Positions 1 to 64,000 of a DNA stretch of 64,000 nt are shown here, piece after piece. Positions within the stretch are counted from its first letter, which is position 1. Each line of letters opens with the position of its first letter. The stretch is from assembly GCA_964016885.1 (NCBI GenBank), contig OZ024751.1:32116001-32180000 (forward strand), in the 5' to 3' direction. The translations under genes and the position numbers were made by a program. Origin of the DNA: Eledone cirrhosa (taxonomy: Eukaryota). The notes under the pieces were generated by a model. The model was not told where the DNA came from. It searched no databases and worked only from the letters and a program-made list of their open reading frames with translations.

Positions 1-320
1 ATATAAATATATGTATGTTTGTAGATATATTGAAATGTAAACACCTCTTCAATGGCAAGCATATAAAAAAACAAAAACAAATTTCATTTTTATTTACATT
101 CAAACACCAGTCTGACGACAGCGCACTGAATAGCTATTGATGCTTTTGAAATGTTCATAAAGGGATGATGTAAAGAAATATACTGAAGTTGAATGATACA
201 CTCTCTCTTCTTCTCTCTCTATCTATGATTTTTTCGCTGTCTTTTTCTTCATGATGTACTTTATCTATCTCTCACTCTGTCTCTCTCTCTCACTCACTCT
301 TTCTCCCCCCTCTCTCACTG

Positions 321-380
<60 letters not shown>

Positions 381-850
381 AATCTTACGTTGTAAGCGTG
401 AATGTTTGATTAGGTTTTTAGGACACTTGTCACTCACTGGTCGACATCTATTCCAGTTTAAAGGATCGGGGCGGGTGGAAGGGGCGTGGAAAAAAGGGGG
501 AACATTCTGAGCATTAAACTCATCGTTTTAGGGATGGAAAGAATTCTGGTGGTGGTGTGTTGTGGCGGAGAATAGTGCTGGCGAGGATAGTGGTAGTGAG
601 ATGTCGTGGTGGACGATGGTGAGGGTGAAGAGTGGTGGCGGACGATGGTGGGGATGAAGCGTGGTGGCGGAGGATGGTGGTGGTGATGCTAGTGGAATTA
701 GTGACATTTGGTGAACATCTGTTTGGAACTGACAAACGTGATAGATAGATGGTTAAAGTGATGGACGTCCAGATAGATGGATTAATAGAAAATATATCGG
801 TTAGGACAGCTAGAGATATATAGATATATAGATAGATAGATAGTTAGATA

Positions 851-1230
851 TATTTCTTTATTAGCCACAAGGGCGCACAAGAAAAGGGGACAATACAAAG
901 ACATGCCGGGGATTTTACATACAGTCGTGTAAAAAGTATAAAAACAAACAATTACAACAATCGAACTCCCCAATAGGGGGGAGGCGCCACAAATGAGTTG
1001 TTTAATACCCCGTTGATAGAACAACCTTCAACTTCAGGAGCGTGTTGTGCAAGTGCTCCTTTCTTCCCTTTGCTCTCTTCTTCAACCTACAGGCTTATAA
1101 ACAGAGAAGGCCCAATCACTCGGGCCATTTTCGCTTCATTCACCCACCTTTCAGTAAATTTACTGGGGTGCAGTGCCTCTCTCCCCACCCTGATTCTCCT
1201 TCTAAAGTGATACTTAAAGAAGAGAAGAGA
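851..1230 (-). mobile_element. 5'-truncated 3' end of a Tx1-clade LINE (divergent subfamily)
   Basis: The minus strand ends ...CCCTTGTGGCTAATAAAGAAAT followed by (TATC)n. It is homologous to the last ORF2 codons and 3' UTR of the 1261-3388 element and is flanked by GATA repeats on both sides. Confidence 0.8.
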
Positions 1231-1260
<30 letters not shown>

Positions 1261-1261
<1 letters not shown>

Positions 1262-3388
1262 TGTTTCTTTTATTTGCCACCAGGGCATCAAAAGTGGGAC
1301 AAGTACAATGGGGGGAGTTTACAAAACAAGGCATCCTAAATAAAGAGGAGGCAATAACAATATATAAAAATAAAATAAAATATAACAAAAAATAAAATTT
1401 ATAACAAAGTCCTCAATAGAGAGGAGGCGCCTTGGGGGGTCGCACACACCCCCGAAAAAAAGTGTGCAACCCTTCTCCTCAGGAGCACAGAGAAGGGGTG
1501 CTCCCTTGGTCTTTCATCTTCCTCACCTATAGTCTGATGTAGAGTGAAGGCCCATTCACACGGGCCATTCTCGCCACTTTCACCCATCTTTCATAAAAAC
1601 GGCTGGGGTGCAGCACCTCTCTCTCCATCCTGATCCTTCTTCCGAAATGATATCGGAAGAAACGGACCAGTTGTTGGCCAGAGAGAAAGGTGTCTGACCT
1701 CAGTCCTTTCAGACGCGTCCACCATACAACCTCTTTCGCCATGGCTATTACGCACAGAAACACCGGCTCTCCTTCGTTTTTGAAGAGGGGAGGCGGCTTG
1801 ATCGTTACAATAGACTCGGTGGTCAACCGGATCGGTCCCACCCTTGACAGCAGTTGTTCGACATAGCCCCACAGATCGGCAATGCCCGAGAAGTGTACCA
1901 ATGCGTGTGCAACGGTTTCCTCGTCGCACACGCATCTGGGACAGATCTTTTTCGATGGGTCCCTACCCGGGCGCCCGTGTCTGTAGAGCCTTTCTCGAAC
2001 GGACAGAGCCCTTCTGTAGCATTGCCAGGCCAGGGACCTCTGGAAGTTATCCATGGGTCCCGGGCTGAATGTCCTACCGAACAGGTTGGCCAGTTCGTCT
2101 TCCTCCATGCCTAGGGCTTCTCCGAGGGCGTCGTCGCACCTGCTAACCACCAGCCCTCTATAGAATGACGAAGTGGATTCTCCACTGACAGCCGGGTCTG
2201 CCTGCCAGAGAGCCGTGAGCGCCTGGGCACGCCGTGAGCGCCTGGGCACACTCTGTGTGCCAGGCGCCCAGTTTTCTCGGTCTTTGCTTGACCCAGGATT
2301 GCAGCTCGGTGAGTGAGACGAGTCTGGGAAAGGCTCGCCTCACAAACGGGGCCCACACTGGTTGACCGGAGAGGAATACCTGAAGGTGCCGTAGCCTTAA
2401 TGCGTGTTTACGTATCATTAGCCACGGCATCCCCAGCCCTCCTTTCGAATGGTGTTGACAGCAGATGGATCTCTTCACCATAGGAGCCCGCTTCTTCCAA
2501 AGGAATTGGAAGAGTGCGCGCTCCATTTTGGCGAGCGTTTCCCTTGGGCAAGGCACAACGGTCAGGCGGTAGTAGATGACGGACGCTATATAAGTGTTCG
2601 CCACCTCCGCCCGACCTTTCAGGGACAGCTTGCACTCGGCCCACTTCTGGGTCAGTGCAAACACCCTGTTCGTTACCTCACCCCAGTTCTTCTCCACCTG
2701 GAGGTCTGGTCCGAACCAGACCCCGAGCAACTTCACCGAGCCCTCCGTCCAGCGCCCGACGACGCCATCGGAGGGCATCGATCTTCCCCTCCACGTGCCG
2801 AGTTGCAGACCGATCGACTTGTCCCGGTTCAGCTTAGCCCCTGTAAACCTTTCGTACTCCGCCAGTAAGGTGCCGATCGCCCCGATTTCCGAGGCCGTCG
2901 ACACCATTACTGTTACGTCATCGACGTAGGCTGACACCGCTTTCCGCAATCCCGATTCCAACGGGATGCCCTGCAACAACTCCAACTTCCGCAGCAGTGG
3001 CTCTAGAGTCATTACATACAGAAGGGAGGAGAGAGGGCACCCCTGTCGGATGGACCGCGCGATTTCGAACGGCTCCGAGAGGTAGCCGTTCACCTTGACC
3101 CTAGAGCACATGCGGCTGCTGTGCATGGCATTGATCCAGTCCCTGAAAACGGGTCCGAAGCCTGCCGCCGCTAGCACTGCATCCAGGTAACCATGGTCGA
3201 CCCTATCGAATGCCTTAGATTGATCCAAGTTGATCAGGGCCCCACCAAATCCGGGTTCGTTCCCAACCCTCTCTTGGCCAAAATCTGTAACTCTGTATTT
3301 AGCAGAGTTATGGGCCTGAAATTATTTATATCGTCCCCCTTGTTCTCGTCCTTCCTCACTAGCGTGACTACGCCCTTGGTCACAGCAC
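1261..3388 (-). mobile_element. 5'-truncated Tx1/L1-clade non-LTR retrotransposon (RT plus C-terminal CCHC region), frameshifted
   Basis: ORF 2158..3228 has DQSKAFDRVDH, RQGCPLS and YVDD. ORF 1527..2249 has CPRC..ETVAH. NFRPITLLN lies near 3300-3325. A 19-bp tandem duplication at about 2212-2249 shifts the frame. The 3' end is AATAAA followed by (TATC)n. Confidence 0.93.
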
Positions 3389-3427
<39 letters not shown>

Positions 3428-3500
3428 CAGATAGCAGCTGGATAAATAGAACGATAGACTGACATAGATGTATAATATGTATATATATAGATAGATAGAT

Positions 3501-3820
3501 ATCTTTCTTTATTTGCCACAGGGACGTACAAAAATGGGACATTACAAGACGTGACGGCGGGGGTTTTACATAAAAATAACTTTAACATTAATAAATAACA
3601 ATAAACTATATATAATAAAATAACAATTGAAATCCCAATAGGGGGGAACGTTACTGCAGGGTTGTTTTACACCCCGTGGATAGAAAAACCATCAATACCA
3701 GGAACACGTTTTGTAGGTGTTCCTGTCTTCCCTCTGTTTATCTTCCTCAATATACAGGTTTATATACAGAGATGGCCCATCCACTCGGGCCATTTTTTCC
3801 ACATTCACCCACCTTTCAGC
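3501..3820 (-). mobile_element. 5'-truncated 3' end of a Tx1-clade LINE (third subfamily)
   Basis: The same terminal motif GTGGCAAATAAAGAAAGAT followed by (TATC)n, and the same CCCCCCTATTGGG 3' UTR motif. GATA repeats lie on both sides. Confidence 0.8.
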
Positions 3821-3928
3821 AGATAGATAGTTGGATATAGTTCCGGGTTGAAATCAGGGTAACCACAGTAAATAAGGTACTTCGTTGTATATATATATAT
3901 ATATACATAAATATATATATAGATACAT

Positions 3929-4084
<156 letters not shown>

Positions 4085-4199
4085 TCATTAGTTAAGCAAA
4101 ACAAGACCACAAACTTCACAAGGAAGACATTATTAAAAGATTGTCAACATATTTATTTTGATGTAAGGAATGTAGAGAATAATAATAATAATATTAATA

Positions 4200-5160
4200 A
4201 TAATAATGTCCGTTTACAATTGTTTCGCTACTCCATATAATATTTCTGGATCAGATGACTATATATCATAATTGATCTGGTTCAGTTGAAAATAATTAAC
4301 ATATTTAAAAAAACAGAGTGACTCATCGGAACTTAATGGGATAATGTTACATAATATAATGTTCCATATATTGGTTTATACTATGGTGTCTTGGTTGCAT
4401 CAGCTGTCAGCCATAATCAAGCAGTATTCATCTGTCGAGGCTGCATTGTGTGAGATCTGCCTATGGGTAACAAGATGGCTGCCAAAGGGCATATTTACCT
4501 TACTAATTAGAGGGTGGTTTCAGGGGAAGTAACTTCTCGAGAGATTAGAGATTGTGAGTATTTATAGTTAAGTGTTAGTTTTTAAATTTTTTAATTGAGA
4601 GACAATGTAGGGGCGGTAACTTATAATTATCGAGTTGTTCATAGCAATTTAACTTATTAGCTACAAGTAGAAATGGGGCTACATGACTAAGTTGGGTCAA
4701 AAATTCTATTGGCGAAGGAATTAGCCCTTCGATGTTGACAGCTAATGGTTACCTCCGTTCTATCGTTAATCGGTAGAGGTCGTGATAGAGTTATGTAATA
4801 TGCTTCCGTAACACAGAAATCACAAGATTTTCTTCGTCCATTGAACGGTTGGGCCCTCGCCATTATATCCCATTTTAGTGAGTGTTGAACGTTGTTTAAT
4901 TTAAGGTTTTTAATGAGCCTAGCTAGCGATGTCGAACATCTGTTGCTAGGGTCTCGGAAGGAAAAAGAGTGCGCGTTATAGCGTACGTTAAAAGGTTTAG
5001 AGGTAGACCCGATATAAGAGCTGGTATTCGAAGCAGTCTCAACCGTGCACCTATAGACTATGTTGGGTGTCAGGCAGTGTCCATTTAATGGGCATGCATT
5101 GGGGGTAACGGCAGTTGCAGTTGCTTCTGTGGTTAGTGAGAGTAGGGTTGTTTAACCTAG
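4200..5160 (-). mobile_element. 3' portion of a Penelope-like element: GIY-YIG endonuclease plus 3' UTR/pLTR
   Basis: Manual minus-strand translation of 5100 to 4687 gives NACPLNGHCLTPNIVYRCTVETASNTSSYIGSTSKPFNVRYNAHSFSFR...KWDIMARAQPFNGRRKSCDFCVTEAYYI...INDRTEVTISCQHRR. It is preceded by a CNC motif across a 1-nt frameshift. It is absent from the ORF track. Confidence 0.85.
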
Positions 5161-5295
5161 CTGCTTTCTACTGCATATTGCACATTGAGCACATGCCTTT
5201 ACGCTTCGGCTTCTAACTAACTCACCAATCTCTCCTCTCATATCTCCTCTACTATCTCCATCTCTCTCTTTAAGATTTGTTACTCTTGAACTGTG

Positions 5296-5337
<42 letters not shown>

Positions 5338-5733
5338 CATGTGTTCGTTTTGTGTAAAAACCTAGCTCAGAACGCGGATGTAGCCATCGGTGTTCAGCTA
5401 GAGGCCCTCAGGGAAGAAGTGAGGTGGCATGACGTCACCTTAACTGCTGACGACACCTAAGACCAATGTTGTCGCTGGAAACTTTGTCTGCATGACTCTG
5501 GGCACGTCTTTGGATGAGACAGCGAGCCACCTGTTGTTCTGGGAGTTGATCTTCTGGTCTTATTTGTCCTCCCGGCGCGGATTCCAAGAAGAACTCCATG
5601 TCTCTTCCACAAATTTTGAGGTTCAAAATTATTCATAATCAATTATTCTGAAAATAAATAATGGAAATATAGTCACTGTTTTTATGAAGACAAGAGTGAC
5701 AACGGAAGTAAAAAAAATGTGCATAAAATTAGC

Positions 5734-5842
<109 letters not shown>

Positions 5843-6184
5843 GTATAAGCTTGATCCTTGAAACTTTTTGTCAAATGTAAAACATAGGCAATTCATGTAC
5901 ATGATGGCGTCAGAGACATAGAAAAGTCCCCTCCGACATGCTCCGAGCTTCCTTTCATACCTCTTGATAATGGATGTTACATCCGAAATATAGGGAGTAA
6001 TAAGTATTTCCAAAGAAATATTACCTATGAATTTTTCCCCTTTTTCGTCCTCTTTTCTCCAATCAATCTCACTTCCCTTCTTCACCTAACTTTGTTGTTT
6101 TAATATTTACAACTCCGCCTGCATTGTAGCAGCTTCCAAAATATAACCAATTTTCATATTTCACAATACATATATATATGTAAA

Positions 6185-6357
6185 TGTGGTTGGTGTTAGG
6201 AAGAGCATCCAGCTGTAAAAAAAAACCTGCCAGAGACGCTTCCGTGAGAGCGAGACATGGTCTCCCGACCATTCCCGCATCAAATGGAACAAAACCGTCT
6301 AACCCATGCTAGCGTGGAAGATGGACGTTAAACGATGATGATGATGATGATGATGAT
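6185..6357 (+). mobile_element. 3' part of a SINE or RTE-related element with (GAT)n tail
   Basis: AGGAAGAGCATCCAGCTGTAAAA...CCCATGCTAGCGTGGAAGATGGACGTTAAAC(GAT)n. Related tails occur on the minus strand near 32470-32525 and 61695-61730. Confidence 0.6.
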
Positions 6358-6416
6358 GTTAATGATATATATATATATATAATATAAGATCAAAAGATGG
6401 TTAAAAGAGTTCCATG

Positions 6417-6487
6417 TATTTTATTATGCGCATTTCAAAAACAAATATCATCATGAGATGACATTTGCGTTTTCGTCAGATAAAATA
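6417..6487 (-). ncRNA. Type I hammerhead ribozyme in a short (TA)n-flanked repeat (about 6380-6548)
   Basis: The minus strand reads TATTTTAT-CTGACGA-[long stem II]-GAAA-TGCGCA-TA-ATAAAATA. It has an 8-bp stem I and a palindromic stem III. A second copy is at 47470-47536. Confidence 0.8.
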
Positions 6488-7531
6488 GGGACACATGATA
6501 TGAAGGTTAAAAAACACTTGTGAATAGTGCAGTTTTAAATCAACATATATATATGTGTGTGTATATATATATATACATACACTATCTGTGTAAAAAATTA
6601 GTATTGTTTTTTCATTGTTAAATACAGTAGGGTCATATTTGAGGGAGATTTGGCTCCTACTGCAAGCATGTCGAGCTACCTCTTAGAGGCATCTCTTTGG
6701 TAGTTATGATTGCTGTAGTAGTTATTTCACATGTATTTAATTTTTGCTGACTTTATCGTTGATGTTGTTGTGTTGATATTGTTGTTATTGTTGTTCTTGT
6801 TGGTACTGTTATAATCGATGTTCTTGTCATCATTGTTGTTATTGTTGCTATTCCTACTATAGTACAATGTTAATTGCAATACAATTTCTCTCTATTCTTT
6901 CTACTTTGGAACGAAAAATATATTTAGATAAATGTCACGCCCCGATTCTTCAATAGATAACACACAACATGCTCTTATTCTTGCCTCCCTCCCCCATCTC
7001 TCTCTCTCTCCTATATATATATATACATCTATATATACATCCATATATATATATCCCAGTAGAACTACAGTAAAATCGCAATAAATCTATTGCAGAAATA
7101 AACAAAGTGAAGACGGAAGGGTTTGTTCTAATTCATTCGTTTCTTCAGTTCCAGATGGTTACGAAATCACCATCCATCAAAATGAGACGTCTTGTCTAGA
7201 ATGTTCTCTCGATATTATTTTGCAAACAAACTGCAGCATCTTCACATTCGCCATTCCACTAACCTTTGTTCTTTGTTGTTGCTCGGCGCTTAGCAATACA
7301 TATAGTAAGTAGGGCAGTTAGAGAAGATCGCTGATGGAGCATGAAACATAGAAACAGATAAAGTAATGAATAATAAGAAGAAGAAAGGGAAAAAAGAAAA
7401 GATTGAAAGAGAAAAGGGGTATAGGAAATGATAAACTAAAAAAAAAAAGCGGAAAGGTAAACAAGATTAAAAAAATTAAAAATGAAGGAGAGAAAAGAAT
7501 AAGAAGAGTAAAGGAAATAATGATTTCTTAC

Positions 7532-7568
<37 letters not shown>

Positions 7569-8089
7569 TAATAATAATGATAATAATAATGATGAGGAGG
7601 ATGATGATGATAACAACAATAATAATAATGATAATATGAAGATGGAAGCGTAAGAGTACGAGATACTGAAGAATAGGTTGAAAATAGATGTAAAATATAT
7701 TAAGAACACAAGAAAGGAAAAAAAAAAAATATGCAGACTATGAAAAATAATGAATGTGATGATGATGATGATGATGGTGATGGTGATGGTGATGGTGATG
7801 ATGATGGTGGTGGGGTTTATCATAGTGATGGTGATGAAGAAGAAGAAGGAAAAGAAGAAGAAGGAGGAAGTGGAGGAGGAGGGGGAGGTGTTGTAGAAAA
7901 AACAAATAACTGTTTCTATTTTAGGCACAAGGCCTGCAATTACCCAGAGCATTACTGGTACAACAAATAACAGTAGCAAGAATAACGGATTAAGGAGAAA
8001 AAATTAAAGTTAAAGAAATGTAGCAAAATGGCGATCAATCAACCTTGACGGCAGTCATAAATTATTAGCTGAGACATCGTCACACCATA

Positions 8090-9190
8090 CTACATCACAC
8101 TACACCTCACCATACCACACTACACCACACTATATCACACTACATTACACTACACCACACTATATCACACTACATCACACTACACCACATTACACTACAC
8201 TACACTACACTACACCACACCACACTACACCCTACTACATTACACTACACCACAACTCTCTATATGGCACCACACCACACCATACCACACGACATCTCTC
8301 TACACTACGCTACACCACACGGCACCACACTACCACTTTACACTACACCACACTACACCACACCACACCATATCACATCATGCCATCATACAGTATAGCT
8401 ATACCAAATCTTTCTATATGGTACTACACCACACCACACTACATCACACCACACTACAACACACCCAACCACATCACACTACACCACGTCACACCACACT
8501 ACAACACACCCAACCACATCACACTACATCGCACCACACCACACTACACCACACTACAACACACCCAACCACATCACACTACACCACACCACACTACATC
8601 ACATCACACTACAACACACCCAACCACATCACACTACACCACGTCACACCACACTACAACACACCCAACCACATCACACTACATCGCACCACACCACACT
8701 ACACCACACTACAATACACCCAACCACATCACACTACATCGCACCACACCACACTACACCACACTACAACACACCCAACCACATCACACTACATCGCACC
8801 ACACCACACTACACCACACTACAACACACCCAACCACATCACATTACATCGCACCACACCACACTACACCAGACTACAACACACCCAACCACATCACACT
8901 ACATCGCACCACACCACACTACACCACACTACAACACACCCAACCACATCACACTACATCGCACCACACCGCACTACAACACACTACAACACACCCAACC
9001 ACATCACACTACATCGCACCACACCACACTACACCACACTACAACACACCCAACCACATCCCACTACATCGCACCACACAACACTACACCAAACTACACC
9101 ACATCATACCATACCACACTACACACCACACCCAACCACAGCACACCACACCATACCACACACCACACCACATCACAACCAACTACACCT
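8090..9190. repeat. (ACACY)n pentamer array with a 55-bp higher-order repeat
   Basis: The unit ACAACACACCCAACCACATCACACTACATCGCACCACACCACACTACACCACACT starts at 8711, 8766, 8821, 8876, 8931, 8986 and 9041. Confidence 0.9.
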
Positions 9191-9899
9191 GGTAAATGAA
9201 TATTAGGTGTATTGGTTAATTCATTAAAGTGTGGAGACATAGAAAGACTGGCAAGAGGAGATAAGGAAAAGAGAAATAGCAGGACAGAAAATATATGAGG
9301 GGCAGTAGGAGGCAGAGTGTTTGTCTAATCGTATCTCTCACTTCCTGTCTGTATGTCTGTCTCTCTGTCTGTCTGGTTGGGCGACTGTCTGGGTGGCTCG
9401 ACTGACGTAACACCAGTCTCAAGCGAATACTGAAAGCGGAATATTGATAATGTCCACGAGAAAGACAGCCTGGCAGTGTCTATAAGAGGGATGGTTCAGA
9501 TGGTACATCGGCCCAGGGGGCCTGGAGAGTCAATGAATGGTAGAGGAGCTGAGAATAACTAATGAAACCATCCCACTCCTAAAAACATCTGTATGCACCC
9601 CCCTTTGAATATTGAGACGAATTTCCCCTTCTTACTGGGACCCATAGACAGTCGTATTCTACTGTTCCACATTACACATTTTCTCTCAGATTCCGTTGCA
9701 GCCAGGAATTCTCTTCTCAGCAGGGATTGTAGAGCGAACTCTATTGTTGTGTTTGACAAAAGATTTAACTGAAACTATGTCTCTACTAGTTAGCAATTTC
9801 TCAAATGTTTCCGTCTTCCTTAGTAAAAAAGAGGCCACTTTTAAACCTACTTATGGGGATAGTTTAGATTATACAACATGGTACTGGTATTAGAAATCA

Positions 9900-10345
9900 T
9901 CCCACCACACCACACCGCATCACACCAGAGCACACAACACCGCACTACATCAGATCATACTACCTTGGACTACACCACACCATACTACACTACTTCACAC
10001 CACCATACACAATACTCTACATAACTCTACAACACCACAACACACAACGTCACACTACACCACAACACACCGCATTACACCACACCTCACAACACTCCAC
10101 ACCACACTACACTACTCCACAGTTCACTACACTCCACACTCCCACACCACACTACACTACTCCACAGTTCACTACACTCCACACTCCCACACCACACTAC
10201 ACTACTCCACAGTTCACTACACTCCACACTCCTACACCACATTACACTCCACATCCCCACACAACACCCCACATCCCCACTCCACAGACCCAGTCCATAC
10301 CCCCCACACACCTCCACACTGCACAGCACACTACGTTACACCACA
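9900..10345. repeat. Degenerate pentamer array with three 45-bp units
   Basis: ACTCCACAGTTCACTACACTCCACACTCC... recurs three times (15-aa period in ORF 10087..10329). Confidence 0.8.
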
Positions 10346-10887
10346 ATGCTCTATCTCATCAGAAAGCAACAAACTTTCATTGGCATTTAATTAAAACCAG
10401 AAAGATGAAAAGCAAAGAGATAATAAACCTTTGACTTTTTTTACCTGAAGCACCCAACGATTTCTTGACTTACCTGAAGCACCTAATGACTTCCTGACTT
10501 CATAGGTGAGAAATTCATTCTTTATCTGACACTAGTTCCTTTCAAAACTGGGTTAGGTTTAAGATTGGTTTAAGGTGGGTTTCCATATATGGTTGTTTGT
10601 GGTGGGTTAAGGCTTAATTTTAGAGAAGGAGGGAAGAAAAGGATGGAAAGTTGATTCGAGTGAGAGAGGAATGGCTGAAAGACATTACCTATGGCAAATA
10701 AACAGACACACACAAGCACCGTTTGTGACACTCCATATACATACATACATATTCACATATTTGTATGTATGGTGTGTAAGCATATGAATATAAATATATG
10801 TACACACATACATGTATATATATGTATACATGCACACACGCACACACACACGCACACACACGCACACACACACGCACACACACACGC

Positions 10888-10977
<90 letters not shown>

Positions 10978-11832
10978 TATATATCTGTATATATATATAT
11001 ATATACGCTACACAAACATATATACCCACGCATTGCTGTTTCCCTTGTGATCAAAGGTGATAGAAACCTAACTTATAAGAAATTAATAAAATGGTTGTTA
11101 AAACTACCGGAAGTTAAAATTTCGTATTGTTGCACTAAGTTGACCGAGTCATTCAGTAATGTGTTTGTGCGTTTGTGTGTTTGTGTGTTTGTGTGTTTGT
11201 GCGTTTGTGTGTTTGTGTGTTTGTGCGTTTGTGTGTTTGTGTGTTTATGTGTAAACATCAGGTGTGTTTAGTATAAAAAACACTGTGACAAGAAAAAAAA
11301 TCCCAATAAAATCAATAACTGCAAGAAAATGGCAACACTGCCATTACTACCACCAACCGCCACCACCACCAACCGCCACCACCACCACCACCACCACCAC
11401 CACCACCACCACCACCACCTCCACCACCACCACCACCTGATTGGTGAGCCGTTATCTGAAGGGGGAGCCATCATCTTGTGGAGGAGCCGTCATATGATGG
11501 GGTAGCCACGATCATATGGGGAAAATCGTCATCTTGTGGAGGAGCTGTCATCATGTTGACAAGAAAATCTTCTGAAAATTGATGAGGTCACAGAAGTGTG
11601 ACGAAACATTTCTGACAAACTGATTAAGAAGTTAACAATAAAGAAGAGAACTGGCAATGAAAAGGCGGTGTAATACCATGTGTGTGTGTGTATGTGTGTA
11701 TATATGTGAGTGTGTGCGGGTGATGTGTAGGTTAATTGGAAAAATAATTCCTTTATGAAATACAACAATATCGGTTACAATACACTGTTTGACATATGAC
11801 AAATACACACACGCACACACACACACACACAA

Positions 11833-11869
<37 letters not shown>

Positions 11870-12335
11870 TGTAATAAACAACATAAGGCAATTATTCCAT
11901 TTACATGGAATAATATATATATATATATGCAAGTGTGTGTATGTATATGTATGTATATATTTATATATATGTGTGTGAGTGTGTGTGTGCGTGCGTATGT
12001 GTGTGTGCGCGCGCGTAGGTGTGTGTGTGTGTATACCTATACTCTTGAAGTTTTTTAATAGTCGTTTTAATATTTCAAGTAAAATTTCGTTTTGAAGTGA
12101 ATATATTTGATATAGAAATTACAATTTATTTTCGTTTGTAGTAATTTATATATCCGGGTGAGTATACGTCATCATCATCATAATCGTCATCATCATCATA
12201 ATCATCATGATCATGATCATGATCGTCAGCATCAACAACATCAACCACTTCCCCCCCCCCATCATCATTATCATCATTATCCTTACTATCTTCATCACCG
12301 GCACATCAACATCAGCATAATCTCCATCAACGTCC

Positions 12336-12399
<64 letters not shown>

Positions 12400-13055
12400 C
12401 ACCATCACCACTACCACTACCACTGCTGCTGATACTGCTGCTGCTGCTACTGCTACTGCTGTTACTGCTGCTACTGCTGCTACTGGTGCTACTGCTGCTG
12501 CTGCTCCTACTACTGCTACTACTGCTCCTACTACTGCTACTGCTGCTGAAGAGTAAATATAGAATGTAAACCTAAATTCTGTCTTAACCGTTACTGCCCT
12601 TTCATTTTTCTTTCGCTTCTATGATTCAACACAAATACCTACACCTACTCTCACACACTTACACACACGCAAACACACATTTACAAACATATATACACAC
12701 ACTCACACACTCATGCACACACACTTACATGCACACATGCACACCCACGTACTCATATACGGTCACACATACTGTCACACATACGTATATTCACACGCAC
12801 ATATACCAACATATACACACATATATACACACATACACACGCACACGCACATACATGTACGCAGTCACACATACCCCTTCCCCCGACAAAGCAAACTCAA
12901 TGATAATAGCCGGGCGTATGCCTTATTATTTTGAACCTTACGGGGGCGGTTTTTGGACATATGAGCAGGGTTTGTGTTTTGGAGCTATTTGCGGGAAGAA
13001 TGTATACACATACACACACATACACATATACACACGCACGCACACACACACACAC

Positions 13056-13221
<166 letters not shown>

Positions 13222-14084
13222 TGGTTGAGAGAGGGCAGGAAAGGAAGGTTTAACCTATTTCCGTTACGATATTCTATCTGGCAGATACTCCTGCCGCATA
13301 TCAAAGAAGGTTATGGTACAGCGCAATTGTTTATTAAGTGAATAATTGGTTATACCAAATACTGAATAACTAAGGGATTCCACATGACTATGTGACAGTA
13401 CCTAGATTTACGTGGTCATTCTACCTGCTAGAAATAAATGTCAAATCTCGCTCAGGCAATGAGTGGACAGATTCGTTAAAGAGAAGGACAAAATGCATTG
13501 CAATGTTCGTTTCTGTTGTCTGTTCAATGTGTCCAAACCAGGTTGAGGTCATTTTTTGTCTTTCATTCTTTCAGGATCGATAATGTAAAGGAACAGTCGA
13601 GGGCAGTGTCTTGTAATTGTTTCGGTACTTTATGTTCTATATTCAATTCTCGCTGTGGCCTGCTTGTGTGTCAGACGTTATACGTTGCCAGGTTTAACAT
13701 GGCCACCTGATTCTTGGCTTGGGGTACTTTAACAGAATTCACTCTATTGCAAGCTTCCAATAAGCTCTCCTGTTTGAAGATATATTCCTTCCTTCATTTC
13801 TTCCTTTTTCCTACTATATATATATATATATAGGAAAGCCTTCACGAACCAAAGTATTGTCTTCCTGTTTTCGTTCGGTTGCAACGTTTTTCGAAATATT
13901 TACTTCTGCGTTCACAGATTGATTCTTTTAGTTTCAGAAGATCCTGTTAAGGGTGAAAGCAGCGATTCTTTGCTTAAACTTTATATGTTATTTTAATTAA
14001 TATTTGCTCTAGAGTTCTTATATATTTGATATATACTTATCCTTATCGAGCCCTCTGGATTTTAGTCTTCACATTTATTATTAT

Positions 14085-14151
<67 letters not shown>

Positions 14152-14154
<3 letters not shown>

Positions 14155-14285
14155 GTGCTGGCCATTTGTGAAACGCGTGTTAAGAGTATTTGTATACATA
14201 TGAAAAATGAGAGATCAAAGTTTCAATTTAACATATTTTATTGACAGTCACTCTTAACACGCGTTTCACAAATGGCCAGCTCGTA
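14152..14285. mobile_element. Tc1/mariner-type MITE
   Basis: 36-bp inverted repeats TACG(T/A)GCTGGCCATTTGTGAAACGCGTGTTAAGAGT at 14152-14187 and 14250-14285, with TA at both ends. It is adjacent to (TA)n. Confidence 0.65.
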
Positions 14286-15365
14286 GCCTTAATATAAACC
14301 AAATGACAAGTGTTTTACGAAAGAAATCTCATGAGATATGTGTTCTGCATCTAGTTACAAATAATTCCTTGTCATTCCCGCCGACAGATATGAATGGCTG
14401 AGCCCATTAAAAATCTGCAAGCAACGAACGACAATAAAATAAAATAAAATAGTAAAGAAAATATTGGCAGATATCTTACTGCACTGGTTGTATTTCTCAT
14501 TGGTTTTATCGATTGATTAAATAATTAGTTCATTAATCAATAGATTGATTGTTTTGTCAAAGTTCTTTCGTCATAACATGTGGCCGTATCGACGATTATC
14601 TGTGTCACATGTAACGTTTCCCTATTAATAGTTAATCAAAATAAATTAAAACGTCGTAAGTCACATCACAAAGTTTGAGAAAGTTCAGTTGTTGCATTGG
14701 TTGTACGAAATTATTGACGTCTGGTGTGCAGATGTATTGCACATGTTACTGTTGACATCTGGTATGCAGATATGCTGCACATATTATTGTTTACATCTGG
14801 TAGGCAGGTGTGGTGTGTGAATACATATGATGTATGCATACACACGTGTTGTAGTGTATCGTTATATGGTGCGGAATAGTGTAGTGTAGTGTGGTGTAGT
14901 GTAAAAGAGTGTGATACAGTGTGGTGTGGTGTAGTATAGTGTGGTGTGGTGTGGTATAGTGTGGTGTGGTGTGGTATAGTGTGGTGTAGTACGTAGTGGA
15001 AGTGTTGGCCGAGGTGTGGTGTAGTGTGAAGTGGAGGTATTGGCCTAGGAGAGGTGTGGTGTAGTGTGGTGTAGTGAAAGTTCGAAAATGAATTTAATGA
15101 CATGAAAATAACTCTCATATAATAAAAATCAGACGTGCATTTCAAATTAACGAAAGGTTGTGGGGCTGCCTTGTCACCCAGGAACAAGTCCTTTAAACAC
15201 ACACACACACACACACGCATACATACATAAAAACGCATACACACAATCCACATTCACAGGATGGGCCCCCTACTTCATCACATGATCTATAACCCCTGTC
15301 TCAGTAAAACTCCCCGTCAATCCTAAACATATTCATGAGAGTGCCTATACACATACACACACTCA

Positions 15366-15490
<125 letters not shown>

Positions 15491-15499
15491 TTACTCATA

Positions 15500-15540
<41 letters not shown>

Positions 15541-15569
15541 TTACTCATATATATATATATATATATATA

Positions 15570-15620
<51 letters not shown>

Positions 15621-15643
15621 TTACTCATATATATATATATATT

Positions 15644-15733
<90 letters not shown>

Positions 15734-16032
15734 CGTATATATATTCACAACAGGTATCGGCTGTTTTACATACATGGCTGATTAATTTAGGAAGTGAGGT
15801 GATAGCTGGGTGGATGGAGCCAGTCTTATTATTACACACGAATGATACCGGTCTAAGGCGGTGTAGGGATGAGATGACTGGGATGGGGGCATCATTTAAT
15901 AAAGTAAGTTTATCACCTCTAGATAACCCGGGTGTCTTGTCCCACCTGTCATAACTGTCTCTAGAGACACCGTCAATTAGAGCAGCAATGCTACATAATA
16001 AAGATAAGACACAAACCTCGAGAATGCAGAAA

Positions 16033-16096
<64 letters not shown>

Positions 16097-16288
16097 TTAT
16101 ATATGTATGTATTTATATACACACATATATATATATATATATATATCGGGCTACTCATATATATATATGTATGTGTGTGTCTGTGTACAGACATACACAC
16201 ACATGTGTATATATATACCTCAAATATCCAACAAACCAACATCAAATCACATATATATACAACACCTACATAGAAATCAACACCATAC

Positions 16289-16334
<46 letters not shown>

Positions 16335-17143
16335 TAATGGTGTTTACGAAGGACCAACACCTAAACAAAAAAGACGAACTTGTAACTGCATGCAAACACC
16401 GATTGCGTAGGACTTACCTCGCCCTCAAACCCCCTCATGACCCAGGTCGGTAGACAATGGCTGCAATTCCCCACTTGCCGAACAAAATAGGGGAAACCCC
16501 AGCTAACATAGATAGATGTACTTCTTTTCTTTTCCTTTTTATTTTCTTCTTCCCTTTATCTCTTCCTATCATTTCCTTCCACCCTCTATCCTCTTCCTTT
16601 TCCTTTTCCCCTTACGCCTACCCCGAGGCAGCCCATCGGGTTTTTGTAGCCTCAGTACCGCCACCCCAGTAAATTATATATAGCATTGGCCGAAAACGCA
16701 ATACCAACTAAATATAGCAGCTGTTTTAGACTCTAGAGATTTTTTTATTACTTCTTACTATCCAATTTTATATTTTTATATATTTTTTTAATTTATTTAT
16801 TATCTTCTAATCTCAATTTATTAAGCTATCCTATAACGTCCCCTCTCTATTTTCTCCAGAATCCATTTTCGCCTGCTTCCTTACTAGCCTATTTTCATAC
16901 ACAATCCTTAGAATTTGGTGCATAGAATTCACTTTCAACGCTTGACCGGCTCCATCCACTCCCTCATTGTTCTACAGGCAAGTTCAGCCACCCTCACCTC
17001 CCACCCACTGCCATGAAAGACTTAATTGTGTTTACAAGAAATTTTGACCAATCCTCTTGACAACTACAATCTTCCCAGATAAGGAATTACCCCTTGAAAA
17101 GTTCGGTTATTTATTTACCACGCTAAAAATTCTAATTTAGTCT

Positions 17144-17200
17144 AGAAATAGCCGTCGAAACGGCTTGAGCTCTGCCGTCGGGGTCAAACATTTTTCCTAT
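17144..17200 (+). repeat. Single arm of the 22500/59617 palindrome family abutting (TA)n
   Basis: AGAAATAGCCGTCGAAACGGCTTGAGCTCTGCCGTCGGGGT is identical to 22554-22594. Confidence 0.85.
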
Positions 17201-17324
17201 ATATATATATATATATATATGACATGTATTTATTAGTAGTCTTGTCACTCTGGAGTTTTAGCTGCGCACTCACAGGATTATTATACAACCCTCCCCACAC
17301 ACATACATACACAGACACACACAC

Positions 17325-17367
<43 letters not shown>

Positions 17368-18045
17368 CACATATATATAACATATTGTCATTGAGGATGT
17401 CACAGAATGTGCGACGAAAGAACTTTGACAAACGAATGAATAACGATAAATAAAGATAAAGATACAGTGAAAATCATATGGTGCAGGTGTTTCTTTTATT
17501 GGCAATACTGGCAATATGACCATCACCAAATATAGCAATATGAACATACTGCCTTATAAAACTATTTCCGGGACATCATATTATTTTGAAGTGCTACAGA
17601 ATATATAGAGGCCTTATTAACAAAGAAAAAAAAACAACAAAACAATATAACTTTATTCCCAAATCCGAATTACTCCCAGCTAATGCAACCAAACAAGAAC
17701 AAAGCCAACCACATAATTGTAATCCTGTTAGAAGCTTCATATATCTTCAATGTAAAATCGAATATTACTGAGAAATTTCTCTAACCTGAACCGAAAACAT
17801 TCCCCCATACAACAGGGATATTTCAAATTATTTAAGCAGTTAAACCTGAATGTTAGCTACAGTTGCATGACTAATATGCAGAACATCTATGCTTAAGCGC
17901 TTTCCTAAAATCGAATAAACTGATTTGCATAAATTAACGCATTTGGCAGTTAGTTCGATCAATAATTACTGGTGTATTAAGTGTTTGATTATGTTGCATC
18001 GAGAGATTTTTATCAGGGAAAAGTGGACGTAAAATGATGATGATG

Positions 18046-18176
<131 letters not shown>

Positions 18177-18239
18177 TGTGTGTGTGTGTGTGTGTGTGTA
18201 TTGTGTGTATTGTGTGTATAATTTTTGTGAATGCACACA

Positions 18240-18365
18240 TATCCGAGTGGTAAAGAAGTGTTGGATTCAATACCACTGGGCAAGTGTTATTTACTACCAC
18301 GCGAGGTGACCCAAGCCCTTTGAGTGAAATTGTGTAGATGGAGACTGCGTAGAAGACTGTCGGAT
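18240..18365 (+). mobile_element. Degenerate tRNA-derived SINE
   Basis: Degenerate A/B box (GAGTGGTAAAG...GGATTCAATACC) followed by GGCAAGTGT...GTAGATGGAGACTG. Related pieces lie near 54300-54400 and on the minus strand at 59925-60080. Confidence 0.5.
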
Positions 18366-18729
18366 GGATTGTGTCTGTAATTCAGTACCAATCTTTACCA
18401 CATTGTGTCACAGTGTGTCATAGTGTAACACACTATGTTACAACCAGAGAGTTACGTTAACATGTATGTACCTGTGGAATACTCAAGCGACATATACAAT
18501 AATACAAAATAGACTCTATCTGCTGTTGAAAGATCCAACCTTTTCACCTACTTACTGTGTCAGGACCCACATTTACGTTATATTAACTATTAGGTATCCC
18601 CGTTGATCTAACCTTCTCAGCCACTGTGTCTGAGGAAAACTGATCCAGTTACACATTAGTATAACCATTAGGTAGCACTGTTGATCAACCAACTGGAATA
18701 TTTCTCGTCGAAATCCGAGACCTGTTTAC

Positions 18730-18865
18730 TATATTATATATGTTAGGGTATGTATGATATGTGTTAGGGTCTATATATTATATGTGTTAGGGTCTATATA
18801 TTATATGTGTTAGGGTGTATATATTTTATGTGTTGGGGTGTATATATTATATGTGTTAGGGTGTG
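18730..18865. repeat. 23-bp minisatellite containing TTAGGG
   Basis: The unit ATATGTGTTAGGGTCTATATATT occurs about six times. Confidence 0.85.
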
Positions 18866-19086
18866 TACTTTACAGTGTATGTGTGTGTTGTGTGTGTGTC
18901 GGTACTTTATAGTGTGTGTGTGTACTGGAGACAGGGAGATGTCTCCTTCCCCAAAGTCACAATGACATAAAGATGTGTCTTTCTCCAGACTGAAATCTTT
19001 GTCTTCATAAATAACTGTTGTTCGGACGAATTATAAATAAAACTGTCATAGATAAACAGAGGAAGCTGAAAACATGTCAATAAATA

Positions 19087-19153
<67 letters not shown>

Positions 19154-19160
19154 GCCACCG

Positions 19161-19231
<71 letters not shown>

Positions 19232-19678
19232 GTATGTGCTCATGTTTATTCCCTTTTCCAGCCATTCACTATTCCGTAAAGAGAGTTATAGTGTCGAGGG
19301 GTGTGTGTGTATGTATGTATGTGTGTGTGTGTATGTGCTGAGGTCGGTACTTTCTTCATCGACCCTGTAACAACGAGATGTGTGAAGTCGACCCTCAGTG
19401 GAATAGAGATTTGAACTCAGAGAGTCGAGAATCCAGACTAATATTGCAATACGTTCAATCCGAGGACCCCTTATCAATTCCGCCAATCGACCACATTAAG
19501 CTTAATAAATACACACACATGCACACACATACATGCACACAAATACATACACACATATACCTACACACATACACACATATATACACACACATATATATGT
19601 CTATATAGTGTTTTATTTGTATATATAGCTCGCATGTAGCTGTTGAAACGGCCGTAGCTCAGCCACGTAGGCTATATT

Positions 19679-19739
<61 letters not shown>

Positions 19740-21190
19740 ATTGCTTCATCTTGTCAAATGATAGCTGTCTCAATCACCTTCCCAGGAAACTTGGTGAGTT
19801 GTGCTCTCTCTCTGGATTATCCCCCTTAGGAAATAATGCGTGATTTGATTGATTGTAATTAGTCTCAATTGGAATCAAAATATGAAATTAGGTGTTGAGT
19901 TGTATGTGGTGGTGATGGTGGGGAGTGGGGTGGAATGAGGGTAAGACAGAAAGAGAAAGAGTGAGGGGGGAAGGAGGAAGGATGGAGTGGAGTGGTAGGT
20001 AAAAATGTGGAAGACGGTTTTCCTGAAATTACTGGGGTATGTGTGTGGCTGCAATTCTTATAGTTTATGGGTCAATGAAGGTTTCTCTCAGAGTTAATTT
20101 TACTTGAAGATCGAGAGAGATGGAAAATAAAGTGTAAGTGTATATTAATGTTTCGATGTGGAGATTTCTGTAGTTTTGAAGCTCTGTAGAAAGAGTTGAG
20201 ATCAGAATTGTGATTCAAGATGTTTCCAATAAGACTCAAAATTTAGAATTTCTGAAGTCCATAGATTAAAGAATCTTGAAAATATGTCACCTTTTTTTCT
20301 TCTTTCAAATAACCCCAAAGCTTCAAATTGATATGAAAGTTCGTGTGTTTGTCCCTTAAAATCTCTAATGCAACTGACTGGGTTCTAGAACTTTGTGCAT
20401 GTCGTCTGGTTATATCACAATATCTAAAACGTTAACTGTTAAATCAATAGAATGTGTCTGAATGAGTACATTCAACAGTATAACGTCAACACAATGAATA
20501 ATGGAATTTATTAGCCATCTACCAACTAAGGAAATATGGAATTGAATGTTAAGAGATGTTACATGAAATATGGGGAAGATTGAGGGTTTTTTCCGGTTAA
20601 TGCTCCATACAGGGGAATGGCTACTTTTAATCGTATCTCTGTTGAAATTTATGATTCATGAAGAAATGTATGTTTACAAGTTTTAGATATTTTCTAAATT
20701 GATTCAGGGATATTACCATGGTGTTCTACTTTTTTCTGTTTATGCGGTTCTATTTAGAGGTTCTATTCCCTCTAATAGTGTGTGTTGTTTTTATTAGATT
20801 CTGCTCAATTATTCTCATATAATGTCAATGGCTTTTCATGATATTGAGAGATTTCGTACATTGTTTTCAAATAAATATTCATGTATATAAAAAATATAAT
20901 AAAGGCGCCCAGATTAATATTATTCAGTGAATTCTTTAAGATGGAAGTTGGGTGGTTTAAATTTTTGAGGTAAGTTATATAGAATTGTATCCGATTTTCT
21001 ATAGGAGTGGTACAGGAAAATTGTGTTGACAATGATTTTTAAGTTCAAATCATTAAATAACTTGACAACATTTTTTGAAAATCTATCCCATTGTTTGAAA
21101 TTAATTTTGCCTACTATTAAGGTCGGTATCACGTTATGAATTTTCTATAAATAAATATTATTCTATTTTATACCTAGTATTGAGTTTTTT
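19740..21190 (-). pseudogene. Highly decayed Penelope-like element (RT thumb/linker region)
   Basis: The fragments KLFNDLNLKII, YRKSDTILY, NHPTSILKN and FNRDTIK resemble the PLE motifs YRKPND.PLY, SNHPPSI.KN and FNRNT.K.SYSC. There are many stops and frameshifts. Confidence 0.6.
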
Positions 21191-21230
21191 CATGTCTTTG
21201 TATGCACCAACTTACGATCAATTAAAATAA

Positions 21231-21278
<48 letters not shown>

Positions 21279-21720
21279 GGGTGGGGGTGGGGGGGCATGC
21301 GTGTGTTTCTGTATATATATATATATATATGTACACATGCATATAGACACACACACATACATATACATACATAAATAATGATTGTAAAACCATAAAAAAG
21401 TATCACCCCTGCCACCAAAGAAAGAATGAAAGTATGGTGTATTATTGTCTAGAAATTTAATAGAAGCCGTGAAGGTGGAGGTAGAGGTAAGTAAGTATGA
21501 TGGAGTAGGGCAGCGGAGTAAGGTTTAGGGGGGGGGAGGATGTCATGGAGTTAATATCAATGATATCTAGCTATCGATGTCACTCCAAGTTCGTTTTACT
21601 TTGACACGGTTGTCGTTCTTAACGAGGCGTTAACTGTCTTTTGTAGGTATTGTTACATATCTGTCTGTCTGGTAATATAACCCCCATATATGTATGTATG
21701 TAATGAAAATGCATACATTC

Positions 21721-21754
<34 letters not shown>

Positions 21755-21896
21755 ATATATGAATATGTATATATATATTTGTATATATATCTAAATTTAA
21801 GTAAGTTAATTTTTTAAAGGTTTTTTAAAATTTTCTTATTTTACGTCTTTTATATATATATATGTATGTATATATATAAATATGTATATATATATT

Positions 21897-21941
<45 letters not shown>

Positions 21942-22265
21942 GTATGTGTGTGTGTTTGTATATAGGTGTTGTGTATTTACATATTTAAACAAAGCGTAAC
22001 GTGGTATGTGATAAATCAAAAACGTGAATACATGCTGCGATTTGAACCAGATCTCAATGGCATTTGTTTCGAGACCCACTTCGTTGACAAACACATTTTT
22101 GTTCTCTTTCATATATAATGATGAATACATTTGCAATTAGCATGACTTGCTTTTACAAGGGTCGCCTGTAAATTGCACAGGATGACCAAGATACTCTCAT
22201 GGAATGACCAAATGAAGAATATTTTTCAACAAAGGCCCTGGAAAGAAACAATGCATTTATTAATA

Positions 22266-22315
22266 ACAGGCTGAATTAGTTGGGGTGTATAACCCAACGA
22301 AACTTAAGAACCTGT
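22266..22315 (+). ncRNA. Variant type I hammerhead-like motif
   Basis: ACAGG-CTGAATTA-GTTGGG(loop)CCCAAC-GAAA-CTTAAG-AA-CCTGT. Stems I, II and III all pair, but the core deviates. It is homologous to both arms of 56093-56287. Confidence 0.6.
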
Positions 22316-22333
22316 ATATGTCACTGTTGTAAC

Positions 22334-22415
<82 letters not shown>

Positions 22416-22417
<2 letters not shown>

Positions 22418-22606
22418 ACGAAGGAAGTGTGGTAAGGAACCAGATGGACCATAACGCACCAGAGTACTCAATACTTAGGGTAGTAGAGTGGGTAATAGGA
22501 AAAGTTTAACCCCGACGGCAGAGCTCAAGCCGTTTCGACGGCTATTTCTAGCCAGAAATAGCCGTCGAAACGGCTTGAGCTCTGCCGTCGGGGTTAAACT
22601 TTTTGC

Positions 22607-22608
<2 letters not shown>
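22416..22608. mobile_element. (TA)n-embedded mini-element with a 50-bp-arm perfect palindrome
   Basis: Arms are 22500-22549 and 22554-22603, preceded by an unpaired extension of about 80 bp. It is a homolog of 59539-59735. Confidence 0.85.
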
Positions 22609-22688
<80 letters not shown>

Positions 22689-22893
22689 CACATATATATA
22701 CACACACATACCCACATACAAACATATATATGTATATATATACTGGTATCCATCTATCTATGGTAGGGCCAATAACATTGTTAGAACTCCATGTAGTCAA
22801 GAAGAGATCATGTGATGAAGGTTCTTGTTTTTGTAGTAGGCTTTCAACATACGGATTCCGTTGAGCATTACAAACGAGTTACAGAGTCGTATA

Positions 22894-23116
22894 TGTTGAA
22901 CAATGAGAACAAAATAGCGAAGTTTAGTGCTTAATCAGTTCATTGTTTTACAATCGTTTCAGAAGGTTGATTGATTACGATAAATCGTTATAGAGAATAA
23001 TCGATAGGAGTTATGTAACTCCATATTATTAGACTTGATACTACAGATCCATCACATCGGAAAACAGTAAACTGATTAAGCACTAAATTTCGCCATTTTG
23101 TTATCATTGTTCAACA
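22894..23116. repeat. Inverted repeat (about 55-bp arms) bracketing a hammerhead-like core on the minus strand
   Basis: Arms are 22894-22948 and 23061-23116. The minus strand of the spacer starts CCGATG and ends GAAACGATTGTA. Confidence 0.7.
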
Positions 23117-23193
23117 CACACACGCATACACACACAAACAGACATAGACATACACATATATATATATATATATACATAAACACACAGACACAC

Positions 23194-23255
<62 letters not shown>

Positions 23256-23435
23256 TGCTCACTCGATGAACCGTTGCTTGTTATAAGAGGTGTAAATTAT
23301 AAAACAGGGAAGGTTATTTTCAAGAAGGTTACTTGTAATGTTTGTGGTGCCAAAACATCTGATGTATTCGTCTGAAACTGATAGCCAGACAAAGAAATAT
23401 TGCCAATCTTTTCTCTATATTCTCTCTCTCTGAAT

Positions 23436-23583
<148 letters not shown>

Positions 23584-23699
23584 TAGCCCCTACTATTCAC
23601 AAGTCCAAAGTGTTGAAAGAAATTACAGATAAACACTGTACGATATATATATAAATATAGTGGCCCATTGCCGTGAGGCTGGAGGTGTCAGACCCGATG

Positions 23700-23816
<117 letters not shown>

Positions 23817-24485
23817 ATTTATTTACGATAACTATCTTGTGTTTGTAGAACCCGCCCAGTTTTTCGGCTACTACGAAAGTCTGAGGTCTGCCGATGATTT
23901 TATATTTAACTTAATTTTTTTTAAATAAATTTTGTATCTATGTTTTAAGTCTTTAACATTTGACGTTATAAGTTTTGTCTCTATCAAAGAGTCATCAGTA
24001 TTTTTGTGTGGAGTGGTGATAGTAAAGGTGGTGTTGTGATGGTAGGGGTGTTGTGATGGTGGGGGCTTGGTGTAGTGATGGTAAGGGTGGTGAAGTGATG
24101 GTAAGGGTGGTGTAGTAATGATAGCGAGGGAGGGGGCGTAGTGATGTTAGTGGGGAGTGATGGCTACAAACAAGCATATTATCCTTCTTTAATCAGATTG
24201 AATAACGGATGACGATAATGATGATAATGATGATGTTGATGATGTTGATGATGTTGATCATGATGATGACGACGACATCGATAACGATAACGATGACGAC
24301 GATGATGGATGAGTCTAAATTATAATGAAAAAAATGTTATTTCTCACCATCTTATTTATTTACTGTGTTAATCTACATATTTGTATGTATGTATGTATGT
24401 ATGTATGTATGTATGTATGTATGTATGTATGTATGTATGTATGTATGTATGTATGTATGTACATGTTTATATATATGCATATGCA

Positions 24486-24538
<53 letters not shown>

Positions 24539-24547
24539 ATATATATA

Positions 24548-24622
<75 letters not shown>

Positions 24623-24745
24623 ATATATATGCATATATATATGTATGTATATATATATGCATATATATATGTATGTATATATATATATGCATATATATAT
24701 GTATGTATATATATATGCATATATATATATATATGTATATATATA

Positions 24746-24811
<66 letters not shown>

Positions 24812-25829
24812 CATGTATGTACACATGGTTTTGTGTGTCACCCTGCATATATGGACGTCTATATACCAGTAGCCTTATTTTCATAACCTTTTTGTTGCAC
24901 AGTAACACTACTATGTGTACAGATTGCATCGATGCTCTGATAATCACGCAGTTGTTACATACACACATATATGCAAACAAACACACATGCATACACATAG
25001 ACACATACTCACATACGCAGACACTTATATAAGCACAACTACACTTATACATAAAGATACATAAACATATACACACAAAAATGCCCAAACTCAGAAACTT
25101 GTCTACGTTTCTTTGAAATGTTTTGTAAATATGTGACTATGTATACAGCGAAGGTTGTTGTTGTTATTGTCGTTTGTTGTTGTCCGGGCCAACGATGGAA
25201 GCTTGGCATCGTCACTCATTCTACTAGAAATAGTAGCTAAATCTACAGCCCTCCCTTGTTACAGGAAGTTACTATACTTCGTTCACCGTGACTACGGATT
25301 CGTATTCAGTCATATGCAAGTTTTCCCAACATTTCCATACAGTTGCGGGGTTTCATTTTCCTCATCTCCGATGATTCCCTCTGTGATCCCTGAGGATAAA
25401 CCCCAGATACAACCTTATTGGTTGTATATATACCTGCCCCCCCCCCCCACATATGTATGTAAAAGGTAAACAGAAATAACAAAGTAAACGACACAGTACA
25501 ATGAAGAAATATATTAGTTTAACGCTTGAAATACCAGGAATATATACATGCATATACAATCACAACACATAAACACACACACATACAAGAACCCTTCCAT
25601 AGATTAACATCTCAAAATTAATTGGCCTCCCGTGTATATATAATGACAATGGGGAGGTAACTCTGATGAGGCTGGGTGTGAAACTGAGTTTTTATCTGGT
25701 GGAAGAGCTGGATGTAAAGTGAAAACTGAGCCTTGAAATAAATATATAAATAAGTATTGAACCAATCGTCAGATTTACGATTTCAGGGACATAAAATACC
25801 CAACTATAGTGAGGTCGACCTTGCTTTCC

Positions 25830-26168
25830 CTTAATGGTGAAGTGTTGGACCTCCATCGGTTACGACGACGAGTGTTCCAGCTGTTCAATCAACGGAGCAA
25901 CCTGCTTGTTAAATTAACGAACGCATGACTTAGCATCACACAATCACGTGTACCCTTTAGGTAGTTCTCTGGGATATTCAGTATTGACACAGTGTGTGAC
26001 AAACTTGATGCTTTGAATTACACATGTAATTCGTTTTTGCCAGCTGAGTGTACCGGAACAACGTGAAGTAAAGTAGCTTGCTCAAGGAAAAAAATTCGTC
26101 GCTAGGAATCGAATTCACGACCTTACGATTGTGGACCGAACGCTGTAACCACTTAGCTACGTGTCTTC
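25830..26168 (-). mobile_element. tRNA-derived SINE
   Basis: The minus strand reads GTAGCTAAGTGGTTA...GAATTCGATTCC (A/B boxes), then CCTTGAGCAAG. Related copies lie at 42425-42560 (+) and 18440-18720. Confidence 0.7.
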
Positions 26169-26670
26169 ACAAATTACGACAAAACATAATCAAAATAAAG
26201 CCCCCCCCCCCCACCACCACTGTTCATTCCAGTGACGTCAACGCCACTATTCTATCCCTTCACGGTATTCAAGTCTCCTTTTCAAAACCCTCCCGAATCC
26301 CTTAATCTGGCACCACTCTCCACCTACTCCGTTTTCTGGGGTAGGGATGAGACAGCTTACTACCATTTATTGTAAACCCCCCCCCCCCCCACACCTTGTA
26401 GTCATCAAATAATCTCTTATAAAATAACCCCATCCCGAACCCTTAAAATTTCCGACCATCGACTCATTTAAGGGGAGATTACAGGTTTATCACAGTTGGG
26501 AAATAGAAGTTGATTAATGTTGATTAGGGAATGGCGGGAAAATAAACTTCCTGTGTAGTATGAGAGGGTAGGGAGAGATAGAGTGAGTGAGTGTGAGAGA
26601 GAGAGTGAGTGAGTGAGAGAGAGAGAGAGAGAGAGTGAGAGAGAGAGAGAGAGTGAGAGTGACAGAGAGA

Positions 26671-26701
<31 letters not shown>

Positions 26702-26781
26702 TGAGAGAGAAAGACATTTAAGGCCAGCGAAAGAATAGTAGAAACGGAAGGCAACGATATATATATATACATATATATATG

Positions 26782-26926
<145 letters not shown>

Positions 26927-27335
26927 ACGATAATTAAAAATATAAATTAAAGTGTATATATGCACCTCTATAACTATATAACACACACGTACAAATCCAA
27001 AGAGATCTGTTTTGCCAATAAGTTGTTGACTGAAATGAAATAGCCCATGGTTCATCAGCGTGTGTAAGGCTATACGTTACAGACAACTCTAAGAGAATCT
27101 AAAGCGACCGTCCAGCTACACGCGGGAGAGAGATGTCACAGCGTGTTTAGGGCAGTGAACCAGTGGTGTCTGAGGGTCGAGCTGAAAGGGCAGCCCAAAA
27201 CCACTCAGAGAAGTGAGCTCAACCAAACAGAGAGAGAGGAAAGACTGTTATAAGGAGCGAAATATCACGATAAATTAACGGAGCCATAGACTCTGTCAAT
27301 AATGTGCTCAAAGGAGAAGGAATCCTGAGCTCTTT

Positions 27336-27402
<67 letters not shown>

Positions 27403-28594
27403 CAGGTGAAAGATTAAGAGAAGAGAGAGAAGAGAAGTGAAGAGAGAGAGGGGGGTTAATAGTAAGAGTTTGTGAAAGAGACAATAAAGGACGTGATTAT
27501 TGTGAACCTGTGTGTGTCACACAATCTATCAGAAATGGCTGACAAGATCTTGAAACGACATTCTACTAGGAAGGACATACATATTATATAACGTAGTCTT
27601 AACTACATTGTATCTGTAACATAGGATGTCTCAGCTTGCTGGATGAGAGGCTAAATAACAACAACAACGATAATAATGACAACAATGACAACAACAGCAG
27701 CAACGAGAAAAACGACAATGACAACACCAATGATAACAGCGACGACGGTGACAACAACAACAACAACAACATAACTTCTATTAATTTGCTCACAAATACC
27801 ACTACCTACTCTAACATGCCAACAAACAAACTACCACCGCCTCCACAAACATCCACATTAAATGAAGCTAATGTAGGAGTTTCTACGTCAGGGGTTGGGG
27901 GAGTTTCTTTAAATACCTGGTCTTGACTTGGAAGTGCGTAAGAAACTGTGAAAGGATGTATCTGTACTGAGAAAAATAATGAATTAATTTACAGGTGTGC
28001 GCGTGGTTAGACTAAGCCACCTTAATTAAAATGATATAGAGCATTAAAGAACCACGCAACATCCGAGACTCTGATTTAATCATACGTCTTACCTCACATC
28101 TTAAACAGAATGTGGCTTCAGCCCTGCGGCGTTGGCAGGTTTACAGATGTTGATTGGACTAATGATGTGAACATTCTTAATTGCTTTGCAAGATTTTTAT
28201 TATCCTTAAGTTAATGTTGAGAAAAATTAATTATAACGTGGGTAGAAAACAATTAAGACATATTCAATACGATATTCCTCAAAATTGAATATTTTTCAAT
28301 ATTTATACAGGTTTTACACACATTCAAAAAAATAGGTGAACTATTAAATTTGGATGTCAAAATAATATCCAATTGTAAATAGAATTGTAAACTCGGATTG
28401 TAAAGAACCAGGTGTTTCACCTGGCAATACATCAAATGAAATCTAGTACATTCAAGTTGATGATGATGATGTAAATTGAAACATACACTACCACCATGGC
28501 GTATATTTTAGAGAGATTATTCAGTTTGCGGTACTGAGACCGGGAAGACCACAAATCAGAGAAGTTCTAGATACATGGTATAATGCAGAGTGGG

Positions 28595-28714
28595 TATATT
28601 AATAAAAGTAGAGGATAGACCGCAAACTCGGCGGTTTCTGTTAGTTACCTCTTAGAACAGGTAACTAGCCGAAGCCGCCGAGCTCGCGGTCGATCCTCTG
28701 CTTTTACTAATATA
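28595..28714. repeat. Imperfect 55-bp-arm palindrome abutting (TA)n, a distant relative of the 22500/59617 family
   Basis: Arms are 28595-28650 and 28659-28714. It is preceded by the same AGAGTGGGTA motif. Confidence 0.75.
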
Positions 28715-30444
28715 TTTATATATATATATGATATATTCGTTGTTTTTCAATATAACTGGGATGGCGGACAGACGAAAAGGGAGAGTGGTTTCACACATAC
28801 ACACACACACATATGTATATATATCCACTCTCTCAGACATAGATAAGCACACATTCATATACACATGTGCATATGCTCTCCTCAGACACAGATACACACA
28901 CGTACACATGTACACTCTCAGACTCAGACAGACAGATCTACAGATCTACAGACAAACGAACAAACAGACCAGATCTTTCGACAAGCCAGACAGACACATC
29001 TATCAACACATCACAACTCTCCCTCCTTTCGTTTCCTCCTCCTCCTCTTCTCTTACACCAACAACAGACGTAAAGGGCAGTCTGGTCAAATATTCACTAT
29101 ACCATTTCCCCGGTATGATGTGAGTGCGGACAACCCCCCCCCCCCAAAAAAAAAAATTTCAAAAAGGAACCTTCACGAAAAAGAAACAAAAACATTGAAG
29201 GAGGGGTGGGGAGAACAATAATTTGTACCCGATAACCTTTTGACCTCAATTACTCAAATAAATCAAGTGTGAAAAGTGTTTATTTTAACCCCTAATGCAT
29301 TGTAAACTACCCCCTTCCACCAAGAATTGTATGTCCTTCTCTGTTTATTTGTAAATGATCCGAACGTTCACAATTTGTCAGCCGCCATAATGGTGAGTGA
29401 GCTTTATATATAATATAGGGAACCGGTGGTTGGGGTTGTGGGGGTAGGGGTGTTAGTGGTGGTGGTGGTGGTGGTGGTGGTGGTGTATGTGTGTGTGTGT
29501 GTAGGGGTGGGGTGGTGGTGGTAGTTAATGGTGACGAAGGAGACTTAAAACCCGAAGAACAGGTGATGTGTGTGTTGCTTGAGAAACAATTCAAACTCTT
29601 CCTGCACGGTTGTTGGAAAAATTCCATAAAAATGAGCCCAACATTTCGGAGTAGTGCTTCGGATTATCTCGAGAAAGCAGGTACAATAGAAGTTAGAAAT
29701 ACTGTCGACCTCGTATATATGACAGACAGTATTTGAACTCGGAGCTCAGATTAGAGATGAGAGAAACTCCAATGTTTAATCTGATGTAGTGAAACTGCTG
29801 CTTTGTCTTTCTAAGAATGTCTTGCACTTTATGTGGAACAGAACGTCAAGAGTTAAAATTCAAAATTTTGATGTAGTAAATAAACTAACCGCAATTAAAA
29901 TAATAAAACACTAGTAAGCGGTGAACCTGAAAAGTATATATATGTATATATATATATATATAAATAAAATGTATAATATACATATATACATACGTACACA
30001 CAGGCACACAGACACACATACACATATGTATATATATATATATATATATAGACATAATGTGCATATGTGTATATGATTTGCCTGTAGGTCATTTCTAATT
30101 TCATTAGTTGATAATTTAATATGATATTCAATAGGATTCTTACTTTAGGATTACAATTTTAAAGTACAAGTAGTCCAAATTAATAAAAATAGTAATAATA
30201 GAAGCATGCAGTCATACAAAAGTAGCGTAATCCGCTATTTGTAGCCCCATCTGGTAAGCTGCATTTATATAGCAGTGGTAGTAGTGGTGGTGGTGGTAGT
30301 AGTAGTAGTATTAGTAGTAGTAGTGGCGTTAGTGGTGGTGGTGGTGGACGTGGCAGTAATAGTAGTAGTTGTAGAGGTGGAAGTTGAATCTGTTGTTCAT
30401 ATTGTTGACATATGACCCAAGCCATTCTAAATATGCCCATCCTA

Positions 30445-30585
30445 TCTTTTTAGGGATGTGAGTCGTTAGAATGTCAAATAGAATGCTTTGCGGTATTTGT
30501 TTCAGCCCTCCGCTCTTTGAGTTCAAATCCCACCGATCTCAACTTTGCCTTTCATCCATTCGAGGTCAATAAAAAAGTACCAGTC
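30445..30585 (+). mobile_element. tRNA-derived SINE with a Meta-like central domain
   Basis: GAGTTCAAATCC B box followed by GCCTTTCATCC..GAGGTCAATAAAAAAGTACCAG. An opposite-strand copy is at about 30860-30995. Confidence 0.7.
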
Positions 30586-31240
30586 CTGTCGATTCTTCCT
30601 CTATATCTCTTTCTCGTTTCCATTCTCTCACTCTCTATCATTCTCTGGAAGAAATCTGCTGTGTTCAGACCTGGAGAGGAGATGGGCTCCGTCAGAGATG
30701 GGCTCCGTCAGGTTTTAATATGCTCCAAGACACACCTTATGTCAATATCATTAGGATTTACGGGAGAAAGGTAAAGTATGAACTACGTATATAATCCAAT
30801 AATCCAATATTTATTTTCATTTTTGATTTGAGGGAGATTTAGTTGTTATTTCTAGCTGGCCTTTTTTATTATCGACCTTGAATGGATGAAAGGCAAAGTT
30901 GACCTCTGCGGGATTTGAACTGAGAAAGTAGAGAGCCGAAACGAATAATGCAAACCATTATAAAAGACGTTCTAACGACTCTGCCAATTCGTCAGCCTCA
31001 CATTTGATTGTTATTCTCACCAGAGACGGATTAAGCCTTGCATGCCCGCCCCACAAACATTTCATTAGGGTACTTGAATGAAACTGATTTATTATATTAA
31101 TATATTTATGTGTGGCAGTGAAAAAATTAATATGGAGCCTCTTAAGAATTGTGGGGCACCTATATGTATGCACGTATGTATGTATATATTATTGTAAGTA
31201 TGTGTATGTATGTACGTGTATGTATGTACGTGTATGTAAG

Positions 31241-31300
<60 letters not shown>

Positions 31301-31480
31301 GTATGTGTATATGTACGAATGAATGTATATATGCAAAGTGATGACAGCGACTTTGAAATTCCACCTATCATCAACCCTGTCAGACTGATGAAGTCAATAA
31401 AAATCACTGTCAACCTATACTCCACTTGTATATATCAAATATATATTATGTATGAATAGACATGAAATACACACATTTAA

Positions 31481-31548
<68 letters not shown>

Positions 31549-31629
31549 TCACACACACACATACATATATGTATATACATGCCTTGATTTATTTTCATGC
31601 GTCATTTCGTTTCCATTATATTACATATA

Positions 31630-31840
31630 GGTGACTGGTCTCGGGCCACTTCCACTCAGACATTTTCGATTCATTTCTTTCCCCTCTATCCGTCAGCCAT
31701 ATTGCGTCTCATCCTCCCCTCAATTCTCCCATTCCACCCACTGTTCCCTCAGGAATTCTTTCCCTATGCACATGTCTTTCCAGCAATCGTCAACTTGCAA
31801 CACTTTAAGCGGAACTGGAACGTTTACGGCATCAATCTCC
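31630..31840 (+). pseudogene. CR1/Jockey-group LINE 3' relic
   Basis: FFPYAHVFPAIVNLQHFKRN resembles the SFFP..WN.LP..FP..NL..FK ORF2 terminus. Compare 42595-42849. Confidence 0.45.
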
Positions 31841-32299
31841 GTGGTCTCGGAGGGTTGGAGGAAGCTAAGGTCACTGCCACTGTCTCCACACCTGACTAAT
31901 AAAGATAACGAAATGCTACAAATTGGTTGTAACTCGACACTATATTTAAATAATTTGAGGAAAAAAATATACATGATTAATATATATTCATCCGTCCGTG
32001 GGCCCTTAACTTCTGATTGAGTCGTAGGGGCGCCATATGATGACACACCATGAGTTTTGCGCATTTAAATCTGGTGGATCCCATTCCTTTCCAGATCTGA
32101 ACACAATCAATTTCTTCCAGGCGAAGTAAAAATGAGACATAGAAGAAGAATCAACCTAAGTGGTAGACTGGTACTTACTTTATAGGTCTCGTTTTGTCGA
32201 AGCGCTAAGTTACGGACGTATACAAACAGAGACAGTGACATACACACATATTATATATATATATGTGTGTGTGTACATATATATCATTATTATCATCAT

Positions 32300-32468
32300 C
32301 ATCGGTAGAGGGTCGGACGCCATGCTTTGCAGCATAGAGTTACGGCCCTTTATGATCTGAGTTCAAATCCCGCCGAGGTTAACTTTGCCTTTCATCCTTA
32401 CGGGGTCGATAAAGTACCAGTAATGCACTGAGATAATTGCTGGCCTTGTGCCAAAAGTAGAAATAATT
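32300..32468 (+). mobile_element. tRNA-derived SINE (Meta-like domain)
   Basis: Near-identical to 57087-57270 and 49700-49870. Confidence 0.85.
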
Positions 32469-32469
32469 A

Positions 32470-32882
<413 letters not shown>

Positions 32883-33562
32883 CGAGGTTGTGTGCAGGAG
32901 AGAAGACTGCGTTGGTACGAATATGTTCACACACCCCACACACACACATATACACATATTTATATACTTGTAAAATCACACCACCGTGCCTACACCTGAT
33001 ATAATAACAGTTTTGCAACGGAATAGTTTGAGGAAAAATACCTGGATTTGGTCAATGAACTGAGGAAATTGGGGAACATACCATTGAAAGTTTTCTGTAT
33101 TGCCATAGGAACAATTGTTCAAGGAAGAGAGAGAGAGAGAGATGGGGGGATGCGAATAAGGCAGAAAGCGAGGGCGGGTGAGGAAGGGCGAAGATGGGCG
33201 AGTGGCAATCATGATAGCTGAGGTACTGAAAGCTGTCATCTTTTATTATATAAGAATTTTTGACAAAGTTCTTGAGGGAGATTCAAGATATTTGCTGTCA
33301 GTAAGTCTCAAAGCGCGAGTCCCTAGATGGGATCAACCTGAGACCGTTATTGTTATAATATATCTTATTCCACTCTTCTCTAAATTTCCAAGAACAATTG
33401 CTCATACGCACGCAATCACATTCACAAGATTACACACATTAACACACAATCACATACACGTACACATAAACATACACACATACACATATACATATAATGT
33501 AGGTTGTCTCATACATAATACACACACACGCACACACACACGCACACACATACGCGCACACA

Positions 33563-33652
<90 letters not shown>

Positions 33653-33883
33653 AATACTTATGTCTGCGTGTGTATATATATGTTCTCTGCTTTATTGCTT
33701 TATGTATTGAGTTCTCTATCCCCAGTTCGTAAAACCAAATGTAATTATATGTATGTATGCAATATATATATGTATGTATACATGTAATGTAATGTATGTA
33801 TATAAACACACACACATATATATATATATCCATACAGTCTGCCATAAACGTACATACGACTGTCTGACTATCCATCTATCTAT

Positions 33884-35886
33884 TCCACCTCATGCGATAC
33901 ATCATAGAGAGGGTTGGGAACGAACCCGGCTTTGGTGGGGCTCTGATCAACTTGGATCAATCTAAGGCGTTCGATAGGGTCGACCATGGTTACCTGGATG
34001 CGGTGCTAGCGGCGGCAGGCTTCGGACCCGTTTTCAGGGGCTGGATCACTGCTATGCACAGCGACCGCATCTGCTGTAGGGTCAAGGTGAACGGCTACCT
34101 CTCGGAGCCGTTCAAAATCGCGCGGTCCATCCGACAAGGGTGCCCTCTCTCCTCCCTTCTGTATGTGTTGACTCTCGAGCCACTACTGCGGAAGTTGGAG
34201 TTGTTGCAGGGCATCCCTTTGGAACCGGGATTGCGGAAAGCGGTGTCGGCCTACGCCGATGACGTGACAGTAATGGTGTCGACGGCCTCCGAAATCGAGG
34301 CGGTCGGCACCTTACTGGAGGAGTACGAAAGGTTCACAGGGGCTAAGCTGAACCGGGACAAGTCGATCGGTTTGCAACTCGGCACGTGGAGGGGCAGACC
34401 GATGCCCTCCGATGGCCTCGTCGGACGCTGGACGGAGGGCCCGGTGAAGTTGCTCGGGGTCTGGTTCGGACCGGACCTCCAGGTGGAGAAAAACTGGGCG
34501 GAGGTTACGAACAGGGTGTTTGCACTGACCCAGAAGTGGGCCAGTTGCAAACTATCCCTGAAAGGTCGGGCGGAGGTGGCGAACACCTATATAGCGTCCG
34601 TCATCTACTACCGCCTGACCGTAGTGCCCTGCCCAAGGGAAACCCTCACCAAGATGGAGCGCGCGCTCTTCCAATTCCTTTGGAAGAGGCGGTGAGGAGA
34701 TCCATCTGCTGTCAACACCCTTCGAAAGGAGGGCTGGGGATGCCGTGGCTAATGATGCGTAAACACGCATTAAGGCTACGGCACCTCTACGTATTCCTCA
34801 CCGGTCAACCGGTGTGGGCCTCGTTTGTGAGACGAACCTTTCCCAGACTCGTCTCACTCACCGAGCTGCAATCCTGGGTCAAGCAAAGACCGAGAAAACT
34901 GGGCGCCTGGCACACCGAGTGTGCCCAGGCGCTCACCGCCCTCTTACAGGCGGATCCGGTTATCAGTGGAGACTCCACCGCAACATTCTATAGAGGGCTG
35001 GTACGCAGCAGGTGCGACGACGCCCTCGGAGAAGCCCTAGACATGGAGGAGGACGAACTGGCCAGCCTGTTCGGTAGGACATTCAGCCCGGGACCTATGG
35101 ACAACTTCCAGAAGTCCCTGGCCTGGCAGTGCTACCGAGGGGCTTTACCCGTTCGAGAAAGGCTCTACAGACACGGGCGCCCGGGTAGGGACCCCGCCAA
35201 AAAGATCTGTCCCAGATGCGTGTGCGACGAGGAAACCGTTGCACACGCATTGGTACACTGCTCGGGCGTAGCCGATCTGTGGGGCTATGTCGAACAACTG
35301 CTGTCAAGGGTGGGACCGATCCGGTTGACCACCGAGTCTATTGTAATGATCAAGCCGCCTCCCCCCTTCAAAGATGAAGCAGAGGCGGTGTTTCTGTGCG
35401 TAATAGCCATGGCGAAAGAGGTTGTATGGTGGACGCGTCTGAAAGGACTGAGGTCATACACCTTTCTCTCTGGCCAACAACTGGTCCGTTTCTTCCGATA
35501 TCATTTCGGAAGAAGGATCAGGATGGAGAGAGAGGTGCTCCAACCCAGTCGTTTTTATGAAAGGTGGGTGAAAGTGGCGAGAATGGCCCGTGTGATTGGC
35601 CTTCTCTTTACATAAGCCTGTAGGTGGAAAAGAGGAAGGAACGAGGGAGCACCCCCTCTCTGTGCTCCTGAGGAAAAGGGTTGCACACTTTTTTCGGGGG
35701 TGTGTGCGACCCCCCAAGGCGCCTCCTCTCTATTGAGGATTTTGTTATAAATTTTATTTTTTGTTATATTTTATTTTATTTTTATATTTTATTATTGCCT
35801 CCTCCTTATTGAGGACGCCTTTTTGTGTAAACTCCCCCCTTTGTACTTGTCCCACTTTTGATGCCCTGGTGGCAAATAAAAAAACA
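33884..35886 (+). mobile_element. 5'-truncated Tx1-clade LINE, same family as 1261-3388
   Basis: ORF 33892..34695 has DQSKAFDRVDH, QGCPLS and YADD. ORF 34386..35615 has CPRC..ETVAHALVHC. A small deletion near 34690 shifts the frame. TATC repeats lie at both junctions. Confidence 0.94.
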
Positions 35887-35927
<41 letters not shown>

Positions 35928-36001
35928 GTCTCTGCCTTTTATCTTTCCATATAACTGTCCATGTCTGTCTGTCAATCTCTCTCCCATTTTCCCTCTTATA
36001 C

Positions 36002-36047
<46 letters not shown>

Positions 36048-36286
36048 TCTCTCTCTCTCTCTCGCCAACACTTAATTAGGCTGTTAAAGTGTCGAATTTT
36101 ATCTGACCTTTGACAGGTCAATTTGCGTTTCATTGTTTACGACGATTCAATATGGAGGTGGTGGGGAGGGGATGCTGAATATGTGTGTGTGTGTGTGCAT
36201 ATGTGTAGGGGTGTGTGTTTATATGTTTATATGTGTATATGAGTGCAGGGATGAGTATGTATTTTAAATGTGGCTGGACATACGTT

Positions 36287-36318
<32 letters not shown>

Positions 36319-36536
36319 TGTATGTATGTATGTATGTATGTATGTATGTATGTATCTATGTATGTATGTAAGTGTGTATGTAGGTATTGATATATGAATG
36401 AATGGATATATATGTATATGTGATTACAAGCGTATTTGTATTTCGCGTATTATACTGATTTGATGTATATCACATATACATATATGCTCTTTCTCACACG
36501 GACATGCAGACACGCATCTATCACTCCTCTCTATCC

Positions 36537-36615
<79 letters not shown>

Positions 36616-36834
36616 TACATATTCACATATATACATATTCACATATATCATTTGAAAATTATTGGCATATATATATATATATACACATGCATATACATAT
36701 ATTTCATTGGTAAATTATTGGCATATATATTCATTATATTATGTATATATATATATATATACAAATAAAATTATCGAAAATCGGAACTTTGGCCCACGAA
36801 ATAACGAAAAACAATCAATCTCCGAAATGTGTGG

Positions 36835-36872
<38 letters not shown>

Positions 36873-37369
36873 TTATAATAAAATAACAGAAAGCTGGACT
36901 TGTGTAAATCCAGTGGTGAACGTTCAAACCTAAATATATATATATATATATATATATATAGCAATAATGTTCCAAGAAGAAGAAAAGAGAAAAGCAAAGA
37001 ACGATGTAGCGAGACAGACATAAAATATAGAAGTCCCTCATCGACTGCTCCCTGGATAGATCATAATGATTTCGAGTTAATCTTTTATTGGTTTCAGTCA
37101 CTCACCAGTGGCCATGCTGAGTCACCGCCTTCAAGTGGTTTTAGTTCATCATATCGTCAGTATATATTTGAGTCTGGTGCTTATTTTATTTATCTTTGTT
37201 TATCTAACCATTAAGGTCCAGGTAATTGAAAAAAACCCAACACTGATTTAAATGTAACACAGATATACACATAAACATGCGTATAATGAATTTAAAATGT
37301 AAAAGTTGTAAACTTCCACACCCTAACTGTTTTACCCATGCAAAGTAGGACAATCTCCCATCGGCTTAC

Positions 37370-37452
37370 TAATGGGTCGTCAAGTATGAAATTTGTAGAA
37401 ATTTATTGAAAAATAACAAATTTCTACAAATTTCATACTTGACGACCCAATA
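37370..37452. mobile_element. About 80-bp palindromic mariner-type MITE (MADE1-like architecture)
   Basis: Perfect 32-bp arms TGGGTCGTCAAGTATGAAATTTGTAGAAATTT at 37373-37404 and 37418-37449, with TA at the ends. Confidence 0.7.
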
Positions 37453-37454
37453 TA

Positions 37455-37601
37455 TACATTTACAATGTATGCACAAATATATATATATGTATGTTTATTT
37501 ATATATATGTGCACACACATATACACACATATATATATTTACAATATGTGCACACACACATATGCGTACGTATCTATATTTATATATGTGCACACACACG
37601 T

Positions 37602-37633
<32 letters not shown>

Positions 37634-37845
37634 TTACAATGTGTGCATACACATATACGTATGTATGTATATTTATATATGTGCACACACACACTCATAC
37701 ACACGCACATATATATATATATTTACAATGTGTGCACACACATATACGTATGTATGTATATTTATATATGTGCACACATATACACACACATATATATATA
37801 TTTACAATGTGTGCACACACATATACGTATGTATGTATATGTATA
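37455..37845. repeat. Compound-microsatellite minisatellite, about 80-95-bp unit, five copies
   Basis: TTTACAAT...TGTGCACAC recurs at about 37459, 37538, 37633, 37722 and 37801. Confidence 0.8.
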
Positions 37846-38093
37846 CATGTACCACCCACCCACACACTCACACACACGTACACATAGACATATATATTTG
37901 TGTGTGTAACTGCATACTCAATTATATTGCGCATATTTTTTTGTTGCGCAATATTTCATTGTACTTAAGTAATTAAGTTTCAAAATATATATACATTTAC
38001 ATATTTATTTATTACATATTTATACATATACATACACACGCATGCACGCATGCATACATACACACATATTTACATATTTACATACATACATAC

Positions 38094-38124
<31 letters not shown>

Positions 38125-38142
38125 CATACATACATACATACA

Positions 38143-38730
38143 TGGTGGGTGGCTGCCAACTCGTTTTCGAGTACGGCCACTACTTTATATCCATGTAGGA
38201 GAACCCCCACCGATGCACTGAACGAGTGTGACTTTTTAGTCCAGCCAGCGACTTTAAAAACTCTGGTACAAATACTACACTTGTGACAATTATTGACACA
38301 TAGTGCTGGGCCCATGGTACCATGTGACGACAAGTGCAGAGAGATCTCCAGATATAAAGCAATGCCTGTGCCGTGAAGCTTTTATAGTCCCACTCTCTTA
38401 ACCAAGATGATATTTACCAAAAAGAAGAACAAGTCAACATCATTGGATACCATCAGGGTTGCAGGTGTTTTATCAGAGTTTTCCTTCTCCTAGAATTCTG
38501 CCTTGACAAAGACTAAGGGGTCATCTCTCCCAGTGATTTTGGATGGCCATTGAATCTTAAGAGCTCCTTTGCCCTTTGACAGGTTTTGTTTTTAGTCCTG
38601 CAGCATGTCGAAAGTCACCTTCCTCACCAAGTAACCTTGGTGGGGTTGCCAGTTTAGTCGCCAACGACCCGACCATGAGACAGGTTGTACTGGAATACAT
38701 GTTACCAGTAGCACCAACTGGTGACCTGAT
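38143..38730 (-). mobile_element. Non-autonomous bipartite RTE element (5' UTR fused to 3' C2H2 end), 5' part inverted, (TATG)n tail
   Basis: The minus strand encodes CSICTRVFK/SLAGLKSHTRSVH. It contains the RTE-like UTR motif CTAGGAGAAGGAAAACTC and shares segments with 45452-45605. Confidence 0.7.
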
Positions 38731-38763
38731 ATGCATACATACATACATACATACATACATACA

Positions 38764-39090
38764 TGGTGGCTGCCAACTCGTTTTCGAGTACGGCCACTAC
38801 TTTATATCCATGTAGGAGAACCCCTACCGATACGCTGAACGAGTGTGACTTTTTAGTTCAGCCAGCGACTTGAAAACTCTGGTACAAACACTACACTTGT
38901 GACAATTATTGACACATAGTGCTGGGCCCATGGTACCATGTGACGACAAGTGCAGAGAGATCTCCAGATATAAAGCAATGCCTGTGCCATAAAGCTTTTA
39001 TAGTGAGCAAAGGCACTGCACAAAGCCAGTCCCACTCTCTTAACCAAGATGATATTTACCAAAAAGAAGAACAAGTCAACATCATTGGAT
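38764..39090 (-). mobile_element. Second copy of the bipartite RTE element (3' part)
   Basis: Near-duplicate of 38143-38450. It encodes CSVCTRVFKSLAELKSHTRS and has (CATA)n on both sides. Confidence 0.75.
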
Positions 39091-39122
39091 ACATACATAC
39101 ATACATACATACATACATACAC

Positions 39123-39155
<33 letters not shown>

Positions 39156-39169
39156 CATAGTGTACATAC

Positions 39170-40986
39170 ATAGTGTACCTCATGGGTGGATTATTAAGGC
39201 TTTACAGTTAGCTAAAGTCCCACAACCATTGGTAGCTGCTGTTGAACGCCTGACCAAGAACTGGTACACCAATTTGATCCTTAGAGGTGAGAAGGAGCAG
39301 GTTAAGACTGATAGGATACATTACCAGAAGGGCATCTTTCAGGGTGATAGCTTGTCAGTACTACTCTTCGTTCTCTCACTGAATCCACTATCTTACCTAC
39401 TCAGGAAACAAGGTGGACAAAGAAGTGGGCCCAGAAGTATCTCCCATCTTTTCTTTGTTGATGACCTGAAGTTGTATGGGCCAAATATCAATGGCATCAA
39501 GAAACAATTGGACTTCATTACACAATTTTCAACCGACATCAAAATGAAATTTGGTGAGTCCAAGTGTGCATATTTGGCAGTAAAACGTGGAAGAGCTGTG
39601 CCCTCCTCTAGAAATCTAGAGATGAACGGCCTGACAATACAACCTCTGCAGTCAGGTGACAACTACAGATATCTTGGACAGGATGAGAATGTCAGATATG
39701 ATGGACCCATAAATAAGGAGAGAACCAGAACTGAATACCTCAGAAGAGTAAAAAAAATATGGTCATCAGAACTGTCAGCATACAACAAATACATTGCCCA
39801 CAATACCTACGCTGTGCCAATTCTAACGCCAACATTTGGCCTACTGAACTGGTCATTGCAAGAACTAAGTGAGATGGATGTTAGAACTCGAAAACTTCTC
39901 AGTGTTACTGGGAACTTTAACATCAATGGTGATGTGGATAGGCTATATTTCTCACGCAAGGAAGGTGGCCGGGGTCTAAAATCAATATTAACAACATATG
40001 AGACCCGGATAGTAACACTGAAGCAACACCTTCAACAGAGGAAAAAGGTTGGCGACCATCTTGCTCAGGTTTATGAGCATGAAAAAAGAAATATCATTAG
40101 AATAGCGACTGATCTGGAGGAGAGATATGGAATAAAGCCTGATATAAATCTCTCACCCAGAGAAATCGGAAGATCCTATTCAATGTTCAAACAAGAAAAA
40201 AAAATTGACCAATTTACAGAGAAAGTTGTGCATGGATACTTGAGGCGTAAAACACAGACCATAGAGGGGATAAACCACTCAAAAAGCCTGGCATGGAGTT
40301 CCGACAAGTTTATGACATCACACCTTGAGGGATATCTCTATGCAATACAGGAACAAGAACTCCCTACCAAATATCTGCTGCACAAAAGAGGAGGGCCAGC
40401 AGCTGACAATAAATGTAGGCTATGTAAAACAAAGATCGAGGATGTAAGCCACATTGTTGCCAGCTGCGAAAGAATGTCATCTCGCTACTACCTCCCCATG
40501 AGACACGATGGGATAGCTAGAACTATCTGGAACGCACTTCGGAAAACAAAATTAACAACAAACGAGGAAGAATATATTGAGACAGATGGCACTAAGGAAT
40601 ACTGGTGGAACCTGAAAATAAAAACTGCCACCAAATTAAAGCACAACCGGCCTGATATTGTAGTTTGGGACCACACATTGAAAACGTGTTCTGTTGTGGA
40701 GATCAGCTGCCCACTTGATGTAAACGTTGTCAGAAAAATACAGGAGAAGGAGGACATCTACGGACCATTGATGAGGAGTTTACAAATCCAGTATCCAAGA
40801 TACACCTTTAGCTTCATACCCGTTATTATTGGTGCTACGGGTTATATACCAACCCGCTTGGACCAAAGTATGACCGAACTTGGATTTGCGGACAAAAAGC
40901 GCAGCTCCCTAATTCATAGTCTACAAATGGCTGCGATAGCTGGCACCTTCAAAATTTGCAAAACATTCTTGCGATTCAAGGGATGA
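39170..40986 (+). CDS. 5'-truncated ORF of an R4/Dong-like non-LTR retrotransposon: RT, CCHC finger and restriction-like endonuclease
   Basis: Motifs KGIFQGDSLS, HLFFVDD, CRLCKTKIEDVSHIVASC, RHD, NRPDIVVWD...VEISCP and KEDIY. The frame is open for about 600 codons. The first ~40 aa of the listed ORF come from flanking repeat. Confidence 0.92.
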
Positions 40987-41067
40987 CAATTTCTTTTCTT
41001 TTACAACCTTGCCACCAGGAAGGTGGCCGGTCAAAAAAATATACTCGAAATTAAGAGAAAGAGAAAA
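39170..41067 (+). mobile_element. R4/Dong-like element inserted in (CATA)n
   Basis: A short 3' UTR ending GAGAAAA runs directly into (CATA)n, and (CATA)n also lies at the 5' junction. Confidence 0.9.
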
Positions 41068-41101
41068 CATACATACATACATACATACTTACATACATAC
41101 A

Positions 41102-41368
41102 TGATGGCTGCTCCCTCGTTATCGAGTATGGCCATTGCACGAAAAAAGAACATAGCAATAACAACAACAATAATAATAATAATAATTTAAAAAAATATAT
41201 ATATATACACACTCACACACATATACATATCTATATATACACACACACACAATAACACACATATAACATATATATCGGTGCTGCGTTCGAACGCAGACAT
41301 TCACTGGCAGTAGACGGCTGTGGTTGGAGTTCATGTACTTTTTCATGTCGTTTGAGCCCTCCTGCTAC
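41102..41368 (-). mobile_element. RTE 3' end fragment, interrupted by simple repeats
   Basis: AGGLKRHEKVH is the end of a C2H2 finger. The terminal hairpin at 41104-41135 is homologous to 38766-38798. Confidence 0.55.
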
Positions 41369-41441
41369 ATACATACATACATACATACATACATACATAC
41401 ATACATACATACATACATACATACATACATACATACATACA

Positions 41442-41722
41442 TCCCAGCAGATGCCAATATAATATCAAAGATTAGTGAAAAGGAGAATATTTATGCAGAA
41501 CTGATGAGGAATCTGCAGATACTCCACCCTGATTACACCTTCAGATTTATGCCTGTGATTATTGAGGCACTGGGATATGTTAGTAACTGCCTCAATACAA
41601 ATCTTGAGAAGCTAGGCTTCACAGGAACAGAAAGAACACAACTAGTTAGGAAATTACAAGTACAATCCATTAATGGAACAGTAAAAATATGTAAAACATT
41701 CCAAAAATTTTGCATCTACTAA
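41442..41722 (+). pseudogene. 3' fragment of a second, divergent R4/Dong-like RLE family
   Basis: PADANIISKISEKENIYAELMRNLQILHPDYTFRFMPVII...GTVKICKTF aligns to the C-terminus of the 39170 ORF. It is preceded by (CATA)n. Confidence 0.85.
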
Positions 41723-42594
41723 CTGCATATACACATGTACAGATACAAAGCATATACACATGCACACATACAACTCAAAACATACACATCCACACATACA
41801 ATAACATCCATATCTACACATGTATGCATGCAGACATACATACATATCTACCTAGTTGAGAGAGTCTTGTGTCTATGTTAGAAACCGACTCTCTCTATTG
41901 GTAAAACTTTGTGAAATTATAAAACCAGAAGAACATCCATATATACACACACATCATAAATGCAAACACACATACACAGACGTCTCTCGCCTCTAAGATT
42001 GTTGACTTCCTGTCAGTTTGTACTATTGCGCTGTGTGCTGTTGAAGCCCTCTCTGGTCCCTTTCTACTCTATCAACACTGATGTGCCCCAAGTTTCAGTT
42101 TTTCCCTTGTATTCTTTCTTGCACCGGTAGGCGATGAGCAACTAAACAGAAAATGATGCGTGATTGGTAATTTGGTAGACGATATAGGATTTTGAGTATT
42201 AAGAATGTATATCGACATGTTACTCGAAAGAAAAACATATTCAAAGGAAATATGCAAAGAACCTGTATGAAAAAGAAAAAAAAGAAAAGAAAAATAGAAG
42301 GCTAAATAGGAATAACGAAACTTTCAACAAACATTTTTGCTATATTTTTCAATATTTACTATAAAGGTGGGCGATAGAAAATCTTTCCACGTGAATCTGG
42401 GCAATGATGCAAACATTATTGGGAACCTCTGGATTAGTGGTTCGGCTCACAATCGTAAGGTCGTGAGTTAAATTCTCGACGCTACATTGTGATCTTGAGC
42501 AAGTTGCTCCAGTCGTCTCAGCTAACAAAAATGAGATTTATCTGTAATTCAAAGTGACAACTCTCTTCTCTTACTCTTATCTAGCGCTACTGCA

Positions 42595-42849
42595 GTGATC
42601 TCATGGCAGGTCTCGCACCACCCCCACACACGTTCGCTATTCTCATCTCATTACCCACATTGGATCAGCATCTCCAAACCTTGTATTACTGACCACTACG
42701 CCAAGTCCTTCATCCCCAGAACATTGGGTCTCTGGAATCCATACCGTGTCTTTGTTTTTTTTCCCTGTAGCCGTCAACTTACAACTGTAAAATTAACTGT
42801 GTCGATCACACCGACCTCCGAGGAGCGGGGGCTTTGCAAAGGCCACTGA
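42595..42849 (+). pseudogene. CR1/Jockey-group LINE 3' relic
   Basis: HYAKSFIPRTLGLWN matches the SF.PRT..LWN ORF2 terminus. Confidence 0.55.
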
Positions 42850-42956
42850 CACACACATACACTTACTAAGACAAACATACACACACAGACACTCATATAC
42901 AAATGTATACATACTCAAACACACATGCACACAAAAGCACACAAAAGCACACAAAA

Positions 42957-43013
<57 letters not shown>

Positions 43014-43350
43014 ACACCCTCCTATGTGTTCATACCCAAACATAAGTATACACATATCCATAGATATACATACGTACACACATATACATATATACATAGA
43101 TATACATACACACACGTACGTACACACATATACATAGATATACATACACACAAATACATACACACATATACATAGATATATATATACACATAGATATACA
43201 CAAATATATAGATATGTATTTGCGTATACCTATACACACAAATACGTACACTATATACATAGATATATATACACACATAGGTATACACATTTACATAAAT
43301 ATACATGTACACATATATACATAGATATACATACACACATGTACGTACAC

Positions 43351-43408
<58 letters not shown>

Positions 43409-43459
43409 CACGTACATACACACACACACACACACACGCACACACGCACACACACATAT

Positions 43460-43758
43460 ATATATTAACAAATGGAAACTATATTTATAAAACCATAGTT
43501 ATTTCATTATACATATTTCAAGGACACCAAGTTAAATTATAGTGTGCTTTCATTAGATAAAATATAATATAGATCAGTTTGGGAGCTTCCAACAGAAATG
43601 GTCGCATTCTTTAAGGGTATGTCAATATTTATTTATAAAACTGATCTATATTATATTTTATCTGATGAAAGCACACCATAATTTAATTTGGTGTCCTTGA
43701 AATATGTATAATGAAATAAATATGGTTTTATAAATATAGTTTCCATTTGTTAATATAT
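43460..43758. repeat. About 120-bp-arm inverted repeat containing a hammerhead in each arm
   Basis: Arms are 43460-43580 and 43638-43758. The plus strand at 43655-43717 reads ATTTTAT-CTGATGA-AAGCACACC..GGTGTCCTT-GAAA-TATGTA-TA-ATGAAAT. Confidence 0.85.
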
Positions 43759-43847
43759 TGTATTTTTACTCCAATAATTTGTTGAGTGCTTTATATCAGT
43801 TATAAAAATATTTGCTTGTTGTATCCCAACAATTTAAATAGAACTTC

Positions 43848-43893
<46 letters not shown>

Positions 43894-44011
43894 TGTACAT
43901 ACACCAAAGTAATGGGATAAGTACAGCGTAACAGATTCTATATGATGTCAACATTGAATTTCCTCCCTTTCCAGCCCCTCTCTCTATCTCTCTCTGTCTT
44001 TTACTCTACCC

Positions 44012-44096
<85 letters not shown>

Positions 44097-44346
44097 CAAC
44101 ATACATTCCAATACCCACTGTAGTATATTCTGAACAAGCCATCAGAGATTATAGTTGACATATTTCCGAGAAGTTCAGAGGTCCTAGCTAGAGTTATCTC
44201 TATGTACACCACATCTCCTGCTAATGTCTTTCTATAGAAGTACTGGTTATACGTATGTGTGGCTGGGAATGGGTGCGTTAATCTGCACCCACGCGCACAT
44301 GTATGTGTATGTGTCCCTGTGAATTGAATGTATGCATATATATATA

Positions 44347-44437
<91 letters not shown>

Positions 44438-44499
44438 GGTAATTCCGAAGAAAAAGCAAAGGAAAAAAAGTGCCCTATGTACAGAAGAGAGCTATTTAA

Positions 44500-44675
44500 T
44501 TAGAAAGTGAACAACACAATATATAACAACTCCATTACCAAAGGTTTCAGTACCCTTGACAATATTAACACACGTCTAGTTCGTTCATCAGAAAGAGAGG
44601 TTATGAATAGAAAATAGGTCCTGAAACCTTTGGTAATGGAGTAGAGTAGTTATATATTGTGTTGTTCACTTTCTA

Positions 44676-44676
<1 letters not shown>
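44500..44676. repeat. Inverted repeat with hammerhead half-cores, abutting (TA)n
   Basis: Arms 44500-44554 and 44617-44676 contain GAAACCTTTGGTA. CTGATGA lies on the minus strand in the spacer (44585-44591). Confidence 0.75.
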
Positions 44677-44742
<66 letters not shown>

Positions 44743-44745
<3 letters not shown>

Positions 44746-45386
44746 TGAATCTTCGCTTATCCGGACGGTCAAAACCAAACAGTTAGAAAAAGATCCGGTT
44801 AAGTGAAATATCCGGATAAGTGAATTCTAAAATCCAATTGTTACATAATGCTCGTGGTTTCTAATGTTTTGGCTTCTTTTAGTCAAAATAAAAGACAAAT
44901 GCTAAGTAAACAAAGTTTATTAGACAGCTAGAATTTATAAGAAAATTAATTAAACAAACATAAGAATAACTAAAAACTTGGTAAAACTGAATTGAGTCAA
45001 ACCATAAAAAGTTAGTACTTTTTTAAAAAGGAATAAATAGAAGATTGTTTTCGCGCCGAAGCTCGTCGTTCTGCTACCATTTCCACGCAACAGCTGAACG
45101 GTCAACCACCTCCCTCATGTTTATCGCACGTAAAAATGGAATCATTCCCGTGCCCCCTTTTCCGATCAAATCCCGCAGCAATTGTTTTCTGTAAATCCGC
45201 TTTAGTGTCTCCAAAACTCCCCCCTGGTCCATTGGCTGAATAAGTGACGTAACGTTCGCCGGAATAAATGCTGCCCGAATCTGTCCGTCTGCCGAAATCA
45301 AGTCCTCCTCATCCGGAGGTAGTATCGAAATAGCCGTTCGGTAAATCGAATTTCGGAAAAGCGATATCCGGATAAGCGAAGATGCA

Positions 45387-45389
<3 letters not shown>
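44743..45389 (-). mobile_element. Internally deleted pogo/Tigger DNA transposon
   Basis: TIRs CAGTG(A/C)ATCTTCGCTTATCCGGA with TA flanks. ORF 45074..45301 contains FIPANVTSLIQPMDQG, the pogo DDD motif. Confidence 0.92.
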
Positions 45390-45451
<62 letters not shown>

Positions 45452-45452
<1 letters not shown>

Positions 45453-45612
45453 TAGTCGCCGACGACCCGACCATGCGACAGGTTGTACTGGTTTACATGT
45501 TACCAGTAGCACTCAAGAGTGAGGAGGGTGATTTTGGACACCCTGCAGGGCAAAAAACAAAACCTGACAAAGGGCGGAAGAACTCATAAGAGTCAATGGC
45601 CATCCCAAAATG
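45452..45612 (+). mobile_element. RTE 5' UTR fragment related to the 38143 element
   Basis: Matches 38654-38712 directly and 38541-38628 in reverse complement. Confidence 0.65.
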
Positions 45613-45673
45613 TGTAAATATGTATATACACATGTACATATGTATGTGTATGTATATGCGTGTGTATATGGCT

Positions 45674-46812
<1,139 letters not shown>

Positions 46813-46881
46813 TATATATATAGAATAGAATGAAACGAAATTTCATTTCTCACTCTTAGTACGGCACTTACTTAAATGTAA

Positions 46882-47372
46882 GTATGTATGTATGTATACG
46901 TACATACATACATATATGTATACAGACGTACAGTAGTATGTATATATATACAAACATGCACACATATATACATGCACGTATCGGTTTACCGAACATTTAT
47001 TATAATGCTCGGTTTGTTTGTAAACAAACAAACAGCCCGAATTACGCCGTAGTGTTTAGGCAGCCACGTCACCTTTTTGTTCAACACTGACACAGGAACG
47101 ATGTACTAGTTTCAAGCTTATTAGCTATCGTCAACATCGTATACCTTCCTGCCAGATGGTTGAACGTCTGAAAGTATATATTTTCCTTATGCATATTAAC
47201 GGCTGAGCAGCCTAATTTGCATATCGAGTGAGTTCAGTCGGCCGGGCACACCGAAAACAATAAATGGAATAGATACGTGCATATATATATGTGTGCATGT
47301 ATGTATATATATATACATACTACTGTACGTCTGTATACATATATGTATGTACGTATACATACATACATACAT
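46882..47372. repeat. About 100-bp-arm inverted repeat of low-complexity sequence around a unique spacer
   Basis: TACAGACGTACAGTAGTATG...ATGCACGTATC at 46921-46982 is mirrored at 47272-47340. Confidence 0.75.
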
Positions 47373-47381
47373 ACATACATA

Positions 47382-47438
<57 letters not shown>

Positions 47439-47469
47439 AGATCAAAGATGGTTAGAAGAGTTCCAAGTT

Positions 47470-47536
47470 TTTTATTATGCGCATTTCAAAAACAAATATC
47501 ATCATGGGATGATATCTGCGTTCTCATCAGATAAAA
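47470..47536 (-). ncRNA. Type I hammerhead ribozyme, second copy of the 6380-6548 repeat
   Basis: The minus strand reads TTTTAT-CTGATGA-GAACGCAGATATCATC CCAT GATGATATTTGTTTTT-GAAA-TGCGCA-TA-ATAAAA. Confidence 0.82.
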
Positions 47537-48130
47537 TAGCGAGACATGATATGGAGCTTAAAAAACACTTGTGAGCAGTGAAGTTTTAAATCAACATATG
47601 AAAAATAAATTAAGATGTATGTATGAGATTGGGAAAAAGTGAGGGGGGTGGGGTGGAAAAGGTAAAGGAAGAGGAAGAAATAAGAATAAAGGATGGTGGG
47701 GGAAGAGTATAAGAAGGAAGGATGAGAGAAGAGGAGAAATGGGTGATAGAGAGAGAGAGATAGCCTTTACAAACTGAGAAAAATATTGTCTCACAGAGAG
47801 AAATTAAAAAGCCGTTGGAAGATAATAGATAATTTAAAAAATTTTAAAATTAAAAGTTAATGAGGTTTATGCATGAAGAAAAAGGAATTAAGAATAGTTT
47901 TAAATTAAGGTTTGTATATTGAAGGGTCTAATAATATGTGCGAAGAAAAGAATTTATTAATATGTATTATTAAAATAAAAATATTAATGATATTAAGGAT
48001 ATAATGTGAAAAGAAGGAGAAGAATAAATGAGTTATGAATTTAGAGGAATTAGTTAGGAATTAAGTTTGTTTTTATGTATTGTAATATGTATACGTAAAT
48101 AGTATTGTAATATGTATACGTAAATAGTAT

Positions 48131-49111
48131 ATATATATATAAAACTGAGGATGTCTGTCTGTGTGTGTGTGTGAGTTTGTATCCCTAAAACTCGAGAAGC
48201 ACCCAACCGACTGCTTTCAAACTTTACACATGTAATACTTATGTTTCAATGCCCTAGGGACCGCATTAGGCGATTTAGCGATCTCTCTCTATAATTCTTA
48301 GTCTTTTTCTTTTTAGATAGATACACACATATAACGTCGCGCCCTTATAATATCTGTCTGTATGTCTGGCTGTTTGCATTACGTCACTTCTCACAATTCC
48401 CTCTGCGTCCAGAACGCGCCTTTTTAATATCTGTCTGCATGTCTGGCTATCTGCATTACGTCACTTCCCTGAGGATGTCTGTCTGTGTGTGTGTGCATGT
48501 GTGTGTGTCTGTGAGTTTGAATCCCTAAAACTCGAGAAGTACCAAACCGACCTTTTTCAAACTTTACATGTGTATTACTTATGTTTCAGGAAGTGTTATG
48601 CACATAACAAAATTCAACTTTTTGATGCGCTAGGGCCCGCATTAGGTGAATAACTGCGTTTTTTCAGGTTTTTAGGGATTTTTTGAGGCGTTACGTCAGA
48701 CCGATTTCCTTGAAATTGTAACTATATATTAGTCAATCTCTTCTTCATACCGTGAGCAAAGAAAATCCAACTTTTTTTATGGCCTAGGGCCCGCATTAGG
48801 TGAAAAACTTCATGTTTTCAGATTTTTAGGGCTTTTTTGAGGCGTTACGTCTAGCCGATTTTCCCGAAATTTCAAGGCATATTATGCACATAAAAAAATT
48901 CATTTTCTTGGTCCCCTAGGGCCCGCATTAGGTGAAAACCTGCCTTTTTCCTGCTTCATCGAGGAAAATCTTAATGATTAACCAGCCATCAGAGTATTCG
49001 GTTTATTTTCTTTACATATTGTCCAGGCATGCAGTTTTTACACGATTAAGTCTGTTGGCGGCCCGCGTTCCAAAATACCTTATCCCATGCAACGCCGGGT
49101 ACCACTGTTAG
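48131..49111 (+). mobile_element. Non-autonomous Helitron with internal duplications
   Basis: The 3' hairpin CCCATGCAACGCCGGG is followed by TACCACTGTTAG-T. The 5' end is TATATAAAACTGAGGATGTCTGTCTG. CTAGGG(C/A)CCGCATTAGG recurs four times. Confidence 0.8.
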
Positions 49112-49360
49112 TATAATATAAAAATATAATAACCATAATGTTGATAACTAAATAACAGTTGAATAAATCGTATGACGATCAAGAGATGCCTGGTTCATAC
49201 CCCACAGTCGTTTCTGTCAACTTTTCCCCCGTCTCCAGAAGTACTTCATCCGATTTATTCAACTAGTATGTATAGTTAATCAACTATTATTCTAGTTAAT
49301 TGCATTGGGGAAACTATATTTTCAAATTCAAATTTTCCCATGTTTAGTAAATCAATTGAA

Positions 49361-49431
<71 letters not shown>

Positions 49432-49699
49432 CTTGTGTATATATACACTTGAAAAAGTGTTGCGTTCACAAGACATCGTGTCTCCTTTCCATCTGTCTTT
49501 ACTACCGCTAACACAATGGTTTCTGTTCTACGGAGCAGGCTGAACTCATATCGCCTTCACTATTTACTCGACTTTCCTCCTCTCATCTGCATACTGCAAG
49601 GCGTAACAAAACTGTTTTCAGTTAACCGTGGAAGAAGTGGAGCTCTTCTCAAAACTCAAAGAAAGGGTCTGGAATATATTTATTATTATTTTTTGAGGG

Positions 49700-49872
49700 C
49701 AGTGATTTGGCAGTATCGGTAGAGCGTCAGAGACCATGCTTTGCAGCATAGTTATGGCCCTTTGCGTTCTGAGTTCAAATTGCCTTTCATCCTTACGGGG
49801 TCGATAAAATAAAGTACCAGTAACACACTGAGATAATTGCTGGCCTTGTGCCAAAAGTAGAAACAATTATTA
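49700..49872 (+). mobile_element. tRNA-derived SINE (Meta-like domain)
   Basis: Same family as 57087-57270. Confidence 0.85.
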
Positions 49873-50359
49873 TTATTTGAAGAGGAAGGGCGTCAGATGC
49901 AATTATTATCACTGATGTCTTCTTTCATAGTACATAAGAAGGATTCGAAGGGTGTAGGTGAAGGCGTAGATCTCGGCCCTCTCCTTGTCTCCCTAGGGCC
50001 CTGGATAGATATATCGACTGAAGCGCCCTCCTCTTTTATAGGAGCTACCTGCAAGTCCTAAACTTATCACTCACTACACCAAGTTTTTTTTTCTGGTACA
50101 TAAATTCCTTCCCGGCCTCACCTTATTGCTATTTTTTTCTGCAAATGCCGATATACAACTAAATGTTCAAGAGTAACATTCACCACATCAATCTAACAAA
50201 TCTCGGGGGACTCACAAAAGCTGTGGCGACAGACGTTCCTTCTTACAAAATATCCCAGTAAATGAAAGCAACAAATACAAGAATGTTAACGAGAACAGAA
50301 TTGCTGTTTGTTCTGAGTAACAATAACAACTGGGAACAATTAAACAAAAGTCGAAAGAT

Positions 50360-50411
<52 letters not shown>

Positions 50412-50412
<1 letters not shown>

Positions 50413-50448
50413 TTCTTTATTGGCCACAAGGGCCGACATATAGGGGAC

Positions 50449-50508
<60 letters not shown>

Positions 50509-50950
50509 TTCTTTATTGGCCACAAATATTAATATGATTTCTTTATTGAACACAAGGGCTGACATCAAGAAAAACATTACAGACGGTACATGACGATACG
50601 ATGTGGGTTTTGTGCGTGTAAATATTTTTATTATTTATGTAAGAAAAGAAAAAAAAGGACATAGAAACATATATATAAACAATAAAAATGAAAATTGAAA
50701 CAATGAAAAATTCCCCAATAGGGGGGAAACCTCCGAGGGTTACTCGTGGCGAACACCACACAAAAAAACTACGGCTACCCTGACCACCAGGGCAAACGCC
50801 CTCTCTCAATTTTTCCATTTCTCAAACTACAGACGTATATTCAGAGTGGTCCCGTTCACTCGGACCATTCTCGATACATTCACCCACCCTTTCACCCTTT
50901 CAACAAACTTGCTAGAAGGCAGCACTTGCCCCTCCACCCTGATTTTCTAT
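50412..50950 (-). mobile_element. Three stacked 3' ends of a Tx1-related family in (TAA)n
   Basis: CCCTTGTGGCCAATAAAGAAAT followed by (TAT)n occurs at 50412-50450, with shorter or variant ends at 50508-50525 and 50538. The longest copy extends to about 50950 with the CCCCCCTATTGGG and CACCCACCC motifs of the GATA family. Confidence 0.8.
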
Positions 50951-51259
50951 GAAAACACATTAAACTGCTATATACAATGGCTCCATACAGTGGCAGATAC
51001 TATAACTTTTAATAGTCCCCCCCCCCACATTCTTCTTCTTCTTCTTCTTCTTCTTCTTCTTCTTCTTCTTCTTTGGATACTTAAAGCAACTATTATTGCT
51101 GATGTCTTATTATTTGTACGTAAGACTGAAGATGCGAAAGATACAGGTGAAGGTGGAGGTGAAGGTGAAGAGGAAGAGAGAGAGGTGAATGTGTAGACGG
51201 GGGCTTGTGTTTCTGTGTAGTAGTAGAAGAGAGGGTGAGAGAGAGAGAGAGAGAGAGAG

Positions 51260-51296
<37 letters not shown>

Positions 51297-51602
51297 CAAC
51301 AATGAGAGAAGAATGAGAAGAATGAAAATAAGAACGGGCGATATAGACAATGTGAGTCATTTCGACCATTTTGTTGGTAGTTTGACCGTATTGTTGGCAG
51401 ACTTGTGTGCTAATGGTTTTAATGGTCACGCAATTGTTGTTTTGCTTCAGTAACACTAAAGTGACTTCAACAACTCTGATGATGAATCAGAAACAGAAGT
51501 TTCTAGTCTGGGGAATAAACATGTTTTGGTTATGAGCGAAAATAAGATGTTTTCGAGAAATAAATTTAGATTTAAAGATTGAAATGAAATTCTCCCACCT
51601 CC

Positions 51603-51659
<57 letters not shown>

Positions 51660-52008
51660 TCTCTCTCTCTCACTCTGTCTCTCCCCCTCTCTCTCTTCTC
51701 TCTCTCTCATTCTGTCTCTCTCCCCCTCTCTCTCTTATTACCTTCTTTACTTTATATTTCTCTCTCATCATCTCTCTTTTTTTTCTTTGTCCCCCTTTCT
51801 CTTTTTCTCACTATCTCTCTCTCCCTCTACCTAGCTATACACCGTTACACCCCTTAACATCATGTTTACCTTAAATCCTTAATCTCATAAACCCTTCGTT
51901 CCTTGGAATATATTCTCCGTGGAATGTCTTTGATGTAATCCATTCTATACGAAACTCCTCCATAGAACAGGTTTCACAGTCAATGTTTTTTAACATGCGC
52001 ATTTTATA

Positions 52009-52055
<47 letters not shown>

Positions 52056-52804
52056 GTGTGCGTGTGAATAAACGATTTATGTAACATCAGCATATTTCTT
52101 AATGTTATTCTTATATATATATATATATAGAGAGAGAAAGATTAAGAAGAATCGAAGAGGGGGTTGTATACGTTATGCACACGCTCGCACATCTCTGTAG
52201 ACATGTTTAAAATAAAATCTTCCAGTATCTTTTTATATAAGAACCATATGTTAAGTTAATATCTTAGTAAATGAAATGGTTAATAATTTTAGTAACTCCC
52301 TCAAATGTTTAGTACAGTGTAGTTCTAATGTATATATTACAACACTCTAAATATCTTAAAATATTTAACACAGTGAATATTTAAAAACTATATAGTACAA
52401 TACAGTACAATAGTTTTGTCATTTTTTCCCCATTCACCATGTTACTTTAGTAAGAATGTGAGCGGAAGTGGATGAAACAACAACAACAAAAAAATAGAAA
52501 TAAATAAAAACAAAGCAAAACAAAACAAAGGAAAAGGAAAAAAAATAATTCTTCTACTCTTGTTGATCCTTTCAAACTGTAATATATCAAAATATGTTAC
52601 CCTGCACCCGTAGATGCTGATATTCCGCGGGTTTAAAGGGTCTTTGCGTTCCGAATTAATTGGCACGCGTTATCCCGTTCGTCAGTTAATATCTCGTTAA
52701 TCATCTGGTAATTACTTAATTAAGGCAGGTTTACAGGTCAATTTAACGAAAAGGTCATTCAGTGCCAAAAATGGATTTCCAGAGATTGTTTTCTTTTGTG
52801 TGTG

Positions 52805-52835
<31 letters not shown>

Positions 52836-53016
52836 GCTCTTGTTGTTGTTGCTGTTGTCAACCTTTATCTCGGCAGTTAAACATATATTTACTTAGGTAC
52901 ATCAGAAAATCTAATTATATAGAAATTATGTATGTATAATATATATATATACATACACACCACACACCCACACGTATATATATATATATATATATATATG
53001 CATACATACACACACA

Positions 53017-53093
<77 letters not shown>

Positions 53094-53305
53094 TCACATA
53101 CTCACACACACATACGTGTCAGTTTAAAGAGACCATTGACGATATAAACGGAAGTTGTGGGAAGTGAATATCTTACATTTTTTATAGTTTCGTCGCTCTC
53201 TGTTGTAAGTTCAAATCCACCCAGAATAGTCTTCTCTTGTCATCTTTCCAGATTCCATTAAACAAGTGCTAAGAAAAATAATATGGTCGATTGTCCCCCA
53301 CCCCC

Positions 53306-53417
<112 letters not shown>

Positions 53418-53522
53418 AATTAGTATATCTACCAACATATTTATACAGAAGTATACTTACGCTAGGAAGATATAGGTTTTGTCTTAGTAACTTTGTAGTT
53501 TAATACAAAAATGTAGAACAAT

Positions 53523-53637
53523 TATATGAAAGACGTAAAATAAGAAAATTATAATAATTAACTTACTTACTTAAGTTTCACTCTGGAGTGAAACTTAAGT
53601 AAGTAAGTTAATTATTATAATTTTCTTATTTTACGTC

Positions 53638-53646
<9 letters not shown>
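53523..53646. repeat. Perfect 61-bp-arm palindrome abutting (TA)n
   Basis: Arms 53523-53583 and 53586-53646 contain GAAACTTAAGTA. A remnant of one arm lies at about 21797-21850. Confidence 0.9.
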
Positions 53647-53698
<52 letters not shown>

Positions 53699-53705
<7 letters not shown>

Positions 53706-53776
53706 AAAGGATAACAAGGATGATTGATTAATGCAATGAAGGAGTAATCAATCGTCCTTGTTATCCTTTCAATATA
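53699..53776. repeat. 32-bp-arm inverted repeat on the other side of the same (TA)n
   Basis: TATTGAAAGGATAACAAGGATGATTGATTA pairs with TAATCAATCGTCCTTGTTATCCTTTCAATA. Confidence 0.8.
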
Positions 53777-53873
53777 TTACACTCTGTATAGCTCTACATC
53801 TCATCACAGAAGTGAACCTAAACATCGAGTGCTCTCCCGGGTGAACCTGCAGTAACTCCTAGTTACACCCCCT

Positions 53874-53919
<46 letters not shown>

Positions 53920-54532
53920 CGTTTCTGAATTTGTTTAGCAAGATTCTTTATCTGAAATCGTGTGTTGAAACCGATATTGTTATACTTTGGGAGGGTCATG
54001 TTGCCAATAAGAAACACACAAATATATATATATATTGTAGTTTGCTTGAAGTAAGCTGAAATATGAAAATTGGTTATGTTTTGGGAGCCATTACAATGCA
54101 AGGATGGGGTTGTAAATATTAAGGCAACGAAACCGGGTGAAGAAACAGAATCCTGATGTCGAGTAGAGAAACGGTAGAAAAAAGGAAAACGGGAGGAGAA
54201 AAAATTAAAAATTACCAGAGATAATGTTACTATAGAAATATTTATTAGACCCTATATTTCGGATATTCCATCCATTAACAAGGTGGCCGAAGTGTACCTC
54301 GGAGAATGTAGGAGAGGTTTTTTTCTATGCCTTTTTCACTCATAGCTGAAGCCAAGTGACATTCGGTAACGGAAACTCTGTAGAAACTTGTCGGATGGAA
54401 TGTATCAGAAATTCCAACTTTAGGTTTTATCCCATACTATGTCCCACTCGCACTCTATTAAAACTTCCAGGCTTTCTTCATCTTATTTCTCGAATCATCC
54501 CTGATTTACTCCAAGTAGTACTCAGAGCCAGA

Positions 54533-54587
<55 letters not shown>

Positions 54588-54605
54588 GTGTGTGGGTGGG
54601 TGTGT

Positions 54606-54642
<37 letters not shown>

Positions 54643-54755
54643 TGTCTGCGTACGCATATTTGTGAATGTGTACGTGTGTTTGTGTATGTATATGTGTGTA
54701 CGTGTGTGTACGTGTGTGTATGCGTGAGTGTGTGTGTATGTGTGTGTGTGTGTGT

Positions 54756-54798
<43 letters not shown>

Positions 54799-55301
54799 TA
54801 TGTTGTAACCTGCTACTCTGTTGCATTTCCCAATTCTTTTCCGGGAGTATTTTTTTTTTACAAAACTAAATTCTTTTTTTCTGATATATTTCCTCACTTT
54901 GGAGACATGTAGGACTGTGGGTGGGCTGATACATTGTGTGAGAAGCTACTTTTTGTAGGATGGCACTTCGGTTTGGATGACACTCAGGGTGGTATCACGT
55001 GAACCGTTCGGAAAATTTATAAGAAGAACGATAATTATAACAGTGTTTTATTTATATCTTATTTTTTTTCTGTATTTCTTTCCTTTACAAATCCGTCATC
55101 CGAATTTTACTCCCACGTATGATACGAAAAAAGCAATCTTGTTTACAACCAAATTTATTACATAACATTGACAGCCATTAATTTAACACTAGCAACCTTT
55201 TAAATTAACTTTATATGAGTATATAAAAAAAGAATCCTCAAATTTCCTCCCAGGAAAATGAAATTGCCCTCCAAGGAGAAATTTTCGGTGGCTTAGAATT
55301 G

Positions 55302-56092
<791 letters not shown>

Positions 56093-56098
<6 letters not shown>

Positions 56099-56287
56099 AT
56101 TAGTTACAGCAGTGATATGTACAGGTTCTTAAGTTTCGTTGGCTTTCTTATCCCAACTCATTCAGACTGTCATAAAAAAATCTTCACGGTAGGAAACCAT
56201 TTCCATTTTTATGACAGACTGAATGAGTTGGGATAAGCAATTCAACAAAATTAAGTACCTGTAGGGGACTGTTGTAACTAATTATAT
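56093..56287. repeat. About 85-bp-arm inverted repeat with a variant hammerhead in each arm
   Basis: The minus strand of the left arm reads ACAGT-CTGAATGA-GTTGG..CCAAC-GAAACTTAAGAA-CCTGT. The right arm has CTGAATGAGTTGG..TTAAGTA-CCTGT. Confidence 0.8.
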
Positions 56288-56541
56288 TTAACTCATCATA
56301 TAGACTGAGTGTTTTAAACCTTTGGATATTTATAACAAATTTGTACTACAGTATGTGTGTGTGTGTGTATATATATATATTTGAATGTATATCCCTCATC
56401 ACACACATATCAGTGTAGTGTGTGTGTGTGTGTAGAAATATATATATATATATATGCATACATACATGCATACACACACACACACACATATATACATTGA
56501 TCGATAAACAGTTTTGTATATTATGTAGAAAACAAGGTGAA

Positions 56542-56576
<35 letters not shown>

Positions 56577-57086
56577 TAGGCTGTGAGAAGGTGATGGAGG
56601 AAAAAATAACAAGATATGGCCACCTGAATGTACCCGGTATGGAAGGTCAATGAGTACCTATTTGTCAGCAGAGTCTCCCGTCCTCTACCCCATCTACTCT
56701 ACATAACAGTCGAACCTACCCCAACTTTGAGCTTGATCGATGTTGTTTTAAACTTCTTATGTTTCTCTTTTGTGTTTGTGTTTGTTTTTGTCAGTGTTGG
56801 AAGTGCTGGATAACTCCGTTGGTAGGTTGACACTGGGGTGACGGGGAGAGGAGATGGCGTAGATTGTGAGTGAGAGAGGGAGGGGTAGAACAGAGAGGTA
56901 GAATGATGGAAGAGAGGGGCAGGATGGCTAGACACACAGACACGCAAATAGAGAGAGAAAGAGAAAGAGAGAGAAAGGGGAAAGAGAGAAGGAGAAAGAG
57001 AGAGAGAGGGAGAAAGACAACGATTGGTAGTTAGAGAAATATGTAGATACACAAATACACAATAACACATACCTTCAGATATTCGG

Positions 57087-57270
57087 TGGATTGGCAGTAT
57101 CGGTAGAGGGTCGGACGCCATGCTTTCCAGCATAGTTACGTCCCTTTACGATCTGAGTTCAAATCCCGCCGAGGTTGATTTTTGCCTTTCATCCTTACGG
57201 GGTCGATAAAATAAAGTACCAGTAATGCACTGGGTAATTGCTGGCCTTGTGCCTAAAGTAGAAACAATTA
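57087..57270 (+). mobile_element. tRNA-derived SINE (Meta-like domain), tail duplicated at 57348-57405
   Basis: TGGCAGTATCGGTAGAG A box, GAGTTCAAATCC B box, then GCCTTTCATCCTTACGGGGTCGATAAAATAAAGTACCAG. Confidence 0.88.
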
Positions 57271-57462
57271 TGTGAAAATAGCTAAACAACAAAAATTCAC
57301 TTTTGAAATGTTAATCCTAAAATTGTTCGTTCAAAAGCTAAAACTTACAGTACCAGTAATGCACTGGGTAATTGCTGGCCTTGTGCCTAAAGTAGAAACA
57401 ATTATTTCATAAAACTTTAGAATAAAAATTACAATCACACACACACATATATATACATACAT

Positions 57463-57518
<56 letters not shown>

Positions 57519-57632
57519 TAGATATATAAACAAAAAGAGTAGGAAGGAAGTTTTCCGCAGTTAGACATATCCAAAGCTGGACAGAGAGAGGGCGAAAGTA
57601 GAGAGGGCGAGAGGAAGAAAGAAGAGAGTGAT

Positions 57633-57688
<56 letters not shown>

Positions 57689-58513
57689 TGAGTGAGAGTG
57701 TGAGAGAGAGAGTGAGTGAGAGAGGAGAGAGAGAGATAAAGAATGTGAACTGTGAAAGAGGATCGTTATGATATCACAGCATTTTAAGAAATTCGAACCA
57801 ATTAGCTGTCTTGCTGTTGTTGATGTTTCTGTTGTTGTCTTTGTTGGTCTTGTTATTGTTGTTGTTCTTATCGTCATTGGTCTTCTTATTGTTGTTGTTA
57901 TTGCCATTGGTCTTGTTGTTGTTATTGTTGCTGCTGTTGTTGTTGTTGTAGTTAACTCTGTTGCTGTAAGCATTTGTAAAAGAATAATTTATGGAAAAGA
58001 TACACGGCGTTGTCCCAAAGGTAATTTATCATGTAGAGTTATGTTAATGTGTTACACAATGTCTTACCACTGGGACATCTGGAGTATGTATATTCCAAAA
58101 GTCTAGACTTCTTCATCTCAGCCAAAAAATTAGTTCAAGTTCCAAAGCACATCTGGCCCAGTTCTCAAACTACATTAAACTACTGAGCATATATTTAATA
58201 AGGTGTTGCTGTTGCTTTACACGAACCTTCGAGAATAGCCTTCAAAAATGTATTCAAATGACTGTCAATGTTTCACCTACCAACTCTCTCACTGCAAACA
58301 GTAAACCACACCTGACATGCCTTTGTGCTCTAAATCAGAGTTTTGGACACATATCTAATGCGATGTTGTTACACCAGACACATCTTGTAGTTTCGTCCAA
58401 AAGAAGTTTATTATCAAAGTATTTACAAAACTCCACTCATTTTAATACAGTAAAACCACAAACAGAGCTCAAACTAACGAGGATGATAGCAACAGTTTGT
58501 TAAAGAAAGAATC

Positions 58514-58628
<115 letters not shown>

Positions 58629-59229
58629 ATGCAGATAGAGGCACGTGCAAAGGTGTTAAAAAGTTCAGGCCAGATGTAAAATGTAAGCCCCTAAAGATGA
58701 TAATAGGCGCAAGCCAGATGTAAAATGTACACCATATTTCATATATATATATATATATATATTCACACACATATATATATACATTCACAAACATATATAC
58801 AAATATATATATGCCACAACACCACCGGAGTTTCATGACTAGAATCAATAAAATAATGAGAGAATATAACAAAAAACAAGATATATTCTGTGTATATATA
58901 CACACACAAACACATATACATGCATGTATATATTTAGGACAGCGAAAAACCATAAACATTTAGAATTAATGCAGACGAACACGGCGCAAGTTAGATACTC
59001 TATACCACGTTTATGTGTTTAAGTTTCTAAGTAGCCTCTCCCGGGTACATTCCATGTATCTTTTGAGAGTTCTTGTTGTGAGGAATGCTGCAATAAATCT
59101 GTTGTAAAAAGATTATAATTGTATCACCCACACCTACTTAGTTTTATGTTGCTTTCTGATGTGTGGGTAGGATGTGGCAGGCTGATATAGGGCGAGGAAT
59201 CTCCTATTAGAGACTGATGTGTGTGTGTG

Positions 59230-59322
<93 letters not shown>

Positions 59323-59336
59323 CTAAATATATATAT

Positions 59337-59476
<140 letters not shown>

Positions 59477-59490
59477 ATATATATATTTAG

Positions 59491-59866
<376 letters not shown>

Positions 59867-60255
59867 CATAACAAACTTAATATAGAAAAGGCTTCTACAG
59901 GAGGAGAAGTGTTTCATTCGAAGGGCCTTCATACAGGTTTCGCCAAATAAATTTCACTTGCAAATTATTGGTCAACTCAGGGCTATGCAAGAAGACACTT
60001 ATTTGTCCAAGGTGCCCCGCATCTGATTAGAACCCGAATCTCCATGGTTGTGAATTGGTCTGCTTAACCACATAACCATGTCTGAGACTATACATATTTC
60101 ATAAGATGCAGAAACAATCAATGTCTTTTTAGACAGAAACTACCAAAGGACTCCGTAAACATTAATTAATCTAAACTGAATTGAAAAACAATCTTGTGAC
60201 ACATGCATTAAAATAAACATATACCAGGCTTTAATTGTGTTTGTGGAAAATTAGA

Positions 60256-60316
<61 letters not shown>

Positions 60317-60421
60317 CAAGAGATGTCACATGAATGGACCTGTTATTTTTATCTAAAGAGATTTTTTTCCAATTACAACCCACACGTCTTCCCCTCAATC
60401 TATCTTATTTTTCTCATTCTT

Positions 60422-60457
60422 TCTTCTGATGAAGGACTATCGTCCGAAACGTTAAGA
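60422..60457 (+). ncRNA. Minimal type I hammerhead ribozyme within a repeat at about 60385-60550
   Basis: TCTT-CTGATGA-A-GGAC(TATC)GTCC-GAAA-CG-TT-AAGA, with a palindromic AACGTT stem III. Confidence 0.75.
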
Positions 60458-60546
60458 CCTTCTTCCTGCTATATCAAGCGTTAACCTAATATATCCCTTC
60501 CATATACTGTATCGATTGTGTTGTTATTTCTGTTTACCTTTTACAC

Positions 60547-60593
<47 letters not shown>

Positions 60594-61114
60594 TATATAT
60601 ATATATATATATATAGTTTCTGATCTCCCCCCACACATATATATATATACATATATATATGAATATTTATACATAAAACTACAGCTGAATTGAACAAATT
60701 GGACGAATATACAATAGAACATATATATACTACTGGGCGACAATTGTGTTACTGAAGACTGAGTGCATTTGATAAACACAAGTAGAAGCTTCATATATTT
60801 ATCAGGCATATCCCATATAATATATGTTTTTTTTAATGTAACGGTCTCGAGTGGGTTTCATATTCAGTGTATATTAATTCCTTTAACTAAATTAGTGTTC
60901 ATTGTCGTCTAGACACTGCTGAAGGTAAACTATAACAACTGTTTGTGGGAAAATGTTAATTCATAAAAAGAAGGTGACAGCTCCTTAGTGAGGAAAATAT
61001 TTAATAAACCTACTGGTTTCTCGTTTTCTCAAGTCTTGTTATGGTTTGATGCTTATAAAGATCAAAGGACTTTTAATTTATTTCGGGCTTCTAGACATGA
61101 AATAGGTAGAACAT

Positions 61115-61160
<46 letters not shown>

Positions 61161-62833
61161 ATGTATGTATGTATGTATGTATGTATGTATGTATGTATGT
61201 ATGTATCTATGTATGTATGTATGTATGTATGTATGTATGTATGTATGTGTATAGATATTTGGGTGGTGTATGGCGGTATTTGCTTTTGCGGTCGTATTAG
61301 CAAACAGAAGAGATGGTCCTGGTGGTGGTTGAGGTGAAGTTTGTCGTGAAAGTTGTTGTGGTTGTTATGGTGATGGTTGTGGTGGTTGATATGGTGATGG
61401 TTGTGGTGGTGGATGTGGTGATGTTTGTGTGGTGGTTGTGGTGATGGTTGTTGTGGTGGTTTTACAAATCCCGAGGAAAAAGTTACACAGAAAATTTCAA
61501 AGAAACACACACGCACACAAAAAAAAAAAACTGTCAGGAAAACTTCAATAAATATGATTTAGTGTTTTTTGTTCCATTGTATTATTTAAAATATTGATTA
61601 AAATAATTTTCTTTTCACATACCCGAAATACTCTCACATAAATTGCCCTGTCATTGTTTACAAATCATGTTTAGTAACCAGAATTGTTGTTTCTACGTCC
61701 GTTTCTCCACACTAGCATGGATTGGACGAGACCTGGAGATTATTCATGTTTCATGGGTGTTAATTAATTAGAAATACAAGACCCCCCTCCTCCTGAACGG
61801 GTTCTTGTGGTTATAGCTGGGCGTCGTCGCATCTGATATTTGATGATAATAATAGTTATGGCGATATTTCTGTTTTTCTTTGTGCTCTTCTATATACCAA
61901 TGGTACTTATTTTAAGTGAAATGAAATACCTTGGTTAAGGACACAATGCGTCATTTGGTTAGGGAATCCAATCCATGACATCACGCGTTAATAAGTATTT
62001 AAAAATATTATTTGTTTAATTATTTTAACTATTATTTCTGTCTGACCTTAAACTCTCAACAATGAAGTCGTAGGGACGTCATAATCGAGATATACGACGT
62101 GCTTTGGACATCGAAATCTTTTGTAGCTCATCCCTTCCACGTCTGGCCACAGACGATTTCTTCTAGAGACAAAGAGAGAAAAGGGAAGAACCAACCCCAG
62201 TATTGGACCGCTATGTTAATTATCAACATCAGAAGGGGTGAAAGGTAATACCGCAAGGCATTCTATCCGATACTCTAAAGATTCTGCCAATTCGCGGCGC
62301 CCTATATAATTACTGGTATTTGAATGAAATGAAACATTTCTTCTGCAGCTATTTCTGTGACTTTTTCTGTATAGGTAGTGTCGGTGTTGGTGGTGTTGGC
62401 AGTGTTGGTGGTGTTTGTAATGTTGGTGGTGTTGGTATTGTTGGCAGTGTTGGTAGTGGTGGTGTTGGCAATGTTGCTATTGGTGGTATTGGTAGTGTTG
62501 GTGGTGTTGGTAGTGTTGAAAGTGTTGGTAGTGATGGTGGTGTTGATGTTGCATTACTTTGAAGTTAGTCAACTCACATAAAGAAAACGATGGACCTATA
62601 TATCTTGGGTTGTCAACGTGTGGATTTATCAAAGATCTTACATCTCCTGAACACTGCCGACATGTCACTTCTGTATTAACCGACACCCCCACCACACCGC
62701 CATCTCTTGTAACTTCTGTACATCACCACCACCATCACCACCACCACTACTACTAGTAATACCACCACCACCACCACTACCACCAAATTTATATGTACGA
62801 GGACATATAAACACAAAATATCAACAAAGAAAA

Positions 62834-62877
<44 letters not shown>

Positions 62878-62879
<2 letters not shown>

Positions 62880-62988
62880 CTGTTTCTACTTTAGGCACAA
62901 GGCCAGCAATTATCCAGTGCATTACTGGTACTTTATTTTATCGACCCCGTAAGGATGAAAGGCAAAGTTAACCTCGGCGGGATTTGAA

Positions 62989-62991
<3 letters not shown>
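62878..62991 (-). mobile_element. 5'-truncated SINE (Meta-like domain) within (TA)n
   Basis: Reverse complement of 57155-57270. Confidence 0.85.
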
Positions 62992-63033
<42 letters not shown>

Positions 63034-63483
63034 CGGTATTACATTTATAGATAAATATATATGCATGAACACACACACACACACACACACATACACACAT
63101 ACACACACACACAGAGTTTATTTAGGTTGATCCAGTAGCTGTTTCCCCGACATTTCGTTATATATATATATAATGAAATATATGGAGAATAGAAATGGCT
63201 GAGTAGTTGCTATTTAAGGTAACTTAAAATGCAGTGGGAATACGATGAAAGCAAGAACGGGGGGGGGGGAGTTTTCCTCATCAGTTGTCTACTGGGGGTC
63301 TCGGATATTTCTACGCTTTAAAGACAAAATATCTACCGCCCAGGGCAGGTGGATGGACAGATATGTATGTATATATATACATATATGTATATGTATGTAA
63401 AAGGTAAACAGAAATAACAACACAATCGGTATAGTATATGGAAGGAATATATTAAGTTAACGCTTGAAATAGTAGGAAGAGGG

Positions 63484-63519
63484 TCTTAACGTTTCGGACG
63501 CTAGTCCTTCATCAGAAGA
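63484..63519 (-). ncRNA. Minimal type I hammerhead, second copy of the 60385-60550 repeat (63385-63550)
   Basis: The minus strand reads TCTT-CTGATGA-A-GGAC(TAGC)GTCC-GAAA-CG-TT-AAGA. A third partial copy lacking the core lies at about 25450-25540. Confidence 0.75.
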
Positions 63520-63572
63520 AAGAATGAGAAATAAGATAGATTGAGGGGACGGCTGGGTTGGATATATATATG

Positions 63573-63645
<73 letters not shown>

Positions 63646-63734
63646 CATATATACCCCCTCATACACAGATCTACACACATAAATATGTACACACAAAGAC
63701 TCACCAGCGCAAGTACTCACCTTTATATGTATAA

Positions 63735-64000
63735 CTAGCAGTGGTACCCGGCGTTGCACGGGATAAGGTATTGTGAAATATATAACCGCCTTAGCTAAGC
63801 TTAGTATTGCCACAACCACGGCTGGCAAAGAAGTAAGGGTCTGGTGGTACGTAAGTAAGCAACACTGTGGCTTAAAACGTAAGGAAGAAGTTGTGTGCAC
63901 TTACCAACTGTTTAGGGAATGAGTGTGAGATTTGTCTTGAGCAAGGGTGGCAGAATAACCGGAGGCAGCCAGACATGCAGACAGATATTATAACGGCGCG
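63735..64000 (-). mobile_element. 3' end of a second non-autonomous Helitron of the 48131 family (runs off window)
   Basis: The minus strand ends CCCGTGCAACGCCGGG-TACCACTGCTAG-T. Positions 63965-64000 match 48415-48450. Confidence 0.82.

Follow-up and report, generated by a model that had tools for sequence, protein, structure and literature searches.

Palindromic mini-insertions derived from the end repeat of a Hydra-type Penelope-like element in Eledone cirrhosa, with a proposed two-primer origin

Two palindromic units in a 64,000-nucleotide stretch of the Eledone cirrhosa genome (contig OZ024751.1, positions 32,116,001 to 32,180,000; the window) belong to a high-copy family that is real and is neither an artefact nor a product of arm conversion; its general layout has already been published. 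The family has a parent element, two fixed outer ends 80 nt apart, arms that pair by locus, and two clusters of palindrome centres with opposite preferences for the inserted base. We consider it probable (about 0.7) that each unit arose as a very short insertion of a Hydra-type Penelope-like element (PLE), in which both cut ends of the target were primed on the same RNA and the run-off cDNAs were joined. For the more specific proposal, that two-primer run-off fusion on a single RNA is the commonest product of the element and that its junctions record a capped start and a ribozyme cut, we see the odds as even.

The palindromic units and their parent element

The sequence-only reading had described two homologous palindromes with unpaired tails, and the description was borne out. 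Copies 1 and 2 share 88.5% identity across 183 nt (E 5e-63), both are embedded in (TA)n, and each carries a one-sided tail of 78 nt. The perfect arms are 50 bp long in copy 1 (22500-22549 and 22554-22603, loop of 4 nt) and 59 bp long in copy 2 (59617-59675 and 59677-59735, loop of 1 nt), and the nested GCCGT-CGAA-ACGGC hairpin was located at 22561-22574, in the tail-less arm of copy 1. All three differences between the copies that had been named earlier occur in both arms. In copy 1 the mirroring holds along the arms and fails at the outer end, in the length of an A-run and one base, and at one base beside the centre. That reading had overlooked a longer non-palindromic copy (16336-17200) and a second palindrome family (53414-53646). 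A microsatellite stretch of about 190 bp immediately left of copy 2 (59310-59503) is itself palindromic.

Table 1 Features of the palindromic units and related elements in the window. In parent numbering, +1 is the A of TTAGTC, which we take to be initiator-like from its likeness to the consensus.
Feature	Position	Strand	Remarks
Longer 5'-truncated copy of the same element	16336..17200	(+)	Endonuclease C-terminus, 3' region, end repeat
Complete predicted type I hammerhead, U3-A8 core	17087..17186	(+)	+1 at 17139; predicted cut 17179/17180
Copy 1, tail, 78 nt	22417..22494	(-)	Stretch of the parent lying between its two fixed insertion ends; one side only
Copy 1, tail-side arm	22495..22551	(-)	Ends at +4, parent numbering
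Copy 1, tail-less arm	22552..22608	(+)	3' half of predicted hammerhead; predicted cut 22589/22590
Second, unrelated family, same layout	53414..53646	(.)	61-bp arms (53523-53646) with a tail of about 109 nt; set in (TA)n
Copy 2, tail, 78 nt	59539..59616	(-)	
Copy 2, tail-side arm	59617..59677	(-)	Complete to +1; subfamily A, variant as in intact parent arrays
Copy 2, tail-less arm	59677..59735	(+)	Starts at +3; predicted hammerhead cut 59715/59716

A 20-nt motif of the tail gave 39,767 exact matches in the 3.0-Gb genome and its reversed control gave none, so the units occur far beyond chance. The first 100 matches along one contig (C1) formed a position-ordered sample; an initial set of 30 loci, ordered by their similarity to copy 1, enters none of the counts. 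Scripted parsing detected a second arm in inverted orientation in 77 of the 100 sampled copies, and 9 extended at least 92 nt into a longer element. These short units, or minis, make up about three quarters of the family copies, which extrapolates to a total of roughly 30,000; they thus contribute perfect palindromes to an animal genome on a large scale.

Longer copies led to the C-terminus of an endonuclease and then to the parent, which occurs in arrays of head-to-tail 3,531-bp monomers with an intact 717-aa RT-endonuclease ORF. The mini sequence sits just upstream of the start of this ORF, and the mini family derives from the end repeat of the parent, which is itself not palindromic. Long insertions and minis share their two end points, at both of which T-A-T faces the target, a 3-nt match to (TA)n. 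The longer copy in the window (84% over residues 680-716 of the parent ORF) stops in (TA)n without a tail, and no inverted partner of it was seen. Monomers within one array (L151-L152) were nearly identical, with 0-1 site differences compared to at least 26 between arrays, and the four monomers of another (L154-L155, G000:C1:91471000-91490999) alternate two types; this pattern fits rolling-circle copying and also DNA duplication.

Pattern matching placed RT motifs A, B, and C and VIY..YIG in the 717-aa ORF, with DKT, CxCX5C, CxxC, and CxH at residues 117, 572, 670, and 698 and the endonuclease at the C-terminus. Of 7,996 candidates scored, 2,049 were homologues, mostly with about 40% identity, and the best of them carries GIY-YIG; searches of the ORF against Pfam and PDB returned no match. 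The features used to recognize EN+ PLEs were all found, namely a single ORF, RT motifs, an endonuclease pattern, pLTR-forming tandem and inverted copies, and a tail at one end. In the sections of Craig et al. (2021, PMC8557442) drawn on here, the Hydra clade is marked by a C-terminal endonuclease, DKT, RWK, CxCX5C, CxxC, CxH, (TA)n, a canonical pLTR hammerhead, and an endonuclease that lacks the CCHH motif. The parent resembles it in its GIY-YIG-type C-terminal endonuclease, DKT, CxCX5C, CxxC/CxH, single ORF, and (TA)n. It differs in having RWR at residues 37-39 instead of RWK (a conservative change), a length of 3.5 kb compared to generally less than 3 kb, a tail of 78-80 nt compared to 30-40 nt, and a non-canonical hammerhead core with a long stem II; the families described there form a small set, whereas the present one has tens of thousands of copies. 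Judged by its motifs against that description, the parent is an autonomous PLE, probably of the Hydra clade, and its discovery supports the earlier match of the units to the PLE layout of inverted pLTRs plus tail.

Other assignments were rejected. Neptune, our first guess, and Naiad were ruled out by DKT, CxCX5C, and the C-terminal endonuclease; these clades have DKG or DKA and a CX2-5CxxC linker, and Naiad has an N-terminal endonuclease. A non-LTR retrozyme does not fit single head-to-head pairs with half a ribozyme and a tandem unit that is the coding 3.5-kb parent. For a MITE or palindromic DNA transposon, the centres vary by locus and the sequence continues into a retroelement.

Arm pairing and palindrome centres

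The expectation that arms should pair by locus and not by side was upheld. The mean distance between the two arms of a locus was 1.05 over 22 nt, compared to 4.41 after shuffling (lowest of 1,000 shuffles, 3.70; 61 of 100 copies scorable). Genome-wide, there were 3,140 A-A pairs, 2,488 B-B pairs, and only 25 A-B pairs, where random pairing of the two subfamilies would give about 2,800. The low distance within loci and the rarity of A-B pairs show that the arms pair by locus. The mirrored differences between copies are subfamily variants of the parent, and mirroring consequently needs only a shared template at insertion. Continual conversion between the arms, one of two explanations offered earlier, is rejected because private changes in 85 copies were mostly single-armed (43 in one arm only, 3 at the same position in both). 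Among the A-B chimeras, which are only a few per cent even against 742 older A-variant copies, 4 differ at three diagnostic sites and 2 look mosaic; the 25 need two RNAs, or ectopic conversion later.

Junctions were examined in a set of 96 rows, 95 of them distinct, chosen for two intact A or B arms; one row is a duplicate, and several B rows are mis-extended. Of 92 arms of each kind, 67 tail arms and 78 tail-less arms ended within -6 to +8, a region favoured by the selection, and the unselected 100-copy sample showed the same cluster. Both arms were complete to +1, with 0-8 nt between them, in 2,234 copies. At +1 junctions with a single central base, that base was C/G in 292 cases and A/T in 54, the parent base there being T. 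Reverse transcriptases add C opposite a cap, and such an added C would be the simplest cause of the C/G excess. Arms end just as commonly at +2, +5, and +7, a spread that one start does not account for. In Drosophila Penelope, a start lies inside the pLTR and is accompanied by an initiator (PMC2377424).

The +1 position falls inside loop II of a predicted hammerhead. The parent end is predicted to adopt a type I three-way junction fold with complete motif order (GAAA, GUH triplet), and in the copy at 16336-17200 this junction is the lowest-energy fold. Across 84 full copies, 61 have a U3-A8 core (TTGAGAA) and 15 a C3-A8 mismatch; the three-way fold was the lowest-energy one in only two of five variants. 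An Rfam search of the parent end gave no hammerhead match, and among the best 150 of 299 matches in the window Rfam returned only microsatellite-driven ones. An RNA starting at +1 is predicted to form the nested hairpin instead of the hammerhead.

The predicted cut lies at +41/+42, and copy ends accumulate there. Tail arms of subfamily A gave 179 matches to a stop at the predicted cut compared to 30 at a control position, and 25 of 30 inspected cut-site matches were true stops. Both arms ended at the cut in 98 copies (micro-palindromes). When the first 50 of these were inspected by eye, 27 had no insert, 17 an A/T, 4 a C/G, and 2 two bases, a preference opposite to that at +1 (p = 4e-10). The 27 centres without insert are explained equally well by CG microhomology, from which the A/T-insert class cannot arise. 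From 299 short palindromes, the first 50 were inspected by eye, and about 26 of these were centred at +41 to +43. In two-armed copies whose tail arm stopped at the cut, the other arm passed it in only 2 of 17 (by eye), a pattern that points to a single RNA, or a single source, behind both arms. Cut-site palindromes were rarer in subfamily B, which is partly C3-A8 (29 per 2,488 compared to 98 per 3,140), a difference that is suggestive only. The piling-up of copy ends thus makes self-cleavage at the predicted bond a candidate on indirect grounds; the cap and start readings are likewise inferred from DNA junctions.

Integration route and competing explanations

In the route that we propose, the element's protein would cut a (TA)n target, and both DNA ends would prime reverse transcription at two fixed internal sites near the 5' end of the RNA. 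The two fixed outer ends would correspond to these internal RT starts, each with its T-A-T match to the target. Both short cDNAs would run off the 5' end of the RNA and be joined head to head, blunt or with a 1-nt overlap. The main centre cluster would then mark a capped transcription start inside loop II, giving an RNA without the 5' half of the ribozyme, and the minor cluster would mark the 5' end that read-through RNA acquires on self-cleavage. Priming at a downstream copy of the same sites may yield the long copies and tandem arrays. One RNA copied twice cannot be separated from two RNAs of one source.

The junction set bears on how the two arms were made. One tail was present in 92 of the 96 rows and two tails in none; the unselected sample does contain copies with two tails, such as L050. 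The arm reaching farther was the tail-less one in 46 of 92 cases and the tail arm in 32, with 14 equal, and post-insertion deletion from the centre could shift or blur these lengths. The central loop was at most 2 nt in 37 of 96 rows, and the arms joined with a 0-1 nt overlap in 55 of 96. Priming by fold-back has a steric minimum loop of 3 nt. Because the tail-less arm outruns the tail arm and many loops are too short to prime across, two separately primed cDNAs fit better.

These data weigh on snap-back synthesis, in which a cDNA primed at the tail end would stop, fold back, and copy itself, with the return strand resolved at the inner site. Such a process directly accounts for the mirrored variants and the coupled arm ends, the commonest junctions (21 of 96) leave a loop of 5-6 nt, and the tail has been ascribed to endonuclease resolution of an intermediate (PMC8557442). 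A return arm cannot exceed its template, yet half of the tail-less arms are the longer ones; over a third of the loops lie below the steric minimum, a single base separates two complete arms in 292 copies, and A-B chimeras occur. We regard snap-back as unlikely for these reasons, and the same longer arms, tiny loops, one-base centres, and chimeras speak against the earlier suggestion that the second arm was templated from the first.

Self-priming on an antisense template was proposed for the head-to-head PLE palindromes of Adineta vaga and is the published reading of the same layout (PMC3846280, in part). As in the EN+ PLE inverted pLTRs presented there and in PMC8557442, the units combine a head-to-head inverted end copy with a one-sided tail, but in the present family the inverted pair makes up the entire insertion. 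The centres map to two predicted RNA 5' ends, and an antisense template predicts neither clusters at sense-RNA 5' ends nor the different inserted bases of the two, which makes this explanation very improbable. Slightly less credit still, and already largely refuted, falls to a palindromic master that moves as a unit or to homogenization of the arms by conversion after insertion; some centre types do recur many times, yet centres vary widely among loci, the parent end repeat is no palindrome, and the prevalence of single-armed private changes speaks against homogenization. A library or assembly fold-back artefact, which the sequence-only reading had named as its refutation, has a negligible probability given the fixed ends, one-sided tail, non-inverted flanks, single-arm mutations, and subfamily structure, and given contigs of a public run, possibly of the source sample, that cross a centre and show other joints. 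Two further organisms yielded only 2-3 contigs of low depth, and these were set aside.

Two kinds of unusual junction were also observed. In L034 (1200-1500), the tail arm is fused at +1 to an inverted segment from the element's internal 3' region, which shows that RNA parts other than the end repeat can also be joined. In L052 and L117, about 15 A or T separate the arms at the centre.

Related systems and other repeats in the window

The closest biochemical parallel to two-ended priming is the purified protein of the anole Poseidon PLE, PAc, which cleaves and extends both strands, uses two internal RT starts bracketing the tail, and gives a shorter product when the RNA is truncated at its 5' end (Frangieh et al., 2024, PMC11167929, in the parts consulted). 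The two tail-bracketing starts and the cutting and extension of both strands are shared with the route proposed here. In that work, the start lacks homology to the target, whereas both starts here match (TA)n by 3 nt; the parts consulted report no RNA reads ending at the hammerhead cut, whereas genomic copies of the present family end at the predicted cut. The U3-A8 pair replacing C3-G8 in the end repeat has its likeness in a PLE pLTR hammerhead variant (PMC4209133); the variants described there are minimal motifs, whereas stem III of the present hammerhead is complete at 6 bp and its long stem II contains the putative start.

LINE-1 twin priming offers a further comparison. There, both target ends prime on one RNA, and the joined products form an inversion, the two cDNAs copying different RNA parts; in the present family, the cDNAs would copy the same part, so that a palindrome results.

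Our literature search found no cap or cut-site signatures at PLE palindrome junctions, and the supplements of PMC8557442 may list the family. Both the origin of inverted PLE ends and tails and the action of the hammerhead in vivo are stated to be open in the sections of PMC8557442 and PMC11167929 used. The counted junction record of this family makes PLE integration and hammerhead activity testable, with position-exact predictions of where the two starts lie, where the cap sits, and which bond is cleaved. If the proposed route is true, a PLE hammerhead cleaves in the germline and the cleaved RNA acts as template; PLE inversions would come from priming at both DNA ends, and tandem arrays from circularized monomers.

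The second palindrome family gave 890 first-look candidates, and its copy in the window is centred at most 1 nt from the predicted cut of a canonical CTGATGA hammerhead present in longer copies. It was expected to be rich in copies ending at its cut; only one copy genome-wide had both arms exact there.

Several other retroelements lie in the window. At 4687-5151 (-) there is a remnant of the endonuclease of a different Hydra-type element, which shares 34% identity with that of the parent. Two inverted copies of a LINE RT region, 92-94% alike, are found at 1527-3321 (-) and 33868-35615 (+), and a non-LTR retrotransposon at 39007-40986 (+) has a 659-aa open frame matching RVT_1 and zf-RVT.
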